Below, piece by piece: positions 1 to 64,000 of a DNA stretch of 64,000 nt; within the stretch, counting starts at the first letter, position 1; every line of letters starts with the position of its first letter. A model generated the notes under the pieces. That model ran no database searches. It had not been told where the DNA came from and saw nothing but the letters and a program-made list of their open reading frames with translations. The position numbers were made by a program, and so were the translations under genes. This stretch comes from Escherichia phage SKA64. Where the stretch lies: the sequence record OM362897.1. One strand, written 5' to 3'.

Positions 1-95
1 ACAAGGAGATCGCCACCTGGTTGATCTATAAGCTCAACATGCAAGCCGGATGATTCGGCGGTTTTAACGGCGGTTAATACTGTTGCAATACTCAT
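1..95 (-). CDS. hypothetical protein (N-terminal part; continues past window start)
   Basis: ATG at 93-95 (minus) preceded by AGGAAGGG RBS; frame open to window edge. Confidence 0.35.
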   Translation of the reverse strand, partial: MSIATVLTAVKTAESSGLHVELIDQPGGDLL

Positions 96-116
96 AATCT
101 TTTCCCTTCCTGATGT

Positions 117-132
117 GGGGCGTTGCCGCCCC
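117..132 (-). promoter_or_regulatory. PeSL-like 5' leader stem-loop
   Basis: GGGGCG-TTGC-CGCCCC hairpin between promoter-like hexamers and RBS of minus-strand gene; no U-tract. Confidence 0.5.
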
Positions 133-140
133 TTTGTTGA

Positions 141-440
141 TTAGATCGCTGTTTCCAGTAGTTCGGCTAACGTCTTACCGCCTGATAGTTGGTCTAACGT
201 TTGCTCTTCTGGCAAGAAATTAGCGGATATTAAACCGACCTGGTTCCCTTTGTGCCAGTTAGCCTGACGGGTGATTCCATCCTTCAAGGATTTTACCGCC
301 ATTGTGCAACCATCGCCAAATGATTCATTTTTATGGTCCATCACTTCATAAGCGCCCAGCTTGCTGCTGTTAGGCACCATTAACGCAAATACATCACCAA
401 CAACCAGTTTTTCTACGGTAACAATAGCGATAGTTTCCAT
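141..440 (-). CDS. hypothetical protein (99 aa)
   Basis: ORF track; GAGGAAA RBS before ATG; own promoter and leader hairpin upstream. Confidence 0.6.
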   Translation of the reverse strand: METIAIVTVEKLVVGDVFALMVPNSSKLGAYEVMDHKNESFGDGCTMAVKSLKDGITRQANWHKGNQVGLISANFLPEEQTLDQLSGGKTLAELLETAI

Positions 441-458
441 TTTGTTTTCCTCATTATC

Positions 459-476
459 GGCGGCACCATTGCCGCC
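459..476 (-). promoter_or_regulatory. PeSL-like 5' leader stem-loop
   Basis: GGCGGC-ACCATT-GCCGCC hairpin 20 nt upstream of ATG at 440. Confidence 0.55.
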
Positions 477-487
477 CTACGCATTAA

Positions 488-516
488 ATATAAATTATCT
501 AAGAGATTAGATCAAG
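488..516 (-). promoter_or_regulatory. sigma70-like promoter (minus strand)
   Basis: minus-strand TTGATC-N17-TATATT directly upstream of leader hairpin. Confidence 0.5.
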
Positions 517-518
517 GA

Positions 519-710
519 TTATTTTGTAAAGATTACAGCTTCATCAAAATTTTCAACATAGTAAGCAAGTTTTTCATTTGCTGCAACCAGTTGTAAAAGT
601 TGGTCGTAAGATAATCCATTGATCCCCTCTTCGTTGTTTAAAGCCTCGATGATTTCATCAACGGGCGCAAAAAACATGTTATTCGATTCCAGGTAGGTGA
701 TAGTTTTCAT
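519..710 (-). CDS. hypothetical protein (63 aa)
   Basis: ORF track; AAAGG RBS; own promoter-hairpin cassette. Confidence 0.55.
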   Translation of the reverse strand: MKTITYLESNNMFFAPVDEIIEALNNEEGINGLSYDQLLQLVAANEKLAYYVENFDEAVIFTK

Positions 711-732
711 AATGTTTTACCTTTTTCGGGGA

Positions 733-748
733 GCGGCACCATTGCCGC
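733..748 (-). promoter_or_regulatory. PeSL-like 5' leader stem-loop
   Basis: GCGGC-ACCATT-GCCGC hairpin upstream of ATG at 710. Confidence 0.55.
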
Positions 749-760
749 CCTACGTGGTAA

Positions 761-788
761 ATATTAGCACACTGGCGATCTGTGTCAA
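761..788 (-). promoter_or_regulatory. sigma70-like promoter (minus strand)
   Basis: minus-strand TTGACA-N16-TAATAT. Confidence 0.55.
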
Positions 789-794
789 TACTTT

Positions 795-1181
795 TTATTC
801 AATATAAATCAAATTATCTTCACCAATGTAAGCCGACACGTTCGGCATAAACTTAGCTGCATTGGTTAGGCGGTTCGCCGTGTTAGTGGTGTATATTTCA
901 GGGCGATCCCAAAAGCCTACGCCGTGACCGTTACGGGTAAAATGTAAATCATTCCCGATCTGGTTGGCTGTTGCGCCGTCGCTCATTGCCTCAGAGATAG
1001 CGGCAAGATTAGCATTAATAAAGGCTGTTACATCCTGGGCGATCCGTTCGTCCGCGCTAGGAGAAAAATCATAATCGTCTAAGTTATCAATAAAATTACC
1101 TTCATGATCCCTTGCTGATTCAGCAAAAATAAAGGCTTCTTTATAGCCGTTGATGATTTCAATAATGATTTCTGTTTTCAT
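795..1181 (-). CDS. hypothetical protein (128 aa)
   Basis: ORF track; AAAGAGAGA RBS-like sequence before ATG. Confidence 0.6.
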   Translation of the reverse strand: MKTEIIIEIINGYKEAFIFAESARDHEGNFIDNLDDYDFSPSADERIAQDVTAFINANLAAISEAMSDGATANQIGNDLHFTRNGHGVGFWDRPEIYTTNTANRLTNAAKFMPNVSAYIGEDNLIYIE

Positions 1182-1195
1182 GTTGTGTCTCTCTT

Positions 1196-1300
1196 TTAGC
1201 CGATACCGTGGGAAGATAGGATCATGTTAGCCATAGTTGCAACCACTCCAACCGATAACGCCAGGCCCACTACTACGACCGTGAAAATTTTCTCTAACAT
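1196..1300 (-). CDS. small hydrophobic peptide (34 aa, MLEKIFTVVVVGLALSVGVV...)
   Basis: hand-translated; GAGGG RBS 8 nt before ATG; below ORF-track size cutoff. Confidence 0.35.
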   Translation of the reverse strand: MLEKIFTVVVVGLALSVGVVATMANMILSSHGIG

Positions 1301-1318
1301 GATTCTACCCTCATTAAT

Positions 1319-1342
1319 GGGCGTTGCCTTATTGCCCCGCCC
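1319..1342 (-). promoter_or_regulatory. PeSL-like 5' leader stem-loop (variant)
   Basis: GGGCG...CGCCC inverted repeat preceded on minus strand by TTGACA-N16-TAGAAT. Confidence 0.4.
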
Positions 1343-1381
1343 TACGAAATACATTCTACCCGATTTATAATTGTTGTCAAA

Positions 1382-1651
1382 TTATTTTTTCAAGCTTGAC
1401 CACTCAAAACACGGGGCGATCTCGTTAAAACTTGTGCCCTGTAAAGCACATAATTTTTTAGCAATAGCCGCCGTGACCTGGCGCTGTACGCGCGGATCTG
1501 CTACTGATTGGAGAAAGTAGGCGGCTTTATATGTGATCATGCTTTCACCTGTTTCCTTGTTAACATGATGCACTATTTTAGCCTTATCATCTTTTACCAG
1601 GATGTAACCGGATTCGATGGCCTTGATTGCAACGTCTAATGATATTTTCAT
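1382..1651 (-). CDS. hypothetical protein (89 aa)
   Basis: ORF track; AAGAGG RBS. Confidence 0.6.
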   Translation of the reverse strand: MKISLDVAIKAIESGYILVKDDKAKIVHHVNKETGESMITYKAAYFLQSVADPRVQRQVTAAIAKKLCALQGTSFNEIAPCFEWSSLKK

Positions 1652-1670
1652 GATTTACCTCTTTATTGAC

Positions 1671-1691
1671 GGCGGGGAATACTCCCCCGCC
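1671..1691 (-). promoter_or_regulatory. PeSL-like 5' leader stem-loop
   Basis: GGCGGGG-AATACT-CCCCGCC hairpin upstream of ATG at 1651. Confidence 0.5.
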
Positions 1692-1698
1692 TCATTAA

Positions 1699-1869
1699 TT
1701 ATTCTTCATCGTCGCCGTTATAGTATTCAATGCCATTTTCATCGGTTACGGTGATGTTAACGCCACCGATAGCAACACGATCACGGGCAAACGTCATAGC
1801 TTCATTTAAATCTTCAGACCAAAAAATATTGTGACCTTTGCGCGATACATAAAACATAGTCGGGATCAT
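1699..1869 (-). CDS. hypothetical protein (56 aa)
   Basis: track ORF 1699..1953 trimmed to internal ATG (1867-1869) because the 5' extension translates the leader hairpin; AGAAGAGAAA RBS-like. Confidence 0.5.
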   Translation of the reverse strand: MIPTMFYVSRKGHNIFWSEDLNEAMTFARDRVAIGGVNITVTDENGIEYYNGDDEE

Positions 1870-1890
1870 GATTTGTTTCTCTTCTGTTGT

Positions 1891-1914
1891 GAGCGGTGGA
1901 CCATTCCGCCGCTC
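1891..1914 (-). promoter_or_regulatory. PeSL-like 5' leader stem-loop
   Basis: GAGCGGTGG-ACCATT-CCGCCGCTC hairpin. Confidence 0.5.
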
Positions 1915-1954
1915 TATGTAATAAACTTTACTACGTTGTTTGCCTACTGTCAAA

Positions 1955-2239
1955 TTATTTTTTAATGTTTTGCCCTACAAAATTGATCACTTCCTTAAGC
2001 TGTCTCTCTGTCATGATCGTACCTGGTAACTCTTCTTTAATTTCTTCTGGTAAATAGATATTACCGCGCCAGGTTAACAAACAACCGTTTTGATCTTCGC
2101 AGATAGAATAAGAAAACATCCACTCGCAATCATTCTCAAGCTCCCAAAAACACAAAAAGTCTTCTTTCCCTAAGTTTTCAACGGTTAAGCATAATCCGCG
2201 ACGTGCTGCATAATTAGTTAGGCTTTTTGTAATTTTCAT
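1955..2239 (-). CDS. hypothetical protein (94 aa)
   Basis: track ORF trimmed to ATG at 2237-2239 (upstream extension translates hairpin). Confidence 0.5.
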   Translation of the reverse strand: MKITKSLTNYAARRGLCLTVENLGKEDFLCFWELENDCEWMFSYSICEDQNGCLLTWRGNIYLPEEIKEELPGTIMTERQLKEVINFVGQNIKK

Positions 2240-2260
2240 GATTTTTCTCTCTTCTTGTGA

Positions 2261-2276
2261 GCGGCACCATTGCCGC
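2261..2276 (-). promoter_or_regulatory. PeSL-like 5' leader stem-loop
   Basis: GCGGC-ACCATT-GCCGC hairpin. Confidence 0.55.
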
Positions 2277-2288
2277 CCTACAAGATAC

Positions 2289-2316
2289 ATATTATCAGAC
2301 TACGCGGACTTGTCAA
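2289..2316 (-). promoter_or_regulatory. sigma70-like promoter (minus strand)
   Basis: minus-strand TTGACA-N16-TAATAT. Confidence 0.55.
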
Positions 2317-2317
2317 A

Positions 2318-2428
2318 CTATTTTTTCTTTTTCTTTGCTTCCAACCGTCTAAGGTTACGGCTTGACTTATTGCGCAAGGCGCTTAGATCGTCGTACCCTT
2401 TCCATGCTTGCATATCTTTCGGATTCAT
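2318..2428 (-). CDS. small lysine-rich basic peptide (36 aa, ends KKKKK)
   Basis: AAGGGGG RBS 5 nt before ATG; C-terminal part of track ORF 2318..2590. Confidence 0.35.
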   Translation of the reverse strand: MNPKDMQAWKGYDDLSALRNKSSRNLRRLEAKKKKK

Positions 2429-2438
2429 GTTATCCCCC

Positions 2439-2717
2439 TTAACGATTATAAACATTATGGATGGCTTCAAAGGCAAGATGACCATAAGCCGCCAAATCGG
2501 GATTGATCCAAGCGTTATCCAACATCGTTTCAAGGACTGTGGAATCATCGTATAAAGCATCATAGAAATCTGCACGGATGATCGTTTCAATGTCGTCCGG
2601 TGTTAGTTTGTCGTTCAACTTGCACACTGTTTCAACGTCAACACCAATTTTCCAATTTTGTAAATTAGTGGTTAACATTGTTTTCATTTCTTCGGTTGTT
2701 AATTTAACGATGGTCAT
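2439..2717 (-). CDS. hypothetical protein (92 aa)
   Basis: ORF track; AAGAGAGAAA RBS-like; own promoter-hairpin cassette. Confidence 0.6.
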   Translation of the reverse strand: MTIVKLTTEEMKTMLTTNLQNWKIGVDVETVCKLNDKLTPDDIETIIRADFYDALYDDSTVLETMLDNAWINPDLAAYGHLAFEAIHNVYNR

Positions 2718-2738
2718 GATTTTTTCTCTCTTCTGTTA

Positions 2739-2760
2739 GGCGGGGCGCTTGTCGCCCCTA
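2739..2760 (-). promoter_or_regulatory. PeSL-like 5' leader stem-loop
   Basis: GGGGCG-CTTGT-CGCCCC hairpin. Confidence 0.55.
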
Positions 2761-2768
2761 TGTGATAC

Positions 2769-2796
2769 ATCTTATCAGGTTGATTCAGCTTGTCAA
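2769..2796 (-). promoter_or_regulatory. sigma70-like promoter (minus strand)
   Basis: minus-strand TTGACA-N16-TAAGAT. Confidence 0.55.
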
Positions 2797-2797
2797 A

Positions 2798-2959
2798 CTA
2801 TTTGTTAGCCGGATTATATGCCAGGACCGCGCCGCTTGCTTTCACACTTTCCGCTTCATAGTTGCGCAGATCGTTTTCTGTAAGATTGAGCGCGATCACT
2901 TCCTCGACTTCAACGCCAGCGACAAGGGCGATCTCTTTGATAATGTCTGTTATTTTCAT
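2798..2959 (-). CDS. hypothetical protein (53 aa)
   Basis: track ORF trimmed to ATG at 2957-2959 with AAGGTG RBS. Confidence 0.5.
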   Translation of the reverse strand: MKITDIIKEIALVAGVEVEEVIALNLTENDLRNYEAESVKASGAVLAYNPANK

Positions 2960-2969
2960 GGTGTGCACC

Positions 2970-3089
2970 TTATAAGATGATTGATAAGATAGTGACAACG
3001 AAAGCGATTATACTGATGGCAAATGTCATCTTTTTACCTTCGGATACTGCCGGATTCTCTACCGTGTATTCTACTGTGTACTTGCTCAT
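2970..3089 (-). CDS. small membrane peptide (39 aa, ...FAISIIAFVVTILSIIL)
   Basis: hand-translated; GAGAGGA RBS; stop overlaps RBS of next gene; paralogous to 7448..7552. Confidence 0.45.
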   Translation of the reverse strand: MSKYTVEYTVENPAVSEGKKMTFAISIIAFVVTILSIIL

Positions 3090-3112
3090 CGTGTAATCCT
3101 CTCGTTTGCTTT

Positions 3113-3125
3113 GGGAACTATTCCC
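3113..3125 (-). promoter_or_regulatory. PeSL-like 5' leader stem-loop
   Basis: GGGAA-CTA-TTCCC hairpin; minus-strand TTGCAA-N16-TATATT upstream. Confidence 0.45.
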
Positions 3126-3186
3126 GCCGCCCTATGAATTAAATATACACTATCTCAAAATGATTGCAAGCCTTTTTCTAAATTAT

Positions 3187-3471
3187 TTATGCAGTAAACA
3201 AACCATCATTTACAACGGCGGCGATGATCTCCCGTGCCATTGATTCAGGGAAAGGGGCGCTATAGTCCTGGCTTGTCTCATCGGTATCAGTGATCCAATG
3301 ATAAGCTAACGAGTAAAAGCCTTTACTAACTGTTTTCAGTGAGATGATGATCACTCGGTCAAGCTTATTGGTGAATGTTGCCGTTAATGTGTTACCATCC
3401 TGCGTCATGTTGGACAAGTAAGCGGGATCATTAATCAGGGAAAACATTAGCACGGTGTTAGCTTTACTCAT
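3187..3471 (-). CDS. hypothetical protein (94 aa)
   Basis: track ORF 3187..3501 trimmed to ATG at 3469-3471 (GAGGA RBS); extension overlaps hairpin. Confidence 0.5.
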   Translation of the reverse strand: MSKANTVLMFSLINDPAYLSNMTQDGNTLTATFTNKLDRVIIISLKTVSKGFYSLAYHWITDTDETSQDYSAPFPESMAREIIAAVVNDGLFTA

Positions 3472-3490
3472 GATTGCATCCTCAAAGGGG

Positions 3491-3508
3491 CGCGGCACCA
3501 TTGCCGCC
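3491..3508 (-). promoter_or_regulatory. PeSL-like 5' leader stem-loop
   Basis: GCGGC-ACCATT-GCCGC hairpin. Confidence 0.55.
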
Positions 3509-3518
3509 CTACACGATA

Positions 3519-3546
3519 ACTATAACACAATATAAAACAGGATCAA
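3519..3546 (-). promoter_or_regulatory. sigma70-like promoter (minus strand)
   Basis: minus-strand TTGATC-N16-TATAGT. Confidence 0.5.
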
Positions 3547-3749
3547 CCTTTATTTTTCCACGGTGTCAGCTTGTTAATCATTGGTGATAAATAGCGTTTA
3601 CCAACGTAAAACAGCACGCCAACTGATGCAACGGCGGCGATCTCATGCATAGCCGACGGGAAACGGGTATCATAATAAGATCCAATAATAGCAATAGCGG
3701 CAACGGCTGCAACGTCGATAATGATTTTTTCTTGTTTTGCGGTGATCAT
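3543..3749 (-). CDS. small membrane protein (68 aa)
   Basis: track ORF trimmed to ATG at 3747-3749; hydrophobic stretches AAVAAIAIIG and AAVASVGVLFYVG. Confidence 0.5.
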   Translation of the reverse strand: MITAKQEKIIIDVAAVAAIAIIGSYYDTRFPSAMHEIAAVASVGVLFYVGKRYLSPMINKLTPWKNKG

Positions 3750-3771
3750 AATATTTACCTTTTTGTATGGT

Positions 3772-3788
3772 GGGGGAACTATTCCCCG
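3772..3788 (-). promoter_or_regulatory. PeSL-like 5' leader stem-loop
   Basis: GGGGAA-CTA-TTCCCC hairpin. Confidence 0.5.
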
Positions 3789-3835
3789 CCTGATGTAATA
3801 CAGTTTAACAGGTCCGGTTATGGTGTCAACCACTT

Positions 3836-4021
3836 TTAAAGATATTTTATACTGATAACGTTTTCCGGTTTAACCTTGTTGTGATGTGCATCAACATAGA
3901 TCAAACCATCGTCAGAAAAGCCCAGGATCACGCCCTGCGCGATAAAACCGTATTCGTCACGGTAACGCACGGCTATTTTTAATGTTGCGTTGTAGGCTGT
4001 TTTAAGCTCGTTTAAAGTCAT
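3836..4021 (-). CDS. hypothetical protein (61 aa)
   Basis: ORF track; GAGGA RBS. Confidence 0.55.
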   Translation of the reverse strand: MTLNELKTAYNATLKIAVRYRDEYGFIAQGVILGFSDDGLIYVDAHHNKVKPENVISIKYL

Positions 4022-4040
4022 TTTTGTTTATCCTCTACAT

Positions 4041-4069
4041 GTAAAAAGAAAGGGCGCTTGGTGCGCCCT
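4041..4069 (-). terminator. rho-independent terminator candidate (minus strand)
   Basis: AGGGCGC-TTGGT-GCGCCCT hairpin followed on minus strand by TTCTTTTTAC. Confidence 0.45.
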
Positions 4070-4076
4070 TGTTATG

Positions 4077-4223
4077 TTAATTCTCTAAATCCATCCAATT
4101 ATATTTGTCACTCTTCCCGCGCTTTGTTTTATTGCGCTTGTCGCCTTTGCGGATCACTTCCTCATTCCAGGCCTTGCGGATCTTGGAAGATTGAATTTTT
4201 TCTGCACGATTAGATGTATTCAT
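4077..4223 (-). CDS. small basic protein (48 aa, Lys/Arg-rich)
   Basis: hand-translated; AAAGAGGAAA RBS; followed by terminator-like hairpin. Confidence 0.4.
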   Translation of the reverse strand: MNTSNRAEKIQSSKIRKAWNEEVIRKGDKRNKTKRGKSDKYNWMDLEN

Positions 4224-4242
4224 TTTGTTTCCTCTTTATATG

Positions 4243-4260
4243 AGCGGCACCATTGCCGCT
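4243..4260 (-). promoter_or_regulatory. PeSL-like 5' leader stem-loop
   Basis: AGCGGC-ACCATT-GCCGCT hairpin; minus-strand TTGACA upstream at 4291-4296. Confidence 0.5.
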
Positions 4261-4302
4261 ATATTATTAATTTAAACTGTTTTGTAAAATTGTCAAGGTT
4301 TA

Positions 4303-4656
4303 TCATTCATAAGAGCAAGCAAGGATCACGCCTGCAATATAAAGCCAATAATTTTCCCTTTCTCGTTGGATTTTATCATCGCTGCTATTCTCTTTAATGT
4401 ATCCCCAGGATGTTAACAAGCGATCAATTTCCCAATATTCGAAAGCGATATTAATATCTGATGGCAAACCTTGTAACCATGATGCTATTGCTCTGATAAT
4501 GTTATGATCGTAACGTTTTTGGTTATCGGTATACCAATACTCGGATTTAAAACAGCGCATCAATTCCGCGATCTTCTCTTTATCTTCTGTGATGCCATAC
4601 TTGCTATAATCAATTGAGGCCAGAATATAAAGTTTAATTGCATTTTGTGCTTTCAT
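4303..4656 (-). CDS. hypothetical protein (117 aa)
   Basis: ORF track; AGAAGAGAGA RBS-like. Confidence 0.6.
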   Translation of the reverse strand: MKAQNAIKLYILASIDYSKYGITEDKEKIAELMRCFKSEYWYTDNQKRYDHNIIRAIASWLQGLPSDINIAFEYWEIDRLLTSWGYIKENSSDDKIQRERENYWLYIAGVILACSYE

Positions 4657-4677
4657 GGTGTCTCTCTTCTGTTGTTG

Positions 4678-4694
4678 GCGGCACCATTGCCGCC
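4678..4694 (-). promoter_or_regulatory. PeSL-like 5' leader stem-loop
   Basis: GGCGGC-ACCATT-GCCGCC hairpin. Confidence 0.55.
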
Positions 4695-4733
4695 CTACTT
4701 GTTACATCTTACTGGATTTTTAAAACTTGTCAA

Positions 4734-4955
4734 TCATTTTTCTACTATCATTTGATACCCTGTTTCAACGTTAGAAAACACTGTTATCCCGTCCTGGCGT
4801 TCACTCATTAACATACAAGGCGCTAACATCCTTTCTACTGCCTTGCACTCGTTGTAAACGGCGGTTATATCTCCTGCTGCCTTGTCTTCTGTAGTAAATG
4901 TCTCATTTACGTAAACTTGACCAGCGACAACGGCGACAATAGCGAAAGTGATCAT
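4734..4955 (-). CDS. hypothetical protein (73 aa, N-terminus MITFA)
   Basis: ORF track; AAGGAAA RBS; first 18 nt identical to start of 5029..5196. Confidence 0.55.
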   Translation of the reverse strand: MITFAIVAVVAGQVYVNETFTTEDKAAGDITAVYNECKAVERMLAPCMLMSERQDGITVFSNVETGYQMIVEK

Positions 4956-4989
4956 GATGTTTCCTTGTTAGTAGTGGTTTCTCTTCTCT

Positions 4990-5012
4990 ATAGCGCCCAT
5001 TATAGGCGCTAT
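4990..5012 (-). promoter_or_regulatory. leader stem-loop (variant)
   Basis: AGCGCC-CATTAT-AGGCGCT hairpin upstream of 4955. Confidence 0.4.
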
Positions 5013-5028
5013 AACGAAAAGTCAACTA

Positions 5029-5196
5029 TTATTTTTTAAGGCTTAAAGTGCCTAGCTTATCAGCGTGACGCAGACCAGGGAAGATCCATTTTCCTGATTC
5101 ATCTTTCACCGGGGCTTTAAAAGTAGCGCCCAGGTTGGCGGCGTTAACTTTACGTGCAACGTTGCGAGCGGCTTCACGGGTAGCGAAAGTGATCAT
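5029..5196 (-). CDS. hypothetical protein (55 aa, N-terminus MITFATREAA)
   Basis: hand-translated; GAGGAAAA RBS; below ORF-track cutoff. Confidence 0.45.
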   Translation of the reverse strand: MITFATREAARNVARKVNAANLGATFKAPVKDESGKWIFPGLRHADKLGTLSLKK

Positions 5197-5220
5197 GATA
5201 TTTTCCTCTTCTCTTTGTTA

Positions 5221-5242
5221 GGCGGTGGACCATTCCGCCGCC
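5221..5242 (-). promoter_or_regulatory. PeSL-like 5' leader stem-loop
   Basis: GGCGGTGG-ACCATT-CCGCCGCC hairpin. Confidence 0.5.
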
Positions 5243-5288
5243 TTGATGTAATACAGTTTACTTTATTTTTGCAGTATTGCAAGCGGTT

Positions 5289-5504
5289 TTATGAAATAAA
5301 TGTCAAAGTAAAATCATAATCTTTTGACAGTTTATATTGCACCTTGTTACCGTATATGTCACCTTTACGTAAAGATCCACGGATACCGATAACATCCTTC
5401 ACGTCTTTTAAATTTTTCACGCCTGTAATGTCTTTGTTGAAATACTCGTCATCTGAAAATAAAACTTGCTTTGCATTTTTTAACAAGGTGCGGATATTAG
5501 CCAT
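5289..5504 (-). CDS. hypothetical protein (71 aa)
   Basis: track ORF trimmed to ATG at 5502-5504. Confidence 0.5.
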   Translation of the reverse strand: MANIRTLLKNAKQVLFSDDEYFNKDITGVKNLKDVKDVIGIRGSLRKGDIYGNKVQYKLSKDYDFTLTFIS

Positions 5505-5525
5505 TTTGATAATCTCTCTTACTAG

Positions 5526-5545
5526 GGGCGGCAATAGTGCCGCCC
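5526..5545 (-). promoter_or_regulatory. PeSL-like 5' leader stem-loop
   Basis: GGGCGGC-AATAGT-GCCGCCC hairpin. Confidence 0.5.
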
Positions 5546-5591
5546 TATGAATTACATTTTACTAATTTTAGTTGTCTTGTCAATATTATTT

Positions 5592-5819
5592 TTAGTTTAA
5601 TTGATCCAGGCATAACAGACGATCAACGTTGAGATCGGTCAGGCTAATCGTTGGCACCTGGTAGGATTCGATGTACTCAACGCTCGACCATTGCCCAAAG
5701 TTAGCGACCGCCCAGCTATTCAATGAGGAGTGAAGATCATCCCCTTTCTTCTCGGTGATAACTGCTACTACCTGGGAGATTCCAACCGTGCCGGATACGC
5801 GAACAATAACGATAGCCAT
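5592..5819 (-). CDS. hypothetical protein (75 aa)
   Basis: ORF track; AAAGG RBS. Confidence 0.55.
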   Translation of the reverse strand: MAIVIVRVSGTVGISQVVAVITEKKGDDLHSSLNSWAVANFGQWSSVEYIESYQVPTISLTDLNVDRLLCLDQLN

Positions 5820-5841
5820 AATGATAACCTTTCTTTGATTT

Positions 5842-5862
5842 GGCGGGAAACCATTTCCCGCC
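5842..5862 (-). promoter_or_regulatory. PeSL-like 5' leader stem-loop
   Basis: GGCGGGAAA-CCA-TTTCCCGCC hairpin. Confidence 0.5.
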
Positions 5863-5910
5863 CTATGCGATAAACTACACCAGATTAAAAAACGTTGTCA
5901 ACTGCTTTTA

Positions 5911-6150
5911 TTACATTCCTACCATAGCGGCACGGATTGCAGTTTTACTATACTTGAAACCATCAGGTGTATGAGTGATTCCATCCTGTTTTAATCTGTA
6001 GCACATCAGATCCGCCGCTTTATCTTTATTGCCGCACTCATTTATTAAACCTACAGCGTATAAGTATAACGATTCATCATTATTAATCCAAAGGCTTACA
6101 TTCCAATGAGTTTTATTTTTGTGACCGTTGTACATTTTAGATTTAGCCAT
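5911..6150 (-). CDS. hypothetical protein (79 aa)
   Basis: ORF track. Confidence 0.55.
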   Translation of the reverse strand: MAKSKMYNGHKNKTHWNVSLWINNDESLYLYAVGLINECGNKDKAADLMCYRLKQDGITHTPDGFKYSKTAIRAAMVGM

Positions 6151-6171
6151 GATGTTAATCTCTTTTTCAGT

Positions 6172-6193
6172 GAGGCGGGAACTATTCCCGCTC
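6172..6193 (-). promoter_or_regulatory. PeSL-like 5' leader stem-loop
   Basis: GCGGGAA-CTA-TTCCCGC hairpin. Confidence 0.5.
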
Positions 6194-6238
6194 TCGATAT
6201 AAGTATTATATGCTTTTTATTCGTGCTGTCAATGCTTT

Positions 6239-6604
6239 TTATAAATCTTTTTTACGTTTTACATCGCTTGCATGACTGTATACAGCGATCCCATTATCAC
6301 GGCAAAAGCGGGAAAGGTAGGCATAATTTGAAAACTCTTTACCTTCCAGGTTGATAACCTTGCTAAACTCTTCTAGGGCGACGGTATCAAAATGATCACC
6401 ATAGCCATATTGAAACGGAACGTTAACCACCTCGATCAGTTTACCGCCGATCTCAACGTCAACCATTAAAGAAAAATATGTATTACCGTAGGACCGTTGA
6501 AACCAGCGACGGGCGCTAATATGCACCGCCTCAATGCTGGATAATTCAATTTTAGCCGTGTTAGCCAGGGTAGCATAAGCGGAAACATTAATATTAATAG
6601 CCAT
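6239..6604 (-). CDS. hypothetical protein (121 aa)
   Basis: track ORF; start moved to ATG at 6602-6604 which has AAAGG RBS. Confidence 0.5.
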   Translation of the reverse strand: MAININVSAYATLANTAKIELSSIEAVHISARRWFQRSYGNTYFSLMVDVEIGGKLIEVVNVPFQYGYGDHFDTVALEEFSKVINLEGKEFSNYAYLSRFCRDNGIAVYSHASDVKRKKDL

Positions 6605-6626
6605 GATGATAACCTTTTTCATTGTT

Positions 6627-6647
6627 GGCGGGAAACCACTTCCCGCC
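6627..6647 (-). promoter_or_regulatory. PeSL-like 5' leader stem-loop
   Basis: GGCGGGAA-ACCAC-TTCCCGCC hairpin. Confidence 0.5.
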
Positions 6648-6692
6648 CTATGTGGTAAACTATACTAGAATTTTAAACAATGTCAACCGTTT

Positions 6693-7055
6693 TTATTCGT
6701 AAATTTTACCGCTTTCAGCCCATACCATAACGCGGCGCATACTATCCCAAGTGTTTTGATCCAGGTTTAAGCCGTGCAACTCTTCGGTACTTTCCAGACC
6801 AGGTACCGCCTTGTTGTAAGTCGCATATAAGCGCCCTTGATACTCATACGCCAGAGTAAGATCCGTTTGAATCATCTTTTTAAGCATAGCATTAAGCATC
6901 ATATTAGCGGCATGTTGATCACGTTTTAGCGGTAACATATCAATAAAGGCGCGATAAGCTGAAACATGAATATCAACCGTTTCACGTGGTAAATTTTTCA
7001 TGTCATCGCGGAAAGATACCAGATTAAACATGATAGTATTGATTTGCTTGCTCAT
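6693..7055 (-). CDS. hypothetical protein (120 aa)
   Basis: track ORF trimmed to ATG at 7053-7055 with AAAGGG RBS. Confidence 0.5.
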   Translation of the reverse strand: MSKQINTIMFNLVSFRDDMKNLPRETVDIHVSAYRAFIDMLPLKRDQHAANMMLNAMLKKMIQTDLTLAYEYQGRLYATYNKAVPGLESTEELHGLNLDQNTWDSMRRVMVWAESGKIYE

Positions 7056-7076
7056 TGTGTTACCCTTTTTTGTTTT

Positions 7077-7098
7077 GGCGGGGAAGTATTCCACCGCC
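7077..7098 (-). promoter_or_regulatory. PeSL-like 5' leader stem-loop
   Basis: GGCGGGGAA-GTA-TTCCACCGCC hairpin. Confidence 0.5.
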
Positions 7099-7155
7099 CT
7101 ATGTGTTACATCTTATCAGATTAAAAAACGTTGTCAAGAATATTTTTAGATAATT

Positions 7156-7437
7156 TTAACTGTATGATCCACATCGTTCGCAGTAGTGATCATCGTCGTC
7201 ATCAGCTACCTGGCTGATAAAGTGATCTACTTTTGCTTTTAGGTTATTATAATTATTTTCTACTTCCTTTAATCGCTCCTGATAGTATCCCAGGGCTTCA
7301 ATATACGCCGCCTCTTCTGTTTTTTCACGCATGGCTAAATTCATGCCGCGCGTATCATCATACAGCCAAAAACCATCGGTGCACTCACTCATTGAAAGGG
7401 TAGGGCTTAACTCTTTATGATTAATTACCTTGCTCAT
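7156..7437 (-). CDS. hypothetical protein (93 aa, C-terminal CERCGSYS)
   Basis: track ORF trimmed to ATG at 7435-7437 with AAGG RBS. Confidence 0.5.
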   Translation of the reverse strand: MSKVINHKELSPTLSMSECTDGFWLYDDTRGMNLAMREKTEEAAYIEALGYYQERLKEVENNYNNLKAKVDHFISQVADDDDDHYCERCGSYS

Positions 7438-7447
7438 AGTGTGCGCC

Positions 7448-7552
7448 TTATAGAATGATTGAAACAACAATTGCTACAGTGATCCACACTGGAACGGCTA
7501 ACAAAATAGCGTTAATCGTTCCAACCGTCAAACTATTTTCTTTATTAATCAT
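7448..7552 (-). CDS. small membrane peptide (34 aa, ...VWITVAIVVSIIL)
   Basis: hand-translated; AGAGG RBS; paralog of 2970..3089 with the same downstream junction. Confidence 0.45.
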   Translation of the reverse strand: MINKENSLTVGTINAILLAVPVWITVAIVVSIIL

Positions 7553-7579
7553 TGTAAGCCTCTTGCATAATTTCACTAT

Positions 7580-7599
7580 GAGCGGCACCATTGCCGCCC
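7580..7599 (-). promoter_or_regulatory. PeSL-like 5' leader stem-loop
   Basis: GCGGC-ACCATT-GCCGC hairpin. Confidence 0.55.
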
Positions 7600-7634
7600 T
7601 ACGTGGTAAATATTATGCCAGTGGCGGCGATATG

Positions 7635-8192
7635 TCAAAGACTATTTTCAAAGTTTTCTAGTGCGATCCTTTTTTCTTCCTCTGTTGGCTGATAATCAGG
7701 AAAAGCATCAACACACAACAACGGCGGGATCTCTTCGTACTCTTCCTCTTCCGTTGTCTCCTCGTCTTCCTCCTGGGCTATGGCTGCAATTTTGGCTAAT
7801 TTTCTTTCAGCTTGAATCAATTTACCATCAAGTACGTTTTTTGCCATATTGTAAGCGGTCCAGGTTATGCGCTTACTTTCTAATGCTTCCTCAAGCGCCG
7901 CTATCTTGCTGGGGTATTCATCCAGGACACGAAAAGCCGGATCAACTTTGTACAAAGGATTATCTTTCGCGCCGTCGCTCGCATCTTCCGCACTGGATAA
8001 ATCAGCGTTACCATTTGCCAGCCAGCCAGGGCGCACATAACGCGCTTTTACGTTGCCGTTACTACGTGCTAATCTGTTACCTATTTGCTCACCGCTATAT
8101 CCCGTGGATTCATCGATAAGATGATCGGTAATGATGCGCGGATCATCTGCTTCATGTTTTACCCAAGACTGGATCACATATTCGCGGCCCAT
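7635..8192 (-). CDS. hypothetical acidic protein (185 aa)
   Basis: ORF track; start set to ATG at 8190-8192 (AAGGTGG RBS 5 nt upstream); Glu/Asp-rich C-terminal region. Confidence 0.55.
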   Translation of the reverse strand: MGREYVIQSWVKHEADDPRIITDHLIDESTGYSGEQIGNRLARSNGNVKARYVRPGWLANGNADLSSAEDASDGAKDNPLYKVDPAFRVLDEYPSKIAALEEALESKRITWTAYNMAKNVLDGKLIQAERKLAKIAAIAQEEDEETTEEEEYEEIPPLLCVDAFPDYQPTEEEKRIALENFENSL

Positions 8193-8193
8193 A

Positions 8194-8451
8194 TTAACCA
8201 CCTTTTTTCAACAATTGGCATACTTTAAAAAGACTTGCTGAATCCTTGCAAGGGTAGAAAGATGTACGATAGTCACGTACGCCAACCTTGCGGATCTCGA
8301 TGTTCTCGCATGTTGTTTGATCAAAGATATTTATTTCATCATGCCCCCTTATATAAACATAGTGGGGATGTATTAACGCATATTTTGCTAATCTGTAAAA
8401 AGCGTTATCTTTGAACGCGATCACGTGACCTTTTAATTTGATGTAAAACAT
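8194..8451 (-). CDS. hypothetical protein (85 aa)
   Basis: ORF track; AAGGTGG RBS. Confidence 0.6.
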   Translation of the reverse strand: MFYIKLKGHVIAFKDNAFYRLAKYALIHPHYVYIRGHDEINIFDQTTCENIEIRKVGVRDYRTSFYPCKDSASLFKVCQLLKKGG

Positions 8452-8468
8452 TCTACCACCTTACAAAT

Positions 8469-8487
8469 AGCGGGAACTATTCCCGCT
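8469..8487 (-). promoter_or_regulatory. PeSL-like 5' leader stem-loop
   Basis: AGCGGGAA-CTA-TTCCCGCT hairpin. Confidence 0.5.
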
Positions 8488-8527
8488 TTATGTAACATAT
8501 TAACAAATTATTCGTTAATGTCAAGCC

Positions 8528-8800
8528 TTAAAGCAAAAACGCTACATCTTGCGCTTTTAGTGTAGTATCAACCATTTTCGGGCTTTTATAATCAACAAAG
8601 CGCGCGGTTTTTTCAATAGCGAAACCGAGATAATCTTGTTTATTGAATTTACATTCTTTCTTAAATGTTTCCCGCGCCACGGTGATCGCTGCGTCCAGGG
8701 ATAAACGCCCGTCAATGTTGATATTTGCGAAAGATCCGCCACCGCTCATAGGTTTACCAGTGGTGCCAGTTACGATCATTGTTGCGCTATATGATGCCAT
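8528..8800 (-). CDS. hypothetical protein (90 aa)
   Basis: ORF track; AAGAGAGAAA RBS-like. Confidence 0.55.
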   Translation of the reverse strand: MASYSATMIVTGTTGKPMSGGGSFANINIDGRLSLDAAITVARETFKKECKFNKQDYLGFAIEKTARFVDYKSPKMVDTTLKAQDVAFLL

Positions 8801-8821
8801 GATGATTTCTCTCTTCTGTTA

Positions 8822-8842
8822 GGCGGGGCGCTTGTCGCCCCT
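8822..8842 (-). promoter_or_regulatory. PeSL-like 5' leader stem-loop
   Basis: GGGGCG-CTTGT-CGCCCC hairpin, near-identical to copy at 2739-2760. Confidence 0.55.
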
Positions 8843-8884
8843 ATGTGATACATCTTATCAGGTTGTGGCTTGTTGTCAAGACTT

Positions 8885-9082
8885 TTATTCTATTCCTGCA
8901 ATCTGCTTAACGCGCTTGCATTTTGCAGTATGCTGATCTTCTGTAATTACTCCCATTTCTAACAGTGAATCAATGAAAGATAAAACCGTTTCATGATCAT
9001 CTTGGGGATGACTGAACTCAGTAAAACCGTTTACTATTACGTTGATTTGTCCAGCTTTCGCCACAATGTGCAATGTTGCCAT
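8885..9082 (-). CDS. hypothetical protein (65 aa)
   Basis: track ORF trimmed to ATG at 9080-9082 with GGAG RBS. Confidence 0.5.
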   Translation of the reverse strand: MATLHIVAKAGQINVIVNGFTEFSHPQDDHETVLSFIDSLLEMGVITEDQHTAKCKRVKQIAGIE

Positions 9083-9101
9083 GATCTTAACTCCAAATAG
9101 T

Positions 9102-9121
9102 GAGCGGCACCATTGCCGCCC
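9102..9121 (-). promoter_or_regulatory. PeSL-like 5' leader stem-loop
   Basis: GCGGC-ACCATT-GCCGC hairpin; minus-strand TTGACG-N17-TAATAT upstream. Confidence 0.55.
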
Positions 9122-9268
9122 TACGTGGTAAATATTATGCCGCCACCTGGCGAACGTCAACCACTTTTTCAATCTTTTTATTTTCTTTTTGCTTGCTATA
9201 TATAAAGGAAAGGGCTATCATCTTTCTACCGCGCCAACCAGGGCGCACAACAAAGAAAGGGCGACACC

Positions 9269-9535
9269 ATGACAAATACTACATTACACCTTATGCACTC
9301 ATTGGGCTGGCAAGGCGGCACGGTGCACCAGGTAGCAAGCGCAACGGGCTTAAAGGTTGAAACCGTTCTCAACCTATCAGATTATAAGGTCGAGGATAGT
9401 TATCAATTACAAAGTTACACGGGCGGTTTTACCTGGGCGCGTGAAGGTGGGAAAGAAAGCAATATACCACATTGGGGAAAAGGTGATATTCATTTTTGGC
9501 TAGGTGTCCTGACCTGGCAAGAAAACAAAAAATAA
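9269..9535 (+). CDS. hypothetical protein (88 aa)
   Basis: ORF track; AAAGGG 8 nt before ATG; isolated plus-strand gene. Confidence 0.45.
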   Translation: MTNTTLHLMHSLGWQGGTVHQVASATGLKVETVLNLSDYKVEDSYQLQSYTGGFTWAREGGKESNIPHWGKGDIHFWLGVLTWQENKK

Positions 9536-9537
9536 TC

Positions 9538-9566
9538 TTGACAAGCCCAGGGATCGGGCTTATACT
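9538..9566 (+). promoter_or_regulatory. consensus sigma70 promoter
   Basis: TTGACA-N17-TATACT; spacer is a GATC-centred palindrome AGCCCAGGGATCGGGCT. Confidence 0.65.
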
Positions 9567-9573
9567 GTTTTAC

Positions 9574-9790
9574 ATACAGAAGAGGAAGCGCCACCCCACG
9601 GCGTAAAGGCGGGGCTAACATACCAGGGGCACTGGTTGGAAGGTTGATCGCCGGTAGGCTGGGCGCTATATATTTGTAAAGAAATGTAAAGATAAAATAA
9701 TCGCTTGCTTTCCTGGGTGGATCTGTTATTCTTATTACATGGCGAGGGGACACGGGAGCGCGAGACAAACACCGCCCCTGCGCGTCATTC
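9574..9790 (+). ncRNA. candidate structured non-coding transcript (GC-rich leader)
   Basis: starts at consensus promoter; GC-rich islands with local hairpins (ACCAG-GGGCA-CTGGT at 9621-9635) in an AT-rich genome; no RBS-led ORF. Confidence 0.3.
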
Positions 9791-9797
9791 TCTAAAT

Positions 9798-9816
9798 GAG
9801 AATGATTATCATTTAC
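9798..9816. promoter_or_regulatory. Fur-box-like palindrome
   Basis: GAGAATGATTATCATTTAC matches 15 of 19 positions of GATAATGATAATCATTATC. Confidence 0.35.
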
Positions 9817-9855
9817 CTTATCAAATAAGAATCAATCTCATTTATAAACCTAAAT

Positions 9856-9874
9856 GCGAATCATTATCATTTGC
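9856..9874. promoter_or_regulatory. Fur-box-like palindrome (second copy)
   Basis: GCGAATCATTATCATTTGC; AAATGC...GCATTT inverted repeat. Confidence 0.3.
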
Positions 9875-9919
9875 ATTTCCATATGAGAACTCTTCTCATT
9901 CCCATCTGCATAAATTTTT

Positions 9920-9980
9920 GTAAACTTTAAATTTTGCTTTTGTACTTTCATTTTTGTAAAAGCAAAAAAACTTTAAATAC
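9920..9980. repeat. AT-rich direct repeat, copy 1
   Basis: about 58 bp, roughly 80% identical to 10058-10118. Confidence 0.55.
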
Positions 9981-10012
9981 TGTGGGCGCGCAAAATTTTT
10001 AAAATTTTCCTT

Positions 10013-10160
10013 GATTTTTGAGTTTTGTTTTGTATCTGACATTTTAAGATAATTTTCCTAAACTTTAAATTTTGGTTTTCAACTTTCACTTTTGTAAATT
10101 CTTAAAAAGTTTAAATAATTTGAGGGATTTTTGAGATAATAGGTAATGGGAATTTGAGAT
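10013..10160. repeat. iteron-like short repeats (GATTTTTGAG x3)
   Basis: GATTTTTGAG at 10013-10022 and 10126-10135, ATTTGAGAT at 10152-10160. Confidence 0.4.
10058..10118. repeat. AT-rich direct repeat, copy 2
   Basis: second copy of AAACTTTAAATTTTG...TTTTGTAAA...TTTAAATA block. Confidence 0.55.
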
Positions 10161-10246
10161 AACCTTTAATCTTATTGGCAGACCTTCAGGAACCCACTCA
10201 GATCGAATCCTAGTGATGCAAACTGAAAAAGACAAGGGTTTGTATA

Positions 10247-10296
10247 GGACAAAATAATAGGCTCTCTACGGTGCTGTAGGAGCCTTATTTCTGTGC
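10247..10296. terminator. bidirectional rho-independent terminator candidate
   Basis: AGGCTCTCTAC...GTAGGAGCCT hairpin (10259-10285) flanked by A-tract and T-tract; sits after minus-strand gene ending at 10341. Confidence 0.5.
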
Positions 10297-10340
10297 TACA
10301 AAGTGACGCCTTTGTTCTAAAAATGAAAAAAGTTAAAATA

Positions 10341-10883
10341 TCACAAATATCGTCTTTGCGGTATTTTGTCTGGGAAAAGTATTTCGATCAGTTTGTTATG
10401 ATATTTACCTAAAAGATTTTGCCCTTTCCAGTTGACCGGATTTAGCACCCCTGGTTCATACATTCCCATTCCAATACCGTAAACCTTATCGTAAGGACTT
10501 GCTTCAACAAACGTTTTGTATTGGTAAAGGTGTAAGTCTGCATACAAATCTGGATTCTGTACATATTTCAAGCATAAACCTCGCATAACAATACGCTCAC
10601 GGTTCTCTTCCCATACATTGTTATCAAAATCCGACACTGCCCTACCCATACGTTTGTAATAAGCCTGGATCTTCTCATCTTTCCGTATCAAACTATGAGT
10701 CAGAATAGCCTGTGCAGTGTTGTGATCATTAAAAAGCAAAGCTTTACGCCACATCATGTATTGTTCGACACAATTAAATGTCTGATTGTAACCTGGTTCG
10801 GTTTCTGTAAAGGGTGCAATATACCAATTACTAAAAACATCTTTATGTGAAAAGAAGAATACATAATCATCAGTTATTCGCAT
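10341..10883 (-). CDS. NADAR-domain protein (YbiA-like, putative ADP-ribose N-glycosidase)
   Basis: motifs FFFSHKDVFSNWY, EQYMMWRKALLF, YDKVYGIGMG resemble NADAR/YbiA family. Confidence 0.65.
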   Translation of the reverse strand: MRITDDYVFFFSHKDVFSNWYIAPFTETEPGYNQTFNCVEQYMMWRKALLFNDHNTAQAILTHSLIRKDEKIQAYYKRMGRAVSDFDNNVWEENRERIVMRGLCLKYVQNPDLYADLHLYQYKTFVEASPYDKVYGIGMGMYEPGVLNPVNWKGQNLLGKYHNKLIEILFPDKIPQRRYL

Positions 10884-11058
10884 TTTTCATACTCTCCAAA
10901 ATTTCACGTTGCCCTTGCTGATAGGCTTTCATCAGAACTACTTTAAGGTTTGTCTCCAAGAGGTCTTCATTGTAATTATACCGCTCCACAACATATGTCA
11001 ATTCATCATAAAGATCAAGAACGGGGTAGAATACAGGGTTATCTGCTAAACGTGCCAT
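10870..11058 (-). CDS. hypothetical protein (62 aa)
   Basis: track ORF trimmed to ATG with AAAGGAGAAA RBS. Confidence 0.5.
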   Translation of the reverse strand: MARLADNPVFYPVLDLYDELTYVVERYNYNEDLLETNLKVVLMKAYQQGQREILESMKNANN

Positions 11059-11071
11059 AGTTTCTCCTTTG

Positions 11072-11437
11072 TTAATCCATCCACCAGTAGCCATAAACTG
11101 CGTCTGCGTCGATGAGTTTGTGTTTGTTGTTCCGCATGTAGTCTAAGATAAGTAGACGTTTATTGTATCTGGAGAGATTATGACCCTCTTTTCCGCCATA
11201 GTCAAAATATTTTGCAAGATCTTTGCACTCAAACAAAATTAGTTCGGGAGTTTCTTCACACTGGTCTGTCTGGTACACTTGACGAATGATCATGTATACA
11301 TCATCGTCTTCCGCTAAATGCTCTACTGGTCCACATCCAGCAGGAACAAATTCATAGTCCCATCTGATCAGATGTTTCTCTACTGCTTCAAAGAAGTCCA
11401 TTCTTTCGTTGCGCATAATTTGAACGTCAACTAACAT
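11072..11437 (-). CDS. hypothetical protein (121 aa)
   Basis: ORF track; CAGGAGGAAAC RBS; start overlaps upstream stop. Confidence 0.6.
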   Translation of the reverse strand: MLVDVQIMRNERMDFFEAVEKHLIRWDYEFVPAGCGPVEHLAEDDDVYMIIRQVYQTDQCEETPELILFECKDLAKYFDYGGKEGHNLSRYNKRLLILDYMRNNKHKLIDADAVYGYWWMD

Positions 11438-12411
11438 GTTTCCTCCTGTAATATTCCACCATAAAGTTTATAAATGTTTTGTATTGATGCCATGCAAGAT
11501 AACTCTACTGTTTCTGTGTAGCCATCTGGCATAGCATATTTGCTCACTGCTTCCGTATCAAGAATACGCTTACAACGACTCTCTGCATCTTTGCACTGCT
11601 TAACAGTAGGGAAGTGCCACACTTGGTGTTGTTTCATAGTTAACACATTATGGCTATTTTGTTCTTTAATACGCCTATCGCTATCTTTAGTAATGCCAAA
11701 TTTCAAGGCACAGAGAACACCTTGTTCATCATAGACATAGTTAATGTAACATTGCTGTTGATTTTTGTTAGCACAATGCGGACAACCTTGACCCAGGTTT
11801 AATAAGCTATTAGCACTCCCTATATGCTCCCCGTGATCCTTACACCCATATTTAAACTTCCCTATTGATGAGGGTTTACTGATCCACTCTATCCAGATAT
11901 ATCCTTTACTTTCTAAACCTTTTCTCACTTTGTAGGTGATTTGTTCGTCTGTATAATGATAATTTTTAGAACAACGGCAAGGGAGACTCCCTCTTTTAAG
12001 GTTATTCCCTTGTGCATAAAACCTGCCATCACAGACGTGAGCTTGCACATATTCATCATGGGAACATTTAGGACATTCAACCATCCAGATAATACTCTTC
12101 CCTTTACGTTTGCCTGTATTGGTGAAGATAGTTCCAGGCTTAAACTTCCCTGTACTTATGAAATTTTGTATGTGCTGATTGTCTGGAATAGCTTTTGCTT
12201 TACTTATTTTATCATACACACAGGTAGGGCAACCAGTACCCCGTTTAAAGTTATAAAAACAGCATGTATTCCATTCATGACCATGACTACAACGTAGGAT
12301 CATCTTCGTATGCGCACCTTTAAACGGCTCTACGATACCTATAATGGTAATCCCCTTAGTTTCCGCTATTGGTTTACATTCTTCCATGTACTGTTCTAAC
12401 GTCTTTGCCAT
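11431..12411 (-). CDS. Zn-ribbon repeat protein with C-terminal GIY-YIG/T5orf172-like domain
   Basis: three CxxC/CxxH pairs; C-terminal YINYVYDEQG...KFGITKDSDRRIKE resembles GIY-YIG-like nuclease folds. Confidence 0.4.
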   Translation of the reverse strand: MAKTLEQYMEECKPIAETKGITIIGIVEPFKGAHTKMILRCSHGHEWNTCCFYNFKRGTGCPTCVYDKISKAKAIPDNQHIQNFISTGKFKPGTIFTNTGKRKGKSIIWMVECPKCSHDEYVQAHVCDGRFYAQGNNLKRGSLPCRCSKNYHYTDEQITYKVRKGLESKGYIWIEWISKPSSIGKFKYGCKDHGEHIGSANSLLNLGQGCPHCANKNQQQCYINYVYDEQGVLCALKFGITKDSDRRIKEQNSHNVLTMKQHQVWHFPTVKQCKDAESRCKRILDTEAVSKYAMPDGYTETVELSCMASIQNIYKLYGGILQEETC

Positions 12412-12440
12412 CTCTAACGATCCTCTCTCTCTATTAAACT

Positions 12441-12475
12441 AAAATCAATATAACAAAACCCGCCGAAGCGGGTTT
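12441..12475 (-). terminator. rho-independent terminator candidate (minus strand)
   Basis: AAACCCGC-CGAA-GCGGGTTT hairpin followed on minus strand by TGTTATATTGATTTT. Confidence 0.55.
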
Positions 12476-12491
12476 AATAAATCTCAACTTA

Positions 12492-13631
12492 TTAGAACAC
12501 GCTACCTAATGTGGTGGAACGTTGTGTTACAGGCTCCAGCACCACTCGCAGAGTGTTTCCTGGTGTAGTGCTCATCACCAGAATCTTACCACCTTCAATC
12601 AGATCACAAGTTAGACCATCAGCAGTTGCACATAGATCAATATGTGGATCACCATCTTCATCCAGGATAACATAACTGTTGGTTTCCATTGCTTCCACTT
12701 CATCATCTTTCAAACTTTGTAGATAGATGTTCAGGGAACAAGCACCCGACAAAAACTTAGTAGGGGTGAAGTCGTGCCAGTTATTGATCCAATTCACCTT
12801 CAAGGTTTTGCCATTAGCTACGATAGAAGCCACATTCCATTTAGCATCGTTCCCTAAAGAAATACCCATCATTTCAAGACATTCTTTAAAAGTCATTTTT
12901 GGATAGAAATTCAATTCTTCTACAATGCCTTGAATAACATCGAAAGACAACTCTGTGCTAACATCCCATAAACGTTGGAAGTTATCTACGTGCTTTTTAT
13001 TTACCAAGTTCTTATCCAAGTAATCTAACATAGTTTCACTAGACAGTTTATCGTAATTGAAACTGTAGTAGATACGACTAGGACGGTTTACAAAATATTC
13101 CGAGATATAGCCACTATTTTTAGTGAGGATGTAAAGTTTATTTCCACTTCCTGTTCCATCCAACAAGGTCAACAGTGCTTCCTGATCTTCTTTCTTAGCG
13201 TACACTTTATCAAACTCGTCAAATAAAACAACAGCACGATCTGTAATTTTACTCATAAATTCTAAGAATCCAGCGTCTGTGTAAGGCTGTGTCACCAAAA
13301 TGGTTGGAATACCTAAACCTTCTGTGGACATTAGGGACATGCTAATCAGTTTAGCTAACATCGTCTTACCACTGCCCTTTGTCCCTGTCAGTAACACCCC
13401 AGTATTTTTACCTTCTTTACTACGACGAGCAAATGTTTTAATAACATGTGCGGCGCGGTCTTTAGTTTCCCCATAAAGAGTGTTCGGAAGAGAGAAACTT
13501 TCGCCACGCACTAAAGAGTAGTTACCGTGCGGATCGCAGTTGACAACCCAAACTCCAGCAGGAAGTTTATTAGCTTCAACACCATATTCCTTATTTACAA
13601 CAGCCACATCTCCAAAAATAGTGTATTTCAT
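12492..13631 (-). CDS. AAA+ family ATPase
   Basis: Walker A GTKGSGKT, Walker B VVLFDEFDK; 379 aa. Confidence 0.65.
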   Translation of the reverse strand: MKYTIFGDVAVVNKEYGVEANKLPAGVWVVNCDPHGNYSLVRGESFSLPNTLYGETKDRAAHVIKTFARRSKEGKNTGVLLTGTKGSGKTMLAKLISMSLMSTEGLGIPTILVTQPYTDAGFLEFMSKITDRAVVLFDEFDKVYAKKEDQEALLTLLDGTGSGNKLYILTKNSGYISEYFVNRPSRIYYSFNYDKLSSETMLDYLDKNLVNKKHVDNFQRLWDVSTELSFDVIQGIVEELNFYPKMTFKECLEMMGISLGNDAKWNVASIVANGKTLKVNWINNWHDFTPTKFLSGACSLNIYLQSLKDDEVEAMETNSYVILDEDGDPHIDLCATADGLTCDLIEGGKILVMSTTPGNTLRVVLEPVTQRSTTLGSVF

Positions 13632-13987
13632 TAGAACGTTTCTCCTTTTAAAATAATTACTGTAAACTTTGCAGTTTTTTCACTCTTAATATTCTTGATT
13701 AATAAGTACTCTCCTCCAGGTGCATCTTTGTATTGTTTAATAGCTACTATTTCATTTTTGCAAGTAGCTATAATCGAATAAAAAGGACGTTCCGTGTTAT
13801 CTTCTTTTCCTGTATATGCCTCAACATCTTTGCACTCTTCTAGAACACCATTCCCAGGTGTATAGTAAAACTTGTTGCCTGTGATCACAACATCTTTACC
13901 AATATCCGTTTTAACTGCTACAAATTTTTGAGCATAAGTGGTGAAGCTTACGGTAGCCAGCAATGTGGCTAAGATTAATTTTTTCAT
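13631..13987 (-). CDS. secreted/periplasmic protein (118 aa)
   Basis: start set to ATG at 13985-13987 (AGGAGGGAAG RBS); signal peptide MKKLILATLLATVSFTTYAQ. Confidence 0.55.
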   Translation of the reverse strand: MKKLILATLLATVSFTTYAQKFVAVKTDIGKDVVITGNKFYYTPGNGVLEECKDVEAYTGKEDNTERPFYSIIATCKNEIVAIKQYKDAPGGEYLLIKNIKSEKTAKFTVIILKGETF

Positions 13988-13998
13988 AAACTTCCCTC

Positions 13999-14163
13999 CT
14001 ATTCCCACAACATACAAATCGCAGCGACAAACATATTAGCAATAGCCGCACCAAGAACTATAAACATCGCCAGTTCAGAACAATATTCACCAACCAGAGG
14101 GGATACTATTGCACAGAGTAATCCCAATGTCAAACACAAGTTGATGATGAAGTTTAAAATCAT
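13999..14163 (-). CDS. small membrane protein (54 aa)
   Basis: hand-translated; TAAGGAGAGAAT RBS; two hydrophobic segments. Confidence 0.45.
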   Translation of the reverse strand: MILNFIINLCLTLGLLCAIVSPLVGEYCSELAMFIVLGAAIANMFVAAICMLWE

Positions 14164-14172
14164 ATTCTCTCC

Positions 14173-14337
14173 TTACAACCAACCTTTTGCCTGATAGCCT
14201 TTAGAAAATCCATCTTCCCATTCTTCGAATTCCTTTTTGTGTGTCATTGGACAATATGGATTTACTTTATTAAACATACCAAACTTGAACCCTGCGGTAT
14301 ACCCCTTCTTAAAAGCTATTGATTCTAAAGAGATCAT
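14173..14337 (-). CDS. hypothetical protein (54 aa)
   Basis: track ORF trimmed to ATG with AAGAGGAGAAAG RBS. Confidence 0.5.
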   Translation of the reverse strand: MISLESIAFKKGYTAGFKFGMFNKVNPYCPMTHKKEFEEWEDGFSKGYQAKGWL

Positions 14338-14350
14338 ATTCTTTCTCCTC

Positions 14351-14602
14351 TTAGAACTCGACAATGATTTTGTCTAAGTGTTCTGCTTCAACTTGGGATA
14401 ATGTTAACACCTGCACCAAACCTCTGTCAATACCAATTTTAATGACTTGCAAATAATTACCAAAAAGATCTGATAAAGAAATAGCATGTTCCGTAACTAC
14501 AATAACTTCATTACCTTTAGTGTATTCTTTCCACACCCGACCACATTTATAAATGTAATCTTTTTGATCTTCAGTAATCATTTTAGGTTTGATACTTAAC
14601 AT
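14351..14602 (-). CDS. hypothetical protein (83 aa)
   Basis: ORF track; start overlaps upstream stop (TAATG). Confidence 0.55.
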   Translation of the reverse strand: MLSIKPKMITEDQKDYIYKCGRVWKEYTKGNEVIVVTEHAISLSDLFGNYLQVIKIGIDRGLVQVLTLSQVEAEHLDKIIVEF

Positions 14603-14940
14603 TACATACTCCCGTATTCTGGTTCAATATTATGTTTACGACAAATGGTATCCCAACGTTCATTACCAAAACTTCTTCCATGTAGAGCGTTAAATGCGAA
14701 ATGCTCTGCCAACCACAATACTACATCATCAGGATCTGTGTCAAGAGGAATTCTAAACTCTCGATCATAACGCATACGCAGAATAAAATCCTTATCATCT
14801 TCAAGGAGATACATGTGACTTTTAGCCCGTGATGCCAAATCAAAGAAAGGAGGCTCATCTTTCCAAATGTGACGCTCAACTTCAACACCATGATCAACTA
14901 CCAGAGTAGCGATCACCTCTCTCATTTCTTTACTAAACAT
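14602..14940 (-). CDS. hypothetical protein (112 aa)
   Basis: track ORF trimmed to ATG with GGAGG RBS. Confidence 0.55.
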   Translation of the reverse strand: MFSKEMREVIATLVVDHGVEVERHIWKDEPPFFDLASRAKSHMYLLEDDKDFILRMRYDREFRIPLDTDPDDVVLWLAEHFAFNALHGRSFGNERWDTICRKHNIEPEYGSM

Positions 14941-14950
14941 ATTACCTCCA

Positions 14951-15127
14951 TTAACCAATTAGTTCAACCGATTTGCAAATGTAAATCCAAACTGGAGTGA
15001 GCATAAGAGCTATACCGAATACACAATTCCACTTAATTCCCATTTCCTCTATTAGAGACATGATTAAGCCAACAGCACTAATAATCAGATAGATCCCTAA
15101 GAAAGCCATTGTGAAGAATTCAGACAT
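14951..15127 (-). CDS. small membrane protein (58 aa)
   Basis: track ORF trimmed to ATG with GGAG RBS; hydrophobic helices. Confidence 0.5.
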   Translation of the reverse strand: MSEFFTMAFLGIYLIISAVGLIMSLIEEMGIKWNCVFGIALMLTPVWIYICKSVELIG

Positions 15128-15129
15128 AT

Positions 15130-15486
15130 TTAGCTCCAAAGATTATCAAAATAACTAGCGAATAAAAGACGGCCCTCTAATCGTGCCTTCCTTTGATCTT
15201 CAGCATACACGATTTCTGGATTACCACTATCAATAAAAGCATTCTCCATCTTTTCTAAAATATTTAACCACTCTCTTCTACCTGTCTCCTCTTCTTCATC
15301 TGTATACGGCGCACTTCTATTTGGATACAAAACACGCATCAGTTTAGTGGGGATCATGACAAACGTGCTATTGTTTGCCTTCTCACGGAAGGCTTTAATT
15401 CCTGCATAGATTACCTTCCCCAAAGCTGCATCCAAATCCATCAGGTCACTTTCTTCTATTTGAATTTCATCGTGTACAATTTTCAT
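15130..15486 (-). CDS. hypothetical protein (118 aa)
   Basis: ORF track; GGAGAAGG RBS. Confidence 0.6.
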   Translation of the reverse strand: MKIVHDEIQIEESDLMDLDAALGKVIYAGIKAFREKANNSTFVMIPTKLMRVLYPNRSAPYTDEEEETGRREWLNILEKMENAFIDSGNPEIVYAEDQRKARLEGRLLFASYFDNLWS

Positions 15487-15770
15487 CGTGCCTTCTCCCG
15501 ATCTGCATCTAATTTCAACAAGAAAGCTGTATACTCTTCCGAACCTTGGTGTAAAAACATGCGATAAGAGCTTACCAGTTTCTTGGTCGTTGTATAACGT
15601 TCCATTTCCCCAACAACACCTCCACCTAGTGTGTAGAGCACAATACCTTCAACTCCAACATGGGTTACTACTTCAACCAAGTCTGTGTTATCCCAATGAT
15701 AGTTAGGTGACACAATAAGATCGCCAACTGCCAGTTTAATGTTTGCTACTTCATTTTGTGAATAATACAT
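15483..15770 (-). CDS. hypothetical protein (95 aa)
   Basis: track ORF trimmed to ATG with AGAGGAGGA RBS. Confidence 0.5.
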   Translation of the reverse strand: MYYSQNEVANIKLAVGDLIVSPNYHWDNTDLVEVVTHVGVEGIVLYTLGGGVVGEMERYTTTKKLVSSYRMFLHQGSEEYTAFLLKLDADREKAR

Positions 15771-15807
15771 TTGGTCCTCCTCTCTTAATTGATGGAAGTA
15801 GTATACC

Positions 15808-16299
15808 TTACCACATAATCTCGCGCAACTCTTTTTCTTCTTTAAAATTACGTAAGTTTTCCAGTGCACGATTTAGGTCTTCTTCCGTCTCTGCTTTCTG
15901 GACTTTTTCCATCATTTTCGCAACAATATTTTTCTTAACTTGCAAATCTGGAACAGGTATACGTTTTTCCATTTCATAAGCTTCTCGTTTATGACGTTCC
16001 TCCATCTCTGCTTTTTCTTTCACCCAATCCGCCTCGTCCATTGCACCTTTGCAGACACAAGTGTAACCTTTAATAGTATAATCACCATGTTCAATACCAG
16101 GTTGAAGAGCTAAGGCTTCATTACCACAATACGCGCACAACGGACGACCTGGCATTTTCAAAGTTTTGGTAGCCTTAGCGCCACATTGACTATCCCAGCT
16201 TGTTTTATAACTGGAACCGTTGTCTCCGTGAGAACGACCAACCAAGAAGTTACGGAAGAAACCCATAGCACGTTCGTCAATGTAATCAGGGTAAGCCAT
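15808..16299 (-). CDS. Zn-finger protein (163 aa)
   Basis: ORF track; CAYCGN...CVCKG cysteine pairs; AAAGGAGAA RBS. Confidence 0.6.
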   Translation of the reverse strand: MAYPDYIDERAMGFFRNFLVGRSHGDNGSSYKTSWDSQCGAKATKTLKMPGRPLCAYCGNEALALQPGIEHGDYTIKGYTCVCKGAMDEADWVKEKAEMEERHKREAYEMEKRIPVPDLQVKKNIVAKMMEKVQKAETEEDLNRALENLRNFKEEKELREIMW

Positions 16300-16311
16300 T
16301 ATATTCTCCTT

Positions 16312-16605
16312 TCACATTAAGACACGTTTTGTGTCGATGGGTGCATTATCAAACATGTTAAGAACATTGTCAAGCAGTTTTACTAATTCATTTGTAATTT
16401 GTTCTTTTGAACGGGAGGAAGTGAGCACTTTGCTTTCACCAACGATATGCATAACTTTTATAGGAGCGTCTAAAATGATGTTGTGTTGACGATCCTCTTC
16501 AAAAGAAGCCAACCATTTCTCATTGTTACCGTGCAAGGCTACAATCACACCAAAACCGTTAATTGTTTCAGAAATATTCTTAGTTGCTAAAGTAATGTTC
16601 ATCAT
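16312..16605 (-). CDS. hypothetical protein (97 aa), first gene of minus-strand operon
   Basis: ORF track; AGAGAGG RBS; divergent promoter region upstream. Confidence 0.6.
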   Translation of the reverse strand: MMNITLATKNISETINGFGVIVALHGNNEKWLASFEEDRQHNIILDAPIKVMHIVGESKVLTSSRSKEQITNELVKLLDNVLNMFDNAPIDTKRVLM

Positions 16606-16629
16606 CTACCTCTCTTGTTAATGTTCATA

Positions 16630-16657
16630 CATGATACCTGAAAATAATTTCAGATCA
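16630..16657 (-). promoter_or_regulatory. sigma70-like promoter (minus strand, divergent pair)
   Basis: minus-strand TTGATC-N16-TATCAT. Confidence 0.45.
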
Positions 16658-16660
16658 AGT

Positions 16661-16688
16661 GTTGACATGCTTTTTAGTCCTGTTAAGA
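16661..16688 (+). promoter_or_regulatory. sigma70-like promoter (plus strand, divergent pair)
   Basis: TTGACA-N16-TAAGAT, 31 nt before ATG at 16720. Confidence 0.6.
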
Positions 16689-16719
16689 TCAACTCATACA
16701 AAACGAGAGGAGAAAACAA

Positions 16720-17148
16720 ATGCAAAACATGACTTGGACCGAAGCTAAAGAAGCGATGCAGAATGGCAAACGTGTGAAGCACGAATACTTCTGTAGTGAT
16801 GAGTGGTTTGAGATGCAATACGGTGTTATTCTGGATGAGCATGGCTACAATATGTCAAACTGGTTCCGAGGGGAAGCTTGGCAAGAACAGGGTTGGTTTG
16901 TAATTGAAAAAGAAGACAGTAAGGAAGAAGGCGTGTTGTCTAATGTAGAACGCGAGATGAGGGAAACAAAGATACCTGCTTTGGATTTTGTATACCTGGA
17001 AGAACTTGTGGCAGCATCTTTTGTAGCAGGAAACCTTTGGAATACACCTGTTAGCCGACTGGAGAACCAAAATAACCCGTCTGCTCGTAATCACAAGCTT
17101 TATAAGGGTAAAGGTCACAACAAATTAAAGAAAGGAAAGAAGAAATGA
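16720..17148 (+). CDS. DUF2829-like protein (Tad2-like candidate) with basic C-terminal tail
   Basis: N-terminus MTWTEAKEAMQNGKRVKHEYF and GEAWQEQGWFVIEK resemble DUF2829 pattern; ends KLKKGKKK. Confidence 0.4.
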   Translation: MQNMTWTEAKEAMQNGKRVKHEYFCSDEWFEMQYGVILDEHGYNMSNWFRGEAWQEQGWFVIEKEDSKEEGVLSNVEREMRETKIPALDFVYLEELVAASFVAGNLWNTPVSRLENQNNPSARNHKLYKGKGHNKLKKGKKK

Positions 17149-17294
17149 TCTACAAAAACAAGTTCACTGGTTGTCTCCGTAAATTTATCGATAAGAAAGG
17201 GTTTGTTTCTCTTGACAAGGGTGTTACGTGGGTGCAAAATGGCACTTCAGAACAACTGATCAAGGCTTTACCTTACTATGAGGAGGTTTTATGA
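17145..17294 (+). CDS. hypothetical protein (49 aa)
   Basis: hand-translated; AAAGGAAAGAAGAA RBS; ATGA overlaps at both ends. Confidence 0.4.
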   Translation: MIYKNKFTGCLRKFIDKKGFVSLDKGVTWVQNGTSEQLIKALPYYEEVL

Positions 17295-17551
17295 CACTTT
17301 ATCACGTAACTACAGAAGGCGACTGTGAAGGCCGCACTACAAAAGATTTGGGGTATGTTGAAGCAGATTCACCTGAACATGCTATCAAATACCTGCATTC
17401 CATCGGGAAGTATGCGGGTTATGAGTATACTATCTACGAGGTTGAAATTATTAACCTTATACAAGTGGCAACTCCTATGGCAGAGTTGAAACATCTTAAG
17501 GCAAAAGTAAGACCTGGTGTAGTGTCCGATTACAAAGGGGAAGTAAAGTGA
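17291..17551 (+). CDS. hypothetical protein (86 aa)
   Basis: ORF track; GAGGAGG RBS. Confidence 0.6.
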   Translation: MTLYHVTTEGDCEGRTTKDLGYVEADSPEHAIKYLHSIGKYAGYEYTIYEVEIINLIQVATPMAELKHLKAKVRPGVVSDYKGEVK

Positions 17552-17760
17552 GTGGATGGATTAAAGTATCTGGTACCGAGAATGTTCCTATCGGAGAGTG
17601 GCTTGTAATCATGGCAAACGGCAAGAAGGGATTCTGTGAAGTTAACAAAACACGCAATGGCACGATAGCTGTTATCAATGGTCATTTTTATTTTGACTTG
17701 GCACCTGTGATCGCATACCATGCACTACCAACATATGAAGAGGAGATTAACAATGGCTAA
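17548..17760 (+). CDS. hypothetical protein (70 aa)
   Basis: ORF track; start overlaps upstream stop. Confidence 0.55.
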   Translation: MSGWIKVSGTENVPIGEWLVIMANGKKGFCEVNKTRNGTIAVINGHFYFDLAPVIAYHALPTYEEEINNG

Positions 17761-18076
17761 CAAAGAACCACACGTATATACTGCACTGGTAAAGCACTTG
17801 AACAAAGAACGTAACAGGATCATTGCAGATTATCGTAAATTTAAACGTAGTAGTCTAAATCGTAAATACATGCCACATGCAGCTTTTGACGCTACACGTG
17901 CAGTATTTCGTGCAAAGATTGCGGAAATGGATAATCTGCTTAAGCTTGCACGATTATCTATTCAGGCATCCAAAGTAACAGGGGTCACTCACTTCTTTGA
18001 CTTCGATACTAAAGCACTATATGCACCAGAAGCAGGTGAACAATTGATTTATCTACTTACCAAAAATAAGTGTTGA
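17753..18076 (+). CDS. hypothetical protein (107 aa)
   Basis: track ORF trimmed to ATG at 17753 with GAGGAG RBS. Confidence 0.55.
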   Translation: MANKEPHVYTALVKHLNKERNRIIADYRKFKRSSLNRKYMPHAAFDATRAVFRAKIAEMDNLLKLARLSIQASKVTGVTHFFDFDTKALYAPEAGEQLIYLLTKNKC

Positions 18077-18148
18077 CTTTTTTCAAAAAATATGCTACCC
18101 TAACCCCGAAGGGTCGAGCGATAGCGAGTATAGATTATGTAATAGATT

Positions 18149-18228
18149 AATCTCTATCGTTAGATGTTCGAAGAATAGAGATTTAAGTACTTGTTCTTAT
18201 CGGTAGATGATCGTAAGATCAAGAACAA
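18149..18228 (+). promoter_or_regulatory. tandem pair of stem-loops with conserved loop core TAGATG
   Basis: AATCTCTAT-N17-ATAGAGATT (18149-18183) and TTGTTCTT-N22-AAGAACAA (18191-18228). Confidence 0.4.
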
Positions 18229-18245
18229 TAATAGGAGAGTATGTT

Positions 18246-18443
18246 ATGTTAGTCAGTGAAATACTACCTGACTCTAATGGTAATCAGATCACTGTTGATT
18301 GGTTTCCTGGTACTGGTACACTAGATCTAACTGCTGAATGGTCTGGTGATATTTATGGAGAAGGTGTATTATCATTGTCTACAGAACAAATGATCATCCT
18401 TCGTGACTTCTTAATTAGTTTAGATCTAGGAGAAAACAAATGA
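18246..18443 (+). CDS. hypothetical protein (65 aa)
   Basis: track ORF trimmed to ATG at 18246 with AGGAGAG RBS. Confidence 0.5.
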   Translation: MLVSEILPDSNGNQITVDWFPGTGTLDLTAEWSGDIYGEGVLSLSTEQMIILRDFLISLDLGENK

Positions 18444-18709
18444 GTAAAACTTCTGTTGAGTTTATCGAGAAATCCCCTGTTCCAAAGTTATACCGTTTAT
18501 CTGAAATTGAACCTATGTCTGTTTTCTACTACTACGATTCAGAAGTAAGTGAACAAGAACGGGACTACTACTTAGCTACAGATACAGGTGCAGTGTGCTT
18601 AACAGGTTCTCGTGCAGGAGAATACATTGTGACTAGTCGTTTTAATGAAGCAGATTACTGTTGGGCTAAGGTTGAAACTAAGATTGTCATCAACATCACT
18701 AATCATTAA
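18440..18709 (+). CDS. hypothetical protein (89 aa)
   Basis: ORF track; GGAGAAAACAA RBS. Confidence 0.6.
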   Translation: MSKTSVEFIEKSPVPKLYRLSEIEPMSVFYYYDSEVSEQERDYYLATDTGAVCLTGSRAGEYIVTSRFNEADYCWAKVETKIVINITNH

Positions 18710-18731
18710 GACTAATCTGACAAAGAGTTAC

Positions 18732-18761
18732 TTGACATGTGCAAAGCTCTTTGTGTAGAAT
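18732..18761 (+). promoter_or_regulatory. sigma70-like promoter embedded in inverted repeat
   Basis: TTGACA-N18-TAGAAT; ACAAAGAG...CTCTTTGT inverted repeat spans the -35. Confidence 0.55.
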
Positions 18762-18791
18762 AAAGATTCACTTACTAAGGAGATTTTATAA

Positions 18792-18989
18792 ATGGCTACA
18801 AAGAAACAGAAAATGAAATGTCTTACTCTCACTGAACTGGGTCAAGCTTCCAACTGCGTTACTGTTGGTAAGATTTATTCTACAGTTCTTGATAAAGACA
18901 ACAACAGTTTTACTTTCAAAGATGATAACGGAAACCCTCAAGTTGGAATCTACCCTTCCTGTGCTTTTGGTACTTGGGAAAAAGTGTAA
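18792..18989 (+). CDS. hypothetical protein (65 aa)
   Basis: ORF track; TAAGGAG RBS. Confidence 0.6.
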   Translation: MATKKQKMKCLTLTELGQASNCVTVGKIYSTVLDKDNNSFTFKDDNGNPQVGIYPSCAFGTWEKV

Positions 18990-19032
18990 CTAATTAGAGG
19001 GTATACTTGTAAACAAGATTAAGGAGGCATTT

Positions 19033-19206
19033 ATGGGAGATAAACAAAGTAACATCCGTTACGCGCTTTATGGAAGAATGGGTGCAGATTGTGAATGGAT
19101 GCTTCTGTCGCAACGTATACCCTCTTACAAAGAGGCTCTTGAAAAAAGAGACTATTATAAACAAACATGGCGTTTTGTCATTTGTAAACACTATTTGGAG
19201 GCGTGA
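19033..19206 (+). CDS. hypothetical protein (57 aa)
   Basis: hand-translated; TAAGGAGG RBS; preferred over track ORF 19070..19294. Confidence 0.45.
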   Translation: MGDKQSNIRYALYGRMGADCEWMLLSQRIPSYKEALEKRDYYKQTWRFVICKHYLEA

Positions 19207-19514
19207 TGAGTACATTATCATTAGCAGTTACGGTGCACCAGTATTACGAAGAAGCTGTAAAAGATTCAGAAAACCCATCTACATTAGTATTTGAAGATCG
19301 GACTGGTCTTAAATGGGTAGAATATGGGGATGAACTCTACTTTTGGTATCCACAAGGTTGCACAAGTAATTCTAATTTGTATAGTTATGAACTGGAGTAT
19401 CGTGCGCCTGTAGACGAAGATGACAATTACATCATGTATTATGTTAATAATGGTTGCGGTGAAACGTTTAATGTAGTATTCTCTAAAGCCTTGAAGTCCG
19501 ACGAGGAGATGTAA
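19206..19514 (+). CDS. hypothetical protein, paralog A (102 aa)
   Basis: ORF track (ATG at 19206); tandem paralog of next gene (TLSLAV...YEL(E)YRAP..DD.(Y/F)IM). Confidence 0.6.
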   Translation: MSTLSLAVTVHQYYEEAVKDSENPSTLVFEDRTGLKWVEYGDELYFWYPQGCTSNSNLYSYELEYRAPVDEDDNYIMYYVNNGCGETFNVVFSKALKSDEEM

Positions 19515-19819
19515 TGCAGCACAATACGACTTTAAGTTTGGCAGTTGCAGCCCACATGCTGTACAATGATTCTGTGAAGGATGAGTTGTCGCCTGTGAGT
19601 TTAGCTTTCTATCTGATAGACAGGGATTGGATGTTCTCTGGTGAGGATGAAATCTACTACGTAAATTCACGCGGTTTTATTGAAAGTTTTGAACTTGAAC
19701 ATCGTGCACCAACAGCAGAAGATGATCGTTTTATTATGTTTTGTGTAAAAGATGGTTACGGAGAGGTATATGACGTAGTATTCTTCAAAAACCGACAGAA
19801 GACTGAAGAGGAATTCTAA
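19514..19819 (+). CDS. hypothetical protein, paralog B (101 aa)
   Basis: ORF track; AGGAG RBS. Confidence 0.6.
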   Translation: MQHNTTLSLAVAAHMLYNDSVKDELSPVSLAFYLIDRDWMFSGEDEIYYVNSRGFIESFELEHRAPTAEDDRFIMFCVKDGYGEVYDVVFFKNRQKTEEEF

Positions 19820-20182
19820 ATGAAAAGGCTACTTTGTGTCCTGATGTTGATGATTGCCACCAATGCTACAGCCGCCCGTGATGGTTTCAAGATTGGGGTG
19901 GAAGGTAGCCAATTCTTCACTTGGTATGGTGGTGAAGCTGTCTACCAAGTGGATGATAAAAAGTATAACTGCAAGTTTGATCGTATAGATCGTGGAGTGG
20001 ATAATTGGGGTGACGCTTACAAAGCCACAGGTTTCTATTGCACAAAAGATTTATATATTACAGTCAAAGAACCACAAGACAATAGAAAGGTGTTGTTCAT
20101 TGTGGTAAACCCTGCTAAATTTGAAGAACGTAAAGCTTACTATGCAGATATGTTCATTGAATACAAAAAGGAGGAAAAATGA
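19820..20182 (+). CDS. secreted protein (120 aa)
   Basis: ORF track; signal peptide MKRLLCVLMLMIATNATAA. Confidence 0.6.
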   Translation: MKRLLCVLMLMIATNATAARDGFKIGVEGSQFFTWYGGEAVYQVDDKKYNCKFDRIDRGVDNWGDAYKATGFYCTKDLYITVKEPQDNRKVLFIVVNPAKFEERKAYYADMFIEYKKEEK

Positions 20183-20541
20183 GAGAAACAATCGTAGATG
20201 TTGTTATTAATGGTCAACGTTATGTGCCTGTTGTAGAGAAAGCTGAACCAGATGCTTTAGATGTTGTTTTTGAAGACGATGATCTTGGCACTGTTACTGT
20301 ACGTGAATATTTCAGACGACTGCTCTCTACGCTTTGGGAAGAAGAAGATAGTTTCAGTGGAAAACGCCCTTTCGGTAACTCTTGCTGGCAGTTCGATTTG
20401 ATTATTGGTTTGATCGATGCTGGGTACCTGGAAGGTAAAGTTTATCGTGACGAAGATGGTGGTATAGAAGATACCGACTATGATCGTGAAGAAGCAGATA
20501 AGCTCATCCAGGGTCTGATCGCACGTATGTGTTTAGGTTAA
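20179..20541 (+). CDS. hypothetical acidic protein (120 aa)
   Basis: ORF track; AAGGAGGAAAA RBS. Confidence 0.6.
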   Translation: MRETIVDVVINGQRYVPVVEKAEPDALDVVFEDDDLGTVTVREYFRRLLSTLWEEEDSFSGKRPFGNSCWQFDLIIGLIDAGYLEGKVYRDEDGGIEDTDYDREEADKLIQGLIARMCLG

Positions 20542-20542
20542 T

Positions 20543-20911
20543 ATGAAGGTATTAAACTTTTACCATTTAGGCAAAACAATCCCAGAAGGTGCTGTTTATA
20601 TTGGTAGAGCAATGCCACACATGGGGCTAAAAGCCTCCAAGTTTGCAAACCCTTTTAAGTTAAAAGATGATGAACCACGAGGATCAACTATACAAAGGTA
20701 TAAAGAGTGGTTGTGGGAGCAAATTCGTTGTGGTAAGATCACTCTTGAAGATTTATTAGAGTTAGAAGGGAAAGATTTAGTTTGCTTCTGCTCACCTCAA
20801 CCTTGTCATGGAGATGTATTGGTAGCAGCCGTAGCTTGGGCTAGAAAAGAGTGGGACAAAAGGCATCCTACTTATGTAGACAATTATTGGATTTGGGAGG
20901 AGAATTTTTGA
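20543..20911 (+). CDS. DUF4326-like protein (122 aa)
   Basis: ORF track; CFCSPQPCHGDVL motif typical of a conserved phage family of unknown function. Confidence 0.45.
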   Translation: MKVLNFYHLGKTIPEGAVYIGRAMPHMGLKASKFANPFKLKDDEPRGSTIQRYKEWLWEQIRCGKITLEDLLELEGKDLVCFCSPQPCHGDVLVAAVAWARKEWDKRHPTYVDNYWIWEENF

Positions 20912-21261
20912 AAAATATTATTGATGTGGATGTGTTTGGTATCACAACACTACAAGACAAACAAGCAACATTGTATTATCATAAAAAAGAGGACCAAGCT
21001 TACATCTACATCGGGGCAGAAAAGTTTGGTGTCGGAGATATGGTTTTAAATGTTGAAGGAGATCTTCCTTTAGAACAAAAGTTGAAAGTTTTTCGTTTCA
21101 CAGGAGATGTTAAACTAGACGGCGTTATCGCAATCCTACAAGAAGACCATTATTATATGGTAACTTTCGTTACTCCTGCTTTCTCTGGCCTTAATGGAGA
21201 AGAAGCTCTTAATGATGTTATTATCTTAAAGATTGGTAATGCTTTAAACGATGTAAACTAA
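20908..21261 (+). CDS. hypothetical protein (117 aa)
   Basis: start set to TTG at 20908 after GGGAGGAGAA. Confidence 0.5.
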   Translation: MKNIIDVDVFGITTLQDKQATLYYHKKEDQAYIYIGAEKFGVGDMVLNVEGDLPLEQKLKVFRFTGDVKLDGVIAILQEDHYYMVTFVTPAFSGLNGEEALNDVIILKIGNALNDVN

Positions 21262-21275
21262 AGGAGGGAGTGAGT

Positions 21276-21785
21276 ATGTTCTTTGATGCAAATTCTCTTT
21301 TTGTATCTACAGCAGGGCAGTCTGCTGTTAATGCAGAATTTGAGGAAAGAGAAGAATGGATTGATAATCACAACTACGATCCAAGTAATTTAAACTGGTG
21401 CAGTTTGGATGTTGGTAATCTTAGTAGAGATAATGCACTTAGAGCATACTACTCTGTATATACTGTTGACAATCTTTATCAATACTACGTGTTTCGTAGT
21501 CTTATTGTTAATCTTAATTTAGCTGGACGTTTAAAGAACAATAAGGCATTCACATTGGGACATTATATTCCCTTCCGTAAAGGTGGTGTGCATTTCCCAT
21601 GTAATTGGATTATTCAAACACGAAAAGAAAACAGTTTAGCAGGAGACACCATGCCAAGATTTAAAGATAAGTGGACATGGGAAAAACAAATGGGGTACAT
21701 TAATGCACATTTGCCACCTAATCTAAAAGAACCTTACGCCAGCAGAGCTAAGGAAATGATGAGGATTGTCAAGAGTTTTTATTAA
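21276..21785 (+). CDS. HNH-like endonuclease domain protein
   Basis: AAGGAGGGAG RBS; C-terminal GHYIPFRKGGVHFPCNWIIQTRKEN resembles HNH motif. Confidence 0.4.
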   Translation: MFFDANSLFVSTAGQSAVNAEFEEREEWIDNHNYDPSNLNWCSLDVGNLSRDNALRAYYSVYTVDNLYQYYVFRSLIVNLNLAGRLKNNKAFTLGHYIPFRKGGVHFPCNWIIQTRKENSLAGDTMPRFKDKWTWEKQMGYINAHLPPNLKEPYASRAKEMMRIVKSFY

Positions 21786-21799
21786 GAGAGGAGAAATAC

Positions 21800-23392
21800 G
21801 TGTCTACACAATTGAGTTTTACACCTACTGATGAACAATACGCTATTGAAAGCGGGTATAAAGAAAATCGTTTCGTTACAATTCAAGCTAAATCTGGATC
21901 AGGTAAAACGTCAACACTGTATATGTTGGCTAATGGCACAAATGATAGTATTCTATATTTGGCATTTAACAAAAGTATGGCAGAGGAAGCTCGACGTAAA
22001 ATGCCACCCAATGTTATGTGCCGAACGCTACATTCTATCTGTTACCAACGTCTTCCACAAAACCTTCGACACAAATTGTCTCGTCCAGAAGGTCAATATG
22101 TTAACGTAGCTGGAACTGGTAGCGAGATTGCCAAAAAATTCAAGATTCAGAACTTGATTGATAAGAATGGTAAAGTGCTACTGACTCGTGCAATGATCGG
22201 GTTAATGGTAAAACAAACTTTAGCTAAATATGAGTTTTCTGACGATGAACATATTGGACATAAACATTTTCCTAAAGTGCATATGTCAGATCTTAAACGT
22301 AAGAACATCAACGAACAAAAACTTATTAACGAAGTTGTTAAATATGCGAAGCAACTTTGGCGTGAGCGTATCGATCCTAAATCAGAAACCATTATGACTC
22401 ATGACACCTATGTGAAACTCTTTGAATTGAGCAAAGAAGACTTAGGATACGATATTATTTTTGGAGATGAATTCCAAGATGTTAACCCTGCATTCCTGTC
22501 TATCCTTCGCAATGCTAAATCGGCTAAACGTATTGTTGTTGTGGGTGATGAATTTCAGAGTATTTATCAGTTCCGTGGAAGCCAGAACATGATGAAGCAA
22601 ACGGCTACATATGGGGTTGAGTTGCCTCTGACAGCTTGTTTTCGCTTTGGTCCTAAAGTTGCGGACATTGCTAATGCGATCCTTTCTGATCGTTCACCTC
22701 TGAAGCATCCGCTGGTAGGCAAAGGTTATGATACTGTCACTGGAAGTTTTCATTCTGATGTGGTAGATTATAGTAAACCTTACACCATTATTTTCCGTAA
22801 GAATTTGACTCTGTTGCTCGAAGCTATGGACCGAATCGCTAACGGAGAAGAGATTATTATTAACGTAGATACCAAAGATTTCATTTCTATGGTTGATAGT
22901 GTTAATGCTTTACGTAGAGGCGATTTGGACAAAGTTAAGCATGAGACAGTTCTCCCTTACACTTCTTGGGAAGAATTTGTAGAGTGTGCAGAATCAGATC
23001 CTGATGCAAAAAGACTTTTAAACATTGTTGTTTCTGGTAAAGCTAATAATATTGCATACACTTTACGTATGCACCGTAACTCTCCAACAGCTAAAGTTAC
23101 TTTAACTACAGCCCACAAATCAAAAGGTTTGGAGTGGGATCAGGTTATTGTTGCAAATGACTTCCCTTCCAATTATGATAAGAAGGGTGAGTGGGTAGGT
23201 CTTGAAGAATCAGAACGAAATCTTCTGTATGTTGCACATACACGTTGTATTAAATGTCTGCAATGGAACCGGACTGTTCAAGAGATTTTAGACATGCATC
23301 GTTTAGGTAAGAGCACGGCTCCTGTATCCGAAGAAGATAAGCTTATAGCTGCCCTTGCTCGTAAGATTAATCAAATCAGAGAGGATCGTTAA
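21800..23392 (+). CDS. UvrD/Rep-type SF1 DNA helicase
   Basis: GTG start after GAGAGGAG; Walker A AKSGSGKTS, motif II GDEFQD, motif III VVGDEFQSIYQFRG, motif VI TTAHKSKGLEWD. Confidence 0.8.
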   Translation: MSTQLSFTPTDEQYAIESGYKENRFVTIQAKSGSGKTSTLYMLANGTNDSILYLAFNKSMAEEARRKMPPNVMCRTLHSICYQRLPQNLRHKLSRPEGQYVNVAGTGSEIAKKFKIQNLIDKNGKVLLTRAMIGLMVKQTLAKYEFSDDEHIGHKHFPKVHMSDLKRKNINEQKLINEVVKYAKQLWRERIDPKSETIMTHDTYVKLFELSKEDLGYDIIFGDEFQDVNPAFLSILRNAKSAKRIVVVGDEFQSIYQFRGSQNMMKQTATYGVELPLTACFRFGPKVADIANAILSDRSPLKHPLVGKGYDTVTGSFHSDVVDYSKPYTIIFRKNLTLLLEAMDRIANGEEIIINVDTKDFISMVDSVNALRRGDLDKVKHETVLPYTSWEEFVECAESDPDAKRLLNIVVSGKANNIAYTLRMHRNSPTAKVTLTTAHKSKGLEWDQVIVANDFPSNYDKKGEWVGLEESERNLLYVAHTRCIKCLQWNRTVQEILDMHRLGKSTAPVSEEDKLIAALARKINQIREDR

Positions 23393-23644
23393 ATGGCGGG
23401 GTATCACATAACAGACATTAAGAAACAACCTTATGGCAGCATAGAAAAGATTAAAGAGGAAGTAGAAGAACTTTTTGATGCTGTTGAGCAGGATTGCAAA
23501 ATAATGCAACTTGTTGAATTGTCAGATATTATAGGTGCTGTCGAGGGAGTTTTAGAACAACAGTTCCCAGATATGACTTTACAAGATTTAATCATTATGT
23601 CCAACATTACTAAACGTGCGTTTCGCACAGGAGGAAGGTCATGA
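23393..23644 (+). CDS. small acidic protein, MazG-like candidate
   Basis: ORF track; EEVEELFDAVEQD resembles MazG-type EExxE motif; weak. Confidence 0.3.
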   Translation: MAGYHITDIKKQPYGSIEKIKEEVEELFDAVEQDCKIMQLVELSDIIGAVEGVLEQQFPDMTLQDLIIMSNITKRAFRTGGRS

Positions 23645-24198
23645 ATACAGGTGTGATTGCCGAAGCCATCCAGAGTTATGGACGCTTTGCTGAAATGTTA
23701 GATGTTCCTTATTTAGTGGATGCAGATATTTTGGCATTCACACTGCCACCTGGCAAAGAAGATGCTCCTTTGGGGCATCCTAATGGGAAGTTTTATGTTG
23801 CCAGTGCCGAGCAATCATTCTTGCAAATGGAAAAGGATGGCTACGAGTTTATCGCTGGTCATCCCTACATGGCCCTGACACCATGTTACCGCACAGAGGA
23901 AGTGTTGGATGATTTTCACTTCAACATCTTCTTGAAGCTGGAGTTGATTGAGTTCTATCCCAGCTTTGGTGAAGTGAAAGAGTATGCCGAAGAAATGCGA
24001 TACTTCTTCTGGACCTACTACAAAGTCCAAACAAGAATTGTAGAAACAGAAATAGGGCTTGACGTGGAAGACATGAATGGTTTAGAATTAGGGTCATTCG
24101 GAACAAGATTGTCCCCACAAGGTCATCCATATATTTATGCAACAGCCATAGCCGAACCTCGTGCATCTATGGCAATTAACAGGAGGAATCATGATTAA
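23641..24198 (+). CDS. hypothetical protein (185 aa)
   Basis: ORF track; GGAGGAAGG RBS. Confidence 0.6.
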   Translation: MNTGVIAEAIQSYGRFAEMLDVPYLVDADILAFTLPPGKEDAPLGHPNGKFYVASAEQSFLQMEKDGYEFIAGHPYMALTPCYRTEEVLDDFHFNIFLKLELIEFYPSFGEVKEYAEEMRYFFWTYYKVQTRIVETEIGLDVEDMNGLELGSFGTRLSPQGHPYIYATAIAEPRASMAINRRNHD

Positions 24199-25579
24199 TA
24201 AATTTGCCCGTAAACAGGAAGTTGCTGAAGCAGCACGTCGCGCTGGTGTGTATGACAAATTGTGTGAAGGTATTGTGAAGGTGTATGGCTGGGAGGGAGA
24301 AGATGATCCAACCTGTTCAGGTGATTTTGCAATGAACGATATGACCTTCCCATATATTTCCTACAATGCCTCCACTGGTGAAATAAACGGTGTAACCAGC
24401 ACCAGTGTTGATCGTTATCCAGACGCAGAACAAACCACAGGAGGTTACATGTTAGATCTGATTCTTAAGAAATCAGGGTTATTGGGAATCGAAGACGTTT
24501 TCGTAGATGCAGATAGTTTATCATTAGGAGATGTTGTTAAACTACTGGTAGACTTTAGATTTGCAACAGGTAAAAGCTTCTGGAAGCCAGAAGATGCTGA
24601 ACGTTTGAAGACAATCGATCCAAGTATGTATGAACTGCCACAATATAAAGATAAACAATTCCGCAAGGTTATCTTCTTTGATCGTCAAGCAGGCTTAGAT
24701 GCAATGCATATTGAAGTTGGGGATTTACCACGCCCACACTCTGCTGCTACTGGTGATCGCGGCCTTGTAGAAGTCACGGCTCAAGAATTTAAAAATATGT
24801 TTGCTGCGAAATACGATGAAGCTGCGCCTGTGCCAAGTATTGAGGAGCAAGAGGAAGAACAGTTTGTAGCGGAAGATACTGCATTTGAATATCTGCCGAA
24901 CACAGGTGTTATGCCTTCAGAAGATTTCGTGCAGGTTCGCTTCAACAATGGTCAAACAGATGTTGCTAAGGGAACAGTATTCACTTGGAATATCGACAAT
25001 CTGGAAGAGTGGGCGATTAAAGAATACTTCATTCTCCCGCGCACGGCAAAATACAACTATAATAATGGTGGACACCGCCCTTGTGGTGGTCACGTAGAAG
25101 TTCTCTTTCGTGACGGAACTACGGATAGTGGATCGGCTACGCATTTCACTTGGGGTCATGTTGGATATGATCGGGATATTGTTGGTTGGCTTCCAACTAA
25201 CAACCCTAAACCACGTTACCGTAAGCCTCGTAAGAAGCCTCCGGTAGGTAAGAAGAGTGTCGTTCGTGTCCTCTACACTACACAACAGACATACACATTT
25301 AAAAATGTGGTTGATGTGCAAGTAACCGAGGAGCGGGTTTATATTCAATATGATCGTGAAGTTACAGAGGGTATCAAAGAATCGGTTACTACCGAAATTG
25401 AAAATAAGCTTGTTATGGCTATCATTGTGGAAGAAAGTAAAGTAGAGAACGGTAAAGCCTATACTGTTCGTGATAGCTTCTTGCGTAATATCGATGGAAC
25501 TTGGGATTATAATGGACACGATGGGACCGCTGTAAAGAACGGTAAGATCATGGGAAGACAATTCCTCTCCAAACGATAA
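24191..25579 (+). CDS. hypothetical protein (462 aa)
   Basis: start set to ATG at 24191 after AGGAGGAATC. Confidence 0.6.
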   Translation: MINKFARKQEVAEAARRAGVYDKLCEGIVKVYGWEGEDDPTCSGDFAMNDMTFPYISYNASTGEINGVTSTSVDRYPDAEQTTGGYMLDLILKKSGLLGIEDVFVDADSLSLGDVVKLLVDFRFATGKSFWKPEDAERLKTIDPSMYELPQYKDKQFRKVIFFDRQAGLDAMHIEVGDLPRPHSAATGDRGLVEVTAQEFKNMFAAKYDEAAPVPSIEEQEEEQFVAEDTAFEYLPNTGVMPSEDFVQVRFNNGQTDVAKGTVFTWNIDNLEEWAIKEYFILPRTAKYNYNNGGHRPCGGHVEVLFRDGTTDSGSATHFTWGHVGYDRDIVGWLPTNNPKPRYRKPRKKPPVGKKSVVRVLYTTQQTYTFKNVVDVQVTEERVYIQYDREVTEGIKESVTTEIENKLVMAIIVEESKVENGKAYTVRDSFLRNIDGTWDYNGHDGTAVKNGKIMGRQFLSKR

Positions 25580-25585
25580 AACTTA

Positions 25586-25610
25586 AAGGCGCACTTTGCG
25601 CCTTTTTTGA
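25586..25610 (+). terminator. rho-independent terminator
   Basis: AAAGGCGCA-CTT-TGCGCCTTTTTTGA. Confidence 0.7.
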
Positions 25611-25679
25611 TTTTCCTCAAAGCTTTTTTCGGTTGGAAGAGGTAGAATAATAGTTCTACTCACAAAATAAGGATTAATA

Positions 25680-27494
25680 ATGAAAGATTTGTACCAAGAT
25701 GTTTTTTCTTTTTTAGATCGCACTTCAGAAACATACACTAGAGAGAATGCAAACAAACCTTCCCACCTCGTTAACACACATAGGGATCTCTTGGCGGGGA
25801 TTTTAAGCAAACATATGGCAATGACACAGATACTGCCAAAAAACTTGTCAGAATGGCATACAGAAGGTTTTGGACATATTCACGACTTGGATTATCTGCT
25901 CTCTCCTCTTACAAACTGTTGTCTTGTTAATTATCAAGATATGTTAGAAAATGGTTTTAAGATCGGTGCCGCACAAATAGAAAAACCAAAATCTATTGGA
26001 GTAGCTACCACAGTGCTAACTCAAATCATCCAAGCTGTTGCCTCCAGTCAGTATGGAGGTCAGACGTGTGCGCACATTGATAAAGGTCTTAGTCCTTATG
26101 TTGAAGCTAGTTTCCTTAAAAACATGGAGATAACCAAACGTCGCTACGGTTGTTATGCAAGGAAAGAAGCCCTAGAAATGACCGAACAAGATGTATACGA
26201 TGCTATGCAAACTCTCTTGTATCAGGTTAATACTTTAATGAGTGTTAATGGACAATCTCCTTTTATTACAATCAGTATGGGTCTGGATACCTCTGTTTTT
26301 GGCAGAATGATCACAGCTAACTATCTTAAAGTGCATAGTAATGGTCTAGGCAAAGATCATGTAACGCCTGTATTCCCTAAAGTTATTTTCTTTTTACAAG
26401 AAGGTGTTAACATGAAACCTAGTGATCCTAACTATGACCTTAAGCAACAAGCTTTGGCATGTTGTGCTGATCGTATTTATCCAGATTTTATTTCTGTTCC
26501 TTTGAACAAAGAAGTTACGGGATCAGCAGATGGCACTGTTACGAGTATGGGTTGTCGTTCCTTTTTGTCGTACTATGCCACCGAACAAGGAGAAAAATAC
26601 GATGGACGATTCAACCTTGGAGTAGTTTCTATCAACTTACCTCTGATCGCTGCGGAAGCGAGAAGTAAAGGAGAATCTTTCACCGATCTTCTTAATAAAC
26701 ATATGGAGATAGCCTACGATGCTCACATGCTACGTGTAAACCGTATCAGACATACCAAAGCATCTGAAAACCCTATTCTTTTCATGGAAGGGGCTTTAGC
26801 TCGTTTAAATGCCAACGATGAAATTGGTGTTTTGTTTGAAGGTGGTTATGCTTCTATTAGTATTGGTTATGTAGGTCTTGCCGAAGCTTTGGAAATCCTT
26901 TATCCAGAAGAAAAAGATAAAAAGGAACTTGGTAAAAACATTCTGCAACATATGAAAGATGTGTGTGCTGTGTTTAAAGAACGATCTAATTTGGCGTTTA
27001 GTCTCTATGGAACTCCAGCAGAATCTTTGTGCTATAAGTTTGCAACAGCTTTAAATGAAAAATACCCAGGTTTGGTAGAAAGAGACTATCTTACTAACTC
27101 TTTTCATCAACCTGTGTGGTTGGTAACAAACCCTTTTGAAAAATGGGATTATGAAGCAGGTTTTGCACAGATTAGTAATGGTGGTAACATAAGTTATGTC
27201 GAAACACCAAACTTAAAGAATAACTTAGAAGCTTTGGAGACTTTAGTAGACTACGCTTATGAACATATTCACTATTTTGGTATTAATCAGCCCGTGGATC
27301 AATGCTTTAAGTGTGGTTTTCATGGGGAATTTAAGGCAACGGCTAAAGGGTTTGAGTGTCCTGATTGTGGCAACCATGAAGAAGAAACTATTTCTGTAGT
27401 TAGACGTGTGTCAGGGTATCTTTCTGCCCCTAACTCACGCCCTTACAACAAAGGTAAAATGCAGGAAGTTTTGCAAAGGGAGAAACATCTTTGA
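25680..27494 (+). CDS. nrdD: anaerobic (class III) ribonucleoside-triphosphate reductase
   Basis: 604 aa; C-terminal Cys4 ribbon CFKCG...CPDCG and glycyl-radical motif RRVSGYL. Confidence 0.85.
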   Translation: MKDLYQDVFSFLDRTSETYTRENANKPSHLVNTHRDLLAGILSKHMAMTQILPKNLSEWHTEGFGHIHDLDYLLSPLTNCCLVNYQDMLENGFKIGAAQIEKPKSIGVATTVLTQIIQAVASSQYGGQTCAHIDKGLSPYVEASFLKNMEITKRRYGCYARKEALEMTEQDVYDAMQTLLYQVNTLMSVNGQSPFITISMGLDTSVFGRMITANYLKVHSNGLGKDHVTPVFPKVIFFLQEGVNMKPSDPNYDLKQQALACCADRIYPDFISVPLNKEVTGSADGTVTSMGCRSFLSYYATEQGEKYDGRFNLGVVSINLPLIAAEARSKGESFTDLLNKHMEIAYDAHMLRVNRIRHTKASENPILFMEGALARLNANDEIGVLFEGGYASISIGYVGLAEALEILYPEEKDKKELGKNILQHMKDVCAVFKERSNLAFSLYGTPAESLCYKFATALNEKYPGLVERDYLTNSFHQPVWLVTNPFEKWDYEAGFAQISNGGNISYVETPNLKNNLEALETLVDYAYEHIHYFGINQPVDQCFKCGFHGEFKATAKGFECPDCGNHEEETISVVRRVSGYLSAPNSRPYNKGKMQEVLQREKHL

Positions 27495-27961
27495 ATTTTG
27501 CAGGATATGAACCTGTAGATCTTATTAATGGCGAGGGAGTTAGGTGCTCCCTCTGGGTTAGTGGTTGTAGCCACGGTTGTCGTGGCTGTTTTAACCAAAA
27601 AGCCTGGTCTTATTCTTATGGGAAACCGTTCACTCACGAAAATGTAGAGCAAGTTTTAAAAGATTTGTCAAGACCGTTTGTAAAAGGTTTAACAATTTTA
27701 GGAGGAGAGCCATTAGATCCACAGAATATTTACAATGTTAAAAACCTTATAGAAAAGGTTAGAGACGTTTATGGGTCAAGCAAAGATATAATGGTGTATA
27801 CAGGGTATACTTTTGAGGAAGTGCCTTTGTATATTAAAAATCTTGTTGACATTATTGTAGACGGAAAGTATGAAATAAACAATCCAACTACAAAACCTTT
27901 CAGAGGGTCAGATAATCAAAGATTATGGACCAAAACGGCAAGTGGTTGGCAATCAGATTAA
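27491..27961 (+). CDS. nrdG: anaerobic ribonucleotide reductase activating protein (radical SAM)
   Basis: CSHGCRGCFN cluster near N-terminus; TTG start overlapping nrdD stop. Confidence 0.8.
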   Translation: MNFAGYEPVDLINGEGVRCSLWVSGCSHGCRGCFNQKAWSYSYGKPFTHENVEQVLKDLSRPFVKGLTILGGEPLDPQNIYNVKNLIEKVRDVYGSSKDIMVYTGYTFEEVPLYIKNLVDIIVDGKYEINNPTTKPFRGSDNQRLWTKTASGWQSD

Positions 27962-27974
27962 CTTAGGAGGTTTC

Positions 27975-28166
27975 ATGGTTACATATTTTGCTGTAGGAGA
28001 TAGAGTAGGGACGGCAGGAGAACTTTTGAAGAACAGTGATCGGGACGTTAAGGACATTCTTGCAACCCTTGTGGATATTTTACAAAGAAAAGAGTTGCTT
28101 TCTGATCGAGATGTTGCTAAATTACTTGATATCGGAGGAGATGAACTTCAAAGACTTCCATTTTAA
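27975..28166 (+). CDS. hypothetical protein (63 aa)
   Basis: track ORF trimmed to ATG at 27975 after TTAGGAGG. Confidence 0.5.
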   Translation: MVTYFAVGDRVGTAGELLKNSDRDVKDILATLVDILQRKELLSDRDVAKLLDIGGDELQRLPF

Positions 28167-28181
28167 GTGAGGAGATAAGTA

Positions 28182-28787
28182 ATGCAACATAGTGTAGTAG
28201 TCAACATGCCGAATAGTGGGGATAAATCTTTTGGTGTCCCTGCTAAAAAAGTGTGGAAAGCCCATTTTCATCTTACTTTATCTAACGTTAGTTCTGAAGA
28301 GTTGATGAAAGCAGCTAAGATTATTGGTGCCAAATGCACAACAATTGATTTACATCGGGATACAAAGTCTCAACGTGATCGTATGTTAACAAAGTATCAA
28401 AGCGATCTCGACACTACTTTAATGTTGCAGTGTGTAGAAAAACTTGAGAATGCAGGTTTCAATGTTGTTCGTTACAAACTGGAACGAATGTTTAAACATG
28501 TTGCCTGTGTTCTTTTCATGGATCTAAGTAAAGAAAATTACGGAGAAGTTCACATTAAGACTTCAGCAAGTGATCCCGAAGTAGAAACAAACTTCTTCCG
28601 TATTTCTTCTAATGCTGAAGAAATTGATTACCGATTTTATAATGCTCGCTTATATTCCGCAGAAGATAAGTTGCGTTTCAATGAAGCGTATGATATGCTC
28701 TTGAACAGTGGGATACAGATAAAAGGCTACCACATAGAACAAGTGGTAGTGGACAGTAATCTTAACTTAGACGCATGGTGGGCTTAA
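28182..28787 (+). CDS. hypothetical protein (201 aa)
   Basis: ORF track; GAGGAGA RBS; single HLTL motif, no confident family. Confidence 0.55.
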   Translation: MQHSVVVNMPNSGDKSFGVPAKKVWKAHFHLTLSNVSSEELMKAAKIIGAKCTTIDLHRDTKSQRDRMLTKYQSDLDTTLMLQCVEKLENAGFNVVRYKLERMFKHVACVLFMDLSKENYGEVHIKTSASDPEVETNFFRISSNAEEIDYRFYNARLYSAEDKLRFNEAYDMLLNSGIQIKGYHIEQVVVDSNLNLDAWWA

Positions 28788-28788
28788 T

Positions 28789-29445
28789 ATGACTATTAAA
28801 CATATCTCTTTTGATGTATGGAACACACTGATCACAGCAAACTCCAATTACGCAGACATGCGAGCCTGGACTATCGCAAAATATGGAGATATTACGGAAG
28901 TTGAAGCAAGAGCAGCTTATAAAAAGATCAAAAAGGAACTGGATAATGCAGCACTTCAAGGCAAAGCCGAGTGTGCAGCATACGCCTGGGAAAGACTTGG
29001 TTCTGAACTTGGGATAACGCCTTGGAAGTCTGCAAAGCTTCGTTTCGAGTGTGAACAGTGGTTCCTTAAGTTTCCACCACACGTAGCCGTAGATCTGCCG
29101 ATGTACTTGCTGTATCTTTCTGGGCGTTATGATTTGAGTATTAAGAGCAATACCAACTTCATATCAGGGGATATTCTGCGTCGTGCTTGTAAGTTTGATA
29201 GTTGGAATTGTTTTGAGTTCACCCATTTCTCGGATGAAGCTTTACTTTGTAAACCAGATCCGCGATTCTTTGCTCGCACGCTCACGTATTCTCCGATCCC
29301 TCTGTTAGGGCACGAAGTGTTGCACGTAGGCGATAGTGAAGAATATGATGGAAAATGTGTTGACTTAGGGTTTAACTTCTGTCATATTAAGAACCCTAAC
29401 GACTTACTAGAGAAACTTAAAAGAGGAGAAATTGTAAATGCGTAA
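28789..29445 (+). CDS. HAD-superfamily hydrolase-like protein
   Basis: motif I FDVWNTL (dehalogenase-type DxYGT-like), motif IV VGDSEEYDG. Confidence 0.55.
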   Translation: MTIKHISFDVWNTLITANSNYADMRAWTIAKYGDITEVEARAAYKKIKKELDNAALQGKAECAAYAWERLGSELGITPWKSAKLRFECEQWFLKFPPHVAVDLPMYLLYLSGRYDLSIKSNTNFISGDILRRACKFDSWNCFEFTHFSDEALLCKPDPRFFARTLTYSPIPLLGHEVLHVGDSEEYDGKCVDLGFNFCHIKNPNDLLEKLKRGEIVNA

Positions 29446-30265
29446 TCAAACTCAAATTTTTGCAAATAAATTTGATGACCTGGAAACTGCTACTTTTGAT
29501 ATCCAAGATTATTCAAAATTGAAATTTGGTAGTAACCAAGCTGCGCGTCGTATGGGTAAAGAATTGGCACTTCAGTTTTTTGCTCAAGTGGCAATGAAAC
29601 ATATTGGGGAACAATTTGTTATCATTCCTTCTCCTTACAACCATGTGCATAATGCTGCAACAATGATGACAGATCATTTTATTAATTACTTCAATATGTT
29701 GCAAGCACAATATGATCAAGGTCGTTCAGCAGAACTGGACATTATTCATCGTAAAGTTAGCTATATCAACGATTATGGTTTCTTGGATAAAGCTAGTCGT
29801 AAGAAACTTATTGATGGGGATACATTCTACTGTAACAAAGAATTCTGGGGTGATAAGAAGCTTGTGTTTATTGATGATGTAAATATCACTGGAACTCATG
29901 AAGACAAACTGATTGAGATCCTTGATGAAAATCAAGTTAAAAATGATGTTTACTTCTTGTATTTTGCAAAATACGAAGGTAATCAAGCAGATACCGAAGC
30001 TAAACTGAATTTTAATTATATTAATACACCAGAAGCGTTTGTTAAAATGATTAATGAAGAACGTGATGCACAGTGTCTTGTTCGTCCTATTAAGTATCTT
30101 ATGGGCCAAAATCACGAAGACTTCAAAATCATTCTTAGCCAATTACCACACTACTATGTAGAGCAACTTTTCTTCGGATGTTTGGGAGAAGGTTACAACC
30201 GAATTTCAAAGTATGCCGAAAACTTTGAATTCTTGGATCGTTACACAAAACAACACATTCTGTAA
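29438..30265 (+). CDS. phosphoribosyltransferase (type I PRTase fold)
   Basis: PRPP-binding motif KKLVFIDDVNITGT. Confidence 0.6.
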   Translation: MRNQTQIFANKFDDLETATFDIQDYSKLKFGSNQAARRMGKELALQFFAQVAMKHIGEQFVIIPSPYNHVHNAATMMTDHFINYFNMLQAQYDQGRSAELDIIHRKVSYINDYGFLDKASRKKLIDGDTFYCNKEFWGDKKLVFIDDVNITGTHEDKLIEILDENQVKNDVYFLYFAKYEGNQADTEAKLNFNYINTPEAFVKMINEERDAQCLVRPIKYLMGQNHEDFKIILSQLPHYYVEQLFFGCLGEGYNRISKYAENFEFLDRYTKQHIL

Positions 30266-30278
30266 TAAGGAGCTAAAA

Positions 30279-30752
30279 ATGCTTAAAATGAAAACAGGTA
30301 ATCTTATTGATGCCGCTAAAGCAGGTGAAGTAACTGTTATTGCTCATTGTTGCAATTGTATGTGTAATATGGGGGCAGGTATTGCCCCACAAATCAAACG
30401 AGCATTTCCTTACGCATATGCAGCAGACTTAGACACAATGGCTGGTGATCAAAGTAAACTAGGTTGTTTTAGTTTAGGGGTGCCAGACGAACAATCAGAT
30501 CCTTTGGTATATAATCTATACGGGCAGTATCGTTATGGATACAATGCTAAAGGTCGTCAGTTGGACTATGATGCACTTTACGATGCACTAATAGCTATGG
30601 CTAACGATTTGCTTCTCCGTGACCAAAAATGTAAGATCGGCTTACCTATGATTGGCGCTGGATATGCTGGAGGTAATTGGGCTATCATCCAAGTGATGAT
30701 TGAAGAAACTTTAGTAAAAACAGGTCACGATGTGACTATTTATAAACTTTAA
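30279..30752 (+). CDS. macro-domain protein (ADP-ribose binding/processing)
   Basis: start at ATG 30279 after TAAGGAG; N-terminal segment NLIDAAKAGEVTVIAHCCNCMCNMGAGIAPQI and C-terminal LPMIGAGYAGGNW resemble macro-domain signatures. Confidence 0.5.
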   Translation: MLKMKTGNLIDAAKAGEVTVIAHCCNCMCNMGAGIAPQIKRAFPYAYAADLDTMAGDQSKLGCFSLGVPDEQSDPLVYNLYGQYRYGYNAKGRQLDYDALYDALIAMANDLLLRDQKCKIGLPMIGAGYAGGNWAIIQVMIEETLVKTGHDVTIYKL

Positions 30753-30764
30753 GAGGAGATTAGT

Positions 30765-30986
30765 ATGGGTGTTTTTGCAGGTATTGTTGCAGTGGTAAGC
30801 TTTTTTGTTATTGCTTTTATGCTTAGTTTGATTCCAGCTTGGTTACTGTTGCTGGCTTACAACTATGTTGCTGAAGTTATGGGTCATGCAGATATCACTG
30901 TCCCAGTAACCTTCTGGACCGTGGTTTGTGTTTCGTTTATTCTGGCTGTATTACGAGGAATCTTTTCCTCTCATTCAACAAAATAA
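30765..30986 (+). CDS. small membrane protein (73 aa)
   Basis: ORF track; GAGGAGA RBS; two hydrophobic helices. Confidence 0.6.
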   Translation: MGVFAGIVAVVSFFVIAFMLSLIPAWLLLLAYNYVAEVMGHADITVPVTFWTVVCVSFILAVLRGIFSSHSTK

Positions 30987-30989
30987 GTG

Positions 30990-31017
30990 TTGACATAGTT
31001 CTTAAAAAGAGTAAGAT
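30990..31017 (+). promoter_or_regulatory. sigma70-like promoter
   Basis: TTGACA-N16-TAAGAT. Confidence 0.6.
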
Positions 31018-31029
31018 ATATCACATGAA

Positions 31030-31048
31030 GCGGGGAATAGTTCCCCGC
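31030..31048 (+). promoter_or_regulatory. PeSL-like 5' leader stem-loop (only plus-strand copy)
   Basis: GCGGGGAA-TAG-TTCCCCGC between promoter and AGAGGAGAAAAG RBS. Confidence 0.55.
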
Positions 31049-31065
31049 AAAGAGAGGAGAAAAGA

Positions 31066-32040
31066 ATGCAACTTGGTTTCCCCATTATTGATGTAGTTGT
31101 TTTAGTTGGTATTTTAGCATTGTCTATTGGTATCGATTTCTTTGGTCACAAAGAAAATAAAGAAATTTCATTCAAATCCGCAGTTGATTGGTCGATCTTT
31201 TGGATTGGTGTATCATTAGCTTATTATGGTTTTGTATACTTCCAACATGGTGCCGATTTTGCTAACTTGTTTTTAAGTGGATATGTGTTGGAAAAATCTT
31301 TGTCGGTAGATAACTTAGTAGTATTTGTAGCAGTATTCGCAAGTTTTGGTATTAAAAGCACACACTTGCAGCACAAGATTCTACTTTGGGGTATTGCAGG
31401 TGCGATTGTCTTCCGAGGTGTGTTTGTAGCAGTAGGCACTTACTTGTTAAGTTTGGGCTGGTATGTTAATATCTTCTTCGGTGCGGTCATCCTTTTCTGT
31501 GCAGCTAAAATGGTATTTGCTGGAGATAATGACGCAGAAGTTGATTACTCTAAACACTGGGCTACCCGTATTGTTCGTAAACTGTTCCCTGTATCTAATA
31601 AAATGGATGGGGAGAAGTTCTTCACAATCGAAAATGGTGTTCGTGTAGCAACTCCAGCTTTGGTTTGCGTATTCGTGATGGAAATGGTGGATGTAATCTT
31701 TGCAGTAGATTCGGTTCCAGCGGTGATCGCAGTGACACAAGAACCCCTACTTGTATTCTCTTCGATGTTATGTGCAATCTTAGGTCTACGTGCTCTGTTC
31801 TTTGTTCTTAGTGTCGCACTGAAGTATCTGGTTCACTTGGAGAAAGCAGTTATTGTGGTTCTGGTGTTTGTAGGCGTTAAACTGATGTATCACCCGTTTG
31901 CAGAAACATTGCATGAGAAAATGAGTTTCCTGCCAGCACATATTGATCCAACTATTAGTATGTATATCGTGCTTGGTACTTTGGCCCTTGGTGTTATTGC
32001 AAGCTTTATCTTCCCTGAAAAAGAAGAAGCTACTATTTAA
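31066..32040 (+). CDS. TerC/Alx-family integral membrane protein
   Basis: multi-pass membrane protein; LSGYVLEKSLSVDNLVVFVAVF and FGAVILFCAAKMVFAGD blocks resemble TerC/Alx family. Confidence 0.8.
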   Translation: MQLGFPIIDVVVLVGILALSIGIDFFGHKENKEISFKSAVDWSIFWIGVSLAYYGFVYFQHGADFANLFLSGYVLEKSLSVDNLVVFVAVFASFGIKSTHLQHKILLWGIAGAIVFRGVFVAVGTYLLSLGWYVNIFFGAVILFCAAKMVFAGDNDAEVDYSKHWATRIVRKLFPVSNKMDGEKFFTIENGVRVATPALVCVFVMEMVDVIFAVDSVPAVIAVTQEPLLVFSSMLCAILGLRALFFVLSVALKYLVHLEKAVIVVLVFVGVKLMYHPFAETLHEKMSFLPAHIDPTISMYIVLGTLALGVIASFIFPEKEEATI

Positions 32041-32045
32041 TAAAT

Positions 32046-32070
32046 GAGCCTCCTTCGGGAGGCTATTTTA
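32046..32070 (+). terminator. rho-independent terminator
   Basis: AGCCTCC-TTCG-GGAGGCT followed by ATTTTAT. Confidence 0.65.
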
Positions 32071-32082
32071 TAGGAGAGACTT

Positions 32083-32433
32083 ATGAGTAATTTTGATGAA
32101 ATTCAAGAACTTGTTTGGGATTTATCTGGTGATGTGGATTACATTTCAGATTATCTTTCAAAAGTTTACCCTGGGGTAAGCGTTATGATTGTGACCAAAG
32201 ATCCAATTAGTTTGCCTCCCAATGTTGTAGCTTGTTGTGGAAGTGGTTCAGGAGAAGTAGAGCCTGTATCTCGTTGGGAATTAACTAAAGCTGTTTCAAA
32301 ACGAAACGGTGAAGTTTTGAATATTGATATTGAGCAAATATGGACTTCTCCAGCAGCCAAATGGAATGATCCAAATGGTTGGGATTTGTTCTTCTGGGAT
32401 AATGAGACTGATGATGAGGTGTTTTTAAAATGA
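32083..32433 (+). CDS. hypothetical protein (116 aa)
   Basis: ORF track; AGGAGAGA RBS. Confidence 0.6.
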   Translation: MSNFDEIQELVWDLSGDVDYISDYLSKVYPGVSVMIVTKDPISLPPNVVACCGSGSGEVEPVSRWELTKAVSKRNGEVLNIDIEQIWTSPAAKWNDPNGWDLFFWDNETDDEVFLK

Positions 32434-32675
32434 AATACTTGTTGGTTGTGTTTGAAAATATCTGTTTTGCAATAGGGTTGTTTGTTGTAATTTTTGTATT
32501 GACAAGCGTAATCAACGGCAGTAAAGTGAGTTTATACCGAGATGGAGAGCAACTTTATTGCTTCTCTGGAGATTTCAAACACAGATGTATTAATAGCCAA
32601 AACGAGGAAAGCAAATATGAAAAAACTAGCCCTGATTTTAATTGGTTGTATCTTTTTAACAGCTTGCGAGGATGA
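32430..32675 (+). CDS. small membrane protein (81 aa), overlaps next gene
   Basis: ORF track; ATGA start overlap; hydrophobic N-terminus; 3' end overlaps lipoprotein gene by 59 nt. Confidence 0.35.
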   Translation: MKYLLVVFENICFAIGLFVVIFVLTSVINGSKVSLYRDGEQLYCFSGDFKHRCINSQNEESKYEKTSPDFNWLYLFNSLRG

Positions 32676-33054
32676 AACAAATCCTGCACAATACCAACAA
32701 CCTCCTCAACAATACGCTCAACAAGGATCTGACGGAGATACAACTATTATCAACAATGGTGGCGGTTCTAGTAGTAGCGGTGTTGGTGAGTTTGCTACAG
32801 GTATGTTGTTAGGGCATATGATGAGTGGCGGTAGTAATCGTAGCAGTGGGGATTATAACGATAACAGAACGATTATTAATAAGCATTATAATACACCTAA
32901 ACCGAAAACTAATTTTTATGGTAAGCCTAAACAAGAGATAAAAACTTATGAAAAGCCGAGACAAACTTTTAAAACAAATAGTAGCTATACAACTCGTAAA
33001 TCTTACAATAGCCCTTTAAGTAAAAAGAGTTCATCTCGTAGCAAGCGACGTTAA
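32617..33054 (+). CDS. lipoprotein with Gly/Ser-rich linker
   Basis: start ATG 32617 after GAGGAAAG; signal peptide plus lipobox LTAC; GGGSSSSG low-complexity segment. Confidence 0.6.
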   Translation: MKKLALILIGCIFLTACEDETNPAQYQQPPQQYAQQGSDGDTTIINNGGGSSSSGVGEFATGMLLGHMMSGGSNRSSGDYNDNRTIINKHYNTPKPKTNFYGKPKQEIKTYEKPRQTFKTNSSYTTRKSYNSPLSKKSSSRSKRR

Positions 33055-33068
33055 TAAGGAGAAAAACA

Positions 33069-33662
33069 ATGACAATTTCTATTCGTACTTCCATTACAGG
33101 TGTTAAAAGTTTGCCTAATGCTTTGCAAATCACACGTGCTTTGAGGGATACGTTCTCTGCTGTGGATGAGCATAAGATGCTCGATAATCTCTCAAATTGG
33201 CCCTATTTTCATTATTTTAAAAATGAAGACGACGAGTTTATAGACGCTGTTTCTTACGGTTATGATTTCGGTAAGGAGGTTTCCCCTGAAGAATTTGTAG
33301 CTACGGTGTTCCCAAACGGTTTGCCTACTCGCAGTAAACGTAAAAAAGGACCAAAAAACAAGAAACGTGCTACTAATAAAGCTACCATTTTCTTTACTGA
33401 TGGCACACAATATACGATTAAAGACTTTGAAGAGGTATCTTATACAGCAGGTGGGAGTCTTTCTTTCTACACCATCAAAAAACAAAACTATACGTTCAGC
33501 CATGTTTCTAACATGATTGAAATGTTAGTAGAAGATATTGAAAGCGTGGCTGTGTTAGGTATGCATAAAAGCTTTTTAATTACAAATATTTCAGATTTCA
33601 GTGCAAGTTTATCTGGCCCTGATTTTGAAGCCACGACCACGCATTTCGCTTTTAAGGTGTAA
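33069..33662 (+). CDS. hypothetical protein (197 aa)
   Basis: ORF track; TAAGGAGAAAA RBS. Confidence 0.6.
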   Translation: MTISIRTSITGVKSLPNALQITRALRDTFSAVDEHKMLDNLSNWPYFHYFKNEDDEFIDAVSYGYDFGKEVSPEEFVATVFPNGLPTRSKRKKGPKNKKRATNKATIFFTDGTQYTIKDFEEVSYTAGGSLSFYTIKKQNYTFSHVSNMIEMLVEDIESVAVLGMHKSFLITNISDFSASLSGPDFEATTTHFAFKV

Positions 33663-33665
33663 GTT

Positions 33666-34256
33666 ATGCATACCGAGAGAGACTTGCAACTCTTGTGGTG
33701 GGAAGTGATGCAGGAAATAAAAGAAGATTTTCCTGTTTACTACAACATGTTACGTGAAGCAGGATATAAAGCTTGTGTTAGAAACAAAGTGAATAACTCT
33801 TTCGGTTGGTGCAACTACCGAGATAAAATTGTTGTTGTAAATTGGCACTTGCATAAGAACTCCACAAGAGATATGATCGTGGATACAATGAAGCACGAAA
33901 TTGCTCATGCTATTGATGGTTGTATGGGTAAGTTTAGTAGGCACGGTGCTCATTGGCAAAAACTGGCAGCAGAATTAGGGGCTAATCCTAAAGCCACTTC
34001 CAAAGAGCCGTTGAACCACGAATATAAATATGTTCTTGTTCTGGTAGATAGGTTTGCGACAAGATGTGTTAGAGGTTATAATCGTAAACCTAATCGCATG
34101 TACCCAGGTAAGCAACCTAATATGTGGTTGAAATCAGATAAAGAAGGGACCGAAGGAAAATTATGGTTGTATAAATGGGACGATTGGGTTAAAGTAGCTA
34201 AAGAGTACGGTGTTTCACCATATATAAGAGATGCAGAAGAGGAGAATGAAGAATGA
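33666..34256 (+). CDS. SprT-like zinc metalloprotease domain protein
   Basis: HExxH motif in MKHEIAHAIDG followed by HGAHW. Confidence 0.5.
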   Translation: MHTERDLQLLWWEVMQEIKEDFPVYYNMLREAGYKACVRNKVNNSFGWCNYRDKIVVVNWHLHKNSTRDMIVDTMKHEIAHAIDGCMGKFSRHGAHWQKLAAELGANPKATSKEPLNHEYKYVLVLVDRFATRCVRGYNRKPNRMYPGKQPNMWLKSDKEGTEGKLWLYKWDDWVKVAKEYGVSPYIRDAEEENEE

Positions 34257-35365
34257 CAAGTCCATTTTTAAAAGCAGCTACTGGTGGTCAGAAGAAGCCT
34301 GAAATGAGCGTATTTGCTGCAACAACAGATGCAAGTAAATCTGTATTCGCTCCAAGCGTGTTAGATGCCAGTCCTGTTTATGCACCAGCGGCACCGCAAG
34401 AAGTTCCAGTTTTGCCTTCTATGACCCGACAAGAGATTGAAGAGATTGGGGCAGAGGCAGGAACAACCTTGCGTTCCTTGAATGCCGAGGTGTTAAAACA
34501 TCAACGTAGTAATCAAGGCGATCAGATGAGTGAACGACTCACAGCTTTGATTAAACAGGCAAAACAACTTGATCCAAACTCTATTAAACAAAGCAAGGGT
34601 ATTACTAAACTCATTAAAAAAGTTATGGGTATGAAAGAAGACCTGTTCGGGGAGTTTGATAATGTTAATAACCGTATTGAAGAGTTGGTAAAGAACCTTC
34701 AAATGGATATTCGCAAAGAAGAAGATTCCTTGGTATATCTTGAAAAGCTACATCAAGCTATTGGACAATATGCTGCAAGTTTGAACCGAGATATGCAGCT
34801 TCTAACAGCAACCTATGAAAAAGAAGAACAAGCTTTGGCTGCTCTTCCAGAAGATGCAGTAGAACAGCGACAAGTGATCCGAGATACTTTGGATCTTCTG
34901 GAGATTCGTATTGCAGATTTAAAAGCATTGCGCCTACTGTGTGTCCAAATGGGACCGCGTGTACAAGGTATGCAAAAAGTTTCTGCAAGCTTAATGCGAT
35001 CTGCGCGTAACATAGTAAATAATGTTATTCCTGCTTACTCTGCTAACTTCTCAATGTATATCGAGAGCTTACGTCAAATGAAAGCAGCAGAGACGCAGAA
35101 TAACGTTCTTGATGAATTTAACCTGGCAATTAAACTGGGTAGCGATCTTGCCACACAGAATCAGATCGAAGCAGCAGCACTGGCTAACCGTCAAGTGTTG
35201 GATATTGAAACTCTGCGTCACGATCAGGAAAACTTGGTTAAGATGCTGGAAGAAACTAACCGCATCAATACGGAAGCCCGTGCTGCTCGTGTTGATTATA
35301 TTAATGAAGTTCAATCTCTGGAAGACGGGATGGTAGCTGCTGTGAAACGAGGGCTTGGTAAATGA
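34253..35365 (+). CDS. coiled-coil protein, TelA-like candidate
   Basis: 370 aa, largely helical with heptad-like repeats; assignment is contextual (sits in Ter-type cluster). Confidence 0.3.
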   Translation: MTSPFLKAATGGQKKPEMSVFAATTDASKSVFAPSVLDASPVYAPAAPQEVPVLPSMTRQEIEEIGAEAGTTLRSLNAEVLKHQRSNQGDQMSERLTALIKQAKQLDPNSIKQSKGITKLIKKVMGMKEDLFGEFDNVNNRIEELVKNLQMDIRKEEDSLVYLEKLHQAIGQYAASLNRDMQLLTATYEKEEQALAALPEDAVEQRQVIRDTLDLLEIRIADLKALRLLCVQMGPRVQGMQKVSASLMRSARNIVNNVIPAYSANFSMYIESLRQMKAAETQNNVLDEFNLAIKLGSDLATQNQIEAAALANRQVLDIETLRHDQENLVKMLEETNRINTEARAARVDYINEVQSLEDGMVAAVKRGLGK

Positions 35366-35559
35366 GAATCCGTATCTATATAATTGATGAAGACATTGGT
35401 GTCCGTTATGATGACGAAAAACGATTCGCACCGATGGGAGGCATATATCCCCCAAGTGTTCTAGCAGTTTGTCGTGATTGTTATATTTATGAAGGTTGTC
35501 GTAACTTCCGTAAATTCGAACTCCTTGCAGATATTGACTTCAATGAGGAGGAGGAGTAA
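35362..35559 (+). CDS. hypothetical protein (65 aa)
   Basis: ORF track; overlapping start/stop. Confidence 0.5.
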   Translation: MRIRIYIIDEDIGVRYDDEKRFAPMGGIYPPSVLAVCRDCYIYEGCRNFRKFELLADIDFNEEEE

Positions 35560-35732
35560 TGAAAATATTACGAGTGAATATTGAAACTGCTTGGTGTGGA
35601 TGCAATGAGGTTGTGGATATCGAAATTGAAGATGATATGTCTCAAGAGGATATAGAAGATCTTGCACACGAAACCTTTCAGGATTATTGTAATTACGGGT
35701 TCCATATTTTAGAGGAGGAAGAAGATGTATAA
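35559..35732 (+). CDS. hypothetical protein (57 aa)
   Basis: hand-translated; GGAGGAGGAG RBS; start overlaps upstream stop, and stop overlaps the next start. Confidence 0.4.
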   Translation: MKILRVNIETAWCGCNEVVDIEIEDDMSQEDIEDLAHETFQDYCNYGFHILEEEEDV

Positions 35733-36123
35733 TCCAACAGGTATTCTTTTAAAACTTACAGTAACAGACCCTACTCTTTTCATCAAGTTAGCAAGTGGTG
35801 AAGTTTATGAAGTAATGAAAGATGATGACGGTTGGTGTTATCTTTGTGGCTACTTCCTCTGTGATGCAGAAGAGTTAGAATCCATTGTAACTAAAGGTTT
35901 TTATGAAGAACCAGGGTTCCGTGTGGAAACTACGCAGAAACCTGATACCATTACGTTGACTCGACAGGAACTGATCACAATCATTGAAGATGCTTTTATT
36001 GATGGCTGGAATACACAAGATAATGACTGGGGTGGACCCGAAGCTTTTCTGGAACATCATAAAGCTTATGGAGAATTTTGTGAAACCACTGTAGCTCTTG
36101 ATAATCTGAAGGAGGGTTTGTAA
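35725..36123 (+). CDS. hypothetical protein (132 aa)
   Basis: ORF track; GAGGAGGAAGAAG RBS. Confidence 0.6.
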   Translation: MYNPTGILLKLTVTDPTLFIKLASGEVYEVMKDDDGWCYLCGYFLCDAEELESIVTKGFYEEPGFRVETTQKPDTITLTRQELITIIEDAFIDGWNTQDNDWGGPEAFLEHHKAYGEFCETTVALDNLKEGL

Positions 36124-36686
36124 TGGGTTGTTTTAGCTTTTTGTGCAAAGAATCGGGCAAAGCTGCCCTTTCTACTTCTTTCGACGGATCACCTTGCTAC
36201 CTCTTTCTTTTGAAGGACGGTGTTGTTATTGAAGAGATGTATGGCAACTATGATAGTTATGGTTGTGTTTTCTCTGGAAAGGAGGATGAAAATGGTGTTC
36301 GTGAACGATTTGAATGGGCTATGGATTGGAGTAAGGTTTGTGATTTGATGCATTCCTCAAATCCAAGAGACGGTATCGCTATGGTGCTGGAAGAGTACTT
36401 TACAGGTGAAATCCCTACAGAACAATCTGACGGAGATCCTAACCAAGGTTGGGGTGATGGTGAAGAAGATCCAGATTGTTTTTTCAGCACAGAAAAGAAT
36501 AAGTTTAAACGTGTTGACAACCCTTATCACAAAGTGCATAATACTCTCATTGAAACAGAAGATGACAAGATGGAAATTGAAGAAGATGATCCTCTTGTAA
36601 CACTTCCTATAAGTGAGTTACAAAAGATCACTAAGGAAGCTTACGATTTGGGCTTCAAAATTGGTAGAGGAGGTATGCGTGTTTAG
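36123..36686 (+). CDS. hypothetical acidic protein (187 aa)
   Basis: ORF track; GGAGGG RBS. Confidence 0.6.
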   Translation: MGCFSFLCKESGKAALSTSFDGSPCYLFLLKDGVVIEEMYGNYDSYGCVFSGKEDENGVRERFEWAMDWSKVCDLMHSSNPRDGIAMVLEEYFTGEIPTEQSDGDPNQGWGDGEEDPDCFFSTEKNKFKRVDNPYHKVHNTLIETEDDKMEIEEDDPLVTLPISELQKITKEAYDLGFKIGRGGMRV

Positions 36687-36957
36687 ATTCAATATTCAAG
36701 AAGAAAAAAGTCAAGATTTACCTATTGCTTTCGAAGATCTTGACGTAGGGGCAACATTCATGTATTATGATGCCTATGAAGACGCAGGGTTGGATACGTA
36801 CCGTAACTTGGTGTTCATTAAAAATTCCACAAACAGTGCGATTTGTATTAATGGATCACTAGCACAACGAGGCTATACTCATTGCATCCCACCAGATACA
36901 AATATGGTGGAAGTAGATTTAGAAGTTACCAATATTACACTTAAGAAGGAGAAATAA
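36679..36957 (+). CDS. small protein, paralog 1 (92 aa)
   Basis: GTG start after AGAGGAGG; paralog of 37979..38248 (DLDVG.TF.Y...). Confidence 0.5.
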   Translation: MFRFNIQEEKSQDLPIAFEDLDVGATFMYYDAYEDAGLDTYRNLVFIKNSTNSAICINGSLAQRGYTHCIPPDTNMVEVDLEVTNITLKKEK

Positions 36958-36958
36958 T

Positions 36959-37753
36959 ATGTCCGAGAAAATCAGCCTGAAAAAACGTCAAGAAAACCTT
37001 GCTTTCTCTCTGAAAAAGAATAAGAACCTGAATGAAGGTAAGATTGTTCTTCGTGTAGCATGTGCTCTAGATATTTCTGGTAGTATGCATGGTCTATATT
37101 CTAGTGGGGTAGTGAGTGATTTTGTAGGTAAACTGCTTCCTTTTGGTATGTTGTTCGACGATAATCAACAAATTGATATGTGGGCCTTCAATACGAGTTC
37201 CCAAGAGCTTACTCCAGCAACAGCAGACGTTTACGACGACTATGTTGGTAAATGTATGCGTAATGTTCGTATCGGAGGTGGAACAAATTACGCCCCTGTA
37301 ATGGCAGATATCTACGATGAGTATTTTGGCACTGTTACCAAATATATTACCACTAAACAAGTGGTACAAGAGGAGGCTCCAAAGAAAGGCTTCTTTAATC
37401 GTCTGCTTGGTAAAACTGAAACAGTGTCTGTAGAGCGTGAAAAAGTTGTAGCTGTATCAGAACCAGGTGCTGACGTTACCCCTGGTGTTGTATTCTTCCA
37501 GACGGATGGTGAGAATGGTGATCCTAGTGCTGTTCGTCGTCTTATCGAAGAGAATAAGAATAAACCTATTTATTGGTTCATGGTTGGCGTTGGTAATGAG
37601 AAGTTTGGCTTCCTGAAAGAACTGGCAAATGCTTATGATAATGTTGGTTTTATTGGCATTAAAGATTTAGACTTGACAGATTCAGAGCTTTATGACAAAC
37701 TCTTATCTGAAGAGTTCGGAGAGTGGGTTGTTAAAGTAGGTGCTAAAAAATGA
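36959..37753 (+). CDS. von Willebrand factor A domain protein (TerY-like)
   Basis: MIDAS motif DISGSM; N-terminal ISLKK/FSLKK repeat shared with TerD gene. Confidence 0.7.
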   Translation: MSEKISLKKRQENLAFSLKKNKNLNEGKIVLRVACALDISGSMHGLYSSGVVSDFVGKLLPFGMLFDDNQQIDMWAFNTSSQELTPATADVYDDYVGKCMRNVRIGGGTNYAPVMADIYDEYFGTVTKYITTKQVVQEEAPKKGFFNRLLGKTETVSVEREKVVAVSEPGADVTPGVVFFQTDGENGDPSAVRRLIEENKNKPIYWFMVGVGNEKFGFLKELANAYDNVGFIGIKDLDLTDSELYDKLLSEEFGEWVVKVGAKK

Positions 37754-37998
37754 TCGACGAGCTTGCCTCTCAAGTCATAGAAAATTATTGGCGCGAGAGA
37801 GAAGCTTTCATTATGCGCAGTCTCAAAGAGTATTTCATTGGGACTGTGCGAATGGAAGATATTGTAAGTAGAGTGGAGATTCATGTATGGCCCGATTATG
37901 AAGAATGGGTTGACAAAGAAAATGAAAATGCTATAATTCTTCGTATATACAAACCGGAGATAACATTAGGAGGAAGAAGTGTTAAACTTCGAAATTGA
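37750..37998 (+). CDS. hypothetical protein (82 aa)
   Basis: ORF track. Confidence 0.55.
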   Translation: MIDELASQVIENYWREREAFIMRSLKEYFIGTVRMEDIVSRVEIHVWPDYEEWVDKENENAIILRIYKPEITLGGRSVKLRN

Positions 37999-38248
37999 TG
38001 AGCAAAAAGTAAATAAACGATGCCTTACCATTAAAGATTTGGATGTAGGAGATACTTTCGTCTATGAAAATGCATTTGACGAAAATGGTTTAGACCTTAG
38101 TGAAATCATTGTTTATTTAAAAGTAGATGATGGGGAAAATGATTATTCTGCTGTAGAACTAAACCATCATGCACAATTAGTATCAATCCAAAGCACATCT
38201 AAGCTTTTGGAAGTAGAATTGACTGTAACTGGTATTACACTTAAATAA
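37979..38248 (+). CDS. small protein, paralog 2 (89 aa)
   Basis: GTG start after GGAGGAAGAA. Confidence 0.5.
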   Translation: MLNFEIDEQKVNKRCLTIKDLDVGDTFVYENAFDENGLDLSEIIVYLKVDDGENDYSAVELNHHAQLVSIQSTSKLLEVELTVTGITLK

Positions 38249-38263
38249 TAGAGGAGACAAAAG

Positions 38264-38866
38264 ATGACTGATAAAATTTCCCTGAAAAAAGGCTCTAGCG
38301 AAAAAATTTCCCTGAAGAAGGTTGCTCCGGCTCTGAAAGAACTGCGCCTGGAATTCTCTTGGAAGTCTGATTCTAAACTGGATCTGGATGTAAGTGCACT
38401 GGTTTGTCGTCACAATGCCGCTGGCAATCCTGAAATGCTGTCTGCACGTCATCTTGTTTGCTATGCTAACAAGTTTGATCCTGAACGTTCTACCTTCGCT
38501 GGTGACGATGTTCGTGATGGCACTGGCAGCATGGAGCAGATCGATATTACTCTGGCTAAAATCTCTCCTGATGCACAAGAGATTGCCTTTGTTCTGACCA
38601 TTGATGATGATACAGGTCTGAAACGTTTTGGTCATGCTTCTGAAGGTATGCTTAAAATCTTCGACTCCGAGCGCAATGTGGAAATTCTGGATTTTGACTT
38701 CCTGGCTCCTGAAGTAGCTGGCAACACAATCTGCCACGTGGCTTCCTTGGTTCGTGAAGATGGGGAATGGAAGCTGAAAGCATATGGTGTAGGCAAAGCT
38801 GGTCTGGATATTTGTGATGTGGTGATGGCCTTCGGTGGTAAAAAAGAATGGTATGAATGTCCATAA
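38264..38866 (+). CDS. TerD-domain protein
   Basis: ISLKKGSSEKISLKK...LDLDVSALVC N-terminus and GEWKLKAYGVGKAGL C-terminus resemble TerD family. Confidence 0.8.
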   Translation: MTDKISLKKGSSEKISLKKVAPALKELRLEFSWKSDSKLDLDVSALVCRHNAAGNPEMLSARHLVCYANKFDPERSTFAGDDVRDGTGSMEQIDITLAKISPDAQEIAFVLTIDDDTGLKRFGHASEGMLKIFDSERNVEILDFDFLAPEVAGNTICHVASLVREDGEWKLKAYGVGKAGLDICDVVMAFGGKKEWYECP

Positions 38867-38885
38867 TAATTAACAAATGATTTTG

Positions 38886-38912
38886 AGGGGGAGAAATCCC
38901 CCTCTTGCAATA
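38886..38912 (+). terminator. rho-independent terminator candidate
   Basis: GAGGGGG-AGAAAT-CCCCCTC then TTGCAAT. Confidence 0.5.
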
Positions 38913-38933
38913 AAGCCTCTATCGTGTTATACT
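38905..38933 (+). promoter_or_regulatory. sigma70-like promoter
   Basis: TTGCAA-N17-TATACT ahead of lysin gene. Confidence 0.55.
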
Positions 38934-38965
38934 AGAAATTCGTTAACTTAAAAAGGAGGCAAAAT

Positions 38966-39487
38966 TTGCTGATAAAAAACTTTGTAACAGTTGCGTTACT
39001 ATCCTTAACTGCTTTTACATTTACACCTGTTGTGGCGAAAGCCGAAGCTGCAAACGTAAAAACCGCTAAAGTAGTTCACAAATGTACAAAGCAATATAAT
39101 GATAAAATTCTATTAGCTTGTGCAATTTACGCAGAAGGTCGCGGTCTGGGTAAAAAAGGAATGAATGCCGTTGGGAATGTGGTAATCAACAGAAGAAATG
39201 ATACCTACTTCCCTAACACAGTCAGAGGGGTCTTGTTCCAGAAAGGGCAATTCTCATATGCGAAAACTTTTAACGTAACAGAGAAAGATAAGTGGCAGGA
39301 AGCAAAAGCAATAGCGGAGCGTTTACTTTATTTAGAGAAACATTTTCCTGAATTGCGGTCTGTTTTAGATGTTACTAAAGGTGCTCTATACTTCAAGAAA
39401 CGGAATATAAGGACACACTGGGAACGTGATATGCGTCTTGTTTATCGAGATAAAGTGCATGGTTTCTATCTACCAAAGGGGAGTTAA
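38966..39487 (+). CDS. SleB-like cell-wall hydrolase with N-terminal signal/anchor (endolysin candidate)
   Basis: TTG start after AAAGGAGG; hydrophobic N-terminus; AIYAEGRGLGKKGMNAVGNVVINR and VLFQKGQFS resemble SleB-type hydrolase. Confidence 0.65.
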   Translation: MLIKNFVTVALLSLTAFTFTPVVAKAEAANVKTAKVVHKCTKQYNDKILLACAIYAEGRGLGKKGMNAVGNVVINRRNDTYFPNTVRGVLFQKGQFSYAKTFNVTEKDKWQEAKAIAERLLYLEKHFPELRSVLDVTKGALYFKKRNIRTHWERDMRLVYRDKVHGFYLPKGS

Positions 39488-39488
39488 A

Positions 39489-39773
39489 ATGCAAGAAGAT
39501 AATACTGTTGTTGTAGCAAGTTACCTGGTTGTCGGTCTTACTGAAGAGGATGTATACTACACCCGTAAGCATTTAGAAGCATACGCTACTTTGTTTATGG
39601 AAGATGAAAAGGATGTAGATAAATATAGCATTGACATGATCAACGACAGTATTTATCCTTGTATGGTTCTTAAAGTAGATGCTGTGTTGTGGGAGCGTTT
39701 TGCAAGGACTCATGATGCTGTAGAATGCTCCGCAGTAATGTCTCAAAACAACATTTTAGGGGAGATTCATTGA
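39489..39773 (+). CDS. hypothetical protein (94 aa)
   Basis: ATG at 39489 after GGGGAG; C-terminal part of track ORF 39426..39773. Confidence 0.5.
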   Translation: MQEDNTVVVASYLVVGLTEEDVYYTRKHLEAYATLFMEDEKDVDKYSIDMINDSIYPCMVLKVDAVLWERFARTHDAVECSAVMSQNNILGEIH

Positions 39774-40003
39774 TGGGAGAAGTCATTGAAGTCAATTTTC
39801 GCACTAAACAGAAAGTGCAAAAATATGTCGTTATTAAAAACATTTGCGTTGTCTGCTTCAATACAGTAATATACGACTCACGACGCGGAGAAAACGAAAA
39901 TGAACCTTACATTGAAATTTCTAAGAACAAAGGTCAATGTATTTGTAAGAACTGTGCAGTAGCTATTAAGGAGGTTGTAAATGAAAACGCTTGGGACCAA
40001 TGA
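39773..40003 (+). CDS. Zn-ribbon protein (76 aa)
   Basis: ATG at 39773 (TGATG overlap); CVVCF...CKNC. Confidence 0.5.
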   Translation: MGEVIEVNFRTKQKVQKYVVIKNICVVCFNTVIYDSRRGENENEPYIEISKNKGQCICKNCAVAIKEVVNENAWDQ

Positions 40004-40172
40004 AACTGGCGAGATCTCTCTTCAAGAAGTGACAAACGACAAACTGATTAAACTACGGGACGTAGCCCGTGACCATCTCCAAGAATCTTTTAAAGAATAT
40101 ATGGAAGCACGAGATCGTGTGATTCAGATCCAACAAGAAATGATTAAACGTGGGATTGTAGCTGACAGTTAA
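39981..40172 (+). CDS. hypothetical protein (63 aa)
   Basis: ORF track; TAAGGAGG RBS. Confidence 0.55.
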   Translation: MKTLGTNETGEISLQEVTNDKLIKLRDVARDHLQESFKEYMEARDRVIQIQQEMIKRGIVADS

Positions 40173-40188
40173 TATAACGGAGGGGAGA

Positions 40189-40752
40189 ATGATTTATTAT
40201 ATTACTCCCTATCTGACAGGAAATATCGGCAAGGCTATCAATGAAGCCATTGCCGTTCTTCCAGATGATAGTTGGGTGTGTTTAAGAGATACCGATACAA
40301 TGTTCCTCCTACCTGATCAACCATCTATGCTTGAAGAGCTTGTTATGTCAAACCCGCCTTTTGATGTAATAGGTGCAACTTGTAACAGGTTAGGTAGTGG
40401 TTATCAGCTTTTCTCTAACCAAATTAACGATGATCCCGATATTCTAAACCATATAGAATATGCTAAGATTGCAAGAGAATATCATAAAGTGAGTGTTGAA
40501 GAAGTTCCTTTCGGAACACCTCTGGCAGGTTTCTTTTTGCTTTTTAGAAAATCATTGTGGAATGAAATTCCTTTCGAAGAAAAATCTATCCAATTCGACT
40601 TAATTTTCTCTCGCACTTTACATGAAAAAGGAAAGAGGTTAGGATTGATGCGGGGAATGTATCTGTTTCACATTTACAGATTAGGTCAAACAAATCCTCA
40701 ACGGTCTATACATCATTTATTACACTGTCATGATCACAGTAAAACTATTTAG
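40189..40752 (+). CDS. putative glycosyltransferase-like protein
   Basis: ORF track; GGAGGGGAGA RBS; LRDTDTMF possible DxD-like motif; weak. Confidence 0.35.
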   Translation: MIYYITPYLTGNIGKAINEAIAVLPDDSWVCLRDTDTMFLLPDQPSMLEELVMSNPPFDVIGATCNRLGSGYQLFSNQINDDPDILNHIEYAKIAREYHKVSVEEVPFGTPLAGFFLLFRKSLWNEIPFEEKSIQFDLIFSRTLHEKGKRLGLMRGMYLFHIYRLGQTNPQRSIHHLLHCHDHSKTI

Positions 40753-40760
40753 GAGAGAAA

Positions 40761-41444
40761 ATGGAAAATATTAAAATCGGAGTGGGTGTTATCACTGTAG
40801 GTGTCCGTCCACTTAAAGACTACCTTGTAACAGATCCACGTGCAGATTTTCGAGTATTCAACGATCCAGATCGTAAAGGTGTAGCTTATGCCAGGAATGA
40901 ACTTATGCACCAGTTTTATGAAGAAGGTTATGATTATTGGTTTATTTTTGACGATGATTGCTACCCAGTCATGGAGGGATGGGAAACATACTTTGTAGAT
41001 CAAGCTGTCTCTGGAGGATGGGATTTCTTTGGTATGCCGGAGTATTTCAAAGATAAAGTTGTTGGAAGCAAAGGAGAAGTTATTCTCTGGGAACTTGCAA
41101 TGTGTCAATTTGCAATGTATTCTCGTGCCGTTGTTGAGAAGATGGGTTATTTCCGTCCTTACACTCACGGTTATGGTTTTGAAGATGCTGAATGGGGACA
41201 CCGTTTGCAAGCTGCTGGTTTGAATCATGGTATTCAGGCAACACCTTGTCCACTTCGTATCATGGCTTATATCCACCCAGACGATGTTTTTGGAAACAAT
41301 CCTATGCCTTTTGCTAACCTGACAAAAGAAGAGAAAGAGGCTGCTATTGGGATTAACTGGGAAGAATATAAAGCATCTTTAGAGGATATTAAAAATGGGA
41401 AAATCCGAATTTCCTATGAGGAGGCACTAGCACATGTCAAATAA
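40761..41444 (+). CDS. family-2-like glycosyltransferase (GT-A fold)
   Basis: GVAYARNELMHQF, DxD-type FIFDDDCYP, GYGFEDAEWGHRL. Confidence 0.55.
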   Translation: MENIKIGVGVITVGVRPLKDYLVTDPRADFRVFNDPDRKGVAYARNELMHQFYEEGYDYWFIFDDDCYPVMEGWETYFVDQAVSGGWDFFGMPEYFKDKVVGSKGEVILWELAMCQFAMYSRAVVEKMGYFRPYTHGYGFEDAEWGHRLQAAGLNHGIQATPCPLRIMAYIHPDDVFGNNPMPFANLTKEEKEAAIGINWEEYKASLEDIKNGKIRISYEEALAHVK

Positions 41445-42381
41445 AAAATGGTCTAAACTAAAAATTGATGCAAAACCTCACAGCGGTTGTGACTATCATC
41501 GTATTGTTATACCATTTAACAACAATAATATTCAACCTAAGAAAGATGTTGTTGTGTTTAACCGTATCCACTCTAAAGGTGCAGAATACGTTTTATCTTT
41601 GAAACGTCAAGGTGTTAAGGTTGTTGTAGACTTAGATGATTTTTACCAACTTAATCCAGAACATTATTTAGCAAGTCTATACGAGTCAAACACTCATGCT
41701 ATTGTAGCTATGGTTAAGCTTGCTGATGTGGTTATTGTGACTACGGAATATTTGGCATATAAGATCCGTCACTTAAATAGGAATGTTGTTGTGATCCGAA
41801 ATGCACTTCCTTTTGATAGCGGACAATTCACTTTGTCAAATGATCGTTCATCCGGTACCCCTGTTGTATGGGCTGGCGGTGCTAGTCACGAACCAGACTT
41901 ACGACTAGTCTCTAATACTTTCGATGATGAACTTCTTACTATTGCGGGATATGAAGCATCACAAAGCATCACGGGACAAGAGTGGATTAAGATTCGCAGA
42001 AATTTACCAAATGCCAAATATAAAGCCGCTGTAAAAGATTTAGATAATTACATGAGTGTTTACGAAAGTCATGCTATTGCTATAGCTCCTTTGGTAGATA
42101 ATGATTTTAATAATTGTAAAAGTAATCTCAAAATCCTGGAAGCTGGAGCAAAAGGTATTCCAATTGTTTGTTCTAAGGTATTACCTTATTTTAACCCTGT
42201 AGATGCTCGCGCTGTTGCTTACGCAGAGAATAAAGCAGAATGGCATTACGAAATTGTTAAGCTTCTTCGCAATCCAAACTATCGGGAAGATCGTGGCTTG
42301 TTCTTGGCTGAACATGTTCGAACACATTATAATCTGGCAGATGCAAACGAGTTGCGACGCCAGGTTATTGAAAGTTTGTAG
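41434..42381 (+). CDS. putative glycosyltransferase, paralog 1
   Basis: ORF track; shares CD(Y/F)HR(I/V)V(I/L)P, LDD, VWAG, APL(V/I)DN.FNN.KSNLKILEAGAKG with next gene. Confidence 0.4.
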   Translation: MSNKKWSKLKIDAKPHSGCDYHRIVIPFNNNNIQPKKDVVVFNRIHSKGAEYVLSLKRQGVKVVVDLDDFYQLNPEHYLASLYESNTHAIVAMVKLADVVIVTTEYLAYKIRHLNRNVVVIRNALPFDSGQFTLSNDRSSGTPVVWAGGASHEPDLRLVSNTFDDELLTIAGYEASQSITGQEWIKIRRNLPNAKYKAAVKDLDNYMSVYESHAIAIAPLVDNDFNNCKSNLKILEAGAKGIPIVCSKVLPYFNPVDARAVAYAENKAEWHYEIVKLLRNPNYREDRGLFLAEHVRTHYNLADANELRRQVIESL

Positions 42382-42388
42382 GTGAAGT

Positions 42389-43333
42389 ATGGGACAAATA
42401 ATTCTTGACAATCGTAACGGAATCAATTATAGTGTCTGCGATTTCCATAGGGTAGTGCTGCCTTACTCAAGGCAGTTCTCTTCACAACCTAAACACAACG
42501 TTTTCGTTTTTAACGGAGTGCCAACAAAAGGTAAAGAGGGCTTTTTAGCCCTTAAAAACCTAGGCTTTAAAATGGTTATGGATTTGGATGACTCTTTAGT
42601 TATTCCAAAAGGACACATGTTAGAAGGTATTTTTGAATCAGGTATTCGTGAACATTTAAAATGGTTTTTAGAGCACAGCGATCTTGTTACAACTACGACA
42701 CCTGCTTTGCAAGTTGAACTTTCACAATACAATGATAATGTGCACATAATCCCTAATGGTCTTCCTTACGATGAAGGTCAATTTGTGTTGACCCGTGATC
42801 GCTACTCCAAAACTCCATTAGTCTGGGCGGGAAGTGAAACACATAAACAAGATTTGGCTATCTTGCCCGATTTTGGTAAAGATCTTACGATATGTGGTTT
42901 TCGTAGGGATTCTGAAGTTTTAAGTAGTCGTGAATGGTCTGTGATCAGAGAAAATGTAGCACCAACTTGTGTTTATGAAGGTGTAAGACCATATGCCAAC
43001 TACATGGAATCTTACGATGGTCATCAAATCAGTCTTGCGCCATTGATTGATAACGTGTTTAATAATGCAAAAAGCAATCTTAAAATTCTTGAGGCAGGTG
43101 CTAAGGGTTTACCTTTGATCTGTTCTCCTCGTGAGAATTATCATACACAAGAGTTTAAAGATTTGTTATTCTTTGCTGAAACGCCTTCCGAGTGGAAAGA
43201 TATTACGGAATACTTATTAAGTGCTCCCGATGTTTGCATGGAGAAAGGATTAGCATTAGCTAAGTATGTCAGGACTCATTATCACATTGATGTGTTGAAT
43301 GAGCGTCGTAGACTTTTATTTGAGGAGCTATAA
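42389..43333 (+). CDS. putative glycosyltransferase, paralog 2
   Basis: ORF track; tandem paralog of 41434..42381. Confidence 0.4.
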   Translation: MGQIILDNRNGINYSVCDFHRVVLPYSRQFSSQPKHNVFVFNGVPTKGKEGFLALKNLGFKMVMDLDDSLVIPKGHMLEGIFESGIREHLKWFLEHSDLVTTTTPALQVELSQYNDNVHIIPNGLPYDEGQFVLTRDRYSKTPLVWAGSETHKQDLAILPDFGKDLTICGFRRDSEVLSSREWSVIRENVAPTCVYEGVRPYANYMESYDGHQISLAPLIDNVFNNAKSNLKILEAGAKGLPLICSPRENYHTQEFKDLLFFAETPSEWKDITEYLLSAPDVCMEKGLALAKYVRTHYHIDVLNERRRLLFEEL

Positions 43334-43611
43334 TGATTAACACTTTTGATTTTGAATACACCACTCGTAACGGGAAAGCTTTAGTCGTGGAGGTGGATTA
43401 CTATTATGAAGAGCCTAACCCGCTTTCTCGTGAAAGTGATTGGGATTACCACGGAGGGCTTTTAATTGACGGTATTCGTTTTTATGAAGGCTCTACAGAA
43501 GTTTTTGAAAAAGATTTAAATGTGACTGTAGCAGAAATTGCTTTCCAATTTAGAAAGCATATGGAAGAACTAGAAGCAGAATATATGATGGAGACTAACG
43601 AACCATTTTAA
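43333..43611 (+). CDS. hypothetical protein (92 aa)
   Basis: ORF track; GAGGAG RBS. Confidence 0.6.
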   Translation: MINTFDFEYTTRNGKALVVEVDYYYEEPNPLSRESDWDYHGGLLIDGIRFYEGSTEVFEKDLNVTVAEIAFQFRKHMEELEAEYMMETNEPF

Positions 43612-43623
43612 CAGGAGAACAAA

Positions 43624-45402
43624 GTGTCGCACATTATAACTAAATATGGATTTGATGTTGATCTTAGCAAGGAAGGGCATACAGGTTGTCCGCGCTGCAT
43701 GAAAAATGGCAAGGATCGCTCTCGTAATAACCTGATGGTTTATGGATTAGATTCTAATGGAGAGCATAAAGGTGCTAAGTGCTTTGCGTGTGAATACACT
43801 ATTCCTAGCGTAGAATGGTTACGAGAAAATGGTGAAGTTTTAGAAGAAGAGGAGGAGATTGTGGGTTCGGAATTTAATAAACAGATTCATCGTAAAATTG
43901 TTCAAGAAACATCAACCAACCCACGTGGTTATCGAGGCATTAAAGAAAAAGTTTCATCTTTCTATGGTGTTCGTTATGAATACCGTCAGGAAGGGGATCA
44001 GATGGTAGTAGAAAGTTGTTTATATCCAACTACTATCGGTAAAGAGTTGGTTGGTTTTAAGCGTCGTATTCATCCTAAAGATTTCAGTAAACCTATTGGT
44101 CAAGTAGGTAAAGATGTAGATCTTTTTGGACAAATTCGTTTTGCAGACCGTTCTCATACTGTGGTAATTACAGGTGGTGAACACGATGCTCTGGCAGCTT
44201 ATCAAATGCTGTCTGAAAACTTGGACAACAAATATGAACTTCCAGCAGTAGTTAGTGGCACAACTGGTGAAACCAGTATGTATAAACAAGTTCAGGCACA
44301 ATATCCTTTCTTTGAAAAATTTAAGAAGATTATTGTTTGCATGGATAATGACAAAGCAGGTAATGAGGCATTTGAAAATATTGTTAAGGTGCTGCCTCGT
44401 AACAAAGTCTACCGTATGCAGATGGATCTTAAGGATGCCAATCAGTATCTGGAAGAAGGTCGTGCAAAAGATTTCGTAAAAGCTTTTTGGAGTGCTCGTC
44501 TATACACCCCAGCAGGTGTTTATGCTTCTAATGTCTTGTATGAAGCTGCATTAGAATGCTTGGAATCCAAGATGATTACCTTGCCTCCTTTTATGCGTGT
44601 TGCTGCAAATATGCTGGGTGGTGGTTTAGTAGAGGAAGAGATTACAGTCATCCTGGCAAAGACCAGTATCGGTAAAACTTTGATGGTGAATGAGATCACC
44701 AAACATATTATTGTTGCACACCCAGAACATACCCTAGGTATTCTGTCCTTGGAAGCAACTTATAAGAAATATTCTCGTAACCTGTTGTCCTCGTTCCTGC
44801 ATATTCCTCTACACAGGAAAACACCGGAAGAGAAATTTCAAATCTTGGAAGAGAATAAAGAAAAAATCTTAGATTTTTACGAAAGAGAAGATGGATCGCC
44901 ACGTTTTTATGTGTGTGATGATCGTGGAGCAGATGTGGAGTCTATCAAAGAAAAAGTTTTGGAGATGATCATCTATTTTGGAGTAACAATTCTTGTTATC
45001 GACCCTTATTCTGATTTGCTTTCTGGTATGGATGTTCAAGCCCAGGAAGAGTTAGCAACATGGTTGAAGCGCATCATGAAAGAGTATGCTATAACTATTA
45101 TCGTCATCTCACACGTTAAGAAATCGGCTAATGGTGGCAATGAACACTTAACAGAGGACGATGCAATGGGTAGTAGTTTCTTGGCTAAAGGTGCTGGTAT
45201 TACCTTGGCTTTGGAACGAGATAAAGCCGCTGAAGATCCTGTAGAACGTAATACGACTCATTGCTTTATCCTAAAAAACCGTGAGTTCTCGGAAACTGGT
45301 CCGGCAGGGCAGTTTTACTATGACATTAGAACTGCAACTCTGCATGACAAAGAGCAGTATTTCAACAATCCTGCTAATTTGCCTACGGATAGCAACTATT
45401 AA
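43624..45402 (+). CDS. T7 gp4-type bifunctional DNA primase-helicase
   Basis: GTG start; N-terminal Cys4 Zn-ribbon (CPRC...CFAC), TOPRIM acidic motifs (ITGGEHD, CMDNDKAG), helicase P-loop AKTSIGKT. Confidence 0.85.
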   Translation: MSHIITKYGFDVDLSKEGHTGCPRCMKNGKDRSRNNLMVYGLDSNGEHKGAKCFACEYTIPSVEWLRENGEVLEEEEEIVGSEFNKQIHRKIVQETSTNPRGYRGIKEKVSSFYGVRYEYRQEGDQMVVESCLYPTTIGKELVGFKRRIHPKDFSKPIGQVGKDVDLFGQIRFADRSHTVVITGGEHDALAAYQMLSENLDNKYELPAVVSGTTGETSMYKQVQAQYPFFEKFKKIIVCMDNDKAGNEAFENIVKVLPRNKVYRMQMDLKDANQYLEEGRAKDFVKAFWSARLYTPAGVYASNVLYEAALECLESKMITLPPFMRVAANMLGGGLVEEEITVILAKTSIGKTLMVNEITKHIIVAHPEHTLGILSLEATYKKYSRNLLSSFLHIPLHRKTPEEKFQILEENKEKILDFYEREDGSPRFYVCDDRGADVESIKEKVLEMIIYFGVTILVIDPYSDLLSGMDVQAQEELATWLKRIMKEYAITIIVISHVKKSANGGNEHLTEDDAMGSSFLAKGAGITLALERDKAAEDPVERNTTHCFILKNREFSETGPAGQFYYDIRTATLHDKEQYFNNPANLPTDSNY

Positions 45403-45425
45403 GGGCTTCGGCCCTTTTATTAAAA
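45401..45425 (+). terminator. rho-independent terminator
   Basis: AAGGGC-TTCG-GCCCTT then TTATT. Confidence 0.65.
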
Positions 45426-45432
45426 ATACCTG

Positions 45433-45461
45433 TTGACAACTTTACGGAAGGGACTTATACT
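45433..45461 (+). promoter_or_regulatory. consensus sigma70 promoter
   Basis: TTGACA-N17-TATACT. Confidence 0.65.
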
Positions 45462-45494
45462 TGTCTCATCAACCAAACAAGAGGAGAAGTAAAA

Positions 45495-45926
45495 ATGCGT
45501 ATGACAATCGATCTGAATGCAAAAGTTAAAGCTGCTGGTGCTCTGGGTGCTGGTGTTATTAAACACAAACAAGCGTTGGCATTTGCCATCCCACATATGA
45601 TTGTTGAGGATCATCCTGAAGAGTTTGCTGTAAAAGTTGTTGAGAACAATGTCTCTGTTATTGAACATCTTCCAACTGGACGTTCTTACCGTGTTGTTTC
45701 TTCTAAAGGTTTCCGTTTCGATGTAAGCCCTTCTTTCACAAAAGGTGCTGGTCGTAGTAAAGTGGGTATTCTTTCTTACAAATATTATATCGATAAAGTT
45801 GCAGATGGTGTCGCATTCTGTCGTGTAAGTGAAGGTAAAGTAGATATCATCTTTAAAAATACCAAAAACATGGTTATTTCTGACGATGGTAAAGTTGACC
45901 TCACTATTGAGTTCGCTAACAACTAA
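45495..45926 (+). CDS. hypothetical protein (143 aa), likely abundant
   Basis: ORF track; strong promoter and GAGGAGAAG RBS. Confidence 0.6.
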   Translation: MRMTIDLNAKVKAAGALGAGVIKHKQALAFAIPHMIVEDHPEEFAVKVVENNVSVIEHLPTGRSYRVVSSKGFRFDVSPSFTKGAGRSKVGILSYKYYIDKVADGVAFCRVSEGKVDIIFKNTKNMVISDDGKVDLTIEFANN

Positions 45927-45935
45927 GGAGGACTA

Positions 45936-46730
45936 TTGAGCAAGTTGAATACACTTGATCAATATTACACTAACCCCGCTTATGCGGGGTTCTTATGTGA
46001 TAAGATCAAAGAAATTTTTGGAGAGGAAGCTAACTACGTAGAACCATCTGCGGGAGAAGGAGCTTTCTCTTCTTGTTTTAAAAACATAACTTCTTTTGAT
46101 ATTGACCCTAAGTTTGAAGATTGTATTGAGGCAGATTTTTTAGCTCAATCTGTTGAGTCTGTTGGCAGTGTAACTGCTTTTGTCGGTAATCCTCCGTTTG
46201 GAAAAAATGCCAGTCTTGCCATTAAGTTCTTTAACCATTGTGCTGAAATGTTGGATAACGAAGGTGGTATTTGTTTTATCTTGCCTCGCACATTTCAAAA
46301 AATCTTTTTTGCACACAAACTAAATCCCCACATGCATCTTCTTTACGAAGAAGAATGTCCAAAAGGATCTTTTATTCTTCATGGAGAACCTTGGGATGTT
46401 CCTTGTGTATTCCAGATATGGATTAAACGCAACGAGAAGCGTTCTCCCGTTGTTTTAGGAGAGAATCGACTGTTCGTATTAGGTAACAGTAAAGACTACG
46501 ATATAGCCGTTAGGAGAGCGGGAGCAAGTGCAGGTAAAGTGTTATCAGAAGAGGATTCTTTATCTGAAGCATCTACCTATTTTTTAAAAACCTTGACTTC
46601 TGATCTTAAAACGCGTATCATTGAGGCTTACCCGTTACTTAAAGCTGAAGCTAGTAAAACTGCGGGAGTAAGAAGTTTAAGTTTAAAAGAACTTCAGTGG
46701 GTTCTGGAGAACATTAGAAAGGAGGAATAG
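45936..46730 (+). CDS. DNA N6-adenine methyltransferase (orphan)
   Basis: TTG start after AAGGAGG; motif I EPSAGEGAF and motif IV VGNPPFGK. Confidence 0.65.
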   Translation: MSKLNTLDQYYTNPAYAGFLCDKIKEIFGEEANYVEPSAGEGAFSSCFKNITSFDIDPKFEDCIEADFLAQSVESVGSVTAFVGNPPFGKNASLAIKFFNHCAEMLDNEGGICFILPRTFQKIFFAHKLNPHMHLLYEEECPKGSFILHGEPWDVPCVFQIWIKRNEKRSPVVLGENRLFVLGNSKDYDIAVRRAGASAGKVLSEEDSLSEASTYFLKTLTSDLKTRIIEAYPLLKAEASKTAGVRSLSLKELQWVLENIRKEE

Positions 46731-49327
46731 TGAGTAAGTTTACATGGGATATTGAAGCAAACGGATTGTTGAATAATGACACTATTGATTATTTAGCTAG
46801 TCCTTATCGTCTCAAAGACACATTTCAAATGCACTGTATTGTCTTAGAGAACCATGAAACAGGAGAAATAGTAGCTTTCCACGATGGCCCTAAATACATC
46901 TTTGATGGGCGTCCTTATGAAGAGTCAGATGGTAAATACACATATGTTCTTAAAGAGTATGTGGCGCAAGATTACACACATTTTCAACTAAAAGATTTCC
47001 CAGATTTTATTAATCATGAAGGTTATTTTAAAGACAAGCCTGAATATCTGGTTGAAATGGCTGTGGCTCACAACGGTATCAACTACGACTGGTTGGCTAC
47101 AAAACTGTTTTATGGATTAGATTACAGTGTTAAATATAATACGTGGGGCAAAAATAAGGTAAAACTTATTGACTCCTTGATTTTGAGTAAAGTGTTAAAC
47201 CCAGATCGAAAGATTGAGGGCAAATCAGGACATAGCTTGGCAGCACTTTCTCGAAAAGCAGGTGGTGATGTAAAAATAGATTTCCGTAAAGAGATCCCAG
47301 AAGAAGATCGATTTAAGACTTTTGCTGCGGATATGCTTTATTACTGTATCTATGACAACAAAGCCAATACGAGCGTATATAATTACCTTATGGAAGAATG
47401 GGGTGATTATGATAAATGGGAAGGTCCATTTGAACTTGAACAACGGGTAGCAGACATTATTACACGCCAGGAACACCGTGGGTTTGCTTTTAACATGAAA
47501 CAAGCAGAAGAGAACCTTGCTTTTTTGGATGCAGAAATGGAGCGTCTTCGTTTACTCGTTGAGCCTATTTTGCCACCTAAACCAGCAACAAAAGGTTATC
47601 TTAAGGCTTTTATTCCACCTAAGTTGCAAATTAAAAAGAACTTAGAGCCAACTAACCATATGATCAATTTTGCTAAGAAACATGATGGTCATTTGGAAGA
47701 GAGGGATGGCGATTGGTGGTTAGTTATGTTGGGGAAAGAGTGGAAACTGCCAGTTGCAGCAGATGAGCCTCTATGTGATCCTAACATTCCTGCAACATTG
47801 AACGATACAACCCATATTAAAAACTGGCTTGTAGGATTAGGTTGGGTACCGTCTGAATATAAAGATAAAGACTTGACTCTTAAATCTGGCACCAAGATTA
47901 AAAAGAGCGAGGAAGAACTTCAGAAAGGTATTCGAGCTTACGTTGAGCAAACTCTATCTTCTAATTTTTGTCAGGATCGTTGTGATCATCTGGAGTGCAC
48001 ACCGGAAACCCTGGAAAGGAAGATTCAAGAGCGTATAGCAAAAGGTAAAGGTCGCGGTCTTAAAGTATTGACTAACCCATGTTTTACCAAAGGTCAGGAA
48101 AAAGAAATTTGTCCTAACCTGCAAGCTTTGGGTGAGAAGTTTCCTTATGCTACACAGATTGTAGAATACTTAACGTATAAACATCGTAGGAACTCTATTT
48201 TAGGTGGCGGTGCTGATTGGGAAGAAGATGAAGAAGATCAAGAATACGATAAAGGTTTCTTAGCCGCAGTAAGGGCGGATGGGCGTATTCCTACCCCAGC
48301 CGCTACATGTGATGCTGCAACCTCTCGTATGAAGCATAGATCTGTAGCTAATATTCCTCGTGTCACATCTTTGTTTGGATGGGAGATGCGTAACTTGTTT
48401 GGTGTAGAGGTTCCTAAATACTTCCAGATCGGCTACGACTTCGACTCTTTGGAAGCAAAAATTGAATCACACTACTGTTGGCGGTACGAGCCGGAGCCAC
48501 ACGAATATTGTAACGCTCTGTTGTTAGAGAAACCTAACGATGTTCACACAATGATGGCAAAACGTATCACTGAAACTATTGGACGTAAATTTGAACGTAG
48601 TCCTGCTAAATCTGTTAAGTATGGTATTACCTATGGTGCACAAGCCGACAAGGTTGCTAAAACAATTGGTAGCGATAAGTTTACAGGTCAATTAGTGTTT
48701 GATGCTTTCTGGGAAGCTGCATTCCCATTGGCGCGTCTTAAAGAACGTTTAAACGATTTCTGGGTTAAGACTGGTAAACAATATGTTTTGGGTATTGACG
48801 GTCGTAAGGTTCCTACTCGTTCTGCTCACGCGATTCTTAACTCTCTGTTCCAAAGTGGTGGGGTTATCTGTGCTAAACGTGCAATGGTTATTTATGACGA
48901 CATGATCGAAGAAGAAGGACTAAGTGTTGACTTCTTTAAAGATGACTGGAAGAATAAAGACTTCGTGCAACAAATGATTGCATATCACGATGAAGCCCAG
49001 CTTGAAGTTTCTCGTAACCTCGTAGAATTTAAATGGTTTTCACCTGAATCATTAGGTTGGAAGAAAGTAGACGATCCTGAAGAACAAAAGAAAATTGATA
49101 AAGAATGCCTTGCTAAAGTTGAAGAATGGAAGCATAATAAGGAAAAAGAGACGGGACAAATTTGGGCTAACATTCATGAATCTCCCAAAGGTGGATGGTT
49201 TACAGCCTATAGTCGGGCAGGTGAACTTGCTGCCTTAGCTGTTACTAAGGCTGGAGAATTTTACAATCTTAATGTTCAGCTTACTGCCGGATATGATGTG
49301 GGTAATTCCTGGGCATCCTGTCATTGA
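46730..49327 (+). CDS. T7-like family A DNA polymerase
   Basis: 865 aa; 3'-5' exo motif FTWDIEANGLL at N-terminus; GIDGRKVPTRSAHAILNSLFQSGG and C-terminal NSWASCH parallel T7 gp5. Confidence 0.9.
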   Translation: MSKFTWDIEANGLLNNDTIDYLASPYRLKDTFQMHCIVLENHETGEIVAFHDGPKYIFDGRPYEESDGKYTYVLKEYVAQDYTHFQLKDFPDFINHEGYFKDKPEYLVEMAVAHNGINYDWLATKLFYGLDYSVKYNTWGKNKVKLIDSLILSKVLNPDRKIEGKSGHSLAALSRKAGGDVKIDFRKEIPEEDRFKTFAADMLYYCIYDNKANTSVYNYLMEEWGDYDKWEGPFELEQRVADIITRQEHRGFAFNMKQAEENLAFLDAEMERLRLLVEPILPPKPATKGYLKAFIPPKLQIKKNLEPTNHMINFAKKHDGHLEERDGDWWLVMLGKEWKLPVAADEPLCDPNIPATLNDTTHIKNWLVGLGWVPSEYKDKDLTLKSGTKIKKSEEELQKGIRAYVEQTLSSNFCQDRCDHLECTPETLERKIQERIAKGKGRGLKVLTNPCFTKGQEKEICPNLQALGEKFPYATQIVEYLTYKHRRNSILGGGADWEEDEEDQEYDKGFLAAVRADGRIPTPAATCDAATSRMKHRSVANIPRVTSLFGWEMRNLFGVEVPKYFQIGYDFDSLEAKIESHYCWRYEPEPHEYCNALLLEKPNDVHTMMAKRITETIGRKFERSPAKSVKYGITYGAQADKVAKTIGSDKFTGQLVFDAFWEAAFPLARLKERLNDFWVKTGKQYVLGIDGRKVPTRSAHAILNSLFQSGGVICAKRAMVIYDDMIEEEGLSVDFFKDDWKNKDFVQQMIAYHDEAQLEVSRNLVEFKWFSPESLGWKKVDDPEEQKKIDKECLAKVEEWKHNKEKETGQIWANIHESPKGGWFTAYSRAGELAALAVTKAGEFYNLNVQLTAGYDVGNSWASCH

Positions 49328-49345
49328 TCTAACGTATTGTTTTAT

Positions 49346-49368
49346 AAGGGGCTTCTGCCCCTTTATAG
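49346..49368 (+). terminator. rho-independent terminator candidate
   Basis: AAGGGGC-TTCT-GCCCCTT then TATAGG. Confidence 0.5.
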
Positions 49369-49377
49369 GAGAAGATA

Positions 49378-49568
49378 TGAGTTACGATTTAGATTATTTT
49401 GGTATGCCTTACCTACCAGATGAATTTGAAGGTGAAGAAGAACGTGAATGGGACGATGGGGATATCCGTTGTTGGTCTTGTGGTAAAGATATGTCTTATG
49501 AACAACATATGCACAATGATGGTTTCTGTATACATTGTTATAATGAAATTGATCTGGAGGAAGATTAA
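49378..49568 (+). CDS. Zn-ribbon protein (63 aa)
   Basis: ATG after ATAGGAGAAG; CWSCG...CIHC. Confidence 0.5.
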
Positions 49569-49726
49569 TGGGAAATGGTATCATGATTTGCTATAAAATT
49601 GTGCGTATTGTCGGAGACGAAGTTACCACTCGGTATTTTATGATAGAGTCTCAAGCCGATGAGGTTTACAATGACTGGCTTGAAAAGGTGGATACGATTT
49701 TGTATCTAAAGAAACTTTCCGTTTAG
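49568..49726 (+). CDS. hypothetical protein (52 aa)
   Basis: hand-translated; GGAGGAAG RBS; TAATG overlap. Confidence 0.4.
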   Translation: MGNGIMICYKIVRIVGDEVTTRYFMIESQADEVYNDWLEKVDTILYLKKLSV

Positions 49727-49744
49727 AAGTATAAGGAGAAAACA

Positions 49745-49963
49745 ATGCGTAAATTAGTGAGCTTTAATGTTTCAATTCTTGTTGATGAACAAAATGAAGA
49801 TGTTATTAAAGGTCTTGCAAATAAGATTGCAGGTGGAATGACGGAAGCTGAAGTGTGGGAAGAATGCGCTCGACTTTATGAGGAAGGTGTTATTGAGGTC
49901 TTGGGGGATGAGATTAATATGGACGATGTTGTAAAAGTAACTGTGGAGCGTATCAATGACTAA
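49745..49963 (+). CDS. hypothetical protein (72 aa)
   Basis: ORF track; TAAGGAGAAAA RBS. Confidence 0.6.
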   Translation: MRKLVSFNVSILVDEQNEDVIKGLANKIAGGMTEAEVWEECARLYEEGVIEVLGDEINMDDVVKVTVERIND

Positions 49964-50549
49964 ATCAAAACAAATCAATATTGCCAAAGAAATTCTTACC
50001 ATACTAAAGATCGCTGATCCTAATTCTGTCTTGGCTGGCGGTGCTGTTCGTGATTGGCGTATTCTTGATATTGCTGGACGTGATCTGGATTTCTATACAT
50101 CCCTTCCTGCACATCGGACTGAAGAACAAATACAAGGATTAATTGCATCTGCTTTAATGGGAACCAATATTCGTAAACTAGGAAACAAAGAGGCTTCTGA
50201 CAATTATGAAGGTGTTACTGGTCTTAAACACGTTTTTGAGTTTGAACGTGATGGTCAGCTTTGCAACCTTATGATTATGGAACCAAGCGTAATGACAACC
50301 TTTCTAAATGAGTTCGATCTGTCCATCTGCCAGGCTGCATTTGATGGGAAGGACTGTTATTATTCTAAAGATTTTGAAACAACCTTGGAAACAGGGATCT
50401 GCTTCTTGCACAAAGATGTTAGAGAAGATGCCAAACATGTTATTAAAATTGCTACACGTTTCCCATATCTTCGTTTTGTGAAAGAGGTTAAGGTTCCACG
50501 TCCACCTCAAGTAGATACCAGATTGGAAGAAGATGATATTCCTTGGTAA
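49956..50549 (+). CDS. minimal nucleotidyltransferase of the CCA-adding/poly(A) polymerase head-domain type
   Basis: LAGGAVRDWRILDIAGRDLDF matches GGxVRD...DxD signature of tRNA nucleotidyltransferases; only 197 aa. Confidence 0.55.
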   Translation: MTKSKQINIAKEILTILKIADPNSVLAGGAVRDWRILDIAGRDLDFYTSLPAHRTEEQIQGLIASALMGTNIRKLGNKEASDNYEGVTGLKHVFEFERDGQLCNLMIMEPSVMTTFLNEFDLSICQAAFDGKDCYYSKDFETTLETGICFLHKDVREDAKHVIKIATRFPYLRFVKEVKVPRPPQVDTRLEEDDIPW

Positions 50550-50556
50550 TTAAAGC

Positions 50557-50586
50557 TTGACAATATTAAACATTTTATGATAGGAT
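50557..50586 (+). promoter_or_regulatory. sigma70-like promoter candidate (near-leaderless)
   Basis: TTGACA-N18-TAGGAT ending 8 nt before ATG at 50595. Confidence 0.35.
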
Positions 50587-50594
50587 AGCATTCA

Positions 50595-50987
50595 ATGACT
50601 GAACGTTCTAAGATAGCTGTTGAAACTGTTTATGGAAACTATACCAGTTTGACACTAGTTGAGAAAAATGTTGTAGGTCTTGACAACTCTTTTTATTTTC
50701 AAATTTTGGTTATTCAAGGTGGAAACAAGAAGCTAACTGCTCGTGTCGAAACATCTGAAATAATTGAAACCACTGTTACAAACAAAGAATTCATTTCACT
50801 GCAAGATACAATCCGAAACGTTATAGACGAAGAAGGCAAAGCTGCCACAATTAAACTCGGAGGTTTCCCAGTGCAAATAGTTCATTTTCCTAATGGTGAA
50901 ATTGGAGTTGGAATAGGTAAAGGTAAATACCTGTTAGAGCAAGATGATATGGAAAGACTCCGCTCTTTCTGTGCAAAATTAATGTAA
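50595..50987 (+). CDS. hypothetical protein (130 aa)
   Basis: ORF track; weak RBS. Confidence 0.5.
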   Translation: MTERSKIAVETVYGNYTSLTLVEKNVVGLDNSFYFQILVIQGGNKKLTARVETSEIIETTVTNKEFISLQDTIRNVIDEEGKAATIKLGGFPVQIVHFPNGEIGVGIGKGKYLLEQDDMERLRSFCAKLM

Positions 50988-51003
50988 TGTAGAGGAGATA
51001 ATA

Positions 51004-51891
51004 ATGTCCGTAATTAATACTGAAACTGATCGTAAAGGCAAAACCGTAACTTATGCAACTGGTATCGTAGACTACGTTAAACTGGATAAATTCGCTGAAC
51101 CTAAAACCTTCCATTGGGAAGGAAAAACGATTGTTTCAACTCACCGAGCTTCTCTTGTTCTGAAAGAGAAAGGTGCTAAACCAGATGAGAAAGGTGTTTG
51201 GATTTCTCTTGGTGACATTGAACTGAAAGAAGGTTATGAAAACCTGCAAGTCAAAGAAGGTGATAATTGGATCACTATTGAAAAAGGTGTAGAAGTAAGT
51301 ATTGATATTGATCGCGTTGATAATAAAGGCGGTAAAACTTACTACAATACTAAAAAATCTCGTATTACAGTATTGTCTACCGATGGTGTTCAGAAGTCTA
51401 ACAAATCTTCTGGCAATAAAGGTTCCAACGATGCTGCTCCTAAGCAGTCCTATAAAAAACGTGATACCGTAGGTCTGGAAACTGGTCACGCAGTAAATGG
51501 TGCACTGGAACTGATTCGTAATGGTGTTAAAGGCGATGCTTTCGATATCGCTGGGGTTGTTCAATCTGCAACTGTCACGCTGAAATCTGAAATTGCTGAA
51601 TCTCGTGGCGTTGATATTAATGATTATGATCTTGGGGCATCTGTTGGTCACGCTATTCTCAATGCTTGTAAAGACCATACCATTAAGACTGTCTCTGTAG
51701 AAGATCTGATTGATTCTGCTCGTAAAGTTCTGGCTCTGTCTGATAAAGTTGCTGCTGCCATTCGTGGTTCCGCAGAACAACCTAAGAAAGAAGAGAAGAA
51801 AGAAGTTAAGAAACCTGAACCACAACCAGAACCAACTCCAAGCAATCAAGAAGAACCTCCAATGGACTTCGACGATGATATTCCGTTCTGA
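51004..51891 (+). CDS. single-stranded DNA-binding protein candidate
   Basis: C-terminus MDFDDDIPF identical to the acidic tip of bacterial SSB; Pro/Glu-rich linker before it. Confidence 0.55.
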   Translation: MSVINTETDRKGKTVTYATGIVDYVKLDKFAEPKTFHWEGKTIVSTHRASLVLKEKGAKPDEKGVWISLGDIELKEGYENLQVKEGDNWITIEKGVEVSIDIDRVDNKGGKTYYNTKKSRITVLSTDGVQKSNKSSGNKGSNDAAPKQSYKKRDTVGLETGHAVNGALELIRNGVKGDAFDIAGVVQSATVTLKSEIAESRGVDINDYDLGASVGHAILNACKDHTIKTVSVEDLIDSARKVLALSDKVAAAIRGSAEQPKKEEKKEVKKPEPQPEPTPSNQEEPPMDFDDDIPF

Positions 51892-51924
51892 TCTTATTGA
51901 TTTATAAAGAGTTTTTATAAAAGA

Positions 51925-51956
51925 AAAGGGAACCTTTGCTGGTTCCCTTTTTTATT
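51925..51956. terminator. bidirectional rho-independent terminator
   Basis: AAAAGGGAACC-TTTGCT-GGTTCCCTTTTTTATT between convergent genes. Confidence 0.7.
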
Positions 51957-54630
51957 AGTCGTAATATTTCAAACCTGTAATGAACTTCGATCCCCAATCC
52001 GCACTTGCGGCGGTGAACGTCAACATCCAAGTTGTAGCTGTACCAGTGAAGACCTCTCGTTGCACAGTACCATCAGTGTGGTAAATGTCCACGCCAGTAT
52101 GTCCATTCTTAGGAATAGTGAAGGTAACAGCACTGGTAGTGTCTCGTGCATAAGAACAAACAAATGGTGTCCCCGCCCAAACTGGATTTGTCATATCGCC
52201 CATCTCAAGCTGTGGAACCCAAGCAATAAGACCTGCCGTACCATCTCCTGCGAAAGTGTCTGATCCACTTGCATTCAAAGCTATAATCTCATAGGTTATA
52301 GATGCTTGTTTGGCAACTGTCACTTTGTGTAGAATTACACGATACCAACCATTCCCCATATCGATTATGTTTGCATCTGCACCTGTAAATGTTCCAGCTA
52401 CAAGATCATAAGTCCCTTCGTTAATCTCATCTCCTGAAGTCAATTTGAGTTTCACTTTAGTGATCCCATCTGGCTTCAAGAATACGGATGCCGCCCAGTG
52501 CTTACCTGCTGTAATATCAGAAGCTGTATTCACTGCTGATAAAATATGTTGTCCTGAAGTTGTAGAAGGTGTTAACTTGTAAGTGTTAGCTGTAGTTCCA
52601 ACCGGAGAGTTGATTGTTGATGCTGTGACTGTCAAGTTCGTCTTCAACCACGGGGAAGCTGTTGTCAAGTTATTGTTGATAAAGATATGTGTACGGTTGG
52701 CTGCTACAACACGTCTACCTTGTGGAGTTGTACCAACATATTCTAAAGGTGCTACGGGAGCAGAACTCTCTGTAGGTACAAGGATATCTCCAGAAGCCCT
52801 GGCATAACGGTTACTCCTGTTGACCTTTACATCCGCCGGAATAGTTTCTTGCGTCAAATCATAGTCCATCACAATCACCACAGCATTCACTGTGAGATAA
52901 GAACTATCTTCGGCAGTTACCACACCTTGATAAGTTGCTCTACAACCGATACGACAACCTCCATCAGCAACCGCTGTAATAACGCCTGTAACGGGGTCAA
53001 CTGTTGCTACCGTAGGGTCATTAGAGAAATACTCAACAACCATACCAGGTAAGCTTGCTGCTCCTGTTGGCGTTATTTCTGCTACCATTGTTTGTGTTGT
53101 TCCTACATCCATCGCAGATAAGCTAGGAGTGTAAACGCTCAATGTTGAAGCATATCCTCCAGAGGTATCTGATAAAGTTGTTCCTTCGGCGTTTAAGGCT
53201 GTCATACCTGCATCAAAACCACCTTCTGCATGGAAAGTCATTAAACCAGTAGATGATATTGTCATGTTTGCAGGGGCAGAAGAAGTGTATTTAATATTGA
53301 AAAGTTTACCTCCTTCTGGGCTAACAGAATGTGTCAACTGTTTAGTTCCACCTACAATACAAATTCCTAAAGAATCTGTAGTTAAGCCAGTTGCCAGAAT
53401 ATCACCCGTAATCACGGAGCTTGCTATTGGTGTGAATTTATTATAGTTTAGACCGCTATTGAACAGATACGAGGCTTTCCCATCTTTCCAAATACCGGAA
53501 TAATACATATCTCCATTATAAACGAAAAAGGTTCCTTGATAACCTAATTGGTTAGTAACATCCATATTCAGCGTATGAACGCTTGTGAGCTTGTTTATAT
53601 CCCAAGAACCCACTCCTTCAGGTTTAACTGGTTTTCCCACTTGGAGTGGATCTCCGCTCGCAGAATCATACCCCAAACCTAAGTTTGCAGTGTAGTTCTT
53701 ACCAATAGCCCACAAGGAATTATTGATCCCAACGAAAAAAGAGTGGCGGCTTGGTGGAAACTTCCATGTTGAGAAACCTGCTGCAAAGGTATCCAGTTTA
53801 GTGTAGGTTGTTTCTGTATTAGACCTAACATATAAGTAGTTTACTGTACCCGTGCCACCGGAGGTATCTCCTACAACTATTGTCTGGGAAACTGTATTGA
53901 TGTAATCTTTGACATACACTGTTTCAGTAGCGGATATCTTAGCATTGACAAAAGCTGTTGTTGTGTTATTATTACCTGCTAAACCTTTACTAGCTCCACA
54001 AACACGCAAGGTTCCCACATTGTTGACATAAGAGCATTGGTTGTAACCTGCATCAAAAGCAACTGCTGCACTTGTTATCTGACGAGGAGTAGAAACTTCG
54101 TTAGTAGTACTTGCACCTAAACTACCTACTGTGTTTTGACCAGATCCGTAAAGAACACCACTATTCATTAACCAGAGAGTGTTGTTATATCCTCCCTTAA
54201 CCTCTTTAAGATTGGCTAAAGAGATAGTCCCTGTTATTACAGATGGAAAGCTGGTCCAAGTAGTTACACATGCGTCCGTACCACCTGCTGCTATAGATCC
54301 TACCAATCCTGCTGTCAATCCTGAATATTGCCATCCCCCACTGTTAGTTTTAATAACAAAACAACGATCTGCGGTAAACACATCCGCTACTACAGTAGAA
54401 GCTAAGTGGAAATTATTGAATCGTGCACTACGAGTTCCATCTGCAATTTCACCAAAAAGGTTTGCGCCTTGAGTAAACAATCTACCATCATTAAGCAAAA
54501 TTGCTAAACTGCTATTAGAATTACCAGCATTATCTGGGTAATCTAAAGTGATTACTTTTTTAACAATACCCGCTGGCAGAGGAACGACACCAGTGCTGGT
54601 CATAATAGTAAATATTGGAATTGGAAACAT
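51955..54630 (-). CDS. tail fibre / receptor-binding protein (891 aa)
   Basis: ORF track; TATGGAGGG RBS; Gly/Thr/Ser-rich, follows fibre genes. Confidence 0.5.
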   Translation of the reverse strand: MFPIPIFTIMTSTGVVPLPAGIVKKVITLDYPDNAGNSNSSLAILLNDGRLFTQGANLFGEIADGTRSARFNNFHLASTVVADVFTADRCFVIKTNSGGWQYSGLTAGLVGSIAAGGTDACVTTWTSFPSVITGTISLANLKEVKGGYNNTLWLMNSGVLYGSGQNTVGSLGASTTNEVSTPRQITSAAVAFDAGYNQCSYVNNVGTLRVCGASKGLAGNNNTTTAFVNAKISATETVYVKDYINTVSQTIVVGDTSGGTGTVNYLYVRSNTETTYTKLDTFAAGFSTWKFPPSRHSFFVGINNSLWAIGKNYTANLGLGYDSASGDPLQVGKPVKPEGVGSWDINKLTSVHTLNMDVTNQLGYQGTFFVYNGDMYYSGIWKDGKASYLFNSGLNYNKFTPIASSVITGDILATGLTTDSLGICIVGGTKQLTHSVSPEGGKLFNIKYTSSAPANMTISSTGLMTFHAEGGFDAGMTALNAEGTTLSDTSGGYASTLSVYTPSLSAMDVGTTQTMVAEITPTGAASLPGMVVEYFSNDPTVATVDPVTGVITAVADGGCRIGCRATYQGVVTAEDSSYLTVNAVVIVMDYDLTQETIPADVKVNRSNRYARASGDILVPTESSAPVAPLEYVGTTPQGRRVVAANRTHIFINNNLTTASPWLKTNLTVTASTINSPVGTTANTYKLTPSTTSGQHILSAVNTASDITAGKHWAASVFLKPDGITKVKLKLTSGDEINEGTYDLVAGTFTGADANIIDMGNGWYRVILHKVTVAKQASITYEIIALNASGSDTFAGDGTAGLIAWVPQLEMGDMTNPVWAGTPFVCSYARDTTSAVTFTIPKNGHTGVDIYHTDGTVQREVFTGTATTWMLTFTAASADWGSKFITGLKYYD

Positions 54631-54640
54631 TTAAACCCTC

Positions 54641-54669
54641 CATAAAAAGAAAGCCCCTTTCGGGGCTTC
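54641..54669 (-). terminator. rho-independent terminator candidate (minus strand)
   Basis: GAAAGCCCC-TTTC-GGGGCTTC followed on minus strand by TTTTTATG. Confidence 0.45.
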
Positions 54670-54671
54670 TG

Positions 54672-56321
54672 TTATCGTGTTACAACAACCATGTCCACGA
54701 TATCACCCACACCAGGATACGTTAATTGCAAAATTGTTACTGCGTTAGCAGTAGTTGCTATTTCTGTATCATTTAGTGCTCCATAAGACGCATCTAGTGT
54801 AACCGTGTGTCCCGTTGTATCTTGAATCAAATAAATCATTGCTGAAAACGCTTTAGGTTTTGTAGAGCCAGTGACACCAGGCCATGCTCCAACTGTCAGA
54901 GCGTCAGTTACTGTAACAACATACATATTGGAAGTTCCAGAAGGAGTCCAAGATGCTCCAGAGTTGGCAGTAGTTGTTTCAAGTTCCATGAAACCTGCTG
55001 TAACTCTAGTTGGTGTTATAGCTTCCGTAGGATCTGATCCTGATATTTCGATCCAGTTTCCATCAGAACGACCATACGTCAAGCCGTCTTGAGGGGCTTC
55101 TGGTATACTAGGAAGAGTTCCTATAAGTGTCCACGTAGAAGAATCTGTTTTCTTAAACACTGCTCCAGTGGTAGTATTGAAGGCGTAATCATTGATAACA
55201 CCGTCTCCTGCGACTGGATTAGTTGTTGCTACAAACCACTGTGCGCCGTCCTTACCGTTGGTCCCATCAGTACCGTTGGTTCCGTTTGTTCCAGGATCAC
55301 CCTTATCTCCTTTATCCCCTTTTTCACCTTTGTCGCCTTTAATACTTCCCATGTCAACAAAAGATGCGGAATTGGTGTCTTGATCGTAGGTATAGATGTA
55401 AAGATTACTAGTGTCTTCAGTTAAGTAAGCATCACCATAGTTATTGTAAACAGGGAGAGCTTCACTGTTCGGAACATGACCTTTAGCTGTAATTGATGTT
55501 CCTCCGAGACTGCCAACATTCATCCATTCCGTAGCATCTTGGACCCAAACATACAAATCATTATTAATTTTATATGCATCACCTACTTCTCCCGTCGGAG
55601 GAAGTTCAGCTTCGCTGTTCAGAACCCCGATAATCTCTAAGCCTGATCCTGTTGCGCCTACTGGTCCTTGTGGACCTAATTCGCCTTGTGGACCTCGCTC
55701 TCCTTGATCACCCTTGTCTCCTTTTGGACCTTTAAGCGAGGCAATAAAATCTACTTCTGTCCCTTCATTACCAGCATCCAGCCAACTTTGATATGCAGAT
55801 TTCCCTTCATCTCCATCTGTTCCATCTAGACCGTCTTTACCTGCCTCACCTTGTGGACCTTGAGGACCAACAATATTACCCATGTTGACCCAAGCTGTCC
55901 CATTAGAGACATAAAGATTACCACTGATAGAATAAGCTTGGCTTACGTTTTCAGAGTTAGGTTGTGGTAAGTTACTTGTAGAAGGCAAATCTCCACGATA
56001 ATCAAAACCGTTGGCGTTAACACCAGGTGCTCCCTGTGGCCCTGTAGGACCAACATCGCCTTTATCACCTTTTATAGAGGTAAGAAAATCATAAACAGAT
56101 CCTGTATTACCATCTGCCAACCATACCTCGTAAGCTGATTTACCTTCTGGTCCAAGAGAAGAAATAAGTTTCCAAACAGAACCATCCCAAGCGTAGATTA
56201 CATCGCCTACGATATAACCATCCCCTGCAACGTTACCTGTAGATGGTAGTTCACTAGTGCTTGCTAATGATCCTTTAATATTGAGTTGAGCACCAGTATC
56301 CCTTTCAAAGAGGCAAGCCAT
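54672..56321 (-). CDS. collagen-like tail fibre protein (C-terminal portion; frame broken at 5' end)
   Basis: Gly-X-Y runs (GDKGDVGPTGPQGAPG, GPQGPQGEAGKDGLDGTDG, GDKGEKGDKGDKGDPGTNG); ATG lies inside a 77-bp tandem repeat. Confidence 0.55.
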   Translation of the reverse strand: MACLFERDTGAQLNIKGSLASTSELPSTGNVAGDGYIVGDVIYAWDGSVWKLISSLGPEGKSAYEVWLADGNTGSVYDFLTSIKGDKGDVGPTGPQGAPGVNANGFDYRGDLPSTSNLPQPNSENVSQAYSISGNLYVSNGTAWVNMGNIVGPQGPQGEAGKDGLDGTDGDEGKSAYQSWLDAGNEGTEVDFIASLKGPKGDKGDQGERGPQGELGPQGPVGATGSGLEIIGVLNSEAELPPTGEVGDAYKINNDLYVWVQDATEWMNVGSLGGTSITAKGHVPNSEALPVYNNYGDAYLTEDTSNLYIYTYDQDTNSASFVDMGSIKGDKGEKGDKGDKGDPGTNGTNGTDGTNGKDGAQWFVATTNPVAGDGVINDYAFNTTTGAVFKKTDSSTWTLIGTLPSIPEAPQDGLTYGRSDGNWIEISGSDPTEAITPTRVTAGFMELETTTANSGASWTPSGTSNMYVVTVTDALTVGAWPGVTGSTKPKAFSAMIYLIQDTTGHTVTLDASYGALNDTEIATTANAVTILQLTYPGVGDIVDMVVVTR

Positions 56322-56454
56322 TGTGCTTCTGTTCCAACAAAACCATTATCAAGTGCGATCTGATAAGCCGATTTACCCCTTTCAAAGAGGCAAGCCATTG
56401 TGCTTCTGTTCCAACAAAACCATTATCAAGTGCGATCTGATAAGCCGATTTACC
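56301..56454. repeat. perfect 77-bp tandem duplication (2 copies)
   Basis: 56301-56377 identical to 56378-56454; 77 is not a multiple of 3. Confidence 0.9.
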
Positions 56455-56772
56455 AGCTTCAGGTATTGTTTCCGACAGATCATCAATTTGTTGCTGCATT
56501 GCCGTAAACTTGGCATTGATAATTGCTATGTCATCAGCGGTCCCAACACTTTGCCATGCAAGGGAAGAAATACCACCTGTGGTGGCTGGCGTAGAGTTTG
56601 CTGGAACTACTTTAGGAAAAGTTCCTTTCCATTGGTAATAATTCCCTTCTGCTGCTAACAGCAAAACTTCACGGGAATTACGTAATGTAAAACCTGCCTC
56701 AAAGCTGCGACGTTTTCGATAAGTAGCTTCTACCAGATCGGCTATCGCACTATTAGGTCTTGTTAAATTCAT
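56305..56772 (-). CDS. tail fibre N-terminal fragment (155 aa), reads into the 77-bp repeat
   Basis: AGGAGAGATAA RBS; ends in GKSAYQIALDNGFVGTEAQWLASLKG motif that recurs in downstream collagen-like ORF, then out-of-frame tail. Confidence 0.45.
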   Translation of the reverse strand: MNLTRPNSAIADLVEATYRKRRSFEAGFTLRNSREVLLLAAEGNYYQWKGTFPKVVPANSTPATTGGISSLAWQSVGTADDIAIINAKFTAMQQQIDDLSETIPEAGKSAYQIALDNGFVGTEAQWLASLKGVNRLIRSHLIMVLLEQKHNGLPL

Positions 56773-56808
56773 TTATCTCTCCTATCATTAGACCATTCTA
56801 TTGGAAGA

Positions 56809-56827
56809 AGAGGGGAGATTCCCCTCT
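56809..56827 (-). terminator. hairpin, weak terminator candidate
   Basis: AGAGGGGA-GATT-CCCCTCT between tailspike and fibre genes; poor U-tract. Confidence 0.25.
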
Positions 56828-56833
56828 ATTCCA

Positions 56834-59800
56834 TTAGGTTGTTGGCACATCTACTACTGGCGTTGGGCGAATAACCGCAGTATTACCTACAGAAACATTA
56901 CTGGAATCATTAGGTATGGTTTTAATTCTAACTCCAGCACTTGTAGGCGTTACAATTGGATCTGCAATGTCTATTTTAACTGGGTTAGTCCACGTATCAT
57001 TATCTTGATAAGGTGCACGAGTAATAACTGTGTCCAAATCTGCTCCACCTACGCCAGCACCAGGAATACGAATACGTGTCCCTGCTGACAGAGGGTAATG
57101 ATACAACCAAGAAGCATTTGTTGCTGTCCCGTTAGGAGTCAAGTTCTGTGTCAGGAAGGTATCTCCTGCCTGTGTAGCTCGAATACCGAAAGCTGGGATA
57201 TCTGGAATATATGCCCCACTTGTTGTTACAAGGAAGAACGTATTATCCGCCTTGACTATCATATCACCTTTGTCAAACTCTTTCCCTGTTGGGAAATGCA
57301 TTCCATCAATGTTTCGACTAGGATTAGGCTCTAAGTAATAAACTTTGCCCGTTGTCCCTACAATAGCTCCAATACCACCTGCGATATTGGTATACATATT
57401 AGCTTCAACATTACAGTTGACACGATGAATATCCGAGTAACGGCAACGGCTCCACTGTGGACGACCAGTAACCATCGTCTTGCCATCTGGGTAACAGTTT
57501 ACGTTAACCATTTCAAGAACAGATTTTTCTCTACGGAAGAATCCATCATAAAATGTCCCTGGACCAGATTCAGGTTGACCAACACAATCGAAGATATTAC
57601 AGGTGATGTTAGACATTGAAAGCCAAGAAGCTATACCGAACAACTGCAATGCAGCGCAACGAATATTTTCAAAGCTAACTCTGTTTTCATAACCTGGCCC
57701 AGCGGAAACTCCCGCAAAAACACGCCCAGTTTTGGTGTGAATGTTACGAACAGAATAGTTAAAGCATGGGTTTGAAGGTCTACCCTGTGCCGGAACTACC
57801 GGATTACCCTCTTCGTCCAGAACTGCGTTAGTTCCCCACTCCAAATAAATCATACGGATATTACTTGCAAGTGTGCTACCGTCTGTTTTAGGCTCTCCGT
57901 AAACACCGTCAATCGTAAAATCTTTACTTCCATACATTACAACTGCGCCAGTTGCCAAACCTGTCCCAACAGATACGGTCTGGTCTGGATCGCCATGAAT
58001 GTTTTCGATAGAGATATTACGACCAACTTCTACGTGGACAATCTGACGACAACGTTTTGCAAAAACGTTACGAATTGTAATATTCTTACAATATTGATCA
58101 TCAGGGATTCCGTAACCATATGGTCCTTTACCAGCTACACCGATACCGATACCCCAGTTGGACAGAGGAATAGGAGCGTTAGTCCCATCGATATTAGACA
58201 GGTAAATATTCTCAATCACACAACCATCGTCATAATGTTTATTGATGACGTTCAGTTCTATTGCATCACCTTGCATGTCCATGAAGGTAAGGTTACGGAA
58301 GACACCACGTGTTACTGGTTCCCCTGTTCCTTGTTGAAGGATGCCATACAACCCGTTTTTAAAAGTACAGTTATCAATTTCAAAAGTACCTGATATTGGG
58401 TTGCCTTGGAATACCAAGCTACCAACTTGACCTGCGCGAGGAGCACCGTCCCACAAACAATCGAACATGCGCACAGCACCACCCCAATACATAACACGAG
58501 AGTTACGGAAAGTTGTGCCTTCTACTGTAGCATTTTGCACACGATAGTCGCGTTGACCACGGAACACACCCCCACGCAAAGTGATACCTTGAATATCAAA
58601 AGAGCTTGTCGTGAAAGTCATATCGCAACCGTAAGCATCGAGAATCTTGCTTTTCGAAGCTTTTGCTGCTAACAGTGCCGCCTGGAAAGCTGCTTCTGGT
58701 GTGGTATAGGTAGTTGTATTGTTAGCAAATTCTGACAAGTAGACAACATCGAATAAATCGTTGTATGTTCCACCACGAGGGGTTAACAGTCCTTCCGTAT
58801 TAGTTAGAACCCATGCGTTTGGACCTAATCCACCGCTTGTCTCTAATGTGTCAGAGGCCAAAATACTTTTTGGTAAACTTCCAGCCCAACGATAACGACC
58901 AGCACCACGTCCAATCGTCTGATTTTTAGCTGTCAGGGTTACGTTATTACCAAAGCTTGTAGGCAAATGGACAAATTGTCCACGTTCAACAGCCAGTGCG
59001 GAAAGATCTACAGATCCCCCAGAATAAGTCATTACTCCAGAAACAGACAAAGATGTTAAAGTTCCTGTGATGTTAGGAGGTAATGTGTAGGAAGACTGTG
59101 CTACCGGATCATACAGAGCTTTAATCCCTGTTAACGATTGCCCTGCTGTTGCGTAAGCCACCTCATCATCTAACAAACCATATTTACGAGCAATAGTTTG
59201 CAGAGGGACTTTATCCATGCTTTCTGTTAGTTCTTCCGTTTTTGTTTCTAAACTAACAAGACGGTTCTCTAGATTAGGATCTGTATCTGCTGAAGCTACG
59301 ATTTTACCAATATAAGCGAAAAGCTTGTTTGGCAGTCCTGTTGCAGGATCGTGTCCCAAAGGTTCAGATAAGATGATCTTACTATCTTCTATACGGAAAG
59401 CTTCCCCCAGAACCTGAATAACACCATTGATCGTAACAATAGCACTATCAAAGATGTAAGGAGGACTGATTACTGTTTCATAACCAGTTGCACCAGAATA
59501 TACCCAAGGTGTGACTTCTGTTGCCAATTGTTCTGTCTTCAATCCCCACAATACCCAGTTGTTATCTCCTACTGGAGTACCTTGCATAGGGATTGGGTTT
59601 ACCAATGTAGCATTAGGAGCATAATAATAACCGCTCAATACCCCATTCTGAAAATAACGAAGTTGGTTAAAAACTGTTTCGTTTGTGCCTTGCGCCCAAT
59701 CCAATGGGCTTTTAAAGAAAAAGTTGTCAACAAGGGCTTTTCTCAGGGTTGGTATCAACCCTGATTCTGTTTCAATACTCTCTGTAGCACTTCCATTAAT

Positions 59801-59887
59801 AACATCATGGAGTTGGTTAGATGAGAAAATAACCAGGTCTACGCCCTGTTCGAGAGACGTTGCTGGATATGTTGGGAATGTTGCCAT
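56834..59887 (-). CDS. tailspike / tail fibre with beta-helix-like repeats (1017 aa)
   Basis: ORF track; repetitive N/G/T-rich strands (NCTFKNGLYGILQQG, NITIRNVFAKRC) suggestive of parallel beta-helix. Confidence 0.5.
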   Translation of the reverse strand: MATFPTYPATSLEQGVDLVIFSSNQLHDVINGSATESIETESGLIPTLRKALVDNFFFKSPLDWAQGTNETVFNQLRYFQNGVLSGYYYAPNATLVNPIPMQGTPVGDNNWVLWGLKTEQLATEVTPWVYSGATGYETVISPPYIFDSAIVTINGVIQVLGEAFRIEDSKIILSEPLGHDPATGLPNKLFAYIGKIVASADTDPNLENRLVSLETKTEELTESMDKVPLQTIARKYGLLDDEVAYATAGQSLTGIKALYDPVAQSSYTLPPNITGTLTSLSVSGVMTYSGGSVDLSALAVERGQFVHLPTSFGNNVTLTAKNQTIGRGAGRYRWAGSLPKSILASDTLETSGGLGPNAWVLTNTEGLLTPRGGTYNDLFDVVYLSEFANNTTTYTTPEAAFQAALLAAKASKSKILDAYGCDMTFTTSSFDIQGITLRGGVFRGQRDYRVQNATVEGTTFRNSRVMYWGGAVRMFDCLWDGAPRAGQVGSLVFQGNPISGTFEIDNCTFKNGLYGILQQGTGEPVTRGVFRNLTFMDMQGDAIELNVINKHYDDGCVIENIYLSNIDGTNAPIPLSNWGIGIGVAGKGPYGYGIPDDQYCKNITIRNVFAKRCRQIVHVEVGRNISIENIHGDPDQTVSVGTGLATGAVVMYGSKDFTIDGVYGEPKTDGSTLASNIRMIYLEWGTNAVLDEEGNPVVPAQGRPSNPCFNYSVRNIHTKTGRVFAGVSAGPGYENRVSFENIRCAALQLFGIASWLSMSNITCNIFDCVGQPESGPGTFYDGFFRREKSVLEMVNVNCYPDGKTMVTGRPQWSRCRYSDIHRVNCNVEANMYTNIAGGIGAIVGTTGKVYYLEPNPSRNIDGMHFPTGKEFDKGDMIVKADNTFFLVTTSGAYIPDIPAFGIRATQAGDTFLTQNLTPNGTATNASWLYHYPLSAGTRIRIPGAGVGGADLDTVITRAPYQDNDTWTNPVKIDIADPIVTPTSAGVRIKTIPNDSSNVSVGNTAVIRPTPVVDVPTT

Positions 59888-59890
59888 TAA

Positions 59891-60226
59891 TTACCCCTTA
59901 TTCTGTGTACGTTTAACTATGTCATCTAGCATCATTTGGATAGTCGCATTCTTGAGGTCCATAATCTTTTCAATTTTTTGCTCAAGGGTGTTGTTATTTG
60001 CCATTAATGTAGAGTTAATTTGATTTAGCATCTGGGTAAGTTCGGCTTTAGTTGCGTAAGTTGATTCAACAAAGACCAACTTCTTCTCTAGCTCTCGACT
60101 TTTCTCCTCCATTTCCTCAAGATCAGAGCCGAATTTATCCATTTTTTGTTTGAAAAAGAACCAGATGACTCCGATTAAAGGGATTATTGCATCCTTTGCA
60201 AGTCCCCATGCTTCTTGAAATTCCAT
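59891..60226 (-). CDS. membrane-anchored coiled-coil protein (111 aa)
   Basis: ORF track; hydrophobic IIPLIGVIWFFF then helical region. Confidence 0.5.
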   Translation of the reverse strand: MEFQEAWGLAKDAIIPLIGVIWFFFKQKMDKFGSDLEEMEEKSRELEKKLVFVESTYATKAELTQMLNQINSTLMANNNTLEQKIEKIMDLKNATIQMMLDDIVKRTQNKG

Positions 60227-60235
60227 AGTGATCCC

Positions 60236-60781
60236 TTATTCCGTCGGTAATGTAGGCCAATCTATAGTGTAAGGATAATCTTTTTGAAGCGGAACACGAT
60301 TTAGTTTAACCACATAAACTTGAAGATTTTTAAGATAAGCTAATTCTTCTTCAGTAGCCATTTCTAAATCTTTAGCATACTGTAAAGGTGTTATAAGTGC
60401 TACCGCTGTTTCTTGTAAAGAGCGAATTTTTGCACTAGCTTGTGTCATCAACTCTTCACGGGAATACTCTTTATCCTTAAGAGTCAAAGTTTCTAAATCC
60501 AGAACCTTGTTTCTAATATCCTCAAAAGTGTCTATATTAAAGTCCACTTGTGCTATAGAAAGATCTTCAGGGCAAAGTAATGTAGGATCAGTGTTCCAAA
60601 ACACAATACGATTTTGATCGTCAAAAACGACTTTCATTTTATCGTTATTGAATTCTGTGCTACGTAAATCATACCAATCGTAACCTTGATCGCAACGAAG
60701 AAAAAGAATGTTCTCTACTTCTACCAATTCTTTTAGTTCGGGATCTTCGGGAATATATCTTTTAAAATTTGTAAATATCAT
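60236..60781 (-). CDS. tail fibre assembly protein (Tfa family)
   Basis: C-terminus ITPLQYAKDLEMATEEELAYLKNLQVYVVKLNRV...DWPTLP resembles Tfa chaperones. Confidence 0.75.
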   Translation of the reverse strand: MIFTNFKRYIPEDPELKELVEVENILFLRCDQGYDWYDLRSTEFNNDKMKVVFDDQNRIVFWNTDPTLLCPEDLSIAQVDFNIDTFEDIRNKVLDLETLTLKDKEYSREELMTQASAKIRSLQETAVALITPLQYAKDLEMATEEELAYLKNLQVYVVKLNRVPLQKDYPYTIDWPTLPTE

Positions 60782-61843
60782 TTAGCCTCCGATATCGTAC
60801 CAGTTTCCGTTAACGTTGCGCTGGAGGCGTTTGAAATAAACCCCACCGATGTTATCCGCAGAACTACGCCCTGTTTCCTGGACAATAATACCAGAAAGAA
60901 CATAACCAGAAGAACAGATATAAGTCCAAGAAACTTCGTTCCCTGGTGGATAATACACACCTTGGCTAGTGTAACGAATATCTCTTACAAAGGTTCCGTT
61001 AGCATAATTGTAGTTGTTTGTAATCTGACTTTGATGATTACTTTCTACATTGTTTATACGGGAAGAGAGGTTGCTGTTAACACTATTCAGGTTGTTTTGA
61101 ACAGTGTTAATATTCGTCTGCAATGTGTTCTGAAGAGAAGTCAAACGAGAATTCAGATAATCTAAGCGAACTAAAGCATTTCCGTTAGAAGTATCTTGTC
61201 CACTGTTTGATCTTGGACTGTCTATTAGAACATAACCTGCATCATATAAACGAACACCTGCTGATACACTACCTGTGCTAGGATTTCTACGATAAATATA
61301 AAGCTGACCTCCACTTTGGTATTCGGCAGAAATCTCACCATTAGTTTGTCCTGCAAAGTTTTTGAAAAACAGTGTCGCAGGATCTGTTGTGGAAGTACCG
61401 TTAACATAAACATCACCACCATAAATAGCACCACCCGCATCACGTTTTACCAACACGTTTGGTGTTACTGTTGAACTAGTGGCATCTGTAATGTTTGCCG
61501 ACAAGTGATTATGACTGTTATCTTGAACTTGGATAGATAAAGTAACTTCTTTATTACCATTCCAAGTAGCCTCACCAGTAGCATCACCTGCCATTGTAAT
61601 CTTAGTTCCAACTAAAGGCAAGTAAGTATCAGGTAAAGTTGGAAGAAAGTCATCCACCAAATAGCGAATCCATAAACCGATATTATTAAGAATCCAGTTC
61701 ATTTCTTCGCAAGTCATGATTTGACCATAATCCATACCAACTGTGCGGATGGTTTCTTTAGGTCTAATTTTGTTTGTGTTTAAAGTTCCTGGGAGCGTTA
61801 CAGTTTGTGTAGCCCAGTCAGGATAATATATTGGCTTCGCCAT
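60782..61843 (-). CDS. tail fibre protein (353 aa)
   Basis: ORF track; immediately upstream of Tfa gene; N/S/T-rich repeats. Confidence 0.6.
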   Translation of the reverse strand: MAKPIYYPDWATQTVTLPGTLNTNKIRPKETIRTVGMDYGQIMTCEEMNWILNNIGLWIRYLVDDFLPTLPDTYLPLVGTKITMAGDATGEATWNGNKEVTLSIQVQDNSHNHLSANITDATSSTVTPNVLVKRDAGGAIYGGDVYVNGTSTTDPATLFFKNFAGQTNGEISAEYQSGGQLYIYRRNPSTGSVSAGVRLYDAGYVLIDSPRSNSGQDTSNGNALVRLDYLNSRLTSLQNTLQTNINTVQNNLNSVNSNLSSRINNVESNHQSQITNNYNYANGTFVRDIRYTSQGVYYPPGNEVSWTYICSSGYVLSGIIVQETGRSSADNIGGVYFKRLQRNVNGNWYDIGG

Positions 61844-61852
61844 TTAAACTCC

Positions 61853-62482
61853 TTAATCTATTTGCTTGAGAAGCGTACACATGCGTCCTGTTTCATCCCC
61901 AGTAGATTCCATGTACAGGGAACCTAAACCACCAATACCATGAGGCGGTTTGGTAGCATAATAAGAACTAAAACCAAAAGCTGATCCTGCTTTTGCTCCA
62001 AGACGGTAGCTACTAATAATAGGGAAAACACTTAGCAACTGCTCTAAAGCTTGATCAGATTGAAGACACAGGTTGTAGAAAAACACATCAAAGGTTTTAT
62101 TCAAACCTACGTAAGTATTAAGCGTTTCACGCTCTGTTCCTGTGAAACGGGCGAAGATATCAATTATGTCACCACGAGTCCCCGATGAGGCTACGCGGTA
62201 AGCCCTGATTTTTAATATTGTTCTATACTCTTCATCATCAGAGCCATTACGTTCGATCCCCATTTCTTCTCCTAAGATATCTAGGTATTTGCCTGTGGCT
62301 GTGGAGATCAAGCGGTGTTTAGCAAGATAGATCATTGCCTGATCTATCTTTTGCTTTTCACTGGATACGATGTAGAGGAGCTTGACAATGTTAGGAGAAG
62401 ATTTAAAATCTTCAATCAGAAGGTTTTTAACATCTTCATTGATACTGGCCCAAGTTGTTACATGGTCAACACTCACTGCCAT
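61853..62482 (-). CDS. baseplate protein (P2 gpI-like position)
   Basis: ORF track; between J-like and fibre genes as in P2-type J-I-H-G order. Confidence 0.45.
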   Translation of the reverse strand: MAVSVDHVTTWASINEDVKNLLIEDFKSSPNIVKLLYIVSSEKQKIDQAMIYLAKHRLISTATGKYLDILGEEMGIERNGSDDEEYRTILKIRAYRVASSGTRGDIIDIFARFTGTERETLNTYVGLNKTFDVFFYNLCLQSDQALEQLLSVFPIISSYRLGAKAGSAFGFSSYYATKPPHGIGGLGSLYMESTGDETGRMCTLLKQID

Positions 62483-62484
62483 TT

Positions 62485-63972
62485 TTACACTCCATACTCG
62501 TAAGAAATGTTATCAAGGTCAAAAGAAGGGACAACATTATAAGCAGGAACTATATTATTCTCTGTATATTTACTGTCATCCTCAGTATTAAGTTTAACAT
62601 AAACACGAAGAGAAGTCAAGCGTCCAAAAGCAAGTGCTGCATAAATAACACCTTTGATTTGATCGTTCGTTACTGAAGAACCTAACTCAAAGTAAGCTTG
62701 CAGGTTTTGTAAAGCTTCTACGATGTTTTGTTTTTCTGTTCCACTTAAAGTTGTTCCGTTGACAGTTTGATAAACAAGTTTTACGGAATACGTAGCAGAA
62801 GCACCAGGAGAAAAACGAATAATTTCTTGTCCTCCGTCTTCTGTTGTAACAGTTATGTTGGTTGTTCCATGTGTCAAACTGTTGATTGGTTTAGTTTTGT
62901 AAATAACTTCAGCAACTTCTTCAGCACTCCCTCCATAAACTATAGTCTGGAAAGTCATAGCTGGAGCATGTTCTTGATCATGTAACGTAGGGTTATCATA
63001 AATCTTCACCTTAGTAACACCATCTGTAAGTAGCAGAGCTTTCACAATAGCTGCTCGTGTCCCTGCGTTAGCTTCATCAACGTTGTCATTGAAACGAGAG
63101 CGGAATTCTGCGTCTGTCTCAACATCTCGACCAGGAGAAAATGAATAGAAGTTACCACTGTCAAGATAACCTGTAAAGGTAGAAGATATCCCTGTAATAG
63201 ACTCCACACCAACAGGATTGTATCCTTTCTCTGCTGCAACTACCGGAATCTCACTCCACTTGGTTCCAACCGGAACACTAGCATAAAATTTAATGGGAGT
63301 TACCAGTCCCACTGGCGTATCACTGGTTAAAGAAGTAAAACCAACTGATAAGTTACCCGAATCAGAAAATACAAGACTACGATCAGCTTCTGTTAAATTC
63401 GCCTTGATAAAAGTTTCAAGATCTGTTATAAATGTAGAAGAACCAGGTGCAAGTGTTTTACTGTTTAGTCCTCCGTCTACCGCACTTTGTGCATAAAAAG
63501 TAATATTTGGAACACCTGTAGCAGTTGCATTAGCACGAGAGATTTGATAAGCTGCAATCTTAGCATTCAACATAGTTGGTGTGCTAACATAGTAGTTCAT
63601 ATCACTATCAGAGTTGAAGTAAATATCCGTGCCTAACTCATAAGTCCAAGCTGCTTTGTTATTACTCTTAACATAGGCATAACCTGTACTTGCTGCTGCC
63701 CCTGCTCGATAGAAACCGCGTTTAGAAAAGATTTCGTCAAGATAAATACCTTCTGCACCATCCAGTGTTTGAGTATTATAAACCCCTTGCATACCTTCCC
63801 ACAATGTGTAATCTGTGTATGCAATTATTCTAAACAGTTGTCCGATCACAGTATCTTCCGAAGTGGCTGCATCTGCACCAAATGTGTTTTTTACTGCTGT
63901 CATGTAGTTGTTTAAAACATCGTCAAAAGTCGGGATTACAAATCCCGCATCTGTCAAACCATATTCGTCCAT
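62485..63972 (-). CDS. baseplate J-like protein
   Basis: 495 aa; position and size; internal RDVETDAEFRSRF block as expected for baseplate J-like proteins. Confidence 0.55.
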   Translation of the reverse strand: MDEYGLTDAGFVIPTFDDVLNNYMTAVKNTFGADAATSEDTVIGQLFRIIAYTDYTLWEGMQGVYNTQTLDGAEGIYLDEIFSKRGFYRAGAAASTGYAYVKSNNKAAWTYELGTDIYFNSDSDMNYYVSTPTMLNAKIAAYQISRANATATGVPNITFYAQSAVDGGLNSKTLAPGSSTFITDLETFIKANLTEADRSLVFSDSGNLSVGFTSLTSDTPVGLVTPIKFYASVPVGTKWSEIPVVAAEKGYNPVGVESITGISSTFTGYLDSGNFYSFSPGRDVETDAEFRSRFNDNVDEANAGTRAAIVKALLLTDGVTKVKIYDNPTLHDQEHAPAMTFQTIVYGGSAEEVAEVIYKTKPINSLTHGTTNITVTTEDGGQEIIRFSPGASATYSVKLVYQTVNGTTLSGTEKQNIVEALQNLQAYFELGSSVTNDQIKGVIYAALAFGRLTSLRVYVKLNTEDDSKYTENNIVPAYNVVPSFDLDNISYEYGV

Positions 63973-64000
63973 TAGTCATCCTCTTTGGTAGATTGTGATC

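Follow-up and report, generated by a model that had tools for sequence, protein, structure and literature searches.

A 674-aa gene is split, in the 64,000-nt stretch of Escherichia phage DNA analysed here (hereafter the window), by a 77-nt tandem duplication together with the shortening of a run of four G to three. The main new point of this study is that the open reading frame (ORF) at 54672-56321 on the minus strand, read in the original prediction as a tail fibre with a collagen-like shaft, is a fragment of this gene. Running from ATG to stop over 549 aa, it covers the last 81% of the gene and represents the C-terminal 549 of the 674 residues of a conserved collagen-like lateral tail fibre. 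Any annotation or comparison resting on the 549-aa ORF misses the virion-attachment domain. As it stands in the window, the ORF is devoid of the N-terminal anchor domain, and if the sequence is correct its 549-aa product could fail to reach the virion; the duplication is likely, though, to be an assembly artefact of the kind that produces false pseudogenes in phage records. The collagen finding itself adds little as biology; phage fibres have long been known to contain collagen-like segments, and public records describe this protein in just those terms. A helical hairpin that interrupts the collagen-like runs, and the position of this fibre family in the virion, could interest structural virologists.

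The split gene and its duplication

The window is the genome of a Phapecoctavirus, a phAPEC8-like myovirus. DNA identity to Escherichia phage vB_EcoM_3A1_SA_NWU is 99.8%, and 58 records of phAPEC8-type phages share at least 95% DNA identity. Orthologues of the fibre gene are phAPEC8 gp087 (YP_007348547), phi92 gp151 and 'TfpM2' of the Stephanstirmvirinae. The gene is a single CDS in OR062524 and in phAPEC8, and relatives carry it as one 2025-nt ORF encoding 674 aa, with which the window aligns with a net gain of 76 nt; the whole gene thus occupies 2101 nt here (54672-56772, minus strand, as are all features described below). Where an uninterrupted ORF of about 650-680 aa would be expected, the window holds two overlapping ORFs, of 155 and 549 aa, that form one gene in all relatives. 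The 5' fragment (56305-56772) encodes the anchor domain, a coiled coil and the first copy of a module that we call GKSAY, followed by 23 out-of-frame residues and a stop codon. The 3' fragment (54672-56321) opens with an ATG that lies within the second duplication copy and is not in the gene's frame there.

Profile comparison unites the two pieces. Positions 1-132 of PHROG 15437, 'tail fiber protein', match the 5' ORF (E 1.7e-82) and positions 131-655 match the 3' ORF (1040.7 bits), so that both ORFs combined span positions 1-655 of 656. The gene is placed in the baseplate/tail-fibre gene cluster, among baseplate, short-fibre and spike genes, with conserved synteny between a colanidase-like spike and an RCC1/Big_2 tail protein. 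GenBank names for the same protein include 'lateral tail fiber protein with type I collagen domain' and 'collagen triple helix repeat protein', and the orthologue family already carries tail fibre and collagen-domain annotation (PMC12695924). The assignment to a tail fibre made in the original prediction is supported by profile match, cluster position and existing annotation alike.

The duplication (56301-56454) is exact, consists of copies at 56378-56454 and 56301-56377, and covers GKSAY module 1. Tandem Repeats Finder (TRF) reports it with period 77, 2.0 copies and 100% match; no other strong tandem repeat occurs in the 64 kb, and 78 bases match at an offset of 77. The run that follows the duplication is GGG, where relatives have GGGG (comparison with OR062524). 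On the gene strand, relatives read GCT-GG-[73 nt]-GGGG-ATACT and the window reads GCT-GG-[73 nt]-GGGG-[73 nt]-GGG-ATACT. Removal of one copy and restoration of one G yields a 674-aa protein with 0 amino-acid differences from WIL78222.1. All 60 related phage records lack the duplication, and its junction, queried as a 32-mer or as 216 nt, was not found among phages, E. coli genomes, plasmids, IMG/VR, metagenome or GTDB contigs. No record of the exact 155-aa and 549-aa products was found; in IMG/VR the G3 variant was not found and the G4 variant was found once. A second homopolymer difference of -1, A5 to A4 at 49687, throws the final part of a small, conserved ORF elsewhere in the window out of frame.

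Origin of the duplication

We assign a probability of roughly 70% to the duplication being a genome-assembly artefact, in which the 77-nt overlap of a de Bruijn contig (k=77) escaped trimming where the graph branches at a homopolymer. SPAdes uses 77 as its default largest k for 150-nt reads, and cyclic contigs bear a k-mer overlap. The repeat is an exact direct repeat whose length is an assembler k (period 77, 100% identity). In the sequence of events that we envisage, a cyclic k=77 contig would have been broken at the vertex where G3 and G4 variants branch, and then joined or rotated without trimming, leaving the 77-mer overlap duplicated. The observed G-runs would then correspond to two consecutive copies of V1, defined as the last 77-mer that the two variants have in common, and then the G3 branch.

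The order of the G-runs favours an artefact, since four G followed by three takes a single event if a k-mer overlap is responsible but two separate ones if the change is biological. A simple 76-nt duplication predicts three G and then four, the reverse of what is observed, and a simple 77-nt duplication predicts four and then four; in either case a second event would be needed. The A5-to-A4 difference at 49687 suggests that this assembly contains homopolymer errors. An artefact would, we infer, require rotation or concatenation of the contig after assembly, and true tandem duplications also arise in phage tail-fibre genes, which we count against it. A literature search returned no quotable account of k-mer overlaps at contig ends. 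If the duplication is an artefact, the 549-aa 'gene' would be an annotation ghost; the G3 run may reflect either an error in the reads or a true frameshift.

Real mutation is the strongest competitor, unlikely on balance while retaining appreciable weight. The duplication and the shorter G run would then mean that the isolate carries a knocked-out collagen-like fibre, reduced to a 155-aa anchor stub plus, at best, an unanchored 549-aa rod, and the phage would possibly survive because the remaining fibres and spikes of a multivalent adsorption apparatus suffice on the propagation host. The split is, after all, present in the sequence as given, and GG microhomology flanks the duplication, which makes tandem duplication mechanistically possible. 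Phages of this group bear several fibre and spike sets (PMC8594841), the loss of one of which is plausibly tolerated, and 'frame-loss between domains' is documented in prophage collagen-like fibre genes (PMC3368898, Table 2). Against these points stand a length of exactly 77, the two independent events that the 4-then-3 G pattern demands, the 100% identity of the copies with no amino-acid decay elsewhere in the gene, and the uniqueness of the duplication with respect to 60 relatives and five other collections.

It is highly improbable that the G3/G4 site and the duplication together form a genuine population polymorphism that switches this fibre off in part of the virions. Of the four possible states, just one, an unduplicated gene carrying G4, keeps the reading frame. 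Low-level +1 slippage at the new CUU-UGA stop would, on this scheme, still give some full-length fibre.

CUU-UGA is the slippery context of E. coli prfB. Scarcely credible is a bridging of the split by translational +1 frameshifting at the stop of the 155-aa ORF, which ends ...CCU CUU UGA A and which in silico opens into a single 699-aa frame with a 25-aa insert: upstream there is no Shine-Dalgarno-like stimulator, only AAUGGCUUGCCU, the site is created by the duplication and missing in every relative, and the insert would consist of 23 residues of out-of-frame sequence. A programmed shift of the prfB type was accordingly rejected; the CUU UGA is present, but the Shine-Dalgarno-like element and conservation are absent.

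Modular architecture and collagen-like character

The intact protein opens with an N-terminal attachment domain of the TSP1/gp66 type (Tail_spike_N, 56542-56739), for which the Pfam profile PF18668 scores above threshold with a matching fold. A predicted helix, probably a coiled-coil neck, follows at 56467-56532 (AlphaFold2 (AF2) helix, full-length residues 81-102). Downstream of GKSAY module 1, internal repeat alignment and AF2 together delimit beta module 1 (56145-56303), which has about 50 aa and four strands (AF2 strands 139-180, pLDDT >90), and GKSAY module 2 (GKSAYEVWLADGNTGSVYDFLTSIKG, 56067-56144), predicted to be a two-helix hairpin. Gly-X-Y run 1 (56016-56069) comes next, then beta module 2 (55869-56015) and run 2 (55797-55868), which passes directly into GKSAY module 3 (55728-55805). 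Run 3 (55641-55730) is followed by beta modules 3 and 4 (55338-55640) and by run 4 (55239-55337). The latter is built at the DNA level from 9-nt repeats (GDK/GTN units), detected by TRF as period-9 arrays at 55255-55292 and 55296-55341. The same combination of repeat alignment and AF2 identifies beta module 5, a divergent copy, at 55116-55238.

The original prediction placed a GKSAY module before each run. This is correct for runs 1 and 3, which are directly preceded by the only two GKSAY...SLKG modules of the 549-aa ORF (residues 60-85 and 173-198). Runs 2 and 4 are preceded instead by the different, approximately 50-aa beta module (..LPxxGxxGDAYxI..LYVW...W.N.G..), and run 2 itself terminates in one of the GKSAY modules; a third copy, GKSAY module 1, is encoded, along with the N-terminal domain, in the upstream ORF. 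A search of the GKSAY and beta modules against the PDB gave no match, whether the query was a single 112-aa segment (E up to 10) or a profile built from 100 sequences (E up to 1). The Pfam copy searched holds no dedicated model for the GKSAY hairpin, and a literature search on the module motif strings returned irrelevant matches only. The GKSAY helical hairpin, which here interrupts the collagen runs, was found in about 27,000 protein clusters.

Beyond the rod lies a foldon-like beta hairpin (IPEAPQDGLTYGRSDGNWIEIS, 55041-55115; AF2 hairpin 541-550), in which 13 of 22 residues (59%) are identical to the T4 foldon. In a phmmer search against the PDB this region retrieved foldon-tagged chains (E 0.003-0.007, with 1v1h at E 0.003). 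Pfam PF07921 (Fibritin_C) gave no match in this protein at E up to 10, although more distant homologues do carry it. The motif is followed by a domain of approximately 120 aa and so does not form the C-terminus. The chain ends in an all-beta tip of about 110 aa, presumed to be the receptor-binding end (54675-55004; AF2 pLDDT about 90; C-terminus of PHROG 4549), which matches in sequence the C-terminal part of the tail fibre of phiTE (9cuy_g 679-790, E 4e-8). Modelled separately, the C-terminal 149 aa reach a pLDDT of 64, worse than in the full-length model. A terminator-like hairpin (54650-54669) lies directly 3' of the stop codon and is an annotated terminator in phAPEC8 and ASO2A.

The Gly-X-Y runs on which the original prediction was founded are confirmed. 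The four are uninterrupted and occupy ORF residues 85-102, 152-175, 198-227 and 329-361, with 6, 8, 10 and 11 triplets (35 in total). When triplets in runs of at least four were counted, 2000 shuffles that preserved composition never attained this total; they gave 12 triplets at most, with a longest run of 7. The Pfam Collagen profile PF01391 scores 47.6 bits with the 549-aa ORF against a cut-off of 27.2, and 46.2 bits with a full-length relative. Asp (14), Pro (10) and Lys (10) are prominent among the 70 non-Gly positions, in keeping with the predicted richness in these residues; overall the runs contain little Pro, many charged residues and seven KGD/KGE motifs. An alignment of 13 orthologues shows no change in any Gly column, and the indels that it contains in runs 2, 3 and 4 comprise whole triplets. 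A putative trimerisation domain adjoins the runs. These sequence features support the interpretation of the protein as a collagen-like phage fibre. The predicted shaft has to be recast, however, in that its collagen-like character stands (PF01391, Gly columns, triplet indels) while the single shaft gives way to four short segments of 18-33 residues between globular nodes. Being short and Pro-poor, the runs would depend on the flanking domains for their stability.

The same properties allow a different reading, in which the runs form no triple helices and serve as flexible Gly-rich linkers joining trimeric nodes of beta and helical type. In its favour, the runs extend over a mere 6-11 triplets with 10 Pro in 70 X/Y positions, and the AF2 monomer model gives them no structure, pLDDT exceeding 85 in the intervening modules and dropping under 50 at precisely these four runs. 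Low pLDDT is, however, what one would anticipate when a triple helix is predicted from a single chain. A mere linker would have no need of the strict Gly periodicity seen in every orthologue, in which all indels are whole triplets; the Pfam Collagen match and the foldon and other trimer nodes beside the runs also speak against it. Collagen domains of 27-322 residues also occur in related fibre proteins of prophages, which are trimeric and show collagen circular dichroism (CD) spectra and high thermal stability (PMC3368898). We consider the linker reading improbable.

Repeat number had been predicted to be a hotspot for length variation, and comparison across relatives upholds this between genera, in whole triplets. 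Among the 13 aligned orthologues, run 1 always has 6 triplets; across orthologues, run 2 has 5-11, run 3 has 8-10 and run 4 ranges from fewer than 4 to 13. Within Phapecoctavirus there is hardly any such variation; the gene measures 2025 nt in nearly every record, and ASO2A has one 9-nt unit fewer, in run 4. The fibre gene of EP57 bears a 486-nt in-frame deletion, which we do not trust as natural variation because the record falls about 20 kb short and truncation affects the adjacent genes as well.

Proposed assembly and comparison with known systems

By sequence, profiles and the AF2 model, the intact fibre comprises a TSP1/gp66-type attachment domain, a helical neck, a beads-on-a-string rod, the foldon hairpin and a beta tip of approximately 110 aa. 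The rod consists of four Gly-X-Y segments (about 5-9 nm each and about 30 nm in all) alternating with three GKSAY and five beta modules. Three chains would trimerise, with the foldon and the globular nodes fixing the chain register and nucleating the short triple helices; foldon nucleates collagen peptides in this way in engineered (GPP)n-foldon collagen mimics. The short helices may act as stiff spacers that keep the receptor-binding tip off the baseplate, to which, or to a neighbouring spike, the N-terminal domain would dock the fibre.

The foldon motif, shared with T4 fibritin, might alternatively point to a neck whisker or capsid fibre (compare T4 fibritin and the Pa223 capsid spike) instead of a baseplate tail fibre. 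We regard this as very unlikely, given that the TSP1/gp66 attachment domain occurs on baseplate-attached tailspikes, that the gene lies among baseplate, short-fibre and spike genes, that the C-terminal domain matches the phiTE tail fibre, which is part of a baseplate model (PMC11972413), and that the foldon is not C-terminal, unlike that of fibritin. In a 2026 cryo-EM study, phi92 gp151 could not be fitted to any fibre density (PMC13450770).

The nearest counterparts are the orthologues themselves. phAPEC8 gp087 and WIL78222.1 occupy the equivalent slot in the tail-fibre cluster, with 98.5-99.8% DNA identity within the genus, and phi92 gp151 shares 63.5% DNA identity across 99% of the gene. 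In the window the gene is interrupted by a duplication and G4-to-G3 change that none of 60 relatives displays. Bacterial collagen-like adhesins, such as streptococcal Scl1/Scl2 and Legionella Lcl, produce NCBIfam matches along the Gly-X-Y regions, with E-values between 1e-16 and 1e-8, which we reject as compositional only, at 34-61 bits against family cut-offs of 325-500; unlike these proteins, the window fibre is without an LPXTG anchor. The branched tailspike complexes CBA120 TSP1-4 and G7C gp63.1-gp66 possess a beta-helix enzymatic body that is missing from the window protein, whose distal part is a fibre.

With T4 fibritin (wac), the protein has in common a 22-residue hairpin (IPEAPxDGxxYxRxDGxW), here downstream of the collagen runs, which could register three chains; the rod of fibritin is a coiled coil, whereas that of the window fibre combines collagen with beta modules. 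A further parallel is offered by the collagen-like side-tail-fibre proteins EPclA-D of enterohaemorrhagic E. coli (EHEC) prophages (Ghosh et al. 2012, PMC3368898), which, like the window fibre, have Gly-X-Y domains flanked by trimerising non-collagenous domains. Their Col length varies between copies by multiples of three residues, and some copies are frame-split (PMC3368898). A Pfam profile search for PF08400, PF06820 and PF03406 gave no match in the window fibre. EPcl proteins carry PfN, PCoil and PfC domains alongside long Col domains, of which there are one or two and which measure 27-322 aa (PMC3368898), whereas the window fibre interleaves four short runs with GKSAY and beta modules, between a TSP-type N-domain and a foldon.

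Gly-X-Y runs and their flanking modules

The minus-strand ORF at 54672-56321 is genuine and encodes a product of 549 aa, in which four uninterrupted Gly-X-Y runs, at residues 85-102 (run 1, 6 triplets), 152-175 (run 2, 8 triplets), 198-227 (run 3, 10 triplets) and 329-361 (run 4, 11 triplets), amount to 35 triplets. Of 2000 same-composition shuffles, none exceeded 12 triplets summed over runs of 4 or more, or contained a run longer than 7; the Pfam Collagen model (PF01391) scores 47.6 bits against the ORF, above its gathering score of 27.2. The triplet runs described in the original prediction are therefore borne out. Their X positions are most commonly Asp (9), Pro (8), Thr (5) and Glu (4), their Y positions Lys (7), Gln (7), Asp (5) and Asn (4), and they contain seven KGD/KGE motifs. 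With the collagen rise of 0.286 nm per residue, runs 1 to 4 are predicted to measure 5.1, 6.9, 8.6 and 9.4 nm, or approximately 30 nm summed.

The further claim that a GKSAY...SLKG module precedes each run holds for runs 1 and 3 and fails for runs 2 and 4. Only two GKSAY...(S/I)(L/I)KG modules occur in the ORF, at residues 60-85 and 173-198, and these pass directly into run 1 and run 3, respectively; run 2 ends where its final Gly serves as the G of GKSAY in the second of them. Runs 2 and 4 are preceded instead by another repeat unit of ~50 residues, the beta module (x(L/I)xIxGxLxSxxxLPxxGxxGDAYxIxxxLYVW...W.N.GxL.G), which is present in four copies and a divergent fifth. In 120 retrieved homologues, a run directly follows 239 of 449 GxSAY modules and directly precedes 175 of the 449; the association is real, yet it is no rule.

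The GKSAY modules (26 aa, GKSAY...WL.SLKG, predicted two-helix) lie on the minus strand at 56377-56454, 56067-56144 and 55728-55805. This is a very abundant module: 26,970 cluster representatives (50% identity) are retrieved at E<=0.001 with a profile of 31 positions, and single proteins carry as many as 38 copies. The module is recognisable as DNA in Acinetobacter, Cellulophaga and Pseudomonas jumbo phages, and shares 77-87% DNA identity with unrelated phage tail genes. PDB searches matched no chain to it, and the Pfam copy searched held no dedicated model, giving only weak cross-hits to DUF2934.

A split gene and a perfect 77-nt duplication

Judged by its homologues, the 549-aa ORF is only part of a gene that is cut in two here. 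Positions 1-132 of PHROG 15437 ('tail fiber protein', 656 positions) match an upstream ORF that overlaps it (56305-56772, minus strand, 155 aa), and positions 131-655 match the 549-aa ORF. The upstream ORF holds the Pfam Tail_spike_N domain (PF18668, 71.8 bits versus 25), and in the closest genomes, vB_EcoM_3A1_SA_NWU (99.8% identity) and phAPEC8 (98.5%), one 2025-nt CDS of 674 aa replaces both. The gene is split because of a perfect tandem duplication at 56301-56454 on the minus strand (TRF period 77, 2.0 copies, 100% match; 78 matched bases at offset 77), combined with GGG in place of the relatives' GGGG 3' of the second copy. It is the first GKSAY module, GKSAYQIALDNGFVGTEAQWLASLKG, that is present twice, and this duplication is the sole strong tandem repeat detected by TRF across the 64-kb window. 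The fibre gene gains a net 76 nt over its relatives, after which the first frame reads 23 nonsense residues and then a stop; the start ATG of the 549-aa ORF is out of frame relative to the true gene. Removing one copy and putting back one G in silico yields 674 aa with zero amino-acid differences from WIL78222.1, the vB_EcoM_3A1_SA_NWU protein.

The stop of the upstream ORF (56293-56313, minus strand) lies in the context CCU CUU UGA A, the type of slippery site used in the prfB +1 frameshift, and slipping by +1 would bring translation back into the fibre frame. Since no SD-like stimulator was found upstream of the CUU UGA stop, this resemblance is probably a coincidence.

We regard the duplication as an assembly artefact, with a probability of roughly 0.7. 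Writing C for its 73-nt core (TAAATC...TTGAAA), the window reads GCT-GG-C-GGGG-C-GGG-ATACT and the relatives GCT-GG-C-GGGG-ATACT. Plain tandem duplications of 76 nt and 77 nt predict three G then four, and four then four, respectively, and were both rejected; the observed order is four then three, so any biological model requires a second event. An untrimmed k=77 overlap at the GGG branch, by comparison, yields this pattern directly. For 150-nt reads, SPAdes uses 77 as its largest k by default, and cyclic de Bruijn contigs carry a k-mer overlap. The cyclic contig of such a graph would start and end at the vertex G-C-GGG (1+73+3 = 77), the last 77-mer common to the GGG and GGGG variants and the branch vertex of the homopolymer bubble; it would exit through the GGG branch and then be rotated or joined untrimmed. 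A second homopolymer difference of -1 within 28 kb, at 49687 in the plus-strand ORF 49568-49726, fits an assembly with homopolymer errors: A4 replaces the A5 of both relatives checked (vB_EcoM_3A1_SA_NWU and phAPEC8), which shifts the frame of this small, conserved hypothetical ORF over its final 14 codons; the relatives' version has 55 aa. The GGG itself may be a read error, or it may be a true frameshift.

That the duplication is genuine we consider unlikely. Besides the further event demanded by its G runs, it occurs in 0 of 60 related phage records covering the 56301-56454 stretch, and its junction 32-mer is missing from IMG/VR, JGI metagenome contigs and GTDB genomes. A 216-nt query for the junction gave no hit in the E. 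coli and plasmid collections, and the exact split products (155 aa and 549 aa) are absent from a 153-billion-gene index. The most useful outcome of this analysis is a corrected gene model, with a probable assembly artefact flagged.

The intact fibre and its gene neighbourhood

An AF2 monomer model of a near-identical relative (P0001; 114-sequence alignment, mean pLDDT 78, full-length 674-aa numbering) predicts a beta-structured N-domain, a helix at residues 81-102, two short helices in each GKSAY module (110-116/123-129, 188-194/201-208 and 301-307/314-321), four-stranded beta modules, a beta hairpin at 541-550 and an all-beta tip at 565-673 (pLDDT ~90). The four Gly-X-Y runs fall below pLDDT 50, as expected when a triple helix is modelled as a monomer. 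Residues 530-552 match foldon-bearing PDB chains, with 59% identity to the T4 foldon across 22 residues, and the tip matches the C-terminus of the phiTE tail fibre (9cuy, E 4e-8), in which the N-terminus alone is resolved (PMC11972413).

From these features we infer that three chains would trimerise, their register set by the foldon, helical neck and repeated nodes, while the short charge-rich Gly-X-Y stretches between nodes would zip into triple helices serving as stiff spacers. The resulting rod would be segmented and several tens of nanometres long, presenting its C-terminal binding domain outward, and the N-terminal TSP-type domain would attach the rod to the baseplate or to a spike beside it; the 1017-aa product of the adjacent gene shares this domain, placed internally. 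As an experimental precedent, collagen-like fibre proteins of E. coli prophages are trimeric, give collagen CD spectra and are thermostable without hydroxyproline (PMC3368898). In the 2026 phi92 structure, the orthologue gp151 is among four candidate fibre proteins fitting no density (PMC13450770), and the BASEL study notes unclear gene-to-fibre assignment for phages of this group (PMC8594841).

On sequence grounds, the window is assigned to the genus Phapecoctavirus (Stephanstirmvirinae). Upstream of the fibre gene lie baseplate wedge genes, a short fibre with its assembly protein, and the 1017-aa colanidase-like spike (56834-59887, minus strand; Tail_spike_N at residues 302-361); downstream lies the 891-aa 'TfpM1' (51955-54630, minus strand), a tail protein with RCC1-like repeats and Big_2 domains. 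Spike, fibre and 891-aa protein form a putative three-gene receptor-binding block. The fibre gene ends in a strong terminator-like hairpin. Between spike and fibre genes, an intergenic hairpin, GAGGGG-AATCT-CCCCTC (56810-56826), differs in run length from the closest relative (GAGGGGGGGGG...CCCCCTC), and the ASO2A (MZ726793.1) annotation places a terminator at the matching site. Positions 35938-64000 are ~99% identical to the closest relative, and positions 1-35900 are mosaic, with blocks of 84-98% identity separated by gaps. No tRNA genes were found within the 64-kb window.

Length variation and comparison with known fibres

Repeat number had been proposed as a hotspot of length variation, which is true when distant relatives are compared and only weakly so within Phapecoctavirus. 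Among 13 orthologues (58-99% identity), the triplet count is 6 in all 13 for run 1 and ranges over 5-11 for run 2, 8-10 for run 3 and <4 to 13 for run 4, and every alignment gap in the runs comprises whole triplets. Within the genus, the gene is a constant 2025 nt apart from two phages. Run 4 is built of 9-nt tandem repeats at the DNA level, and ASO2A lacks exactly one 9-nt GTN unit there, AACGGAACC. EP57 (OR544956.1) carries an in-frame 486-nt deletion that takes out runs 3 and 4 and whose breakpoints show no obvious repeat; its record is only 130.7 kb, the genes beside the fibre gene are also shortened, and it looks incomplete. Overall, the original prediction is partly confirmed as an observation and partly supported as an interpretation.

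This is a collagen-like tail fibre already known and annotated, and its collagen-like feature is ordinary. The phi92 orthologue gp151 shares 63.5% DNA identity across 99% of the gene; orthologues in BASEL phi92-like phages are annotated 'lateral tail fiber protein with type I collagen domain', that in PV191315 is a 'collagen triple helix repeat protein', and a 681-aa version was named TfpM2 in a 2025 paper (PMC12695924). Its likeness to the Scl and Lcl adhesins is one of composition alone. Unlike the EHEC EPcl proteins, the present fibre has many short runs interleaved with other modules, together with a TSP-type N-domain and an internal foldon.
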